From Flaccisagitta enflata (Eukaryota): a DNA stretch of 64,000 nucleotides. The stretch lies in NCBI GenBank assembly GCA_965153355.1, contig OZ231126.1, forward strand, positions 6,696,001 through 6,760,000, in the 5' to 3' direction. Made by a program: the position numbers and the translations under genes. The notes under the pieces were generated by a model. It was not told the DNA's origin and searched no databases. It saw nothing but the letters and a program-made list of their open reading frames with translations. Of this stretch, positions 1 through 64,000 are shown piece after piece; the first letter of the stretch is position 1; every line of letters starts with the position of its first letter.

Positions 1-327
1 GATTTTGTTGATTTCAACAGCTTCAACAGGATATTTACTATAGTTTATATAGTAAGAAATATATATTACAATTTTACTCAAAATACGTCATCTTCGATTT
101 TTTTCATTTTCTGCCCATTAAGGGCCCTAAGTGAGCCAACTTTGGTAGAACATTAATCTCAGACACTCCCCGCCCCTAAGGGGCCCAAAATTGGGTCAAA
201 AAAATTTTTACGTTAAATCCGTTGATTTTAGCAGGGGCAGGGTCACGTTTTTACAAGACCATGCTAAAACCGCTGATTTTAACGGGTTTAACGCCAAAAT
301 CCCTTTTTTTGGCCCTCTGCATGCTAA

Positions 328-1070
328 TTTGACATCATGAGACCCTCAAAAAGAGCAAGTGAGCACACATGAGCAGGCATGAGCAAGCATGAGCAAGAAT
401 GCTAAATCCGCTGATTTTAACAGGTTTAACTTCAAATCCCTTAAGTTGGTCCTCCACATGCTTTTTTAACATCATGAGACCCTCTATGGTGACAATAAAG
501 AGCAAGTGAGCACACATGAGCAAGCATGAGCAAGCATGAGCAAGAATGCTAAATTCGCTGATTTTAACGGGTTTAACATAAATGTCCCCTATTTTGACCC
601 TCCACATGCTTATTTGACATCATGAGACTCTCTACGGTTATAAAAGAGAGCATGTGAGCACACATGAGCAAGCATGAGATAACATGAGCAAGAATGCTAA
701 ATCCGCTGATTTTAACGAGTTTAACATAAATATCCCCTAATTTGACCCTCCACACCATTATTTGACATCATGAGACTCTCTAAGGTTACAAAAGAGAGCA
801 AGTGAGCACACATGAGCAAGCATGAGCAAGAATGCTAAATCCGCTGATTTTAACCGGTTTAACATAAAAATCCCCTGTTTTGGTCCTCCACATGCTTATT
901 TGACATCAAGAGACCATCTATGGTGACCATAAAGAGTAAGTGAGCACACATGAGTAAGCATGAGCAAGCATGCTTAATCTGCTGATTCTAACATGTTTAA
1001 CATAAAAATCCCCTATTTTGGTCATCCACATGCTGTTTTGACATCAAGAGACCCTCTATGGTGACAAAAA
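328..1070 (+). repeat. Tandem array of 137-148 bp units within the left arm
   Basis: TTTGACATCA-type junctions at ~328, 465, 613, 761, 899 and 1037, with an internal 10-bp subrepeat CATGAGCAAG. Confidence 0.9.
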
Positions 1071-1173
1071 AAATCTCTCTTAATTCAAAATCAACACCAT
1101 GCTGGTTCAAGTCCTTTTTAATTTTGCTCAACTCACATCTTAATTTTGAATGCGACAACAATACAACTAAACA

Positions 1174-1756
1174 TGGAAGGAATATATGATGGAATTCAAT
1201 AGTAATCCTGAAATTGCACTGTTTGTATCATGTATTTCGTCATCCCGTTTTCATTTTCCTGTTCTGTGCCCAGAGCGTGAAGTGGAAGAAGGGGCCGATG
1301 CTTTATTCTATTTCATACTCAAAGCCGGAATTCGCCAATGTAATTTTGAGTACTTTTGGACAGGGAACCTTTTCTTCTCCAAAAATCACCCACTTTATCG
1401 GAAACTGACCCTCTATTTGGATTTTTGACCTGGCCCAGATGCCAGAGACAATGTATAATCAATACAAGTCGACCGTTGGCGTTAAAGTGGAAGGAAAGGG
1501 CGGTTCAGAAGTATCTACTTGTGAAAACTTTGACTTTGTCGTCAAATGGTGCAATAAAGCTTTGAAACAACATTTGAGTTGGGCGCCAACCCACAAGACC
1601 TGGCTCACAGCTTGTCGTTTGTACAATTTCATGAGAGAACTAAAGTCAAATTTGGATAATTTTCTGCCAATATCAAGGTTCGTGAGTACTATTTTGGTTG
1701 ATTTCATGTCATCCAAGAATTTTCATTACCATCCTCCAACCAACACACCCTCTTAG
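1174..1756 (+). pseudogene. Frameshifted transposase-like remnant (Academ/DUF6589-like catalytic region)
   Basis: ORFs 1186-1428 and 1439-1756 join if one T is removed from the run at 1422-1426, giving KAGIRQCN...LFFSKNHPLYRKL...DFDLAQMP...DFVVKWCNKALK...PTHKTWLTACR. The motif order matches my recollection of this family; not verified by search. Confidence 0.55.
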
Positions 1757-2189
1757 CCCACAGAATTGTCTAGCAAGCGAATCCTCAATAATCTTTGATT
1801 ATCAAAACCAAGGCCAAGCATGTCATTTTGTTTTACTTATTTGCTATGCCACTTTTAGGTCTGTATGTCAGTCAGTCCATCCTTCTCTTTGACGGCCCTT
1901 ACATTTTACTTTTAGGGTGCTTTTATTGTGTGATAAGTCAGGCATGCATTCCTTAGCCCAGCAAGGGCCTCATCAGGTTTCAATGGATTTGCCAGGGATG
2001 GATTCAACAATGGCCACAAAAAATGTGCCATGGAAAGTATGGTAGAGCACCTTCGTGTCCACGTTTTTGATAATGGAAGGTACTTGCGCTCTAAAAAGTT
2101 GACGTCACCAAATGGAGGACAAATTGACCCTAGTATACTGCAAATTTGTCGAGTAAGACAAGAATTGTTGATTAGGATCAATTACAGTA

Positions 2190-2279
2190 AAAACAAGGCC
2201 ATGAAGGTCAAGTAGGTGTGCCGTGTGGATTGTCAAACAAATGTGTTACCGATGGAGGTCCTTAGGTGCACTTAAAAAT
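2190..2279 (-). mobile_element. Short degenerate HINE (family E-like)
   Basis: The minus strand starts TTTTAAGTGCACC and ends GGCCTTGTTTT. Confidence 0.4.
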
Positions 2280-2798
2280 ATGTTCACACTGAACTTGTAC
2301 ACACCTTTTTGGTTGATTGGTTTTTCCCTAACATCCATCTAGTGAAGCTGCTTTATTGCCCTAATGACGGGGTGTGCTCAAGCGGTTCTCCACTGTTTTT
2401 ATTTATTTTTGTTTTTTCTCAGTCATTCTTACCTGATTGCTCAGTTGGTCTTTTTCCACAGTTGTCCTCATACACCCTTAAATTATTTTTCATACCATAT
2501 AAACAGGTTGGAGAACAAAACCAAAAAATTTTGTACACACACTACATGGAGACTGGAGAGATTAAAAGACTGCTTGTTGACAAAGATTTGATTTCATGTT
2601 CTGCAATGATTTTTTTACATATCATGAAATGTGCTTTAGAAAAAGGATGCAGATTTCGACCAAAAAAAGGTACAAGGATAACATTTGTTTAAGGCAAGAG
2701 TTTCTGGGGCGGCTGGTTGTCAAAGAGCGCTCGCAGTGCATTTCATTTTTTTTAATCATATTTTTTTTTGGCAAATAAGACTGGGCAAAATGAACAGC

Positions 2799-3010
2799 TT
2801 TTTAGTCGCATGCTACGCGACTCTACACCCCGCAATGTCAGTCCGTCGATCGGTCGGTCGGTTGGTCGGTTGGTCGGTCCCCTTTTTACTTTTTTGGCGT
2901 TTTCGAGCTTTTTGAGCCTACTGCTCCTGCCCAAATGCTCTGGTGACCTTCTCCAGCACTGCTTCTGCTCACCCGCACGCAACTGGGGTAGCCGTGTATC
3001 CGGCCTGGTT
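2799..3010 (+). mobile_element. Non-autonomous Helentron/DINE-1-like element (HINE family A)
   Basis: T-run, 5' hairpin AGTCGCATGCTACGCGACT, GTCG/GGTC microsatellite, 3' subTIR GCACGCAACT, hairpin GCCG-TGTATC-CGGC, end CTGGTT. Confidence 0.85.
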
Positions 3011-3049
3011 AGTAGTGGACCAGCTATGTTGGTTGGTGATCTGGAAAAA

Positions 3050-3696
3050 GAATCGCAGGTTGGTTGGTCCCCTTTTGGGCAGCGGCCCCGAAGGGGCCGA
3101 TGACCTATGCTTTCACACAGGGGAATTTTCTCCTCCTTCTTCTCCTCCTCCTTCAGCGTACCCCCCCAAGCCCAAGCCTCAAAGACAAAATTCTTCCTCA
3201 TAGGGCCTCCGGACCCAAATCCTAGCCTCAAAGCCCAAAATCCTACCCTCAAACCCAAATTTAAGGCCCAAGGCCCAAATCCGAGTCTCAAGCTTCAAAT
3301 CATCATCTCCAGATCCAAATTAAAGCCTCAAGACTCAAATAGTCACAATTCACTCAAACAAAAGTTTTAGTAACATTCCGCAGATAGAAATTCACCTACA
3401 AATTACCTGTCACTTCTTTTTAGTAATCTTTTTAGTTAGCCATCCTGAACTAATCAAGACAGCATAGGTCATCGGCTCCTTCGGGGCTGCTGCCCCTCTC
3501 ACCATCACACATCCACATACTCACATAGGGGCAACGGGTACCGCTGACCATCTAACGCTTTTGCGACTATTTACTTTTTCGGCGTTTTTTAGCTTTTTGA
3601 GAACACGGCTCCTACCCAGATGCCCTAGTGACCTTCTCCAACCCTGCTCCTGCCCACCTGCACGTGACTAGGGTTGCCGTGTTTCCAGCCTTGTTT
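3050..3696 (+). mobile_element. 5'-damaged HINE family A interrupted by a family B element
   Basis: GGTCCCCTTTT at 3066-3076 resumes as TACTTTTTCGGCG after ~3572 and ends GCCGTGTTTCCAGCCTTGTTT. Confidence 0.75.
3073..3572 (+). mobile_element. HINE family B (long subTIR, internal ~20-bp repeats, 3' tail)
   Basis: TTTT-GGGCAGCGGCCCCGAAGGGGCCGATGACCTATG at the start, its inverted copy at ~3463-3495, and the tail GGGGCAACGGGTACCGCTGACCATCTAACGCTTTTGCGACTATT. Confidence 0.85.
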
Positions 3697-3710
3697 ATTT
3701 TTTATTCTAA

Positions 3711-4215
3711 TTGCTCATGTGTGCTCACTTACTCTTTATGGTCACCATAGATGGTCTCTTGATGTCAAATAAGCATGTGGAGGACCAAAATAGGGGATTT
3801 TTATGTTAAACCTGTTAAAATCAGCGGATTTAGCATTTTTGCTCATGCTTGCTCATGTGTGCTCACTTGCTCTCTTTTATAACCATAGAGAGTCTCATGA
3901 TGTCAAATAAGCATGTGGAGGGTCAAAATAGGGGATATTTATGTTAAACCCGTTAAAATCAGCGGATTTAGCATTCTTGCGCATTCTTGCTCATGCTTGC
4001 TCATGCTTGCTCATGTGTGCTCACTTGCTCTTTATTGTCACCATAGAGGGTCTCATGATGTTAAAAAAGCATGTGGAGGACCAAAATAGAAGATTTGAAG
4101 TTAAAACCGTTAAAATCAGCGGATTTAGCATTCTTGCTCATGCTTGCTCATGCCTGCTCATGTGTGCTCACTTGCTCTTTTTTGTCACCTTTGAGGGTCT
4201 CATGATGTCAAATTA
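3711..4215 (-). repeat. Tandem array within the right arm of the foldback element
   Basis: Reverse-complement junctions at ~3760, 3898, 4056 and 4203. Confidence 0.9.
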
Positions 4216-5149
4216 GCATGCGGAGGGCCAAAAAAGGGGATTTTGGCGTTAAACCCGTTAAAATCAGCGGTTTTAGCATGGTCTTGTAAAAAAGTTACCC
4301 TGCCCCCGCTAAAATCAACGGATTTAACGTAAAAATTTTTTTGCCCCAATTTTGGGCCCCTTAGGGGCGGGGAGTATCTGAGATTAATGTTCCACCAAAG
4401 TCGGCTCATTTAGGGCCCTTAATGGGCAGAAAATGAAAAAAATCAATGATGACGTATTTTGAGTAAAATTTTAATATATATTTCTTACTATATAAAATAT
4501 AGTAAATATCCTGTTGAAGCTGTTGAAATCAACAAAATCGAGAGGGGCCCCGCTAATTCCAACGGATCAATACACGCTGAGACACAGCCCGATCGCATCG
4601 TTGCCCAGTTCGGCTTGTTTATGCTTTATTGATTAATGAAAAAATGTTGTAAAATTTACGAGCAAGATAGGACTATACATATTTGCAGATTATCATTTAA
4701 TCATTATTTCTATGTTATAAAAGACATCATGGATATTCTCTATGAGTCAATAGATTGTAAGCCCGTTTTGATATGAAAATCATTATCCAATGCAATGCCC
4801 AATATAATGTTAATGTGATCATCCTAACATGCTTCATGCAAGGACAATATTATCATCCAATGAGATATAAAAATCCTTATCCAATACAGCACACTGTGCC
4901 TGATATGATTTTTTCCTGTATTCCAAAAAAGGACCTAAAATGTTCCAATGAGGCATACTGTTCCATTTTATTCTCCACTCTATATTTCACCTGACAAAGG
5001 CGCTAAAAATCATCCAATGTGGTACACTGTGCCACATTCCATTTTATTCTCAATCTTATATTCCACGCGACGACGGACCTAAAAATTCATAGTAACAGCG
5101 ATGGTTCCCAAATAAGACATAATGGATGAACTTCCCCTTTTCAAAATGT

Positions 5150-5459
5150 CTTTTCTTTTTCTTTTATCTTTCTTTTTCTCACTTTCTGTGTCTTATTCTT
5201 TTATCCAATTCTTTTTGGGCTTCTCTCCACTCTCTATCCTCTCTCCTTGCCTTCTTCACTCGTTTCTTTTTTTACCTTTCTGTCTTTCTTTCTTACTGTC
5301 TTTCTTTCTGTCTTTCTTTCTTTCTGTCTTTCTTTCTTCTTGTCTTTCTTTCTGTCTTCCTTTTATTCTTTCATTCATTCTTTCTTTCTTTCTTTCTTTC
5401 TTACTGTGCTTCTGTTTTTCTTCCATTCTTTCATTAATTCATTCATTCTTTCTTTCTTC

Positions 5460-5490
<31 letters not shown>

Positions 5491-5861
5491 TCCTTTCGTT
5501 CTTTCTTTCTTTCTTTCTTTCTGTCTTTTGTCCTTTCGTTCTCTCTTTCTTTCATCCTTCTTTCTTTCTTTTTTAGATGCGTCCTCGCATCTCTATAAGA
5601 GGGTCTGTCCGTCCATCGGTCCGTCGGTCGGTCCGTCGGTCAGTCCGTCGGTCGGTCCGTTACGCCTTTTTGAAAGTCGCAGTTTTTGGCACTTTTCAGC
5701 CGCGAGGATGTCGTGTATCAAGTCATTAGGATATCTTACAAGCCTTGTACAATATTAGGTCTTCATCTGTCTGTCCATCCAAGTCTAGCGCTATGGTCAA
5801 TACACGCAAAGACACAGTCAGGACGCATCGTTGCTCGATCGGGCTTGTTTCTTTCTTTCAT

Positions 5862-5936
<75 letters not shown>

Positions 5937-6060
5937 CTCTTTCTTTCTTTCTTTCTTTCTTTCTTTCATTTTTTCTTTTTTCTTTCTTTCTTACTTTGTT
6001 TGTTTGTTTGTTTGTTTGTTTGTTACTTAAATTCATTCATTCATTCATTTAATCATTCTT
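5150..6060. repeat. (CTTT)n-rich microsatellite region
   Basis: Direct reading; interrupted by the HINE at 5570-5850. Confidence 0.95.
5570..5850 (+). mobile_element. HINE family C
   Basis: TTTT-AGATGCG-TCCT-CGCATCT hairpin, GTCC microsatellite, 3' subTIR GGACGCATC, hairpin GCTCGATCGGGC, end TTGTTT. Confidence 0.85.
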
Positions 6061-6063
6061 TCT

Positions 6064-7889
6064 TTTTAGTCGCGTGAACGCGACTCTAGAAGCCGCTATG
6101 TTGGTCAGTCGGTCTGTCGGTCCGTCAGTCCGTAGGTAACCAAAACAAATAAACGCCTTTTTATTCATCTTTAGGGTCATTTAAGTCATTCTAGATGTAA
6201 AATTAATCATTTAGAATTAACTTGAGTCATTTTAAGTTATTTTAGTAATTTGCATCGGGTAAGTCAGGAAAGTTGTCTGGGACTATAAATGAAGGGATTA
6301 TAGGTATTTATACACCGTCTTTAAATCGAATTGACTTATGTTAAACCTTTATAAATCATAAACTACTTGGCAAAAAGTCTTCAAATTTTCAGAGAATGTT
6401 GGTAACATACTGCGGTTTTGATATACAAATTGGAGTATTAGATAGTTATGGATTGGCAAAACATCAAATAAAATTCACTTTTGAAGCAGCGACAATTCTT
6501 CCATATTTCCTTCCGCAAAGAAGCTTTCTTTATTTGCACGCTATTTCTAAAGAAAAAAAGCTAACAGGGTGTGCAAAATTATCCAGACTTGCTCCATAGA
6601 AAGAAAACTATACTTAGAAGTGACCCAGAACTATGAAATTTGAGCCTGAGTACCCCAGTTAATTATAATAGAAGCTAAAATTGTTGGTAAGCCTTTTCTA
6701 GATCCCTTGTCACTATGGGAGTTAAATGAATTGAAGCAATGATTTTGATTTTGACATGATTTTATGTTATAGAAAAAATAGGTAACAAAATCATAGATTT
6801 TTGTATTTGTAACCACTCCATAGTAACTTTCTTAGCTTGACTCACACTAGGCTGAGGTAGGTAAATTAAGTCAACATCAATGGAGCTCACATATGCTAAT
6901 AAACTAGGCTTAAAGGGAAAGAAAAACTAACATCAGAATTACAGTTTTTTTTTAATCAATCCTTTCATGGAGTGTTTTATCTGAGTCAAATTTACCTGAA
7001 AAGTTTTATTTCTGACTTTTTTATTCTTTGTAAATTTTGTTTTGAATGGTAAAAAAGATACTTTTTCAAATCTACCCCTTCTGGTTTCAAAAATTATTAT
7101 TTGTTCAGGATTTTTAAGAAAAGTAATTGCTAATTCCGGATGATTATGCACTCCCTGTTATAGCCCCGGGGAAGGTCTCAAATGGCAGACAATATATCAT
7201 AGATTTCAGTTCTGTTAAAAATTCTTAGAAAATTTGGATATTTCAAGAGGTTACGATTGATTTGAAAAAAAAATTCTGCTGTCATGCAGACTTCAAATTC
7301 TGGAAAATTGATCAAAATCTTTATAAATGTAAAAGAAATTAAAAGATACGTTTTTTTTTTCATTTAAAACCAGTCTCAGGGTTCCAGCTCATTGTATTTT
7401 GAAATGGTAAATTTGTACTAACAACTTCTTTCAAAAAAACCTATGAAATAAGTGATTTTGCCCTTAAAAATTCACTTTTTTCAATGATTTGCTGATCCTC
7501 ACCTTTCTATAACCAAAAATTGAAGTTTTGCTTAACAAAACCGCAGTGTATTACCAACATTCTCTGAAAATTTGAAGATTTTTTCCCAAGTAGTTTAGGA
7601 TTTATAAAGGTTTAACATAAGTCAATTCGATTTAGAGACGGTGTAGATAATTATGGGTAAGTATAGGTAAATATAGATAATTGTAATTAATTAAATGTAT
7701 TCATAGGTAATTTAAAGTATGTAGGTAACTATGGGTAATTATGGGAAGATATAGGTACTTATAAAAACCTTCATTACCTTTATTACCTTTATTACCTTTG
7801 TTACCTTTATTACCTTTATTTCCTTTCTTACCTATATTGCCATAATTACCTTTATTACCACGCGACTAAGGTTTGTTGACCTTGTTTTT
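6064..7889 (+). mobile_element. HINE subfamily A2 hosting a MITE
   Basis: Starts TTTTAGTCGCGTGAACGCGACT and ends CACGCGACTAAGGTTTGTTGACCTTGTTTT. Confidence 0.75.
6313..7643. mobile_element. Tc1/mariner-type non-autonomous TIR element
   Basis: ~110-bp TIRs (CACCGTCTTTAAATCGAATTGAC... / ...GTCAATTCGATTTAGAGACGGTG); TA at 6311-6312 and 7644-7645. Confidence 0.9.
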
Positions 7890-8087
7890 CTTCATACCAT
7901 CCTTCTTTTTCCTCTCTGTTTTTTCTGTCTGTCTGTCTTTCTATCTGTCTTTCCTTAATTCATTCTTTTTTTCTTTCCTTTCCATGAAATAGCGGTCCCT
8001 CGATCACGGCCTTTTTTCCATCTTTCTTTTGAAGGAGTTGAATTCAAGTCACGTCAATTTTGAAGAGGGAAGAGGCCATAGTCACAA

Positions 8088-8605
8088 CCTCTCTGTCTCT
8101 GTCTCTGTCCCTGTCTCTCTCACTGCCTCTGTCTTTGTCTCTGTCTTTGTCTCTGTCTCTCTCACTGTTTATGTCTCTGCCTGTCTTTGTCTCTGTCCCT
8201 GTCTCTCTCACTGCCTCTGTCTTTGTCTCTTTCTGTCTCTGTCTCTGTCTCTGTCTCTGTCTATGTCTCTGTCTTTGTCTTTCTCACTGCCTCTGTCTTT
8301 GTCTCTGTCTCTGTCTCTGCCTGTGCCTCTGTCTCTGTCTTTATATATTTCAGTTTTTCTCTATCTTTGTTTTATTTTATATCTGCCTCTGTATATGTCC
8401 CTCTCTCTGCCTATATCTCTGCCTCTGTCCCCCTCTCTGTCTCTATCCCTCCATCTGCCTGTCTCTGTTACTGTCCCACGCTCCATTCCTGGCCTTCTCT
8501 CTGTCTCTGTCTCTGTTTCTGTCTCTGTATCTGTTTTTCCGTCTGTCTGTCTTTAAGTCGGTCTTTTAGTTTGTTTCTCTGTGTGTCTCTGTCTTTTTCG
8601 CTATT

Positions 8606-8659
<54 letters not shown>
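8088..8659. repeat. (TCTCTG)n/(CT)n block flanked by a 15-bp direct repeat
   Basis: AGGCCATAGTCACAA at 8073-8087 and 8660-8674. Confidence 0.9.
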
Positions 8660-8662
<3 letters not shown>

Positions 8663-8749
8663 CCATAGTCACAATGAATGAGGTGGAATGACAATTGGCG
8701 GTCTCTTCAATTGTAGGTCTCTTCTTCTCACCCGCCTTTGTTCTTCATT

Positions 8750-9125
8750 TCTTAATGTTTCCCCTTATTGAGCTGTGTTCTTTATGTTTCCTCTTGTTAA
8801 ACCGTGTTCTTCATATTTTCCCATACCAAATTGCTGGGTTCTTAATGTTTCCTTTTATTGAGCTGTGTTCTTAATGATTCCTCTGGTTGAGCTGTGTTCC
8901 TAATGTTTCCCCTTATTGAGCTGTTTTCTTATTTTTTCTGTTTCCCCTTATTGAGCTGTGTTCTTATTGTTCCCAGTTTCCCCTCGTTGAGCTGTGTTCT
9001 TATTTTTCCCAGTTTCCCCTTGTTGAGCTGGGTTCTTAATGTTTCCCCTTATTGAGCTGTGTTCTTAATGCTTTCCTTGGTTGAGCTGTGTTCTCAATGT
9101 TTCCCCTGATTGAGCTGTGTTCTTA
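8750..9125. repeat. ~29-bp minisatellite
   Basis: Repeated TTGAGCTGTGTTCTTAATGTTTCCCCTTA-like units. Confidence 0.85.
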
Positions 9126-9250
9126 AATGAGGTGGTTTGATCTCAAAAAGAAAAAAAAAAGCAATTTTTCATTCAATGTTCTATTTGTCATTTGAATTAA
9201 GATAAACATCAGTCTGCTTTAAAACTTTATGTAAGATAAACTTGTTGACC

Positions 9251-9466
9251 AACAAGGCCGGATACACAGCTACCAATGTTGCGTGCGGCTGGGCAGGGAC
9301 CATATTTGAGGTCACATTATCATTTTGGCAGGAGTAGTAATGCTGAAGACCGCAAAAAAAAACAAAAAGTTAAGTTTGACAGGCGGACAGACCAAAGGAC
9401 CGACGGACCAACAGACCAACAGACCAACAAAGCGGGGTGAAGGGTCGCGTAGCACGTGACTAAAAA
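9251..9466 (-). mobile_element. HINE family A
   Basis: AACAAGGCCGGATACAC at the left and GTCGCGTAGCACGTGACTAAAAA at the right. Confidence 0.8.
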
Positions 9467-9679
9467 GTTAAACCAGGAGAGAGATAAAACAATGAAAGAT
9501 AAACAATGTAAAATATCTACGAGCGGAGGAGAGAGACCCAGTTAAAGAGAGGAAATACACAAAGGACGCACGTAAAAGAAATGCCATCAAAGGAGAGGAG
9601 AGAGGTAAATAGATAAAGTGAACATGAGACAAATTGCGCCAAAGAGACAAGTTCCAAAGGGGCAGACAGAACATGGACA

Positions 9680-10010
9680 TATGGAGGGATATAGCCACAT
9701 GACGAACCACAGTCATGAGTGCCTAGTCCCCACGGACACTACCATAAGAAAGGACACAGTCATTAGAAGGGACACGGCGATGAGAAGGGACACAAGTAGC
9801 CATAACAAGGGACACAGCCATGAGAGGAACACTACCATAATCAAGCGTACAGCTGTATGCTAAGGACACAGATGCAAGGCAGTACTCAGGAATATGAAGG
9901 GACATTGCTATTAGAAAGGACAAATCAATTTGAAAGAACAGAGCTGTTTGAAAGGACACAGCAATTAGAAGGAACAGAGCCATAAGAAAGGACAGAGTAA
10001 TAAGAAGGAA
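9680..10010. repeat. Degenerate ~18-bp minisatellite
   Basis: Recurrent AAGG(G)ACACAGCCAT-like units. Confidence 0.6.
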
Positions 10011-10204
10011 GGTTCCGATGTTGAGTTTTCTCAAAGGAGCAAGAAAGAAACACTTTTTTTTTTGCTTTGCGTCGACCAATATTGCGGCAGGAAATAATGA
10101 ATTTTTGATCCCAGGTTTCTGACCACTGAGCCGAAGCATTCGCAGCGGAGGCCCGCTGACCCGCAGCGCAGATGTATAGGAAAGAGCAATGAAATAAGGG
10201 AGAA

Positions 10205-10450
<246 letters not shown>

Positions 10451-10976
10451 TGCATGGGTATGTGTATGTATGTTTGTGTGGTTTGTGTATGGTCTGTGCA
10501 TAGCGTTCATGCCTATGTCGCACTGAAAATAAGCATCGAATTTGCTACCCATGCCCAATGAATCGTGATTTTTATAAAATGAAATTGGCGGAAATTTTTT
10601 TGTAGTTTTCAAAAAAGTTGTGAATCGATATATTTTGCATGGATAAACTTTCACATGCCAATTTTTACCTCTAAACTTCTCATTTTTTTGTTGAAAAATA
10701 GGCGAAAAACATAGAAAAATTCAATTTGTAATTCTACCATGACCTACACACAATTACAAATTTGCATAAAAAATCAAAATATTCACAAAATAAGAAAAAA
10801 TCATGTACTGAGCGCGCTTTGTTCTTATTTTGTTGACATTTTGATTTTCTATGCAAATTTGTAATTCTGTCTAAGAGATGAGATGAGATGATTGTAGATA
10901 ATTTTTGTACTTTTTTGGCACTTTATCACCGAATTTCTCTCAATCATTATGCATTCATCTCATTTGGCGATTACAG

Positions 10977-11086
10977 AATGGAGATTCTTAATAACTTAAC
11001 ATCAGGGTTATCAAGGTTGAAAAAAAAATGATAGAGATATTGACTGGAGCAAAATCAGTGATGGAAATGGTAATTATGTCCTCTGG
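10977..11086 (+). other. Possible exon (5' UTR or first coding exon)
   Basis: TTACAG acceptor and strong TGG|GTAAGT donor in unique sequence; no recognisable peptide. Confidence 0.25.
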
Positions 11087-11125
11087 GTAAGTTCTTCCGG
11101 TTCAATTTTCAGTGCGTCCTATGTA

Positions 11126-11339
11126 TTTTTAGTCGCGTGCTACGCGACTCTACACCCCGCTTTGTCGGTACGTCAGTCCGTCCTTCAGTACGTTGGTTCG
11201 TCTGTCCGTCACACTTTACTTTTTCTGGGTTTTTACGGTTTTAGGCCTTACTGCTTCTGTCCAAATGATCTGGTGACCTCAATTACGGCCCCTGCCCACC
11301 CGCACGCGACCGGGGTAGCCGTGTATCCGGCCTTGTTTT
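11126..11339 (+). mobile_element. HINE family A (intact)
   Basis: TTTTTAGTCGCGTGCTACGCGACT ... GCACGCGACC ... GCCGTGTATCCGGCCTTGTTTT. Confidence 0.9.
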
Positions 11340-11483
11340 CCTGTCACTCCTCGTCAATTGTTTATGAAGTCTCCTATTTGAAACATCCTATCATACTGCA
11401 TCTTCTACTACCCTCCCGTTGTATCCTTTTTTTCCTTTACCCTAGCTGGTCCAGTAACCATCTGAATCCTCAAGTTGGTCCAT

Positions 11484-12028
11484 AGGGCTAATGTCCTGTA
11501 GAACAAAAGGGTGAATTTCCGTTGAACTGTCTTTATGTCTGCGTATATGTATGCTTCCTCATGGGGAACTCACAAGCCCATGTCCCAAACAAGCCCTACA
11601 TGCCCTCAAATCTGCTCTTTCAGACTTCAATGGACCTGTTCAGGTACTAAACTAACACTTGTCGCAAAACTATTGCAAAAGCAACGCTTCAAGTAAAACC
11701 ATGAAATACATACTTTTAGTGGGTCCAGTTGTGTGAAATTTTAACTGAAGCATAATGACACCTTTGGGTTATCGCGGTGAAAAATGAAGTTCTCATTGAA
11801 TAACATGGAAAATTGACAAGAAACTAAAAAAAAATGTAAAACTCTCATTACATATCATGTATAATTGTCCCAAAGGCCTGAAATATGCCTTCTCAGGACG
11901 TAAGGAAATTCACCCCTGTGTCCCACAGGACATCGGCCCTTTGGGGCCGCTGCCCTGCTCTCACTCCACTTCTTCAAGCAGGGCATTGGTCACCGCTGAC
12001 CATGTGCGATCCTTGGATGACTTGTTTA
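11484..12028 (+). mobile_element. HINE family B variant (5'-clipped); a second tail copy follows at ~12052-12100
   Basis: 3' subTIR ACAGGACATCGGCCCTTTGGGGCCGCTGCCC and tail ACCGCTGACCATGTGCGATCCTTGGATGACTTGTTT. Confidence 0.7.
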
Positions 12029-12096
12029 CTCCTATACTAAATCATATTCAGTGGGGCAACGGGTACCGCTGACCATCGGCGATCTTTGGATAAATG

Positions 12097-12304
12097 TTTT
12101 TTGTTGCAGACACGCAACTCTATAAGAGGCTTTGTCCGTCCATCTGTTGGTCCGTAGGTCACGCTCAAGTTTAGTTGAACGTCTGAAAAAACGCATCTAT
12201 GATGCTACAGATATTATTGTGTGCGGTTAGGGAGGGTGTGAATGGGGGTTGTACGCTCCTGCCCACCCGTCCGCAATGATATAATTTCCCCGTGTAACTC
12301 ATTT
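12097..12304 (+). mobile_element. HINE family D
   Basis: TTTTGTTGCAGACACGCAACTCTATAAGAG ... CCGTCCGCAATG. Confidence 0.7.
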
Positions 12305-12509
12305 CCCTTCATCCAATTCCCCCCCCCCCATTTGCCTCATAAACTAATTCTGTTCTTATCTTCCTTTCCCTCTTTTGTCCCAAGAGTCCCATCACCACAT
12401 ATTACAGTTAACGATAAGGTGATACATTTTCCTTCTCTCTATTATTTCTTGACTGTGGTCATTCTTTTTTGCCTGTATCTTATTTCTCCTACTTTCCCTC
12501 ATCCATCTC

Positions 12510-13190
12510 CATCTCATCCTTTCTCCTTCATCCATCTCTTCATCCTTCTCTTCCTTATTCCTTCATCCATCTCTTCATCCATCTCTTCATCCATCTCTTC
12601 ATCCATCCCTTCATCCATCCCTTCATCCCTTTCATCCATGATTCATCCATCTCTTCATCCATCTCTTCATCCATCCCTTCATCCATCTCATCATCCATCC
12701 CTTCATCATCTCTTCATCCATCTGTTCATCCATCTGTTCATCCATCTCTTCATCCATCTGTTCATCCATCTCTTCATCCATCTCTTCATCCATCTCTTCA
12801 TCCCATCTTCATTCATCCATCCATCCATCCATCTCTTCATCCATATCTCATTCTCTTCATCCATCCTCTTCATCCCATTCATCCATCCCTTCATCCATCT
12901 CTTCATCCATCTCTTCATCCATCTCTTCATCCATCTCTTCATCCATCTCTTCATCCATCTCTTCATCCATCTCTTCATCCATCTTTCATCCATCCCTTCA
13001 TCCATCTCTTCATCCATCTTTCATCCATCCCTTCATCCTTCTCTTCATCCATCTCTTCATCCATCCCTTCATCCATCTCTTCATCCATCTCTTCATCCAT
13101 CTCTTCATCCATCTCTTCATCCATCTCTTCATCCATCTCTTCATCCATCTCTCCATCCATCTCCTCATCCATCCCTTCATCCATCTCATT
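12510..13190. repeat. 12-bp minisatellite (TCATCCATCTCT)n
   Basis: Direct reading. Confidence 0.95.
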
Positions 13191-13573
13191 CTCTTTCTCA
13201 TTTTTACCTCATCTATTTCTCATCTATTTCTCATTGTGTTTATCTAATGAGCTATCTGTCATAAATTCATCTTTGCTCTGCAATAAAAAGATAAGTTCAA
13301 TAATTAGCAACACACATGCTACAAACGATTGAAAAAAGACCAACAAAAGCAGTTTCAGATCTTTATTTTCAAACATCTCCAAATGACCAGACAAATATAA
13401 CGCCAAAGCTCATTCGCTCCCTTTCCCTCTTGAAGGGGTGTAGGATATGGGCTCCAGGTTGATTTGTTGGTTCTTTCATGGTTGTGTCCCTTGTGTGAGT
13501 TGAGCTTGGTCCTTACCCTCACATTAGAAAAGCTGTTTGGTGGAGGTTTCTAGGTGAACTTCAAAATTGTGCA

Positions 13574-13704
13574 GTACAGTTAAATCCCGCTATAGCAGAT
13601 CCAAGAGTAACAGAAATCCACCTATGATAGATCTAAAAACTTTGAATATGGTGGATGAAATTTGTTAGTGCCTTTACTTCCGGTATTGCGGGGTTTAATG
13701 GTAC
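13574..13704. mobile_element. Short pogo/Tigger-like MITE; relatives at ~23693-23870, ~35930-36200 and ~38844-38930
   Basis: TACAGTTAAATCCCGCTATA ... TATTGCGGGGTTTAATGGTA; similar TACAG(T/A)TGAA(A/C)CCCGC starts elsewhere. Confidence 0.55.
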
Positions 13705-13994
13705 TTACAATTGATATACTGTTTCATATCAACACAAGCATACATCCCACCAAGATTACATCTAGATGACATCTAGATTGACTAGCCTTAAATAAAAAAG
13801 CTTATCAATCAAAAGTGCTGAACTTATGCCACTCTTCTCCTCCTCCTCCTCCTCCTCCTTTACCATTCAGCCTCTATTAAGTCTCATTGGTCCTCTGGGT
13901 CTTTAGCCAAAAGCTGTGTCTGCAAACCAATCATCCATGGGTCAAACAGGTCGAGGATACCTTGACAGAAACCCACTGGACGGTGATAACTCGT

Positions 13995-14350
13995 GCTGTG
14001 ATGGCACAGTGTGCCAGACTTGCATATTGTTAGTGGCACTGTGCCGAGCATGCATATTTATGGCGGCACAGTGCGCTTGACCTGCATATGGGTGGTGGCA
14101 TGGTGTGCTTGATCCGCATATCAGTGGCGACACAGTGTGGCAGACAGGCAGATCTATTGCGGCACAGTGCGCATATTGCGCATATTGTTGGTGGTGCAGT
14201 GTGCTGAACCTGCATATTGGTGGTGGCGGTACAGTGTGCTGGATCCGCATATTTGCAGCGCACAGTGTGCTAAACAGGCATATCAGTAGCGGGACAATAC
14301 GCTGGACCTGCATAACAGTGGTGGTACACAGTGCTGAACCCACATATATG
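13995..14350. repeat. Degenerate ~33-bp minisatellite
   Basis: Recurrent GCACAGTGTGC...GCATAT units. Confidence 0.75.
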
Positions 14351-14582
14351 CGACCAATGTGTACTTAACTCGTGTATCAATTATCGACCTGGTGTTCCCC
14401 TTCCCCCAGAGGGCAATGCACTGTGTAACTGTGGCTGCAGCCCTGGTCATCCCACTAGAGGACTAAGCATGGCGCTGCAATACCTTCGCCAAAAGCATCT
14501 GTGTAGGTTCTTGCTTTTTCCCGTCTTTATTTGCTCAGCGTCCATTGCAAAGGTCTCGGTCTCATTTCATCTCCGGTTCTTA

Positions 14583-14659
<77 letters not shown>

Positions 14660-14698
14660 TTGTTTTTGTTTTTGTGTGTATGTGTGTATGTGTGTGTG

Positions 14699-14787
<89 letters not shown>
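14583..14787. repeat. (GTT)n, (GT)n and (CT)n compound microsatellite
   Basis: Direct reading. Confidence 0.98.
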
Positions 14788-14790
<3 letters not shown>

Positions 14791-15278
14791 AGTTCTTCCA
14801 ATATTTCTCGCATTGACTCTCCTCCTACTTAGATATACCAGAGTCTTCTCACTCCTTCATTGAAGTGATGTTCTTATGTTTGTGAGTTGAGCAGACATTT
14901 TCTCTCTCCTGCCTCTTATTTTGACTCGAGTTTACGCCTACTACCGCCCTCTTAAGCTCTTCTCCCGCCCTCTTCTGCCTCCCTCTTATCTTCCTTCTTT
15001 TGGCCAAACCAAGAATGGGTTTTCTTCCTTTTTAGACAACGATGAATATTTATCTTAGTTCAACTCTCTTTTTTTGACGGATCTGATAGATAAGTTATGA
15101 TACAATCTTTGTTTTGTTAGTTCGTTAGTTTCGCTGGTTAGGTTTTTTCGTATTTGTTTGATTGATCGGTAATTTCGTTCAGGTTACTTCCGTTTTTTTC
15201 GCATTGTGTGCGTAGTCTTGTCCCTGCGAACATCGAACATTGAATCAAAGAGTAAGAGATTTATAAGCTTAGATCTAA

Positions 15279-15502
15279 GAACAAGCGACGCGGGGTCACT
15301 ACATCGTTGCGGACGGGTGGGCAGGGGCGTCCAACCCCCATCCACACCCCAACCCAACCCCCACACTCTAACGCTCGTTTTCCCACTTTTCAACTCGATG
15401 ACCTTCGACGGACCAACGGACCGATGGACCAACGGATTGAAGGACGAACGGATGGACGGACGGACAAAGACTCTTTTAGAGTTGCGTGTCCACAACTAAA
15501 AA
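15279..15502 (-). mobile_element. HINE family D
   Basis: AACAAGCGACGCGGGGTCAC at the left and GAGTTGCGTGTCCACAACTAAAAA at the right. Confidence 0.8.
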
Positions 15503-15811
15503 TGAAGTTGTAGTTTGGTAGGATTGCATCATTTGCACTAGAAGTTATTTCACCGCATTTTGGCCCGTCTTTTGGCATTTGGCCCGCATTTTTGCCCGTA
15601 ACTCTGACCTGACGACATAATGACATGATGATTATAAAGATAGAACAGGCTGCATTTGTATCAGTAAGCGCTCCGGTTGTAGCTCAGGTCGGAACTGAAA
15701 TAGGAAAGCATGAAGAAGTTTTTATTGATATGGAGCGCCATGGACCGATTTTCCAAGTACTATCTCTCCATCTCCAACGTCTACCTATCCATCTTCATGC
15801 AGTGAAATGAG

Positions 15812-16060
<249 letters not shown>

Positions 16061-17060
16061 AGAAAGATCCAAATGAGAAAAAGACAAAATTGTAAGAAGT
16101 TAGGGACAGAAAAACAGACGATTGCAAAAAGATAAAAGACTCAAATGGACCATTTCAGCGAGAAATCAATTGAGAAGGAAAAAAGGAAAAAAGGAAAAAT
16201 ATTCCTCGAGCTACTGGAGGAGAATCAAAAGTAGAATCAAGAGATAACAAGGCCAACACCTATAAGTCGCGTGCAGGACAAAAATAACTGAACTGACCTG
16301 ACTCCTTATTGTATCTTTTTATCGAAAATCAGACTTAAACGCAACCCAAAACAGACCCAAACCAGACTCAAACCAGACTCAAACCAGACTCAAACCAGAC
16401 TCAAAACAGACTCAAACCAGACTCAAACCAGAATCAAACCAGATCGAAACCAGACCTAAATCAGACATAAACCAGACATAAACCAGATTTAAGCCAGACT
16501 CAAACCAGACTCAAACCAGACTAAAACCAGACTCAAACCAGACTTAAACCAGACTTAAACCAGGCTCAAACCAGGCACAAACCAGGCTCAAACCAGACTC
16601 AAACCAGACTCAAACCAGACTCAAACCAGACTCAAACAAGACTCAAGCCAGACTCAAACCAGACTCAAACCAGATTCAAACCAGACTCAAACCAGACTCA
16701 AACCAGACTCAAACCAGACTCAAACCAGAATTAAACCAGAATTAAACCAAACCAAAACCAGACCAAAACCCGACCAAAACCAGACCTAAATCAGACCTAA
16801 ATCAAACATAAACCAGACAAAAACCAGACATACACCAGACCTAAACCAGACCTAACCCAGACCTAAACCAGACATAAATCAGACATGAACCAGTCTTAAA
16901 CCAGACTTAAACCAGACTTAAACCAGACTTAAACCAGACTTAAACCAGACTTAAACCAGACTTAAACCAGACTTAAACCATACTTATCTTTAATATCATT
17001 TTAGCCAGCAGACTGAAACCAGCAGACTTAAACCATTAGACCAGCAGATTTAAACCATTA

Positions 17061-17669
17061 CTATCTTGGAAATAGATATACGGACACTTGATAAAAAAGT
17101 TCATTTATTGACTAGAAAAGTACATGAACATGTTGAAAAACGCCTAATACTTTGTATGTCCGCCTTGGGCATTGGCCACTGCTTGCATTCGGCGTGGCAT
17201 TGAATCGTAGAGTGACGCCAAGTAATCTGGACTGATCTTCTTCCAAACCATTAGCGCAATTCTTTTCAGCACTTTTTTTGAAGTTGCCCGTATGTCCGAT
17301 TGCGCGTAAACTGAGGCCTTCACCCTTTAAAGCGATAATTGCCCCTTTGGTATCTAGGGAAATGCGTTTTTCCAGAGGCATTGTAAAAAAAACTGAAGTA
17401 AAAAAGAAAAATCCTGGAGGCGACGAGCCCAGAAGGCGCCAAGGGGTATGATGAAAATTATCCGCAATTTTTTTCCAAATTTGAAAAGCAACGTTTTTAC
17501 TCTTTCGGCTCTCATTTCTAAACGAATAAAGATACAGTATTGCGCTTGGTCTAGATCGCTAGATCTTTCGAAGACGCGCATTTTCAAAAAAAAAAAACGA
17601 ATGTTCTAAGACAAAAATTAAGCGCGCTATGACTATAAACAGCTGTCCGTATATTTATTTCTAAGATAG
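17061..17669 (-). mobile_element. Internally deleted Tc1-family transposon
   Basis: 26-bp TIRs CTATCTTGGAAATAGATATACGGACA / TGTCCGTATATTTATTTCTAAGATAG, TA on both sides, and both transposase ends inside. Confidence 0.92.
17144..17381 (-). pseudogene. Tc1 transposase remnant (N-terminus fused out of frame to C-terminus)
   Basis: MPLEKRISLDTKGAIIALKGEGLSLRAIG (HTH start), then in another frame VWKKISPDYLASLYDSMPRRMQAVANAQGGHTKY-stop, a canonical Tc1 C-terminus. Confidence 0.9.
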
Positions 17670-19199
17670 TAGATTTAAACCAGCAGACTTAAACCAGCAG
17701 ATTTAAACCAGCAGACTTTAACCAGCAGACTTAACCCATTCAATCTAAACCAGCAGACTTAAACCAGCAGATTTAAACCAGCAGATTTAAACCAGCAGAC
17801 TTTAACCATCAGACTTTACCCAGCAGACTTTAACCAGCAGACTTTAACCAGCAGACTTTAACCAGCAGACTTTAACCAAAAATGACCAAAAAAGACCAAA
17901 ATGACCAAAATGATCAAAAATGACCAAAAATGACCAAAATGACCAAAATGACCAAAATGACCAAAGATGACCAAAGATGACCAAAGATGACCAAAATGAC
18001 CAAATTGACCAAAAATGACCAAATGACCAAATGACCAAATTGACAAAATGACCAAATTGACAAAAATGATCAAAAATGATCAAAAATGACCAAAAATGAC
18101 CAAAAATGACCTAAAATGACCTAAAATGACCAAAATGACCAAAATGACCTAAAATGACCAAAATGACCAAAATGACCAAAAATGACCAAAAATGATCAAA
18201 ATACCCAAAAATGACCAAAAATGACCAAAAATGATCAAAAATGATCAAAAATGGCCAAAAATGACCAAAATGACCAAAATGACTAAAAATGACCAAAAAT
18301 AATAATCAAAAATAATCAAAAATGACCAAAAATGACCAAAAATGATCCAATATGACCAAAAATGACCAAAATGACCAAAATGACCAAAATGACCAAAATG
18401 ACCAAAATGACCAAAAATGGCCAAAAATGACCAAAAATGACCAAAAATAACCAAAAATGACCAAAAGCAACCAATAATTCCCAAAAACAACAAAAAAGGA
18501 CTCAAAATAACTCCAGACGACCCAAAAAGACGAAAAAAGCTAGGTGTGACCGACAGACCGACAGACCGACAGACCGACAGACGGACAGAGTGGGTCATAG
18601 AGTCGCGTGCACGCGACTAAACAAGAGGATAGTTTGAAGAAGGCTGCCGGGCGCGATAAAGCGAACCGCATCTGTCCGGCGAGATCATTTTCTTAACTAA
18701 ATCGTTTACAAGCCATATGTGCATAGTAACGTCTTTCTCTAAACATATCAAAGCCTATAACCGGATAACCGCGTGCGGATGGGCATTGGGCAGGGGCAGT
18801 AATGTAAAGTCATCATTTAATGTAAAGTCATCATGTAAAGTCATCTTGGAACTAGAGCAGGGGCAAATCGTGAACCGACGGATGGACCAACCATTTTTTA
18901 GGTTGTGGTTTTGCGTGCACGCTGTGAAAAATGAGCCCCTTCACCCACCTGTACCCGTACACAGCGATATATTTTCCTTGATAATCAACTACCAAAGCGC
19001 TGTGAGATCTATCTCGAAAAATATATTCAATCGCATTTCCTTTGATGAAAACATGCAAGGAAAGTAAGCATAAAATGAACACATCGAATCGAGTTGGACA
19101 ACATTACTTCATAACAAAAATTCGGGACAAGAGCCTTGCAGACAAATCGATGTTATAGTTATGTATGTTTATTTCTATCTTTGACCATTTGCTACTGTA

Positions 19200-19795
19200 C
19201 TATCTAGAACATATGTATATCGACAGGCATTTTAAGCAATAACTCTGTTAAGAATAAAAAAATTATATAAAAACCAGTGAGATTCTGTAACTATTTCGAA
19301 TTTCTGACCAAATGCCGCAAACCGCATCCTTTTAGCTCAAGGCGTTTAGAATTGACAGGCAAAACAAGATTGATACTTCAATTAGAAAATGGCCAAAAAA
19401 ATTCATCTAGTTTCTTTACAAGTTACTAAGTCTCCTTTCAGATAGATTGGAGGTTTTTTCCACCCTATTTTTGGTCCTAATTACAGCGCCCAACACCTTT
19501 GCTACATTATCTTGGTTGATTTCAACCTCTCTGAATCATTGGGATTGCAACTGAAGCAAAAGGGAGAACATGGCATACGCTAAGGAAATTTTTTAATGAA
19601 ATTTTATGAGGGATAGTTATCATGCATTTATACAAAGCATTTGTGTTAAAGTGCTTAGAAAATCCACATACAGTTATGTGTTGAAACCCAAAGACTATTA
19701 TTAAGTATCTGACATGTTTTGACGGTTTTTCTATGATTCCTATACTGCCAAATTAACCAATCCCCTTACTGTCGATATACTTATGTTCTAGATAG
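19200..19795. mobile_element. Tc1-type MITE
   Basis: TIRs CTATCTAGAACATATGTATATCGACAG / CTGTCGATATACTTATGTTCTAGATAG; TA on both sides. Confidence 0.88.
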
Positions 19796-19935
19796 TAGTC
19801 ATAGTTAAATGATTGTACTGCTACACTTCTTGTGTGAACATAAACAAATCAAAAGGTTAACGTAGGATGGGCTCAAATTGGGCATTCCAACAAAAGGTAT
19901 TTCCAGGCACTTTCCATGATCCTTTTGCTTGATCA

Positions 19936-20528
19936 CCATCTTGGCCATAAAGATCCAGACAGTAGGCGTATAAGTTAATTTGGTGACCAGAAGTGAGCAG
20001 CAAACATATTAAAATGCATCTAATATTAGGTATGACCATGTTGGGCATCTACCAGACCACCACCACCTGCGTACGCTTTGGCATGGTCTGGAGGTACTCT
20101 GGAGTGATGTTGTTTCAAACCTTTAATGTAATTGATTTCAGCCCTACTTTGAATGTCGTTTTCCAGTGTTTCTGCGGGGTTTCCGTTTGAATCTTTAAGT
20201 TCTGAATTGGATTAAGATCCAGATTGATTTGGTCTAACCCTAGACGAGCTTAGCTCATCGACTTTTCAATACATTTGGCGCAATGCACCAGTGCACCATC
20301 TTCCATAAACAAACAAAGATTACAAAATTACCCACCACACTTGCAAAAAGCAAATGTTTTCTTCATTCCGCTCTCCTTTCTAAACGGATAAAGAAACAGG
20401 AACCAGCTTGGTCTCATTCAATAGATTTTTCAAAGATGAGAATTTCTAAAGAAAAATCATCTCAGTGCGATTAAAGTTAAGCGAGTTATGACACTTTAAA
20501 GCTGTCCGGATCTTTATGGCCAAGATGG
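19936..20528. mobile_element. Tc1-type MITE
   Basis: TIRs CCATCTTGGCCATAAAGATCCAGACAG / CTGTCCGGATCTTTATGGCCAAGATGG; flanks CA and TA. Confidence 0.8.
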
Positions 20529-20914
20529 TAGAGCCCCATCTACATGGATGATCTATTTTGACTTGATCTAGGCACGGCGTCATTAATGCTGTAGTTACAT
20601 AGAATTGATTGCTATGGTTGTAAAAGAAATTTCTTCCATTGCAATTCTATACAACTACATCACTGATGTCACACTGGCTAGATCAAGTCCAAATCGATTT
20701 TCCAAGTAGATTGGGCTCTAATCATGTACAGTACGATGGAATTGTTGACCAAAAAGAAAAAAGTCCAACACCACTAGGGATTCGATCTTGTGAACCTGAA
20801 CAGAGGATTTTCTTTCCTCAAGGTCATGACTTTACCAGCAGAGACACTGCGCTGCAAGCAGATAAAAAGAATTGATTCTCGTTTTTTTTTCTAAATCATT
20901 TTGTGCCAAATTTA

Positions 20915-21506
20915 ACCATGGCCAAAAAAAAAGAAAAAAGTAGACGCTCAATTCTTATCATTTAATTGAAAACCAGTCACACTTTTTACTTGAAATCTAT
21001 GAGCATTTTAAAGATCTTCAAAAACTCAAACCTAGACCGAGCAGAAATTTGTGATTCAAGTCGTTTAGAAATGACATAAGATTGAAGTTCAACACTCATT
21101 TTTCAAAATGCCAAAAAAGGCAGATTTCAACATCTGTGAACAAGAAACTATTTCACTAATTTTTTATGTAGAAGGAAGTTATGAAATAGATGGAGAAAAA
21201 CTGAAGTATTTTCAATTCTCTTTAAGATGAAACCAAGCAAAACTCATGATTCCGCTTCGTTTAAAGGCTGTATTAATTCAAAGTTGGTTACTCTAAAAAC
21301 ATTTTCAACATATTTGAGATTTTCAAGTAGTTGTCTTTAGAATATCATAACTTCTAAAATTCTGAAGCTAGAATGTTCAGAAAGAGCTCAAATGAAAGAT
21401 CTTTTGTAGCTCTTTAAAACCATCATAGATGTTAAGGGTTTACCATCTTTAGCTACCAAGAAATCAGCAATCAAAAAATTGCATCTACTTTTTTTTTTGC
21501 CATGGT
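20915..21506. mobile_element. TA-flanked MITE
   Basis: ACCATGGCC-A-run-GTAGACGC / GCATCTAC-T-run-GCCATGGT; TA on both sides. Confidence 0.7.
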
Positions 21507-21828
21507 TATATTCACGCAATGCCTTGAACCATCAGCTAACAGAAAAACCAGAGCGCAAAGCTCTTCACCCAAGCAATGAACATGAAGCAGGCCCTCTTTC
21601 ATTTGTTCCTATTGCTCCCATCGTACTGTAAATGGAACATGAAAAGTGCTTAGAAATGATCATCTATTCGAATGCGCAATTTGAGTCCACTCTAGTACCC
21701 AGTTAGTACCGTTCGGTGGTGAATGAATCTCATATATTGAACATGCGAGATTGTGTTATTGGAGAAAACAACAACCGGATTCCAATAAGTATTGGATTTT
21801 TTGGTGGGGAAAAACGTAAAGAACCTGA

Positions 21829-23334
21829 GACTGTCTTCAGCTTCTTTTTGACGCCCGCTGATGGTGCTGTCTGCTTCTTCTGATGGCACTGTCTGCTTCT
21901 TCTGATGGCGCTGTCTGCTTCTTCTGATGGCGCTGTCTGCTTCTTCTGATGTCGCTGTCTGCTTCTTCTGATGGCGCTGTCTGCTTCATCTGACAGCGCT
22001 GTCTGCTTCTTCTGATGGCACTGTCTGCTTCTTCTGATGGCGCTTTCTGCTTCTTCTTATGGCACTGTCTGCTTCTACGTTGATGGCGCTGTCTGCTTCT
22101 TCTGATGGCACTGTCTGCTTCTTCTGATGGTGCTGTCTGCTTCTTCAAATGGCTCTGTCTGCTTCTACGTTGATGGCACTGTCTGCTTCTTCTGATGGCA
22201 CTGTCTGCTTCTACGTTGATGGCACTGTCTGCTTCTTCTGATGGCACTGTCTGCTTCTTCTGATGGCGCTGTCTGCTTCTTCTGATGGCGCTTTCTGCTT
22301 CTTCTGATGGCGCTGTCTGCTTCTACGTTGATGGCGCTAGGGTGGAAGGTGGTGGTTATGGGTGGATAGAGTTGAGATAGGCCTAGGAGCTTGATAGGTG
22401 GTCATTTAGGGCCAGTGTGAGGGTCGAAGGCGGTGGTTATGGGTGGATAGAGTTGAGATAGGCCTAGGAGCTTGATAGGCGGTCATTTAGGGCCAGTGCG
22501 AGGGTGGAAGGTGGTGGTTATGGGTGGATAGAGTTGAGATAGGCCTAGGAGCTTGATAGGTGGTCATTTAGGGCCAGTGCGAGGGTGGAAGGTGGTGGTT
22601 ATGGGTGGATAGAGGTGAGATAGGCCTAGGAGCTTGATAGGCAGTCATTTAGGGCCAGTGCGAGGGTGGAAGGTGATGGTTATGGGTAGATAGAGTTGAG
22701 ATAGGCCTAGGAGCTTGATAGGCGGTCATTTAGGGCCAGTGCGAGGGTGGAAGGTGGTGGTTATGGGTGGATAGAGTTGATATAGGCCTAGGAACTTGAT
22801 AGGCGGTCATTTAGGGCCAGTGAGCGCTGTCTGCTTCTTCTGATGGCACTGTCTGCTTCCTCTGATGGCGCTATCTGCTTCTTCTGATGGCGCTTTCTGC
22901 TTCTTCTGATGGCGCTGTCTGCTTCATCCAATTGCGCTGTCTGCTCCTTCCGATGGCGCTGTCTGCTTCTTCAAATGGCGCTGTCTGCTTCATCTGATGG
23001 CGCTGTCTACTTCTTCTGATGGCGCTGTCTGCTTCTTCGCTGATGGCGCTGTCTGCTTCTTCTGATGGCGCTGTCTGCTCCTTCTGATGGCGCTGTCTGT
23101 TTCTTCTGATGGCGCTGTCTGCTTCTTCTAATAGCGCTGTCTGCTCCCTCTGATGGCGCTGTCTGCTTCTTCTGATGGCTCTGTCTGCTCCTTCTGATGG
23201 CGCTGTCTGCTTCTTCTGATGGTGCTGTCTGCTTGTTCTTATGGCGCTGTCTGCTACCTCTGATGGTGCTGTCTGCTTCTTCTGATGGCGCTGTATGCTT
23301 CTTCTGATGGCGCTGTCTGCTTCTTCATGGCGCT
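21829..23334. repeat. 22-bp minisatellite (GCTGTCTGCTTCTTCTGATGGC)n, split by an 81-bp array
   Basis: Direct reading; interrupted at 22339-22824. Confidence 0.95.
22339..22824 (-). repeat. Six-unit 81-bp tandem array with flanking CGCT duplication
   Basis: Unit starts at 22339, 22420, 22501, 22582, 22663 and 22744; reverse complement of the unit at 24363. Confidence 0.95.
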
Positions 23335-23436
23335 AATTTGTACCCGCTGTTTAGCTCTGTGTCTGTCTGTTTCTCTTTTTCATAATCTCGGTTCTGTGTG
23401 TACCTCTGCTGTTACTATCTCTCAGGTTATATATGT

Positions 23437-23540
<104 letters not shown>

Positions 23541-24362
23541 ACACTTCATACCATAACGATAGATCATGATAATGTCGTTACCATCACCGCATTTAATGCA
23601 ATTTATAGACAGATCTTTTCTCGTTATGCTGAAAACCAAAGACCAAATATCCTTATTCCTTAACTTCATTACTTTTTGTGGTTGCGTGCCGGTACAGATG
23701 AACCCCGCTCTAACGGATTGCAGGGGACTAACATTTTTTTTCTGTTACAGGCAGACTTCTGTCATTGCCAGTAAAGGAAATAAAAGAAATTAACTTGAAG
23801 GGATCATAAGCTTGCAGCCGTTATAGGCGGAATTCCGTTAGTGGCGGGTCCGTTAGAGTGGGGTTCAACTCATTCTAACAATTCTTTATACTCGCTTATC
23901 GTGGTTTACTAAACCATCAGTTTTGTCCTTTGTCATTCAGAGTGAAATATATCTGATGGCGTTTTGTGGTTGATAATTGAAATTCTTTGATGAGCAGCCA
24001 TATTTAGGCAACGGCTACAGCGGCTGGATGTTTTTTTTTTTTTTTTTTTTTTTATTTTTCTTTGGCAAATCAACATAATTTGAGCCAATGCGCATCCCAT
24101 CTCCAAGTACAGTGCCTATAAAAGACGAAAAAGGGACCACTGACGTCAAGTTTTTTTTTTTTTTTTCAAAAGCGGGCCTTTTTTTTCTCATAGAGATTTT
24201 GACTTTGTCCGTCCGTCGGTCGGTCGGTTGGTCGGTTGGTCGGTCGGTTGGTCGGTCCCCATTTTACTTTTTTTATGTTTTTGCGGTCTTTGGCCTCACT
24301 GCTCCTTGCCAAATGCTTTAGTAACTTGAATACTGCCCCTGCCCACCCGCACGCAACTGAGG

Positions 24363-25039
24363 CACACTGGCCCTAATTGGCCACCTATCAAGCTCCTAGG
24401 CCTATCTCAACTATATCCACCCATAACCACCACCTTCCACCCTCACACTGGCCCTAATTGGCCACCTATCAAGCTCCTAGGCCTATCTCAACTATATCCA
24501 CCCATAACCACCACCTTCCACCCTCACACTGGCCCTAATTGGCCACCTATCAAGCTCCTAGGCCTATCTCAACTATATCCACCCATAACCACCACCTTCC
24601 ACCCTCACACTGGCCCACTGGCCACCTATCAAGCTCCTAGGCCTATCTCAACTATATCCACCCATAACCACCACCTTCCACCTCACACTGGCCCTGGCTA
24701 TCAAGCTCCTAGGCCTATCTCAACTATATCCACCCATAACCACCACCTTCCACCCTCACACTGGCCCTAATTGGCCACCTATCAAGCTCCTAGGCCTATC
24801 TCAACTATATCCACCCATAACCACCACCTTCCACCCTCACACTGGCCCTAATTGGCCACCTATCAAGCTCCTAGGCCTATCTCAACTATATCCACCCATA
24901 ACCACCACCTTCCACCCTCACACTGGCCCTAATTGGCCACCTATCAAGCTCCTAGGCCTATCTCAACTATATCCACCCATAACCACCACCTTCCACCCTC
25001 ACACTGGCCCTAATTGGCCACCTATCAAGCTCCTAGGCC
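24363..25039 (+). repeat. 81-bp tandem array (~8.4 units)
   Basis: Near-identical CACACTGGCCCTAATTGGCC...CCACCCT units. Confidence 0.95.
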
Positions 25040-25114
25040 CGTCAATCGTGGCCACCGTCCCTCCCACCTCATATATCTCCAGCGATTTTGACCCTATGGC
25101 TATGGCGCAAAAAT

Positions 25115-26545
25115 CTTATCTGCTGTTGTTATTTCTAGGTTGCCATGGCTCGCCATGCGGCTATCACACCCTTGTAAATCATACTTAAGATATGTCTTAG
25201 CCAGAATGACTGAATGCCGCGAATATACGAGCAAATATTGCTTTGATAGGTACCGGATGTTGAAAAATTAGCATATTTTTTACTCTATTTTTCATAGAAA
25301 AAGTTGATTTTCTACAAGACTACTCGCTAAATATCTTTGAAATTTTTTTCAGATATACTACTAATAATTATCTATCAAGTGCCGTCAAGCTGGAATTTGT
25401 GTCTTAATTCGTATAAGCGCAAGAATTATGCAAAAATTTGAAAAAAAAAAAACATTGTTGCCATTTAAAGCAAATTTGACTCCATGATACAAAAACTACA
25501 TCTTCTGTGGTTGTTTCTGGGTCGCCATGGCTCGCCTCGAGGCTATAGGACCCTTTTACATCATACTTGGGATATGTCCTGGCCAGAATGACTGAATCCC
25601 GCGAATACCAGCGAATATTGCTTTGATAGGTACAGGTTGTTGAAAAATCAGCATATTTTTTACTCTATTTTTGGAAGAAGAAGTTGATTTTCTACAAAAC
25701 TACTTGCTAAAAATCTTTGAAATTTTTATCAGATATACTTCAAATAATTATATATCAAATGCCGCCAAGCTGGAATTTGTGTCTTTATTCGTTTAGGCGC
25801 AAGAATTTTGCAAAAATTAAAAAAAAACATTATTGCCATTTAAAGCAAATTTTACCCCATGATACAAAAACTACAACTTCTGTGGTTGTTTTTGGGTCGC
25901 CATGGCTCGGCATGCGGCTATAAGACCCTAATACATCATACTTGAGATATGTCTTGGCCAGAATGACTGAATCCCGCGAATACCAGCGAAATTTGCTTTG
26001 ATAGGTACAGGTTGTTGAAAAATAAGCATATTTTTTACATTTTTTTTCAAAGAAGAAGTTGATTTTCTACAAAACTACTCGCTAAAAATCTTTGAAATTT
26101 TTATCAGATATACTTCAAATAATTATCTATCAAACGCCGCCAAGCTGGAATTTGTGTCTTTATTCGTTTAGGCGCAAGAATTTTGCAAAAATAAAAAAAA
26201 ACATTATTGCCATTTAAAGCAAATTTTACCCCATGATACAAAAACTACAACTTTTGTGGTTGTTTTTGGGTCGCCATGGCTCGCCATGCGGCTATAGGAC
26301 CCTAATACATCATACTTGAGATATGTCTTGGCCAGAATGACTGAATCCCGCGAATACCAGCGAATATTGCTTTGATAGGTACAGGTTGTTGAAAAATCAG
26401 CATATTTTTTACTCCATTTTTCGAAGAAGAAGTTGATTTTCTAAAAAACTACTTGCTAAAAATCTTTGAAATTTCTATCAGATATACTTCAAATAATTAT
26501 CTATCAAATGCCGCCAAGCTGGAATTTGTGTCTTTATTCGTTTAG
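25115..26545 (+). repeat. ~375-bp tandem array (~4 units)
   Basis: CAAGCTGGAATTTGTGTCT recurs at ~25386, 25766, 26141 and 26515. Confidence 0.92.
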
Positions 26546-27293
26546 CCTGAGCAATTTAATGAAGATTTAAATATTTCGTCCATTCTGTGTTTAAAATATA
26601 CCCCGACTTGAGAGTACATTATCAGCCATTCTGAGTCATTTACGGCCACCAGGCCCAATTTATGGCTTGAATTGCTCATAAAACCATATAAATAAGTAAC
26701 TGAAACCATAATATTCAAAAAATAGGTGGTCACGTATTGGGTCCAAATGCTTGATGCTGAGCCATTGTGATGAGGTAGCCGTGTATCCGGCCTTGTTTTT
26801 TTCAAAAGCGGGCCTTTTTTTTCTCATAGAGATTTTGATTTTCTTCTTTCTTTTTTTCCCCTTCTTTTCTGTCACTTTTCCGCCGTAATCTCGCAACACA
26901 AAAGTCCTGAGAAGTCGCTTCCCATCACGTTTTTTTTTCGCTTCCCATCACTTTTTTGCGCCTCCGTTGCCTCAAGGGAAATACGCTACAAACTTCTTCA
27001 ATTCTTCGGAAAAAAAAAAGAAAAAGAAAAACTGAGGAAGAATTAGACCAAAAAAAGAAAAAAAGGAACAAAAGGAGAAAATATGAAAAAAAAAATGAGA
27101 CCAACTGAAGGAAGGAAAAATGACAAAAAGACAAAGAAAGAAAAACAGCAAATATGTAATAGAGAAAAGATGGAAAACAAACAGAACATGAAGAGGCGAT
27201 GGAAGGACGAGGAGGGAGGGCAAAAAGCTGGTGGATAACGGGTTTTGCTAACCAAAGATTGTTGCAGGTTTTCCTCAGTTAGAAATCCAAGGG

Positions 27294-27484
<191 letters not shown>

Positions 27485-27742
27485 CTGAAGTGGAACTTAA
27501 AAAAGGGACTGAAGGAAAGATAAACAAAGGGCAATAAGACAAATGGGCAAAGAAAAGACAATGTAAAGAATGATAAAGTGAACAGTAATAGGCAAATGAA
27601 TGTTAATTTTTTGAAAATTCTGATGAGTGGTATGCTCTCAACGGTGTTTAATTAAGAGTTACACCTCAACTACAGTATGGCAAACAGATATGCAATGGTC
27701 AGTCGAAAAAGTGGGCATTCACATCTAGCTCACTTTCAGAGG

Positions 27743-28966
27743 GGCGACACAGTCCATCAAATCCCACCCTGATGGGAAAAAAACACCTAACGCCACTTTA
27801 TCCCACTCCACCCACCTACACAGTCCATCAAATCCCACCCTGATGGGAAAAAAACACCTAACGCCACTTTATCCCACTCCACCCACCTACACAGTCCATC
27901 AAATTCCACCCTGATGGGAAAAAAACACCTAACGCCACTTTATCCCACTCCACCCACCTACACAGTCCATCAAATCCCACCCTGATGGGAAAAAAACACC
28001 TAACGCCACTTTATCCCACTCCACCCACCTACACAGTCCATCAAATCCCACCCTGATGGGAAAAAAACACCTAACGCCACTTTATCCCACTCCACCCACC
28101 TACACAGTCCATCAAATCCCACCCTGATGGGAAAAAAACACCTAACGCCACTTTATCCCACTCCACCCACCTACACAGTCCATCAAATCCCACCCTGATG
28201 GGAAAAAAACACCTAACGCCACTTTATCCCACTCCACCCACCTACACAGTCCATCAAATCCCACCCTGATGGGAAAAAAACACCTAACGCCACTTTATCC
28301 CACTCCACCCACCTACACAGTCCATCAAATCCCACCCTGATGGGAAAAAAACACCTAACGCCACTTTATCCCACTCCACCCACCTACACAGTCCATCAAA
28401 TCCCACCCTGATGGGAAAAAAACACCTAACGCCACTTTATCCCACTCCACCCACCTACACAGTCCATCAAATCCCACCCTGATGGGAAAACACCTAACGC
28501 CACTTTATCCCACTCACCCACCCACACAGTTCATCAATCCACCCTGATGGAAAAAACACCTAACGCCACTTTATCCCCCACTCACCTACACAGTCCATCA
28601 AATCCCACCCTGATGGGAAAAAAACACCTAACGCCACTTTATCCCACTCCACCCACCTACACAGTCCATCAAATCCCACCCTGATGGGAAAAAAACACCT
28701 AACGCCACTTTATCCCACTCCACCCACCTACACAGTCCATCAAATCCCACCCTGATGGGAAAAAAACACCTAACGCCACTTTATCCCACTCCACCCACCT
28801 ACACAGTCCATCAAATCTCCCTAAGCTTGTCCTTGTTCACCTCCTCCCCACCCACCACCAGGTTTTGTTTTCAATATTTTTTTTCTCCTTAACCTCATAA
28901 CTTATCTCTAATTCTATCACCAAAGAAGTATTTATCTTAAAAAAAGTAACTATGAACTATGTCGCC
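27743..28966. mobile_element. Merlin-like non-autonomous element with a 71-bp array
   Basis: TIR GGCGACACAGTCCAT versus the reverse complement of the right end GGCGACATAGTTCAT (13/15); flanks TTTCAGAGG / ATACAGATC match only partly. Confidence 0.55.
27747..28817 (+). repeat. 71-bp tandem array (~15 units)
   Basis: Unit starts at 27747, 27818, 27889, 27960 and onward; nearly identical units. Confidence 0.97.
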
Positions 28967-29076
28967 ATACAGATCGATTCAAAAATTTCTTATATTTGTA
29001 TCTTTTAAATAAGTCACCATCATGTTATAAAAAGAGAAAAATTTTTGTCATCCAAAACAAATGTATGCAATATGTT

Positions 29077-29325
29077 AATAGTCGCAAAAGCGCTAGATGG
29101 TCAGCGGTACCCGTGCCCTGCTAATTAGTTTTGCTTGAAGTTGAAGGGGAACCAGGGCAGCGGCCCGGAAGGGGCCGATGACTGATGCTTTCACACATAT
29201 GTAGAATTTTATCCTTCTCCTCCTCCTCCTACTTCCCTCCACCCTCAAATGAGATTTGGGCCTCAAGGCTGGGATCTGGGCCTTAGGCTAGAATTTGGGC
29301 CTTGAGTCTAGGATTTGGGTCCCAC
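29077..29325 (-). mobile_element. HINE family B, 3' portion
   Basis: AATAGTCGCAAAAGCGCTAGATGGTCAGCGGTACCCG followed by the subTIR. Confidence 0.75.
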
Positions 29326-29447
29326 AATAATTAGCGATCCCACACTAGCAAGATCCACACTATCGAGATCATACTAGCCAGGCCCATACAAGCGCAACCC
29401 ATAGACTAGCCATGGCAACAATTAGCGACTGTTCTTCATTACTGTAA

Positions 29448-29609
29448 AACGAGGCCGGATACACGGCAATCCAGTCGCGGATGGTTGGGCAGGAGCAGTT
29501 TTGCAAAAATTGGTTAGAATTCAGAAATGTGATGGACGGACCGACGGAGGACTGATGGACGGACCGATTGACAATTCAAGGTGTAGAGTCACATGTCCAA
29601 GACTAAAAA
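29448..29609 (-). mobile_element. HINE (A/D-like)
   Basis: AACGAGGCCGGATACACGGC ... AGAGTCACATGTCCAAGACTAAAAA. Confidence 0.7.
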
Positions 29610-29649
29610 CAAGTACGAGTTGAGATATTGATGGTAATCATGTTAGTAT

Positions 29650-29802
29650 GGGCCTGAGAGGACTGATGATGGGCCTGAGAGGGCTGATTTGGGGCCGGAG
29701 AGGTGCCTCCGGGGGAGCGATGGACGGATGGACAGACGGACAACTGGAAATTCACCCATGTGACCTACATGACATTGGCCTTTTGGGGCCGCTGCCCAAA
29801 AA
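29650..29802 (-). mobile_element. HINE family B variant, 5' portion
   Basis: Ends GGGGCCGCTGCCCAAAAA. Confidence 0.65.
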
Positions 29803-29899
29803 GTGCACTAGGACATAACAATACACTGAATAGCTGTTGCATGTGAGAAAGTCGTTGAGAATTTGAAAATATGCCAATACAAGACATCTCTTATCTGAG

Positions 29900-30850
29900 A
29901 CAATAAAAGGACAACTCTAAGGCAGCTTTAGGACAAATCAAGAAACATTCATTACCCTTGACAACCTATGGACAACTTTGGGACAACTCTAAGACAATGG
30001 GAAGACAACTTTAGGACAACTTTAGGACAATTCGGGAACAGCTTTTGGACAACTTCAGGACAACTTTCAGACAACTCAAACAAATCTTTAGGACAACTCT
30101 AGGACAGCTCTGAAATGACTCAAAGACGATTCTAGAACAACTCATCTGAAAAAATGAACCACACTCTTTTAATTGTTTCATTTACTATTGATTAATTTCT
30201 TTTCCTGCTTTGGCTGGTCAAAATACTTGTCTGAATGGGTTATCCATTAAGGATTCCAGTAGAATATTTTTTTCTCTTCTCAGCCCAAGAAGTGACAGAC
30301 TTTTCCAGTTTTCAATCAAGAAAAAAATGAACTTGAAAAAAAATTTGAATCTAGCTAAGACTAAGACAATATAAGCTTCACCTACGCAACAAGTGTTCTG
30401 AGAATTCTCCTATGCTACGATGACTAGAAAAAACTCTGGGACAACTTTAGGAAAATTCTAGGACAACTTAGGGACAACTCGAGGATATCTCTAGGACAAT
30501 TCTTTGTTAACTCTAAAACAACTCCCAGGCTACTCCAATATTTGTAGGATCACACTAAGACAACTCTGAGACAAGTAGGACAAGTAGGACAATTCTTGGA
30601 CAATTCTAGGACAATTCTAGGACAACTCTAAAACAACATAAAGACACTTCTAGGACAATTCCAGGACCACTAAAGTATAATATGGACAACTGTAGGATAA
30701 CTGAAAGACAACTCCAGGGCAAAAGGGATAACTTCAAGACAACTCAAGGACAACTCAAGGACAAATTAAGGACAAATTAAGGACAACTCAAAAACCACTG
30801 AAGGACAACTCATGGACAACTCACAAACAACTCACGGACAAGTCAAGGAC
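29900..30850. repeat. Degenerate ~12-bp minisatellite (TAGGACAACT core)
   Basis: Recurrent GGACAAC/GACAACTC units. Confidence 0.75.
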
Positions 30851-31325
30851 ATACAAAACCTTACAAAAAAAAGAAAACAACAAATCTCCCATAGGCTAAT
30901 TTGTATGATTGAGTAATCAGAAATCAGGATCGTTCTCAGCTCTAACTCAAAACCGCAATCGCGCGCATTACGCACAGCTCTGTGGGTTGAGAATGGAGGA
31001 TTCCAACCCACCGAAACCAGGCAAATCAGTGAAACCTAGGCGAACGGTTAACTTATGTGAAATCCTATATTTATAATGTATTTTTAATGTATTTGTAGTA
31101 ATATTTTCAAGGCATTGATGATTTCGAATCGATTTTTTTTGCAGAAATGAACCATTTGGGGTTAGTAGAAGTGAAAAATCAAACAACTACACTAGGTTGA
31201 AAAAAGTCACATTCTATATTTATTTCCCATCATGGCGGATTGTGGGCGAGGGCGGGAGTCACGGGGGAGGGGCTAAGGTAAGGGTGTAACAAGAATGATA
31301 CCGATAATTCGCAATCTGGAATCCA

Positions 31326-31548
31326 TTTTTAGTCGCATGCTACGCGACTCTACACCCGCTTTGTCCGTCCGTCCGTCGGTCGGTCGGTCGGTTGGCCGGT
31401 CGGTCAGTTGGTCGGTCCCCATTTTACTTTTTTTATTCGTTTTACTTTTTTGACCTCACCGCTCCTGCCCAAATGGTCTAGTGACCTCAAATACGGCCCC
31501 TGCCCACCCGCACGCGACTTCGGCAGCCGTGTATCCGGCCTTGTTTTT
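31326..31548 (+). mobile_element. HINE family A (intact)
   Basis: Complete 5' hairpin, microsatellite, 3' subTIR, hairpin and CTTGTTTTT end. Confidence 0.9.
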
Positions 31549-31579
31549 AGCTCTGAGAAAGAATATAGAGAAAGATTAG

Positions 31580-32425
<846 letters not shown>

Positions 32426-32515
32426 AAGGGATATCGATAGACAGTCAGACTTACCGAATATGAGGGAGAACAAATAAAAGAAAAAGAGAAAGAAGGAAGG
32501 AAAGAAAGACAGTAA

Positions 32516-32549
<34 letters not shown>

Positions 32550-33453
32550 GGGAGTAAAAGAAAGAAGGAGAAAAAAACAAAACAAAGAAACAAAGCAAGA
32601 GAAAGGCAAAGCAAGGAAAGAAAGGTAGAGTAAGTCAAACAAACTCAACAGCGCAACAGTCGCGTGCTCTGTTTTACCTCTACACTCATAATGTTTATGA
32701 CACATTACTACCAAACTACGTATTTACATCATCACATAACTGCATAATCATCTATTTGTTATTCAAAATGACTTAAAATGACAAAACAGGCTGTGATTAA
32801 AAAATTGTATGTACTGACAACTGACAACAGGACCGGACGGACCAACCAACCATCCAACTGACCAACCGACCAACTGACGGATTGACAGACCGACCTCATA
32901 CATAAGTTCGTACACGCGACAAAAAAGGTGAACTTTCGATTAGTGAGACTTTTGATGAAAGAAACAAAGAAACATGGGGCTAATGTAATGTGAAATAGAC
33001 ACATACGATAAAGAGGCAGCTGTAACGAGGGAGAGGAACAAGAAATAAAACAAGGAGCGTGGGTGTCTATAAATATGTTGCAAATATGTTAACATGGGCT
33101 GGGTGGCGGGTAAAATAGTAAATTGGGCAAAAATTGATTTTGCTTCATTTTCATGCTTTTTTAAGCATTTTTCAGCATTTTTTCTTCTTTTCTTATCATC
33201 ATAATCATCGTTTACGAGGTTATGCCTCGTTCGTCTGTCTGCTTTTTTTTTTTTTACTTTTCTTTTCAAAGTGTTGCCTCTGGAGATAGCCTCGTCATTT
33301 CAGAGGCTCTTTGGCTTTCTTCCTCATTGCTTTTTCTTGATGCCTTTTTGTTTCTTGACTCCGGGCAAATGAAGGAAAATGGCAGCAAAATCCTCTTTCA
33401 TACCCTCCATTCCCTGACTCGCTCTTACTCTGTCTATCCGACTCAGTCTCTTA

Positions 33454-34026
<573 letters not shown>

Positions 34027-34519
34027 AATTCATAAAAAACAACAAAAAACAAACACTCTTAGTTGTAAGCCTATGGACTGAACTGATAGAAAGCCAAGAT
34101 ATGCAGCACCCGTGGTCAATCTTTTTTTTCTTTCATCTTCAGGATATAGATATGGGGAGGGGTGGAGGCGGGGATGACTCAGAAAGAGATCAGACAAGTG
34201 TACAGTATGATTTTTTTGGAATGCAACATAAGAAACCTATATATTTCCGCTCCTGAGCATCGTAGCAAGATGCAGATTGCACCATTGGATAGAGCACGAA
34301 AAACTACTTTATCTATGTTTTTTCTGACATCATAATGCATCATGACATATGTCTTCCACAATGCCAGTTAAAAACGTTGACATCTCTAACATTAAGAAAT
34401 TGGCTGTCTGATTCTCCCTCCAAAAACAATGAGGAGCTTCAGTTCATCAAATAATTAGCAATCAAGGGGCTTCCGTGTGATTTTCTGGACAGACTTCAGA
34501 AAATATTTGTGTCATAATT

Positions 34520-34648
34520 AGGGATGTGGAAGCGGTCGATTTTCATGCCGCTTCCACCGCTTCCGCTTCCGCTTCCGCTTCCATTTTACAGTACAAATAC
34601 TAGTAGCTATCCCATCCTCCAAATTGGAAGCGGTCAATTGCTTCCACA
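34520..34648. mobile_element. Small hAT-like MITE
   Basis: GATGTGGAAGC / GCTTCCACATC inverted ends; TCATAATT at 34512-34519 and 34649-34656. Confidence 0.65.
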
Positions 34649-34894
34649 TCATAATTCAGTTGGCCTCATGATCACCAATTTTTTGATCAACTGATCATCC
34701 TCATCTTTTTTAGAAGGAGAATCAGACAGCCAATTTCGAGATGTTAAAGATGTCAATGTTTTTATTGGTTTGATGGTAGAGATACGTCATATTACATCAT
34801 GATATCAGAAAAAACATAGAAAAAATAGTTTTACGTGCTCTATGCAATGGTGCAATCCCCATCTTGCTACGATGCTCAGGAGCGGAAATATATA

Positions 34895-35891
34895 CACTGT
34901 GAACCATAAAAAAGGTTACAGCTGTTCTCAAAGATATTTCTGGTTAAATAAAATGATTTAGCAATATTTTTTTGTGAGAAATGGAAAGAGTGTCATCAAA
35001 TAAGGCAAATGTCATACATCCCATGAGTTTTCATCAATTATTTTAGATTTCATGATAAAAAGAAAATAATAGTTCCAGGATCTGTGTCTGAGCTGTAAAT
35101 TCTTAAAGAAATATAAATAAGGGACCTTTTATATTTGATTTTTGTCATTTACACTGCAAGAAATCAATTGAAATCATAGATCATTTGAAAGATATTTAAA
35201 ACAGCTTTCATTTGCCGCCAATCTCGCATTTCTAGCTCAATTTGTTCAGACGCAGTAAATAAAAGACTGAAGAGTATTCATTTTCAAGTTTGAAAAGGTG
35301 CTTCACCAAAATGTACCCCTTCAACTTCAAACCAATGTCATTTCCAAACCAGTAAAGCTAGGAGGCTGAGATTGGTCTAGAATGAAAGATCTTTCGAAGA
35401 TCTTTTAAACGGTCACTGATTTTGTTTAGTTTTTACATTCAAACATGGATATTTTAAGAGGAAAAAAAAGATCAATAATTTTTCAAATTTAAGTGATCAA
35501 AAAATTTTTTCTTTTGTCATTCATAACGGGTTTAAATCAAGTAAAAACCTATCAAAATCAATGACATTGAGAAAGCCCTTCAAAAAATCTGTCATTTGAG
35601 CCGTTTCTTGAGTTACTAGCTCGATTGGTTTACAAATTACAGTAGTTTTTGTAAAATTTGTCCTTTAAAAACTATAACAGAAAATCTGTTGTTTTCCCAT
35701 GTAGATTTTGATACATTTGTCTTCATTTTAACATAAAATCCAAACTAATTGATCAAATTCGATGAGACAGGTGGCAAATTGTTCATTTTTTGAAGCTCTT
35801 TAAAATGCTCATGAATAACAATAAGATTGGTTGAATTTAAACAATGCAAAAACTATACTGAAAGTTGTAACTTTTTTTATGAGTCGCACTG
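34895..35891. mobile_element. Tc1/mariner-type non-autonomous element inserted in the right arm of the outer MITE
   Basis: Imperfect ~26-bp TIRs and TA duplication; the host arm resumes exactly after it. Confidence 0.85.
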
Positions 35892-36205
35892 TAGGTTTCT
35901 TATGTTGCATTCCAAAAAAATCATACTGTAGTTGAACCTCGCATTACAGGTTGTTATGGGACAAATGAATTTCATCTATTACAGGTAGATTTCCATTGTT
36001 GCTTATATAGTAATTAAAAGAAAATAACATGAAGGAACAACAAATTATATCCTTTAAAGGCGGATTTCCATTACTCCGTTTGTATGTCAAGGAATGGCGT
36101 ATTTCCGTTATTGCCAATATGAAAAATTTGAAGAAATGACATGGAGGGACTAAGATTACATGCCATAGGCGGATTTCCATTACCACTGCGACGACCGCTA
36201 ACCTG

Positions 36206-36633
36206 TTCTTCTTCTTCTTCTTCTTCTTCTTCTTCTTCTTCTTCTTCTTCTTCTTCTTCTTCTTCTTCCTTTTCTTCTTCTTCTTCTTCTTCTTCTTCTT
36301 CTTCTTCTTCTTCTTCTTCTTCTTCTTCTTCTTCTTCTTCTTCTTCTTCTTCTTCTTCTTCTTCTTCTTCTTCTTCTTCTTCTTCTTCTTCTTCTTCTTC
36401 TTCTTCTTCTTCTTCTTCTTCTTCTTCTTCTTCTTCTTCTTCTTCTTCTTCTTCTTCTTCTTCTTCTTCTTCTTCTTCTCTTTCTTTTTTCTTTCTTCTT
36501 CTCTTCTTCTTCTTCTTCTTCTTTTTTCTTCTTCTTCTTCTTCTTCTTCTTCTTCTTCTTTATCCTTTATTCTTATTATTTCTTCTTATTCTTTTCTTTT
36601 ATTCTTCTTCTTCTTCTTCTTCTTCTTCTTCTT

Positions 36634-36663
<30 letters not shown>
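36206..36663. repeat. (TTC)n microsatellite
   Basis: Direct reading. Confidence 0.98.
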
Positions 36664-36664
<1 letters not shown>

Positions 36665-36720
36665 GTTTCAACTCGTTTATCATTTCGATTCCTACCGCCG
36701 CTTCATCACTTGTTACTAAA

Positions 36721-37688
36721 AACAAGGCCCACACCTTTAAGTCGCGTGCGGGACATAAATACCTTAGATGACTTAGATTGACTTTAAATAGCTTAAGATG
36801 ACCTAAAATGACTTAAAACAACTTAAAATGACTTAAATGACTAAATTGACCTGACTGACTCACGTGACTTTATATGACTTGATATGACTTAATATGACTT
36901 AGAATGACTTAAAATGACTCAGAATGACTTAGAATGACTTACAATGCCATTTGGGAAGGAACTGTGAGCCCAAAACCTTAAAAACACTGAAAAAGCAAAT
37001 AGTCGCAAAAGCATTAGATCGTCAGCGGTACCCGTGCCCTGCCTAAGTTGGTTGTGGTTAAAGTTGAGGGGGGAGCAGGGCAGCGGCCTCGAAGGGGTCG
37101 ATGACCTATGCTTTCACACATATGGGGGATTTTCTCCTCCTTCTTCTTCTCCTCCTCCGTCCCTCCCCCTCAAATCCCAGTCCCGAGGCCTAAATTCCAG
37201 TCTCGAGGCCCAAATCCCAGTCTTGAGGCCCAAATCCCAGCCTCAAGGCCCAAATTCTAGCCTCAAGGCCTAAATCCTAGCCTGGAGGCTGAGATTTGGG
37301 CCTAAAGGTTGGGATCTAGGCCTCCTGGCTGAGATTTTGACCTTGAGGCTGAGATTTGGGCTTCACGGCTGAAAGCTGGGCCTCCAGGCTAGGATTTAGG
37401 CCTTGAGGCTAGGATTTGAGCCTTGAGGCTGGGATTTGGGCCTCAAGACTGGGATTTGGGCCTCGAGACTGGAATTTGGGCCTCGGGACTGGGATTTGAG
37501 GGGGGTGGACGGAGAAGGAGAAGATGAAGGAAAGCATAGGTCATCGACCCCTTCGGGGCCGCTGCCCAAAAGGGGACCAACCAACCAACCGACCAACCAA
37601 CCGACCAACCAACCGACTAACCAACCGACCAACCAACGGACCGACAAAGCGGGTTGTGGAGTCGCGCAGCACGCGACTAAAAAAAAAG
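36721..37688 (-). mobile_element. HINE subfamily A2 hosting a family B element
   Basis: AACAAGGCCCACACCTTTAAGTCGCGTGCG ... GAGTCGCGCAGCACGCGACTAAAA; internal AATGACTTA repeats. Confidence 0.85.
36997..37571 (-). mobile_element. HINE family B with palindromic interior
   Basis: Tail at 36997-37040, subTIRs at ~37078 and ~37535-37567, and 20-bp repeats in both orientations. Confidence 0.88.
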
Positions 37689-38405
37689 AATAAAAAAAGA
37701 GCTACCATTTCATCGCGTGCACCGGCTCATCCACAGATAGGATAGTGTTATTAGTCTTAAATATTGCACACCCACAGCTCAACACGCAAGAATAGTGCAC
37801 ACCCACAGCTCAGCACGCTGAATTAGTTCACATCCACAGCTCAAAACACTTAAATAGTGTACACCCACAGCTCAACTCAACTTGTCTTATGTTCTCCCAT
37901 CTCATCATCAATCCCTGCACATTCATGAACCCATAACATCCCCATCACCTGCCCCTTCCCCCCCTCCCGCCTTTCCACCTCCTTGCCATCCCCCCTCCCC
38001 TGCCTCGACCCTTCCCCCTCCCTTCCCTACCCACGCACGCCCATGCTTCTTCTAAGTCCTTGGAATAAAATCTCGGAAGAAGAAAGAAACGTTTGGCACG
38101 TTGTTAAAATGGAAATTTTTTTACTTGCAAAGAAGAGAGAAAGAAAGAAAGAAAAAAAAAAGATTGAAGAAAAAAAGAGGTTTCTTTGAAAGAGCCAAGG
38201 TTGTGTGGCCTGGGGTGGCCTGGGGTGGCCTGGGGTTGACTGCCGGGGGTCGAAAGGTTTTTGCGTTTTAGTGACTGATTAATGGAGTGGAAAAAAACTA
38301 AGGAGAGAAGAAGAAGCAAAAAGAAAAGAAAGAAAAGAAAGAAGATGTTAAATGAAGAAAAAGACTTAAGTGGAAAGAAGAAGAAAGAAAGGGGAGAAGA
38401 AAAAC

Positions 38406-38984
38406 ATAGTTGTAACAGCGTTAGATGGGCGGTGGTACCCGATGCCAACGAGAAAATGAGATAGTAAGGGGGTTAGGGGCTTTAAGGGACAAATGATCTA
38501 TACTCTCAACGTTAGATTAGGAGCTCAAGGTAGAGGCAGTTGAGGTGAGTTGAGGGGACTGTGGAATTGAGCCTCAAGGTTGGAATTAAGGTCCACAGGC
38601 TAGCGGGTGAACAACTAGAAGTGAAACTTGCAGCGACAAGATTTGAATTTGGAACTTGAAGTAACAGTTTGAGCCTCAAGCCCTCTTTATCGAATTCCAT
38701 GTATTGAGGCTAGGATTTGGGTGTTGAGCTCAGAGTTCTTGTCTAGAGACTGGGGTTTAGATTTCAGGGCTGGGACTTTAATCGAGGGGTGAGAAAAAAT
38801 GTAGCACAGAGAGGGAGGAGGAAAAGAAGGAGAAATTTTTATTTACAGTTGAAACCCGCAATAACGGATATCAATGGACCAACAGATTTTATATATAAGA
38901 AGCGGATTTCTGTTAACATGAAGGGACCAAGAGTCTATGTGAAGATATAGGTCATCAGTGTCTTCACGGTTGCTGCCCTAAAAA
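38406..38984 (-). mobile_element. Old degenerate HINE family B
   Basis: ATAGTTGTAACAGCGTTAGATG...GGTACCCG at the left and ATAGGTCATCAG...GCTGCCCTAAAA at the right. Confidence 0.65.
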
Positions 38985-39121
38985 GAAAGAAACGAGTCAA
39001 GGAGAATCGGAAAAGATCTTTTTCTAATTCCTGTCATAAAACTTTTTCCCTTGTTTTCCCCCTCAAAACCGCCTCCTCTCACTTTTGTTTGGGTCTTTCT
39101 TTTTCAAGTTTCTTTCTTTCT

Positions 39122-39356
39122 TTTTTTAAGTCGCGTGCTACGCGACTTTACACCCCGCTTTGTCGGTCCGTCCGTCGGTCCGTCCGTCCGTCGGTCCGTC
39201 CGTTGGTCCGTCCGTCCGTCCATCCGTCACACTTTACTTTTTTTGGGTTTTTGCGGTCTATGGCCTCACTGCTCCTGCCCAAGTGATCAAGTGACCTCAA
39301 ATACGGCCCCTGCCCACCCGCACGCGACTGGAGTAGCCGTGTATCCGGCCTTGTTT
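39122..39356 (+). mobile_element. HINE family A (intact)
   Basis: All diagnostic modules present. Confidence 0.9.
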
Positions 39357-39382
39357 CTTTTTCTTTTTCCTTTTCCTTTTCC

Positions 39383-40052
39383 TTTTTGGGCAGCGGCCCC
39401 GAAGGGGCCGATGACCTATGCTTTCACACATAGGGGAAATTTCTCCTCCTTCTTCCCGTACCCCCCCCCCCCCATTCCCCTTCAAGACCAAATCTCAGCC
39501 TCGAGGCCCAAATCTCAGCCTCGAGACCCAAATCTCAGCCTCGAGACTCAAATCCAAGCCTTGAAGCCCAAATCCCAGCCTTGAAGCCCAAATCCCAGCC
39601 TTGAAGCCCAAATCCCAGCCTTGAGACCCAAATCCCAGCCTTGAGGCCCAAATCCCAGCCTTGAGGCCCAAATCTCAGCCTTGAGGTCCAAATCCCAGCC
39701 TCAAGGCCCAAATCCCAGTCTCAAGGCCCAAATCCCAGCCTCGATGCCCAAATCCCAGCCTCGAGGCCCAATTCCCAGCCTCAAGGCCCAATTCCCAGCC
39801 TCAAGGCCCAATTCCCAGCCTTGAGGCCCAAACCCCAACCTTGAGGCGCAAATCCCAGCCACGTGTCTCAAATCCCCGCCTCCAGGCTCAAATCCCAGCT
39901 TCAAGGCCCCAATTCCAGCCTCCAGGCTCAAATAAAAACAGCATAGGTCATCGGCTCCTTCGGGGCCGCTGCCCCTCTCACCACCTCACACCCTCATACA
40001 CTCACATAGGGGCAACGGGTACCGCTGACCATCTAACGCTTTTGCGACTATT
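39383..40052 (+). mobile_element. HINE family B (intact) with a 20-bp tandem array
   Basis: subTIR pair, (GAGGCCCAAATCCCAGCCTT)n and tail ending GCGACTATT. Confidence 0.9.
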
Positions 40053-40105
40053 CTTTTTCTTTTTCTTCTTCTTCTTCTTCTTCTTCTTCTTCTTCTTCTT
40101 CTTCC

Positions 40106-40136
<31 letters not shown>

Positions 40137-40195
40137 CTTCTTCTTCTTCTTCTTCTTCTTCTTCTTCTTCTTCTTCTTCTTCTTCTTCTTCTTCC

Positions 40196-40226
<31 letters not shown>

Positions 40227-40250
40227 CTTCTTCTTCTTCTTCTTCTTCTT

Positions 40251-40285
<35 letters not shown>

Positions 40286-40520
40286 TTCTTCTCCTTCTTC
40301 TCCTCCTTCTTCTTCTTCTTCTTCTTCTCCTTCTTCTTCTTCTTCTTCTTCTTTTTCTTCTTCTCCTTCTTTTACTTTTTCTTTTTCTTTTTCTTTTTCT
40401 TTTTCTTTTTCTTTTTCTTTTTCTTTTTTTCTTCTTCTTCTTCTTCTTCTTCTTCTTCTTCTTCTTCTTCTTCTTCTTCTTCTTCTTCTTCTTCTTCTTC
40501 TTCTTCTTCTTCTTCTACTA
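40053..40520. repeat. (TTC)n microsatellite
   Basis: Direct reading. Confidence 0.98.
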
Positions 40521-40596
40521 CTTCTTATGCACTGATTCACGCATAGTCAAATACAACTGCTTAGTAGACTTAAAATGTGCTTAAGTGCACTTTTAA

Positions 40597-40735
40597 AAAC
40601 AAGGCCAAGTGGGCCAACGCGTGCGCCGTGTTGATCGTTGAACAAATGCGTTACCGACCAACCAACCAACCAACCAACCAACCAACCGACCAACTGATGC
40701 ACACAGCCTCTTACAGACATGCTTTGGCACACGTA
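40597..40735 (-). mobile_element. HINE family E-like
   Basis: AACAAGGCCAAGTGGGCCAAC end and CCAA microsatellite. Confidence 0.6.
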
Positions 40736-42593
40736 GGAATACCAACCAAATCAACAATCAACCAAGTACCAACATTCTTTTCTTTTAATGTAACGATTTG
40801 TAGAAGTATCCACTCAATGTCTTAGCCCACTGATTTCTGACAGACGCTTGGTTGACTTTGGCTATTCAATTTGGGGATCATTTTAGTTGATCGATGTAGA
40901 GACAAAGGCTTTACCTTTTTTGGCACTTTTTCATACGCATGTTTAGGCGTTGGTGAAAACGCGGATGGGAACAGAAGCCAACTAAAAGGATCTTTTTTTT
41001 TTTGGGGGGGGGGTTAAGGTTCTTTTTCTTTTTTTGTATTGTCAATAAACTGACGCCAGACCAGGAAGGATCTTGCCAACAATTATCCCGCACTTTATGA
41101 AGACGATTTCTCGTTTCAAAAGCTCCCCATAGGCAGGGGTATCTCAGAAAAAGAGACCCAAAGGGTAGTTATTCCTAACAGGAATCATGATTGTATGAGT
41201 TATAAATAGGACGAATTGTTGCACACATCATATGAATCATATCAGATGTCAACTGCCTTCCCCCATGAGGGTGAGGGTGAAGGAGATCAAGCTGTCTCAT
41301 CCAAGTCAGGTCAAGTCTAAGTTGATGTCTCAACTATATGAGGACCCCATATAGATAGGTTTGTCTGTGTGGCTGTCTGACTCCAATAGATATATGCTGC
41401 AATGGGTTACTGTATAGTACAAAGCGTTTTGCAAAATTTAAAAGAAATATCATGTTAACAGGAGAAAGGAAAAAACACAAGTATCAAATATCTGTACAGC
41501 ACAAAGCTAAAGAATATGCGAAACCTGCTTCGCACAAAAAGAAATATCAAGAGTTGCCATTTATGTTAACAGGAGAGGGAAAAAAACAATAATATTGGAC
41601 CGCAAGGACATAAACCAAATTGGTAAAACTGCCAAAAGAAGGAATGAGATGCAGAAGGAGGCATTGGATCCACCGCACTATGGTACAAAAGCCCTGACAT
41701 GCATTTGCCTGAAATCATACTTTCATTAGATTATATAATTAATCATCCTTTTTATTATCTCAAAAATAAAGACAAAAAAAAGCTCAAGAAAACTTTAAAT
41801 TGTATTGTTTGAAGTTCTTTGGTAGTAAGCAAGACTAGTTTTTCAACTGTTCAGGTGACGAAGCTTATCAAAAAGGAAGGGTGTATCTCCCCACAGCTAA
41901 AGCGCCCAACAGCTAAAATTTTTTCATGCAGGATTGGCCCAAGAGCTAAAATATTTTTTTAGCTTTGTGGCCAATTTTGAAGTATTTTATTTCTAAAAAA
42001 TTGTCAGAAAAAGTGGCCTGATGTCTAAAATTTTTATCAGTGATTGGCCTAAAATCTAAAAAAGAGGGAAGAAGAGAATGATAAGAGGGAACAAATATAG
42101 TTTAAAGCCACATTTGAAACAATACACAAATCAAGTCTCATCCCTTTACACATGTTTTATTTGTAGTTGGAATTCATTTCAAAGGATCATGAAAACATAT
42201 ATCTTTTAGTGAAGCTGCTTTTTTCAATTTGAAAAAAAAAAAATTACAAAACCTTTTAAAGAACAGCAACTAGTATGCCTTATAGGCAGGCACATCTTGA
42301 TAGCAGGTGCACAACAGTTCCTAAATATATTAGTTCATTGTAATTACAGTATGATTTTGTTCAAAGGAGATAAAAGATGACAACATAACTCTTGAATTAA
42401 AAAAGGTATTGAATTCTGAAAAAAATGCTGAAAGAGTATGTTTTGATATTCATTTGTTCCAAATTTTAGCTTAGGGTGTCAAGTAGTTTGGCTTCAATCT
42501 ACATTTGAAGTAAATTGTCAATTCTATCTCCTATCTGTGCTCTATGCTCTATCTATGCTCCTATTTTCTCCTTAAATTCATTGATGAAATCAT

Positions 42594-43459
42594 AAACAAG
42601 GCCAAATAGGCCAACAATGCGTCCTCTTTGAATGCACGTTTTTTATGAATGAATGTTTTTTATGAATGAATGTTTTTTATGAATGAATGTTTTTTAATGA
42701 ATGAATGTTTCTTTAGCAATGAATGTCACTTACAAATGGGTTAGAACTACTTTTCTGTTGAAAAAATGCATGATTTTGATGTTTTTAATGAATGACCAAT
42801 ACGCTGAGGAGAATACACTTTTTTTCATGCTGGGACCCAGAGGAGGGCCCAGATTTTTTTATTTTGATGTAACTAATGTATTCTAAAAATTTCAGGACCA
42901 TAGACGTTCTTAAACCTTCATCATAATGCACCTGAAAAAAGGCTCATCCTTAAGGGGGCCAAAATTTCAAAATCATTTTTCGTCAAATCTGATACCAGAT
43001 TCAGATTCCTTGTAAAAAATTGTGTCAGATACTAAAATTTCTTTCACCAAAATTGTGTTTTTAAGCTGAAAAAAATGCAAAAAACCTCTAAAGATAAGGT
43101 TTTTAAAAAACTGGTCTTTTTGATTTTTTTGCATTTTTCAAAACAAAATTATGAAAAAAATATATCTGACATAATTTTTTAAGGAATCTGAATCTACATC
43201 ATGGAATGTTTTGAAATTTTACTTAAGGATGAACCATTTTTCAGGTGCATTATGATGAAGGTTTAAGGACGTCTATGGTCCTGAAATTTTTAGAATACAT
43301 TAGTTACATCAAAATAAAAAAATCTGGGCCCTCCTCTGGGTCCCAGCATGAAAAAAAGTGTATTCTCCTCAGCGTAATGACCAACCAACCAACTGACCGA
43401 CCGACCGACCAACCAACGGACACAACCTATTATAGAGATGTGAGGAGGCATCTAAAAAT
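42594..43459 (-). mobile_element. HINE family E hosting a palindromic MITE
   Basis: AACAAGGCCAAATAGGCCAAC ... AGAGATGTGAGGAGGCATCTAAAA. Confidence 0.75.
42800..43376. mobile_element. Fully palindromic MITE with an 8-bp TSD (hAT-like)
   Basis: TACGCTGAGGAGAATACAC ... GTGTATTCTCCTCAGCGTA; ATGACCAA at 42792-42799 and 43377-43384. Confidence 0.9.
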
Positions 43460-44467
43460 TCTTATATTTTCTTTAAAAGAACACCTGTTACCTGAACCAG
43501 GCCATGAATATGAAATATTTGATAACAGTTTATGTTTTCCCTATCTTACAAGTTCAAATTTGTTAAAAAGTAGGATGAAATAACAATTTTTTTACTGATC
43601 TCTGTTTCTTTTATCTGTTTCTCATATCTGTTTCTTACATCTGTTTATCATATCTGATTCTCAATGCCTTCCTCTTTTTAGACATCAGGCGCTTTTTTTT
43701 TAGCTGTTAGGCGCATTTAGATTTTCAAACTATACCAAGACTTTTAGTTCTAAATTGGCCTCATGTCTAAGATTCTTTTTTAGAACTCAGGCCAAAATCA
43801 TTTTTAGACGTCAGGCCACTGGAATAATTTAGCTTCCAGGCGCTTCCCCCAAAAGGAAAGTCTTTTTTTGAATACATTTGAAAAAAATAATGTGTTAAAA
43901 CATTGTTCTTATGGAATTACAATTTGTATTGATTAGGGAAGGAGATACTGATTTTTCATGATTGCAACAATTTTTGTCAATCTGTCATGCGGCAAACGCT
44001 TAAACACTAATAAGCATAAGTTTTTGTAAATTTGTCACAAAGTGCGAGGCTCTGACTCTAAATAAGCGTTAGTTCATGCAGATTTGTCATGAAGTGCAAG
44101 GCTCCAGCCTCCTGTGAGAAAACAGCCACATGGTTGACAAGCAAAGGCTGACAGTAAGTCTGAAGATAAACAGTCTCTCAGTCTTCTGTGTACGTAACCG
44201 AATGTTCTTTAGAGAGAGAGAGAGAGAGAGAGAGAGGACAAATATTTGGGTCTTCCTTGTGTCTTCCACGATTGTTTATGTTCCATTTCTCAAGTTGACA
44301 TGCGACAACATTGGATCTTACAGGAGGGAAATATTGGACAACATTAGATTACACAGTGAGAAAACTTCGGACAACATGGGATTTTACAGGAAAGGAAACA
44401 TTGGACAACATAAGATTTTACAGTAAGGAAACATCAGACAACTTTGGATTTTACAGGACCATAGGTA

Positions 44468-44975
44468 CAGTAGATGTCGTCTATACTTGGAAATACGGGG
44501 GCCCTCATATCCTGATTACCATTTGTGCAAATGAAATGTAACTGTGTGTGTATAATGCTTATGTCCTATAGGGTTGACGATGGGGTATGGCCGCTCTGTT
44601 AATAGAAAATTCTTTTGAATATACTAAATCAAATTCACTTAATCAAATTAGCTTCTGGAATTGGTCTAGTGATTAACTCACTTGATTTCAAGTTTATTGT
44701 GATTAGTTTATCTAGTCAAAGGTTCCAGGTTCAAATTCTGGTCTGGTTTTGAACTTTAAGCGAATGGATGAAGCTGAAATTCTGCAAAAAAACTGATTGA
44801 TCCTAAAATTTTATGCTTAAAGTTTTTTCTTAGAGTAAGTGGTAGGGGGATGCTATACCCCGTTGTCAACCCCTTAGGGTCTAAACATTGTATCAACAAA
44901 ATATCAGTCCCTTCACTACACTGATGCTCAGGATATGAGCTCCCCCGTATTTCCAAGTCTAGACGACATCTACTG
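44468..44975. mobile_element. pogo/Tc1-type MITE
   Basis: ~45-bp TIRs CAGTAGATGTCGTCTA... / ...TAGACGACATCTACTG; flanks TA and TT; a second internal inverted pair at ~44566 and ~44850. Confidence 0.85.
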
Positions 44976-46159
44976 TTGGTAAGAAGGTTAGTAGGTAGGT
45001 AGTTAAGTCAATTGATGGGAAGGCAGGCAAAGGGATCTATCTTTATCTCTTAACCAAATGCTTGATAAGCCCATCTCATAACAACCCTCTCCTGCCTATG
45101 TGCTAGGTACTTGGGAAAACTTGAATCCGACCTTGTTTTTTTTTCTTGGAATTCTCCAGATTTCTTTTTTTTTTTTTTCCTATTCCTCTTTTTTCTATTC
45201 CTTTTCTCCTTAATGATCTGAGGATTCTTTTGTTTCTTTTCTTTATTCTCCTCCTTTTGTTCTTCCATCATTTTTATTCCTTAACCTTAGTTCACCTTTT
45301 TAGTTGTTGTTCCCTCTTGTCTTACCAGAAGACTCTCCATCCCTTTAAATCCGCTCCTCATCAGCTACATCGCCACCAACAGGAAACTACTCCATTTTCC
45401 CACTCCATATTTTGGGTCTCCTTGCTCCATAACGCCCTTCTTTTCCTCTTTGTTTCAACGAAAGTTTGATCCTTCAACAGTCTGTTCCTACATATGGCCA
45501 ATCGCGCTTTAAACGGGCAATTTGGTCACTCGCTATGTTTTTGTGCTCAAAATATTTGTCCACTTGCACCACTCACGCTACTCACTCTGTAGCACTCTGC
45601 TTCGCTAAGCTCGCTCCACCTGCTTGCTTTATTTATAGGTTCACTCAATCACTCCGGTCACTCCCTTGTGGCATGGTTGAAATTCATGAATACATATTCA
45701 CTCGGTAAACGCGATTATCGAGAATGATCGCGTTGGTTATTCACTCTGTAAACGGGATTATCAAGAATGATCGCGTTTGTTGTCATCACTAGAAAAACGC
45801 CCTAAATCCAGCTCAATGACGGAATCTACCCTCCTTCCATCCTCCCTTTCCTTTGTCCTCTAATTCCCCCTTCCTTCTTCTTCTCTTCTTCTTCCTCTCC
45901 TTCCTCTTTTTTCCCCCTTCTTTTTCCTACTGTACTCCCTTAAAGGAAGTTCCTTTATTTTCCCTCTTCTTCCTCTCCTTCCTTTCTTTCCCCTCTTCTT
46001 CTTCCTCTCCACCTTTCTTTCCCCTCTTCTTCTTCATCTCCTCCCTTTCTTTCCCCTCTTCTTCTTCCTCTCTCCACTTCTTCTCTCTCTTCCTACCTCT
46101 ATTTCTTCTTAGGGTTTGCCGGTCTCTTCCTCTGTGATAGGGTAGAAAAGGGAGGGGGA

Positions 46160-46520
<361 letters not shown>

Positions 46521-47102
46521 CTGTCTCATCTCAATGACAGCTATGGACTACATTGCACCGCTTAGACTTCTTTGAAGAGTACTTTAAGAAAAAGGGCTCT
46601 TAGATCCATTGTGCCTTTGTGGCTTCGCTCCATTGATTGCGATTGCGTATAGAATGTTATGTGGCTGTCTTTGACTCATCCCCTTTTATTTCTCATGTGT
46701 CTATCTCTGTCTATTCCACTTTTATTTTTTCTGACTCCTCTGCCTCAATCACGTATATATCTTACGTGTTATGAAATGTGCAACAAAAAGTATCTTACAA
46801 AAACTTTAGAAAAATGTTATTGAAAAAAAGACTTAACATATAAAAGTAAAATAAAACATTGATGTGTCGGCTGCTTGGTCAGTTAGTCCGCCTGTCCATC
46901 CGCTCGTTGGTTTGTCCGCAACGTTATTGAGTTACAGTCCTTTTTTTTTTACATGGTGTCATGGTCTTATGGTTCATCATACATGTTCGGCTTTATCTCT
47001 CTTACTTATATCTCTGCCTCATCCACATTATTTTTTTTCTTTTTTTAACAATGCCATCTTTTGTATGAAAAAATAGATTCAAACCAATGATAAGAAAATC
47101 AC

Positions 47103-47416
47103 CAGGGGTGTATATAATTGAGTCACTTTTGATTCCCCCCCCCCTGCCTTTGATTCTCTTCCCTGCTACAGGTCGCACCGCATTTTAAAATCTATGATTT
47201 TCTTCCCCATCTAGCAGTGAAACAGTGTAGTTATGGTTCAAATAGTGTTAAATTGTGTTTTACTAATCAGTTTTTATGATTTGGTACTGCCAAAAGTTAT
47301 ATCTACCCCCAGTTTTCTTTTTTTCTGTTTTTCCCCCTTTGATTTCCTTCCCCATTTCCAAACCCTTTTCCCCCTCCCCACCGGGGGGGGGGGGAACTCA
47401 ATAATGTACACGCCTG
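47103..47416. mobile_element. hAT-type MITE; degenerate inverted relative at ~59445-59630
   Basis: TIR CAGGGGTGTATATAATTGAGT / ACTCAATAATGTACACGCCTG; perfect 8-bp TSD AAAATCAC. Confidence 0.92.
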
Positions 47417-49027
47417 AAAATCACATGTCAGAATGTATGTAGAGAAATCCCCATATGTGTTATTCTTCTCATTGGTTTTGTATCGACGCAGGTTGTGAAT
47501 CTTTATCGTGTTTTCCAACTCCACCGGCAAGTGATAAATCGAAAGTCTTTCGAGATTTACTTGAAAAAGAGTACTTTTCAAAACTCACTTCAAACTTTTT
47601 TGAGTTTACAAGCGTTGGTCCTAAGGCACCTGGGGTTAACTTGCATAAGTGTTTAACAGAGCTTACCAAAAGAGATTGACCGTACGGCACTCGGGGTTTC
47701 ATTGGCATTGAATGACATGTCAATGATTTGCAAAATTGGGATCAAGTTAGGACATTCTGATTTTCTGCACCAAACATTCGCGCTTTAAGTTGCTTGGGCT
47801 AAGCTTAAAACCAGTTGTCCAATGATCAGCGATACCCGTTACCCTGCTTTGCATGAGCTGAGATAGCTGATTTTTGCTCGGAGGGGTTATATTGAAAGCA
47901 TGAGAAAGCTGATTTGAGGCCTGAGAGGGCTGATTTGAGGCTTGAGAGGGCGGATTTGATGACTGAACAAGAGACACTTTTATTGACATTTGCAAACAGA
48001 CAACAGAACGCGATTTCATTGATGTTTGTGAACAGACAAAAGCGACATTATCTATTGACATTGGTAGTTAGAGGGAGCGATACCAGCCCAGCATGATTTT
48101 CTCTTTGTCAAAAATCGCTCAATTTCAATGTAATTTTTTTAAATTGAACGTAAAATAACTTGTTTAATACGTATATATGATGACAAAATATCATTTCAAT
48201 GTTTCTTAATAAGTTTGGGTCTCAGGGATTTCAATTTACACCGTGAAACAGCGATACTTGAAAGTTTTCTCAAACCTATTCTGAGCTCTAGTAATTTAGT
48301 TTATGAAAATCAAACAGAATCGGTACTTAATATGCCGTTTTAGTTCATATGTTTTTATAGCATAAACTATGTAAAATTTGTGATCGAACGCCATTGGCCG
48401 CGTCCAAATCGGCTAAGCAGATCGGCGCAGACAGCCTCGCATGAGTTAAAAAAATTAATTCAGCGTAAAATCATCAAGGTTGTTGTCATGTTTCGGCGGC
48501 GCGAAACTGCGGTTGCTACGAAAACTGATCAGAGGAAGATTTTTCTTCCTGTAAACTTTTTTAAGATAATAACTGATAAATTATATGTTTCAGCATATCA
48601 TTCGAATCGTCTTTTTATGAAGAATTCAAAAATGATAATGAATAATATTTTCTCTTAAAAGCTGTTGCAATTATGCCCACAGACATGGAAATCATGACCA
48701 CACGACCCTAAAAGCGCGACCACAGACTCGATAATCGCGACCACAAACTCGATAATTGCAACCTCAGACCCAAAAATCGCGACCACGGACTCAGTAATCG
48801 TAACCACGGATTCAGTAATTGCAACCACAGTCCATAGACACGATAATTGCAACCACAGACTCGATTATCGCGACCAAAATCTTGTAAACAGCGACCACAG
48901 ACTCGATAACCACAACCAAAGACTAGATAATTGCGACCGCATACTCGACATTGGCGACCACAGACTTGATAATCGCGACCACAGACTTGATAAACACGAT
49001 CACAGGCCATCAACGCATCCACAAATT

Positions 49028-49217
49028 TAATAAGGCCGGATTCACGGCCATACCAGTTGCGGACGGGTGGGCAGGGGCGGAAATGCGCGGTTTCACACTT
49101 TTCGACTTGTGCACACCGACGGACCGACAGACCGACGGACCGATGGACCGACGGACGGATGGACCGACGGACGGACGGACAAAGGCTCTTATAGAGTTGC
49201 GTGTCCGCAACTAAAAA
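49028..49217 (-). mobile_element. HINE family D (intact)
   Basis: AATAAGGCCGGATTCACGGC ... AGAGTTGCGTGTCCGCAACTAAAAA. Confidence 0.9.
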
Positions 49218-49448
49218 TGGCGATCACAGACTCGAAAGTCGCGACCATGTATGTATTTAAGTTATGACCACAGGCACTAAAATCACAACCACAGATTCAA
49301 AATTCGGTGCCACACACTCGAATACTATGAGCACAGACCCCAAATATCTGTCACAGACACTAGAATTGCGACCAGACTAAAAAATTGCTACCACGTATCA
49401 CAACCACAAAATCGAAAATCACACCCACACACACATAAGATTTGTGAC

Positions 49449-49733
49449 CACCTGGGCCGAGCATGACACTGCGGTAAACCTCTATCCCGTTGACGTTGCG
49501 ACAACGCCATTTTCCGCCACGTGGCGTAGCGATGCAATTCATTGCAATATCGTATCGGGGACGGGACGGTATGGCCCTATGGGACGGGTCTTCAATAATC
49601 ATAAATATCTATATTTATTCGTCTGTGGTTACAACTTCAAGAATACACTAGACAACCTCACATTCTTAAGAAGAACATACCGCTTGCCAGACTGATGGAG
49701 AGACAGACAGACAGACAAGGAGATGTAAGCAGG

Positions 49734-49803
<70 letters not shown>

Positions 49804-50111
49804 AGTCGGTCGTGGTGATCGAGTCGAAAGGTGGGAAAACACGCATTTCCGCCCTGCCCACCCGTCCGCGACTGGTATTGGCCATGTATCGGCCTTGTTT
49901 CTTCTTCATTCCTTCTTTTTTCCCTTTTTCTTTTTCTTCTTTTTTTTTCTTTTCATCGTTTTTTCTTTTTCTTCTTTTTTTTTCTTCTTCTTTCTCATCT
50001 TCTTCTCAATACCGTTACCGTCACGGCCAAGCAGCCCATTATCGTTTTAGGGCGACCCTGCCCTTTTTTCGCGACCGGAACGAACTTCCGGTTTGACGCT
50101 CGGGCCAGGTG
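49449..50111. mobile_element. TIR element with CACCTGG...CCAGGTG ends (CMC/EnSpm-like if the TSD is 2 bp)
   Basis: CACCTGGGCCGAGC / GCTCGGGCCAGGTG; the host minisatellite resumes after it. Confidence 0.7.
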
Positions 50112-50278
50112 ACCACAGACTCAAAATTCATAACCACAGACTCATAATTCAAGAAAACAGACTCAGAACTTGTGAATACAGACACAATATTCACGACCAC
50201 AGACTTTTATAACGGCAGACTCAAAATTTGTGATTGACGACCAACAAAGTGGGTCGTAGAGTCGTGTAGCATGCGACA

Positions 50279-50460
50279 AACAAGGCCTGATACACGGCTC
50301 CCAAAGTCGCATGTGGGCGGGCAGGGGCAGTGAAAAATATAGTTGACAAAGCATTTAGGCTGAAGCGGTAACGCGGAAACCGCCCATAGACGCCAAAAAA
50401 GCCTGACAGGCTGATGGACGGACATAGCGGGGTATAGTCGCGTAGCGCGCGACTCAAAAG
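50279..50460 (-). mobile_element. HINE family A
   Basis: AACAAGGCCTGATACACGGC ... TAGTCGCGTAGCGCGCGACTCAAAA. Confidence 0.8.
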
Positions 50461-50526
50461 GAGGAAATTGAAAAACGTGATGGATGTTCTGATGGACGGA
50501 GCAAAAAACAGCTTATAGTGTGGCAT

Positions 50527-51021
50527 TTGGGTGCTTCACACAGCAAAGGTCGGGTTTGTTTTGCACACTTTAGTCTTTATTCAAATTTTGAGAATGTTAC
50601 CATTTTTTTTATAAAAAATTATTTATCTTTTATTTTTTAGAAAATTGTTTTAATGACCTAATCTGCGTAATACAGTGGGATAAAACGATATGCTGACATT
50701 GTTTGAATTAATTTTCACAAATTTTTAATTTTTATAAAATTGTTACTCTGCCTTTTCATAAGATTTTCATAGCTTATGTTCTGATATTGGGGTTTATTTC
50801 TACAAACATCATGATATCCTCAAACAAATAATTGTCTTTCATTGTGACAAATTACACAGGATTTTGCTGATTTCTGGGGAATCTTTGAGAACGTGAAGTC
50901 CAAAACAAAGACAGATAATGAAAAAATTTAAAAAAAAAAATAGTCATCTTTGTGATTTTTGCTCCTCCATATTGCCTAAGTAAGGTGGATTCTCCCAACT
51001 TCTGTTATGTGAAGCACCCAA
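50527..51021. mobile_element. MITE with a 9-bp TSD
   Basis: TIR TTGGGTGCTTCACA / TGTGAAGCACCCAA; GTGTGGCAT at 50518-50526 and 51022-51030. Confidence 0.9.
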
Positions 51022-51032
51022 GTGTGGCATAG

Positions 51033-51094
<62 letters not shown>

Positions 51095-51434
51095 GTAAGC
51101 GTAAGGACCAGATGTCACTAAGATTTCGTAATTTGTTCGTCTTGAGGCTTTGCGGACCTACTCAGAGACATTTGCTATGGCCTCACTGCTCCTGCCCAAG
51201 TGATCAAGTGATCTCAAATGCGGCCCCTGCCCACCCGCACGCGACTGGGTAGCCGTGTATCGGGCCTTGTTGACATATTAAATAGGAATATGGTCTTCTT
51301 TCTCTTATTTGTAAATTGAGCATCTCGATCAAGCGATTGCGTCCTTGGACAAAATTGATAGGATAAGTATAAATTTGATAGTTCTCTTTCATATGGTGTC
51401 AAGCAGAGTGCTCTACGACAAAATATTTTTTAAG

Positions 51435-51478
<44 letters not shown>

Positions 51479-52751
51479 CGGATGGAGGGAAAGACGGATG
51501 GACGGACCAACAGACGGACTGATAGACGGACAGAGCAATGGACGGACAAAGCCTCTTATAGAGATACAAAGGCGCTTCTAAAAATAGACAAAGCAATCTT
51601 GGTGTTTTACTATGTTTAAGGCTGGTTAATTGAGCTATAATGGGCTAATTAGTGTCATTCTTGCCATATAATATGCTCAGCATTGGCTTGTAAGGGTACA
51701 GCAAAACTCTATAAGTAATTCTGTACACCGTTTTACCATAGTTGAGGCTCGATTAGGGTGTATGAGGAAGTAAACACAAGCTTAGCAAGAATACCCATAG
51801 AAGAATGTGGTAATTACTTGAAATGGGCAAATTATAAGTTTTGGGGTGTTTTTTGCTCCAAGGAACCTGAATAAGCTGATAGAGGAGCAACTTACCCAGT
51901 GTGCTAAACCACAAAAGATATAAAACACAAACAACGGTGACAAAAACATGCTTTAATAATGAAAAAATGAGATTTTTCACATATTTGCATTTTTTTTGTC
52001 TTTATCTATCTTTAAACGGACATAACTTTTAAACGGCTGGGCCGATTTAGTCGCGCAAAAAAAGGATAGACGCACCTTGAAAAACTCTACATTTTGGTCA
52101 CCAATTTTTCCTAAATCCGTCAAAAAACGACTGAGTTATGATCGTTTGAATGGAAAAGATCACCTGACAAAAAACTTTATGTGGACTAGGGCTGAATTTG
52201 ATGATGTTTGCGCCCCTTGGAGGTCAGCCAATGGGCCAAATTTGTGTTAAATTATCTTACCAAGCATAAATGTAGACATTAGAATAACAAACTCAACTTT
52301 TTGACGATTTTTGATTTTTCACTCCCCCTCACTAACATTGGTGAACAGACAAGAGAGAGACATTTCTATTGACATTGGTTAACAGACAAAAGAGAGACAT
52401 TTCTTACAGTGATTGGGCGTCTTTTCCGGAGGGAATCCATTCAAAGCAATGGGAACCATTCTTGGATCAAAAGGGCAAAAAGGTGGTGCACTCTTCTATC
52501 CGTATTCTTCTTCTTCTTCTTTTTTTTTCAAAAGGGATACTGTCTCCTTTTATCTCCTCTCTCTGTTTCTGTCATCGTCTCTGACTCTAACTCAGCACGT
52601 CTGTCCATGTCTGCTCCTGTGTGTCTGTCTTTCTCTGTCTGTCTGCCTAGCTCTCTGTCCATCTGCCTTTCTGTCTGTCCGTCTTCCAGACTCAGTCTCT
52701 CTGTCTGTTTATCAATCAGTCTGTCTGTCGATTTATCAGCCTGTCTGAATT

Positions 52752-52842
<91 letters not shown>

Positions 52843-52904
52843 GAATTTCTTCATTTCTTTCCTCTCCAAAAGTATTAAAGCTCTCTCTCTCTCTTTTCCT
52901 TTTC

Positions 52905-53092
52905 TTTTTTGGTTGCGGACACGTACACGCAACTGAATCGGAGGCTATGTCCATCTGTCGGTCTTTCCTAGGTCCATCTGTCAGTCCGTGATGATCGAGT
53001 TGAAAAGTGTGAAAATGCATATTTTCGCCATTGCTTCTTTCCCCCTCCCCCTTCCCGTCCGCAACGATGTTGTAATCCCAAGTTACTTGATT
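52905..53092 (+). mobile_element. HINE family D (degenerate)
   Basis: TTTTGGTTGCGGACACGTACACGCAACT ... CCGTCCGCAACG. Confidence 0.65.
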
Positions 53093-53140
53093 TTCTCTAC
53101 TCTCTTCTTTTCTTTTCTTTTCCTCCCTTCCTTCTGCTTC

Positions 53141-53285
53141 TTTTAAGATGCGTCATTGCATCAATATAAGAGGGTCTCTCTGTTCAACCGTCCATCTTTC
53201 AGTATGTCTATATTTCCATCTGTCTCTCCATCGTGCATGTTTGAAATCATGCAGATGACGCATCGAGTTGGCCAGACGGGCTTGT
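53141..53285 (+). mobile_element. HINE family C (degenerate)
   Basis: TTTTAAGATGCGTCATTGCATC ... GACGCATCGAGTTGGCCAGACGGGCTTGT. Confidence 0.65.
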
Positions 53286-53479
53286 AAAAAATCTCTTTCT
53301 TTCTATCTTTTAAGTACCGTGCACGCAACTCTACACATTGCTATGTCGGTCAGTTCATCTGTCCATCCCTCTTTTGGCCTGACCCTCTGTCGGTCTGTCC
53401 CTAACATGTTTATGAGTTCTTTAGGTTAAATAATTTGTTTTCAATGAAAGGATGGAAGAATGGAAGGACCGAAGGAAAA

Positions 53480-53913
53480 ATTGAAGGAAAGAAGGGAGGG
53501 AGGAAGGAAAGAAGGAAAGAAGGAAGGAAAGAAGGGAGGAAGGAAGGGAGGTAGAAAGGGAGGAATGAAGAAAGGAAGGAAGGAAGGAAGGAAGGAAGGA
53601 AGGAAGGAAGGAAGGAAGGAAGGAAGGAAGGAAGGAAGGAAGGGGTATGTATGAAGTTGTGTGTATAATTGTAAAACGGAGCACGCGACTGTTGGCCTGT
53701 TGGGCTTTTTTTTTCTATGTCTCTGTCTCGTTTCTTTCCTCCCACCCGAGCCAAGTCTTTGGCGGTGAAGAAGAAGATAAGAATCCATTCTTTCTTTAAT
53801 TCTGCGAGAGTTGTTTGGCGAAGTTCGCGCTAATAACTCAAGAGGTCACTCGGATGCGATAAGACGGAGAAGAGACGGCGTGGAGACGGGTAAAAACAAA
53901 AGGGAAATTTGGA

Positions 53914-54012
<99 letters not shown>

Positions 54013-54310
54013 CTAGAGCGAGAGCGAGAGCGAGAGAGAGAGAGAGAAAGAAAGAAAGAAAGAAAGAGTGATTCAGACGTAGAAACAGTGATAAAGGCAG
54101 ACAAAATGACAGGTAGACAAATAGAAAAATAGACATGAAGACATAAAGACATAAAGACATAAAGACATAAAGACATAAAGACATAAAGACATAAAGTCAT
54201 AAAGACATAAATACATAAAGACACAAAGACATAAAGACATAAAGACATAAAGACACAAAGGCATAAAACAAAAAGACATAAAGACATAAAGACATGAAAA
54301 CATAAAGACC
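53480..54310. repeat. (GGAA)n, (AG)n and 8-bp (GACATAAA)n repeats
   Basis: Direct reading. Confidence 0.92.
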
Positions 54311-54577
54311 GATCATGTAGAGACGTGCAAGTGTACGGACATTAAGACTAATGAGTCACTAGAGATGTAAAGACGAAAAGACATTAAGACAGTAGGACAA
54401 AACCGGACAATCAGGAAGAGACCGAGGCAGAAAATCTACGACAGCATTGAGATAAGAGAGAAGGCGCGAAGATAAGAGAAATCGGCACAGGATGGTTGGA
54501 GGCAGGTGAAGAGAGTTAAAGAGAAGGTTGGTTGGAGGCAGGTAAAGAGAGTGGATAGACTAGTTAAAGAGAAAAAC

Positions 54578-54792
54578 AACAAGGCCAAATACATCACGAC
54601 CCTAGTCGCGTGCCGGGGGTTAGTTCTAGTGTTACAGACTGACGGATGAACGGACGGATGGAAGGAGAGACAAATGGATGGATGAACACATGGGTGGATG
54701 AATGGGTAGATGGATAGATGGATGGATGGACAAACAGACAGACTGATCGACCTACAGAGCTGTTTACGGAGTCGTGGTTTCGCGACTAAAAA
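54578..54792 (-). mobile_element. HINE family A (degenerate)
   Basis: AACAAGGCCAAATACATC ... GAGTCGTGGTTTCGCGACTAAAAAA. Confidence 0.7.
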
Positions 54793-54832
54793 AGCCCAAA
54801 AAAGACAAAAACGGTTTTGGCACAGGCTGGTC

Positions 54833-54881
<49 letters not shown>

Positions 54882-56593
54882 GGAAGTGAGAAGAGTAAAT
54901 GAGTAGAAAACAGGCTGAGTATCGATAAAGAAAAAGAAAGAAAAAAAATTGTTGCATAATTATGCATATATGAATTTACATAATAATCGGATGTAGTCTA
55001 ACAATTAATCATTCAATAACAATTTTGAAATGATCTATGTTTGTCGACCATGATCCCGACACCTTAGATTCTTCACCCTAAGGCCTATAAGTCATTATCC
55101 TATGGAATTTGAAACAACATTGCCCTTATAATGCACCTTTGACCCTGATTATCCTTAAAATAGGCTAGTTGGACGAAAGAAGAGAAAATGGTCAAAAACG
55201 ACATATGTCGTATGGATTGGCTTGTAATAACATCAACATTATCAAAAAACACAAATTTTGTTCTTATAGACCGTTTTCAGATCAGCAAAATCACTTAAAC
55301 CAGCCAAAATCTACTAGGCCTTTCCTGGCACTTTTTTCTTGTTAATCAAACATTTAATATAGGGTGTAAAAATAGATCATTCTGCCAAAATTTGACAATG
55401 GAACCTTCCATATTCCTTTTTTCAACAATTTTACTTCAAATAGCGCCAGTCAAAATGCTCTAGAGCTGCTATTTCCTCCATTACACTGGTGTATATCCAT
55501 GCCTATGGCAAATTGTACATCGGATGAGGCTTTCAAAGATCAAAACAAGACTTGATACACCACCAATAACTAGTTGCTTTCCAGTGGGCAGGAGCAATAA
55601 CACAATTGAGCAGGGGCAGTTTTGAAACAAGTAGAAGCACTTATGTGGGTGGGCGAGGGCTGAAATGAGGCTTGGCAGGGGCAGTTGTACTAAGTAATCC
55701 ACATTTTGGCCCAATTTTGCATTATGCATATAAGTTAATGTTACCTGCCTATGGACCTACAAAAAAACGTCAGTGAAAGCACAGACTTGATTTATCAAGC
55801 ATTTGGGCAGGGGCAGTCATGCAGAAACTCCACTTTAAACAGTTTTACAAAGGGGTATTTAGAGTTGAGAGCAGGTAACTAGTAATTTGCAAGTGGGCAG
55901 AGCTGTAATGGGAATGGGAAGGGAAGGGGCAGTGATGTGGGTTGATGGGGATTTAACTGAATGTGGGCAATGGTCATAATACTCTGAGATAACTATCTTT
56001 CCCAATTTTGACTCCTCTAAAAATTGGAGTTACCTTTCTTTTGACATATCTTTCTATAGGACCTTCCAAAGGGACCTTCCTATGGGTCGACAGGCGTAAT
56101 CTTTTATATTTTCTTAGCAATTGACTAAAAGTGGCGTTTTTTGACCGTTTTTGTTTGCATCATTGCATCTTTAGAAGAGGTTCTCTGAGCTCTATCCATA
56201 GGTTGGTGTGTAGATCCATTGGCATTGAGCCTCATCAGATTTTTGCATTTTTAGTTGCAAACTTGCAACAGTAAAAGGCTTTGTCAGTTTGTATGTTTAT
56301 CTGTCCATTCGCCCATTCTTCTGTCTTTCCATCTGTCAAACGGTCAGTATGTATATCAGTCAAACCGTTGGTATGTCTGTCAGTCCATGATGCTCAATTC
56401 AAAAGTGTGAATATGGGCATTTAAGATGCTGCATCTGCAATGTGTGTGTGTGTGCGTGTGTGTGTGTTTGTGTGTGTTGTCGAGAATGAGGACTGGCCAT
56501 ATCCTAACACTGAGGAATTTGTTATCTATTCTTATATCAATAACCCCTTCCTCCTCCTCCTTATTCTCCTTCTTTCTGGTTTGAATTTCTCAG

Positions 56594-56614
56594 ATGTCAG
56601 TTGTTCAGAGCACC
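56594..56614 (+). CDS. Candidate 21-nt micro-exon (xVSCSEH, phase 1-1) of the CUB-like gene
   Basis: Long polypyrimidine tract with TTTCTCAG acceptor and CC|GTAAGC donor; phase-compatible with the exon at 60584. Confidence 0.5.
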
Positions 56615-56785
56615 GTAAGCATATGGTTACTCAGAGCCTCTCCTGGATATTTCTGTCTGTCTATCCCTGCGTTAGGTGAAGAGACAGGACAGAATATGAT
56701 GGAGGATAGAAGCTAAGAAGCTTTCTCTTAGTATTGTCGTCATTCCGCCTATTAGAGCTAAGAGCCAGTCGCCTCTTGTCCTCAA

Positions 56786-56895
<110 letters not shown>

Positions 56896-57779
56896 AAAAA
56901 TGATGATGATAAGTGAGACCGCAAAAAGCTTGCCCAGTATGACTTCTCACCTAACTTTGATTCTATTTTATCCAAGAGACCATTATACTGTTTTAGGTCT
57001 AGCTTTTTTCAGCGTCATTTCAAAAAATTTCTGGAACCAGATTTGGATTCCCCAGGCAATACTTAACAAGGCCAACCCAAGTCGCTCGCGTTACAAAGCA
57101 ATTTTTTAGCTCACATGAAGGTTTTCTTACCACTTCTCCTATTTCGCTGTTATTCATGCGATTTCCCCAACAAAAAATCTTAGTATCACTTATTTTGACG
57201 AAACATTAAGTCGATTTTGACCTAAAATAAGTGTTATTGATGAAATTTTGGCAATATATGAGCTGTGTATTGGGGTTGGCTGATTCTGACACTTTTTTTT
57301 CACGCTGAAATCTTCGTGATTTCTCGCTGACTACTTGCCTACTTAAAACGCACCTTCGACCCTGATTATCCCAAATGGTCTACAAATTGTCATATAATTT
57401 GAGGTTCCCCATATGGAACTGCCGGTATTTGAGTGTGGTCTTGGAATTGCTGGTGTGTGTTTGTGTGGAATCTGATGGGACATGGTTGTCCGACAGAGGG
57501 AGAGTGGGTCGGTGGATCTGTTTTCAAAAGGTCAATGAATGGTGGATAGCTGGGCCCTTGGGTTGGATTAATTGGATAGTAGGGCGGTGGATGGGTAGGC
57601 CATGGGTCGTTAGATGGTTTGGTCCATTGATTGGTAGGTGGGTCAATTGATGTTTTTTTTGGATGGATTGGTAGGCTAAACGTTGGATGGAAGTCAATAG
57701 AACTTTTGTTTTTTTTCTTCGTCTTTTGGTAGGTGGTTCTTTAAGTCTGCTGTCTGAGGTCTTTAGGATTGGTTGGATG

Positions 57780-58637
57780 GTTCTTAGGGTCGACAATCTT
57801 TTGGTCTTTGCATTTGGGTGGATGGTTCTCTAGGTCGGCAGTCTTTTGGTTTTCGGTCATTGGGTTGATGGTTCTTTAGGTAGGCAGTCCTTTGGTCTTT
57901 GAGTAGATGGTTCTTTAGGGTGGCAGTCTTTTAGTCTTTGAGTAGATTGTTCTTTAGGTCGGCAGTCCTTTGGTCTTTGGGTTGATGGTTCTTTAGGTCG
58001 GCAGTCTTCTAGTTTTGGTTCTTTGGGTTGATGGTTCTTAGGTCAGCAGTCTTTGAGTAGATGGTTCTTTAGGTTGGCAGTATTTCAGTTTTGGTTCTTT
58101 GGATTGATGGTTCTTTAGGTCGGCAGTCTTTTGGTCTTTGAAAAGAGAGTTCTTTAGGTCGGCAGTATTTTGGTTTTGGTTCTGTGGGTTGATGGCTTTT
58201 TAAGGTTGACAGTCTTTTGGTCTTTGAGTAGATGGTTCTTTAGGTCACCAGTCTCTTGGTCTTTAAGTAGATGGTTCTCTTTGATCTTTGAGTAGAGGGT
58301 TCTCTAGGTTGGCAGTAATTTGGTTTTGGTTCTTTGGGTTGATGGTTGTTGAGGTTGGCAGTCTTTTGGTCTTTGAGTAGAGGGTTCTTTAGGTCGGCAG
58401 TATTTTGGTTTTGGTTCTTTGAGTAGATGGTTCCTTAGGTCGGCAGTCTTTTGGTCTTTGAGTAGAGGGTTCTTTAGGTCGGCAGTATTTTGGTCTTTGA
58501 GTAGATGGTTCTTTAGGTTGGCAGTCTTTTGGTTCTTGGTCTTTGGGTTGATGGTTCTTTAGGTTGGCAGTCTTTTGGTTTTTGGTCTTTGAGTAGATGG
58601 TTCTTTAGGTCGGCAGTCTTTAGGTTTTGGTTCTTTG
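57780..58637. repeat. ~39/47-bp degenerate minisatellite
   Basis: Recurrent TTTGAGTAGATGGTTCTTTAGGTCGGCAGTCTTTTGGTC. Confidence 0.88.
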
Positions 58638-58759
58638 GCGTCATAAATTCTTGATTCGATTACGGGAAAAACGCGCAGAAAATTTCCCGCCTTGACTTCT
58701 TATATTTCTAAATTGCATTTGGCTTTGCCCTCTTGTCTCCTTCCTTATCTGCCTATGCG

Positions 58760-59172
<413 letters not shown>

Positions 59173-59736
59173 ATCTGATTATTCCATTTTGTCCAGATTA
59201 TCCTTTTGGTATTCTGTCTCGTTTTTGTGGAGTCCCTTTTATTTTTTCTTTCAATTGTCTTTTGTCACATTTTGTTAATTCTTTCGCCATCTTTTTTAAT
59301 ATCTCTTTAGTCTTTTGTTCTATCTCCCAACTTCCCTGTCTTCGTTTTGATATCTTTTCTCTAGGCTTTTGCTTCATGCTTCAAGGGGGTTTCTTCCATA
59401 CATTTCAGGTGTAGAGTGAATTTAGATGTAGCAAGGGATATTTTCATGCCTGTATATGATTGGGGGGAAAGGAAGACGAAAATAGAGAGAAATGAATATT
59501 CTGGTAAAAAAATAACTTTTGACAGTACCAAATCATAAAACATGATTAGTTTAACACAGTCTGACATAACACCATTTAAACCTTAAATACAATGTTTAAA
59601 ACTGCTTCATGGGTAAAAAAATCATAGATCATCCTCATAGATCACCCTCACAAACCCTCCCCTAATCCACCCTCTTTATCATACACCCTACACCCTCATA
59701 AACCCTCCACCTCATAAACCCTCCGTACTCATACAC

Positions 59737-60190
59737 TACGCTGAGGAGAATACACTTTTTTTCATGCAGGGAACAAGAGGAGGGCCCAGATTTTTCCATT
59801 TTTATGTAACTAATGTATTCTAAAAATTTCAGGACCATAGATGTTTTTGAACATTCATCATATTGCACTTGAAAAATGACTCATCCTTAAGGGGGCCAAA
59901 ATTTCAAAATCATTTTTCTTCAAAATGGATGCCAGATTCAGATTCCTTGTAAAAAATCATGTCAGATACTGTATTCACTTTTTTCAAAATCTTTTTTTTA
60001 AGCTGAAAAAAAATGCAAAAAATCTCAAAAAAGACCTTGTTTTTTCAAAAAACCCTATTTTTTTAGGTTTTTGCATTTTTTCAGCTTAAAAACAAAATTT
60101 TGAAAAAAGAAAATAAAGTATCTGACATAATTTTTTACAAGGAATCTGCATCTGGCATCGGATTTGAGGAAAAATGATTTTGAAATTTTG
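59737..60190. mobile_element. Second, right-truncated copy of the 42800 palindromic MITE
   Basis: Starts TACGCTGAGGAGAATACAC and is colinear with 42800 onward; abuts a HINE-E 3' end at ~60195-60217. Confidence 0.88.
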
Positions 60191-60455
60191 TTTTCGTTGG
60201 CCTACTTGGCCTTGTTTATTTTATTTTCAAAACGGGATTGAAAACTCGTCAATTTGGCGCCAAAAAACGGATTTTAGCTTTACCCAATCAACAGATATAC
60301 TTAAAACACCATCAACATTGAGTAAATAGGAAAAAGTTAATCGTCCAAGTTACTCCAATTTTGGCATCAATTCCAAATCTTGAAAAAAGAGTATCTACAG
60401 TTATTACTTGCATGCCTTTTGGGCTACATCATCCATATTTGACATAAAGTAAATG

Positions 60456-60528
<73 letters not shown>

Positions 60529-60583
60529 GTCTATTTAAATCTTATCAATTCTTTTTTCTTTCTTTTCTTTTGTCTTTCATCAG

Positions 60584-60705
60584 TTTTCATGGACGGGGCG
60601 AATTGCGGTGACGGACAATGGATAGATGGCGCGGTAGTCTATTCACACGCCGCAGCCACAGAGAAACACTACAAGAACAACATCAACTGCCGCATCACCT
60701 TCAGG
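60584..60705 (+). CDS. Coding exon, N-terminal part of a CUB-like extracellular domain
   Basis: Polypyrimidine tract with CAG acceptor and AGG|GTAAGT donor. The GC-richer open frame xFMDGANCGDGQWIDGAVVYSHAAATEKHYKNNINCRITFR carries the CUB-type C...Y-x-N-N-x-x-C-x-I pattern. Confidence 0.85.
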
Positions 60706-60783
60706 GTAAGTTTCACCTGATAGTTACAGAGAGAGAGAGAGAGAGAGAAAGAAAGAAAAAAAATGAAAGAAAGAAAGAAAGAC

Positions 60784-60854
<71 letters not shown>

Positions 60855-60944
60855 ACGCAATGAAAAGAAGAGAAAGAAAGAGAATCCGGTTAAATGGATT
60901 AGCTGTTGGACGGAAGGAAAAATTGTTGGCGATTTGATGGCAGA

Positions 60945-61310
60945 ATTCCAAGTTTGTACAAGTGCCAAACAAAGCGTTCAGCTGCGTTGGGATGCTACCA
61001 GTCAACGTCCATTCATCCAACTACTTATCCATCCCTTACTTCAATCATCTCTCCGTTTGTTCACTCCTTTATTGATTAACCCCTTAAATCATTCATTTCC
61101 AAGTTTGTGCAGGTGCCAAACAAAGCATTTAGCTATGTCGGGATCCAGCCAGTCAAAGTCCATTCATCGCTCAACTTATTCATCCCTTACTACATTCATC
61201 TCGTAATTTGTTCACTCCTTTATTGATGAACCCCATATTTCATTCATTTCCAAGTTTGAACAAGCGTTCAGCTGCTTCGGAATGCTTCTAGTCAAAGTCC
61301 ATTTATCCTT
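60945..61310 (+). repeat. ~150-bp tandem duplication (~2.5 copies)
   Basis: TTCCAAGTTTG at ~60946, 61097 and 61248 with colinear sequence following. Confidence 0.8.
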
Positions 61311-61376
61311 CTTGTATGGTCTTTATGGTCACTATTTCTATCCCTCACTTTGTTCATCTCTCACTACGTCCATGCC

Positions 61377-61988
61377 TTTTGGGCAGCGGCCCCGGAGGGG
61401 CCGATGACCTATGATTCCACATAGGGCAATTTTCTCCGGTTTCCGGTTTCCATTTTCCGTCCGTCCCCCCCCTCCCCCAAGCCTCAACCAAAGCCTCTCA
61501 GACCCCAAATCAGGCCTTTTTGACTCCAAATCAGGCCTTTTTGACTCCAAATCAGACCTTTCTGACTCCAAATCAGACCTTTCTGACCCCAAATCAGGCT
61601 TCTCAGACCTCAAATCAGGCCTCCCAGACCCCAAATCAGGCCTCTCAGACCCCAAATCAGGCCTCCCAAACCCCAGATCAGGCTTCTCAGACCCCAAGTT
61701 AGGCTTTTCAGACCCCAAATTAGACCTCTCAGACCCAAATAAGGCCTTTCAGTCCCCAAATCAAGCCTCTCAGACCCCAAACCACGCCTCTCACACCCTA
61801 AATCAGACATCTCAGAGCCAAAATCAGGCCTCTCAGCCCTCTAAACCAGCTTCTCACACCGGAGAAAATTGTCCTATGTGGAATCATAGGTCATCAGCCC
61901 CTCTGCTGCTGCCCCTCTCATAATCTCATTCCCATGTACACTAAGGGGCATCGGGTACCGCTGACCATGTTACGCTTTCGCGACTATT
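61377..61988 (+). mobile_element. HINE family B with a 21-bp tandem array
   Basis: TTTT-GGGCAGCGGCCCCGGAGGGGCCG ... tail ACGCTTTCGCGACTATT. Confidence 0.88.
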
Positions 61989-62680
61989 ATAACTCTTTTC
62001 CTACTTCATTCATCTCATACTCATTTGGTCACCTCATTCATTCCTATCTCATTTATCCCTTCCTTCATAATTCAGCTATTTCAAGATGCAACCCTTATAG
62101 TCCATTGATCCCTCATTGTATCCACCACTTTCTTTATTTATCTCTCAGTTTATCATCCTCTTATTCATCCATCCTAACTTGGATTCATTTCTCACTTCAT
62201 TCCTCCCTCAGTTCATTCATTTCTCACTTCATTCCTCCCTCAGTTCACTCATTCCTCACTTCACTCATCCCTCAGTTCATTCATCCCTCCATTGACTTAT
62301 CGGTTAGCAGTGTCTTGCTGCATCCATCATCCTTCACCGTTCGTTCAAACCTCGGCAGTCACTCAACTCTTATTGATTGCCCCGATATTCCATTTGTGAA
62401 TGAATGATTGAAGGAATTCATTCTTGGCAACAATTGAATTACAACACTTTGAATATTGTAAATGTCGCGTCAAAGGAAAGTCTGTAAAATCCCGATACTT
62501 TTTTTCCAACAGAGTCCCCAATCGTGAGAATTTCCTCAGCTCTTCTCTCCTTTCTATCCTTTCTACCCTTTCTATCCTTTCTACCCTTTCTATCCTTTCT
62601 AACCTTTGTGCCATTTCTAATTCTATCCTTTATATCCTCTCCCATCATGCATCACGTTGACTCAACGAGAGCCATATTGT

Positions 62681-63114
62681 AACAGGTCGCCCAAGGGCAA
62701 TATGTGGTCAGCGATACCCGTTGCCCTGCTTTGCATGGTTATAAATTAGAATGAGAGGAAGCAGGGCAGCGGCCCCGAAGGGGACAAAGTCTTGTAAAAC
62801 ACAGGGGGACTTTTGTTTGTCTGTTCCTTTGTCCGTTTGTTCGTCCATTCGTCCGTCCGTCTGCGGGGGAAATTTAAGGCCTGGGAGGATAGGTTTCAGG
62901 CCTGAGAAGGCAGATTTCAGGCCTGAGAGGGCAGATTCAAGGCCTGAGAGGGCAGATTTCAATCCTGAGAGGGCAGATTTCAGGCCTGAGAGTGCAGATT
63001 TCAGGCCTGAGAGGGCCTGGGGGGACTAGCGCACAAACGGACGAACGAACGGACGAACAACAGTCCCCCTGTGTTCTACAGGACTTTGTCCCCTTCGGGG
63101 CCGCTTCCCAAAAA
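62681..63114 (-). mobile_element. HINE family B variant with a 21-bp tandem array
   Basis: Tail AACAGGTCGCCCAAGGGCA...GGTCAGCGATACCCG; subTIR pair GCGGCCCCGAAGGGGACAAAGTC / GACTTTGTCCCCTTCGGGGCCGC. Confidence 0.88.
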
Positions 63115-63394
63115 CGCTCCCTCAGGTTACCATTTTTAATTGGTTGATTAATGGAAAATTCCCGTTTCCTTCTTTGCTACGGAATGAAAAGAAAATAAAA
63201 CTTGATGTAAAGCAAATATCTTCATTAACCATTCAATCATTTTCTTCTTACTCCATTCCCCGGTTCTTTTAATCATCAGTTTTCTTTTCCAACTCTACAC
63301 ATTTCTCTCTTTCTCATTAAAGTTGTTTTTGAAGTTTTATGTCACTTTCGTTTGCCCTCTACGTGCACGTCCACCGAGCAGTGAGACAGTTTCA

Positions 63395-63853
<459 letters not shown>

Positions 63854-64000
63854 ATTTTTGGGTTATCCTTTTGTTTTCTTTTACGATCTCAACTTCGCGC
63901 TTTGTCAGTTCTCCACCAGAGCGTTTTAACATTTTCCGCTTCTGCTTGGTCCAACTTCACGTTCACCAAAAATTTCCTCATGCTCTTTTTTTTTTTCTCT

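What the first reader, a model, noticed from the sequence alone, without database searches (positions are those of the whole stretch)
22339..22824. Exactly six 81-bp units inserted alone, with a TSD, in the register of a transposon end
The array is 486 bp, exactly 6.0 units, flanked by CGCT on both sides (or GCGCT if 485 bp) inside an otherwise continuous 22-bp satellite. On the minus strand it starts at the same unit position (CNCACTGG) that forms the left terminus of the element at 24363. It has no second TIR and carries fixed differences from the 24363 array (CAACTCTA versus CAACTATA; TAAATGACC versus TAATTGGCC), so it is not a simple local copy. Inference: each unit is an iterated transposon end, and whole-number multimers can be cut at unit boundaries or circularised and then re-integrated. 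That would be a self-mobile satellite, the best candidate for a new system in this window.
Basis: partly seen in the sequence, partly recalled or inferred. Interest (0 to 1): 0.72.

Follow-up and report, generated by a model that had tools for sequence, protein, structure and literature searches.

The report
Transposon excision scar of repeated ends
This six-unit repeat is most likely what a jumping gene with many stacked copies of one end left behind when it was cut out at an inner copy, a scar made by the same chemistry that joins antibody gene segments, rather than a repeat that jumps by itself.

Summary
In detail: 22339-22824 is 6.0 x 81 bp inside a continuous 22-bp satellite. The unit is the complete left end of a non-autonomous Transib/RAG-type transposon (CAC...GTG ends, 5-bp TSD, ends differing by 10 bp). 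Whole-unit solo arrays with a TSD are common in this genome. But they look like excision footprints, not mobile satellites. Full elements have clean right junctions (9 of 10). Solo arrays mostly carry extra bases palindromic to the array end or to the flank (16 of 18 inserts; 8 of 10 non-array inserts match the flank, which none of 100,000 shuffles reached). So both sides were hairpins: the transposase cut at an inner unit and at the right end, the distal part left, and the outer units were joined to the old flank. The window's TSD is then CAGCG with one base lost, not CGCT. A second, 71-bp family in the window, with RSS23/RSS12-like ends, leaves the same scars. No cognate transposase or full-length allele was found. 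No description turned up in 10 literature searches, and no relevant earlier finding of this scan.

The parts
22339..22824 (-). Solo array of six 81-bp units, each a complete left end (CAC-type heptamer, spacer, TATCAAGC block) plus a 41-bp tail; the left-behind outer units of an excised element
22744..22824 (-). Outermost unit, the original left terminus; reads CTCACTGG instead of CACACTGG
22825..22829 (-). Intact 5-bp target copy CAGCG (CGCTG on +) abutting the left terminus
   Evidence: fits the family target preference C...G
22335..22338 (-). Second target copy lacking its first base (AGCG); the repaired joint CCACCCT|AGCG, where AG is also the palindrome of the array end
21858..22338 (+). 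Host 22-bp minisatellite, left half
22825..23334 (+). Host 22-bp minisatellite, right half
24363..26769 (+). Full non-autonomous element of the same family (another subfamily): 8.4-unit 81-bp array, 375-bp array, right TIR ending GCCATTGTG; flanks TGAGG and A+TGAGG
24363..25039 (+). 81-bp array of the full element, ending at phase 40 where the body begins
26748..26769 (-). Right TIR (reverse complement starts CACAATGG); its second block lies 10 bp closer to the end than in the left end
27748..31244 (+). Second family with the same design: 71-bp iterated left end (RSS23-like), right end RSS12-like, TSD GGCGA on both sides

Best explanation
The array is the excision footprint of a non-autonomous Transib/RAG-type transposon whose left end is repeated in tandem. 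Steps: (1) A full element (n left-end units, body, one right TIR) inserted into the 22-bp satellite at CAGCG with a 5-bp TSD. Inferred for this site, shown for the family. (2) The transposase later paired the right TIR with the CAC of an inner unit, here the one after the sixth surviving unit, and cut out everything from there to the right TIR as a shorter, normal transposon. Inferred. (3) Both broken chromosome ends, the last outer unit (...CCACCCT) and the old right flank, were sealed as hairpins, opened off-centre and joined by end joining, leaving palindromic bases or small losses. The junction pattern is shown across the genome; the hairpin chemistry is established for Transib and RAG. 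At this site the AG overhang of the array end plausibly paired with the AG in the TSD after loss of one C. (4) Some units were duplicated or homogenised in place, since 4 of 6 share a CGC start found nowhere else. A whole number of units follows automatically from the two fixed end phases.
For: Parent element with perfect 5-bp TSD and no added bases at the right TIR in 9 of 10 testable copies, versus 6 of 24 solo arrays with an exact TSD (Fisher p=0.0015). Exact 5-bp TSD at 24 of 44 distinct solo arrays; permutation mean 0.85, maximum 6 of 10,000. Of their 18 inserts, 4 are palindromic to the array end only, 8 to the flank only, 4 to both and 2 to neither. The 8 of 10 flank matches among non-array inserts were never reached in 100,000 shuffles (mean 2.3). 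21 of 44 right junctions begin AG. After the unit end T the next non-C base is A in 58 of 92 matches. In the 71-bp family, whose unit ends in A, it is T in 48 of 56, and 14 of 20 inspected junctions begin TA. Of those 20, 9 have an exact TSD with inserts TG, A, A, TATGG, TAGTT, T, TA, TATAGG, G. Inner junctions carrying AG or A between units (L070, L086, L087, L095, L169, L184) look like cut-and-rejoined inner ends. The window's variant is private. RAG1-like transposase sequence is in the genome.
Against: No allele or paralogue was found with the full element at the site of a solo array (shared left junctions link only solo to solo or deleted to deleted). The read overlay could not test this. 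20 of 44 solos, the window's included, lack an exact 5-bp TSD; the window junction alone fits a 4-bp TSD equally well. Four of the 8 flank palindromes are one base long, and L094 (AGCG) can also be read as array AG plus flank CG. The window's terminus is CTC, and no full element with that terminus was found. Two loci with different targets (L048, L109) share one composite array and the same unusual right end (...ATCCACT), and the parent junction that the model needs was not seen in the fetched loci. No autonomous partner was tied to the family. The 44-array set was chosen largely by a pattern that excludes C after the boundary.
Confidence: 0.82

Rival explanations
1. Self-mobile solo arrays: whole-unit pieces are released by cuts at two same-orientation ends, or as circles, and are inserted at new sites by one-ended strand transfer or captured into breaks.
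For: Integer units, precise CAC end and TSDs. Array-side palindromes fit a released piece with one hairpin end. L048 and L109 share a composite array and the same unusual end at two different targets.
Against: Strand transfer does not hairpin the target, yet flank-side palindromes match each locus's own TSD (8 of 10). Right-junction inserts differ from locus to locus. The window's CGC variant has no second site. No right-end-to-left-end (circle) junction of the element in the assembly (0 matches; weak). Full elements of matching subfamilies exist to supply donors.
Confidence: 0.08
2. Interrupted gap repair or slippage: after complete excision, repair copied only part of the element from a sister or homologue, or a deletion ran from the array into the flank.
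For: 15 of 50 non-body ends in the two samples lie at other phases; L111 keeps its TSD but ends at phase 11. Gap repair of donor sites is established (PMC5499845, passages).
Against: It predicts ends at any phase and no palindrome of the array end; 35 of 50 ends cluster at the boundary and 21 of 44 start with AG. The window array ends exactly at the boundary.
Confidence: 0.07
3. Assembly artefact or chance placement within a satellite.
For: The host is a tandem repeat, and no contig spanned the junctions in 4 runs.
Against: Both junctions match a pattern seen at dozens of unique-flank loci. The six units differ from each other by 1-5 bases and carry a private variant.
Confidence: 0.03

Closest known systems
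Non-autonomous Transib elements (PMC1131882; passages and the TIR section read)
   Same: CAC...GTG ends, CACAATG-like heptamer, 5-bp GC-rich TSD, ends differing by about one helical turn; the 71-bp family also has an A-rich nonamer at 23 and 12-13 bp.
   Different: Here the whole left end is repeated 1 to more than 30 times and inner copies are used. The 81-bp family lacks the AA nonamer. No cognate transposase was identified.
V(D)J deletional joining and coding joints (PMC8355894 and PMC5499845, passages; P nucleotides recalled)
   Same: One of several same-orientation 23-type ends is paired with a single 12-type end; the DNA between is removed; the hairpinned outer ends are joined imprecisely.
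   Different: Germline selfish DNA in an invertebrate-type genome; the excised piece is a transposon; no coding segments; RAG2 not looked for.
MULEs with tandem or extra TIRs (PMC3310237, passages)
   Same: Whole TIRs duplicated in tandem; the authors suggest that an inner TIR may sometimes be used.
   Different: Two copies rather than long arrays; a different superfamily; in the passages seen, inner-TIR use is a hypothesis and no left-behind footprints are described.
Satellites derived from transposon ends or carried in MITEs and Helentrons, e.g. Tetris TIR-220, Xstir, miDNA4, Cg170 (reviews PMC12628747, PMC9659126, passages)
   Same: Tandem repeats inside non-autonomous elements and as stand-alone arrays.
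   Different: The passages seen explain stand-alone arrays by decay of ends, recombination or rolling-circle error, not by transposase cutting at an inner repeat.

Membership tests
Transib superfamily | 5-bp target site duplication | tested here: met
   9 of 10 testable full elements exact; 71-bp element GGCGA
Transib superfamily | Termini begin CAC, heptamer like CACAATG | tested here: met
   10 of 10 full-element left ends CAC; right end CACAATG, left CACACTG. The window array's own terminus is CTC.
Transib superfamily | A-rich nonamer with AA at positions 5-6 (81-bp family) | tested here: not met
   CT, TA or AG at spacers 22-24; TT or TG at 11-13. So the 81-bp family is called Transib/RAG-type, not filed as a member.
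Transib superfamily | A-rich nonamer with AA at positions 5-6 (71-bp family) | tested here: met
   AA at spacers 22-23 (left) and 12-13 (right)
Transib superfamily | 12/23-like asymmetry of the two ends (some families) | tested here: met
   The shared second block lies 10 bp further in on the left end in both families
Transib superfamily | GC-rich targets | tested here: met
   145 of 220 TSD bases are G or C against 31-49% GC across the window
Transib superfamily | Mobilised by a RAG1-like transposase from an autonomous element with the same TIRs | tested here: inconclusive
   RAG1-like ORF L188 (Pfam PF12940 1.6e-12; PDB 6b40 2.7e-13), but no TIR pair or meaningful similarity to the element at 7 candidate loci
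Transib superfamily | Hairpins formed on flanking DNA | tested here: met
   Indirect only: palindromic inserts on both sides of the joint
RAGL transposons | RAG1L-RAG2L gene pair inside the TIRs | not tested
   RAG2L was not searched; the elements seen are non-coding
RAGL transposons (protostome) | AAA at TIR positions 8-10 (PMC7204232, passages) | tested here: not met
   GCC or GCT in the 81-bp family, CAT or CGC in the 71-bp family
   Flank palindromes in 8 of 10; private variant confined to the window; one ambiguous pair, L048 and L109
   Needs Circle-seq or inverse PCR

The most novel reading that the evidence does not exclude
Some whole-unit arrays without a right TIR are themselves moved by the Transib/RAG-type transposase (released between two same-orientation ends and put into new sites or into other elements' donor breaks), making a satellite that spreads on its own; L048 and L109 would be the first example.
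Probability: 0.08. Interest if true: 0.8.

Novelty: new variant of a known kind. Interest (0 to 1): 0.5.

Why it matters
If right, two transposon families in one genome have the layout of a V array facing one J: many tandem 23-type ends and one 12-type end. One end is chosen per event, and the outer units stay behind joined by a coding-joint-like scar. That is a natural germline example of RAG-type chemistry acting on tandem signals, and a concrete route by which cut-and-paste transposons seed stand-alone minisatellites of whole-number length with TSDs. It also warns that an array with a TSD and no second TIR need not be mobile. The dozens of scars give a ready data set on hairpin opening and end joining in an invertebrate-type germline. 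Spare inner ends might rescue elements whose outer end has mutated (5 of the 6 units here start CTC or CGC), but that is inference from one locus.

Tried and rejected
Autonomous partner: a RAG1 profile search gave 2 matches and a protein search 6. None of 7 loci read over 15-19 kb had a qualifying TIR pair or more than two short weak matches to the element; two other long ORFs had no RAG1 Pfam hit. Helitron reading of the end CCCTAG: rejected, because the base after AG is not T and a TSD is present. A right end for the 24363 element at 26546 with CTGAG repeats: rejected, the true end is 26769. Local hop from this site to 24363: rejected (5 fixed unit differences; body about 75% identical to the L031/L033 type). 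A CTC-terminus subfamily with full elements: 10 matches, 3 termini (window and one paralogue pair, all solo), 7 inner variants. Enrichment of dead (non-CAC) inner starts in solo arrays generally: weak at most (15 of 202 against 1 of 105), and CGC is confined to the window. Blunt joints to C-starting targets missed by my main pattern: 26 matches, 13 loci read, none with a blunt exact TSD and at least 6 inner variants. Circle or tandem-dimer junctions: 0. Public runs: 17 listed, all contigs; 4 laid, no piece spans the stretch and unit-derived contigs from all copies pile up, so alleles could not be told. Earlier findings: none in this genome, none by words, one unrelated phage note. Literature: 10 searches found no description of such footprints; the library lacks most subscription papers and repeat databases, and no supplements were read.

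Full report
Observation. The stretch 22339-22824 is 486 bp, six ungapped 81-bp units, with CGCT on both sides and the 22-bp satellite in register across it. On the minus strand it reads cagacagcg|CTCACTGG...CCACCCT|agcgccatc. The units start CTC, CGC, CGC, CGC, CGC, CAC and differ pairwise at 1-5 positions. The 24363 array differs at 5 consensus positions, while full elements L107 and L169 differ at 2.

The parent element. A search of the own genome with two units gave 121 matches, a lower bound, and the unit-start motif occurs 2,232 times. Many arrays continue at phase 40 into a shared body with a 375-bp repeat and end in GCCATTGTG; that right end occurs 42 times. Of 10 copies with both ends in view, 9 have an exact 5-bp TSD with nothing added: L031, L033, L036, L045, L063, L107, L166, L169, L201. 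The window copy at 24363-26769 has one extra A. The two ends share CACA(C/A)TGG and a TCAAGC block that lies 10 bp further in on the left. These are Transib/RAG-type traits (PMC1131882, passages and the TIR section; PMC7204232, passages). The 81-bp family lacks the AA nonamer, so I call it Transib/RAG-type without filing it as a member. Each 81-bp unit holds one complete left end.

Solo arrays are common and end at the boundary. In the BLAST sample, 48 arrays split into 14 continuing into the body, 26 ending near the unit boundary and 8 elsewhere. In a chromosome-1 sample taken from the first 100 listed matches, 22 arrays split 6, 9 and 7. Paralogues and interrupted pieces are counted separately. 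A pattern for unit ends not followed by C gave 92 matches; the next base is A in 58, G in 18, T in 16. Of 81 distinct ends read at that stage, 20 were inside arrays.

The right junction tells what happened. One search listed 49 arrays with a precise left end and a complete last unit. Five rows were dropped: L063 (a full element), L052 and L111 (inner positions), L066 and L070 (repeat junctions). That leaves 44; L048 stayed in although its junction later proved internal. An exact copy of the 5 bases left of the CAC end lies within 6 nt of the right end in 24 of 44 (permutation mean 0.85, maximum 6 of 10,000). Six are blunt; of 18 inserts, 4 are the reverse complement of the array end (A, AGGGT), 8 of the start of the TSD (G|C three times, TG|CA twice, TC|GA, T|A, AGCG|CGCT), 4 of both and 2 of neither. 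Among the 10 inserts that the array end cannot explain, 8 match the flank; 100,000 shuffles averaged 2.3 and never reached 8. Against this: 20 of 44 lack an exact TSD, and four of the eight flank matches are a single base. Of those 20, 10 begin AG and 3 keep four of the five TSD bases, the window among them. Transib and RAG leave hairpins on the DNA flanking a cut end, which host enzymes open and join imprecisely (PMC5499845 and PMC8355894, passages; that this yields palindromic P nucleotides is recalled). Palindromes on both sides therefore mark a joint between two flanks of cut ends: the last outer unit, flanking an inner CAC, and the old right flank, flanking the right TIR. That is a donor site. 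A new insertion would not hairpin the target, and full elements are indeed clean (9 of 10 against 6 of 24; p=0.0015).

The window's site under this model. The target is CAGCG, matching the family preference (C first in 25 of 44, G last in 29 of 44). It is intact at the CTC end and lacks its first C at the joint, where AG is both the array's palindrome and part of the TSD. Taken alone this junction also fits a 4-bp duplication; the family decides the reading. The CGC unit start is private to this array (3 of 3 matches), so some units were copied in place and the array has no known offspring or source with that variant. A CTC terminus occurs here and in one paralogue pair, all solo; whether it arose before or after insertion is open.

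An independent family repeats the pattern. The 71-bp array at 27748 is the left end of an element that ends at 31244 with TSD GGCGA and has RSS23-like and RSS12-like ends with AA nonamers. Its unit ends in A, so the model predicts T next: 48 of 56. C-to-T changes inside arrays could mimic this, so I read 20 of the 56, the first separate loci in list order. Nine have an exact TSD (two of them paralogues) with inserts TG, A, A, TATGG, TAGTT, T, TA, TATAGG and G; 6 have none (three of them paralogues), 2 are internal and 3 have the left end out of view or unclear.

What remains open. No full-element allele or paralogue of a solo site was found, and contigs of 4 of 17 listed runs could not resolve alleles. 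L048 and L109 carry the same composite array at different targets and end at the same unusual point; both joints fit local hairpin repair, but the parent junction was not seen in the fetched loci. This keeps the mobile-array reading alive at about 0.08. A RAG1-like ORF exists but was not tied to either family. No right-to-left end junction was found.

Comparison and verdict. The closest precedents are non-autonomous Transib elements, V(D)J deletional joints, MULEs with tandem TIRs where inner-TIR use was only suggested (PMC3310237, passages), and end-derived satellites (PMC12628747, PMC9659126, passages). Ten searches found no account of long iterated ends leaving whole-unit footprints; other papers were seen only as listings, no supplements were read, and the library is incomplete.

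Noticed in passing
window 27748-31244: Second Transib-type non-autonomous family with a 71-bp iterated RSS23-like left end, RSS12-like right end and TSD GGCGA; it leaves the same solo-array scars elsewhere in the genome.
   Followed up: yes
L087-L093 (G000:C8:2406900-2410850), L184, L169, L171: Arrays whose units carry an extra AG (83 bp) or A (82 bp) at the unit junction, amplified in place; they look like inner ends that were cut and rejoined.
   Followed up: partly
L048 and L109/L070, also L100: Composite of 81-bp array, CA-rich spacer and second array at several sites; L048 and L109 end at the same phase-58 point with different targets.
   Followed up: partly
L037:2189-2848: A different CAC...GTG element with a 5-bp duplication (CACTG) is inserted into the second unit's start of an 81-bp array.
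   Followed up: no
L063: Full element with a single unit joined by a short deletion directly to the body, TSD TAACG intact.
   Followed up: no
L188:1480-2619 (G000:C6:12746544-12747683): 380-aa open stretch similar to the C-terminal half of RAG1/RAG1L; no TIRs found within about 8 kb.
   Followed up: partly
L206-L207 (984-aa ORF), L214-L215 (771 aa), L208 (397 and 465 aa): Long ORFs weakly similar to L188 (E about 1e-3 to 1e-6), without a RAG1 Pfam hit in the two parts tested; possibly other transposase families.
   Followed up: partly
window 24363-26769: The full element has one extra A between its right TIR and the TSD copy, the only imperfect case among 10.
   Followed up: no
window 37171-37498: A 20-bp repeat array switches orientation near 37285, giving a long imperfect palindrome.
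   Followed up: no
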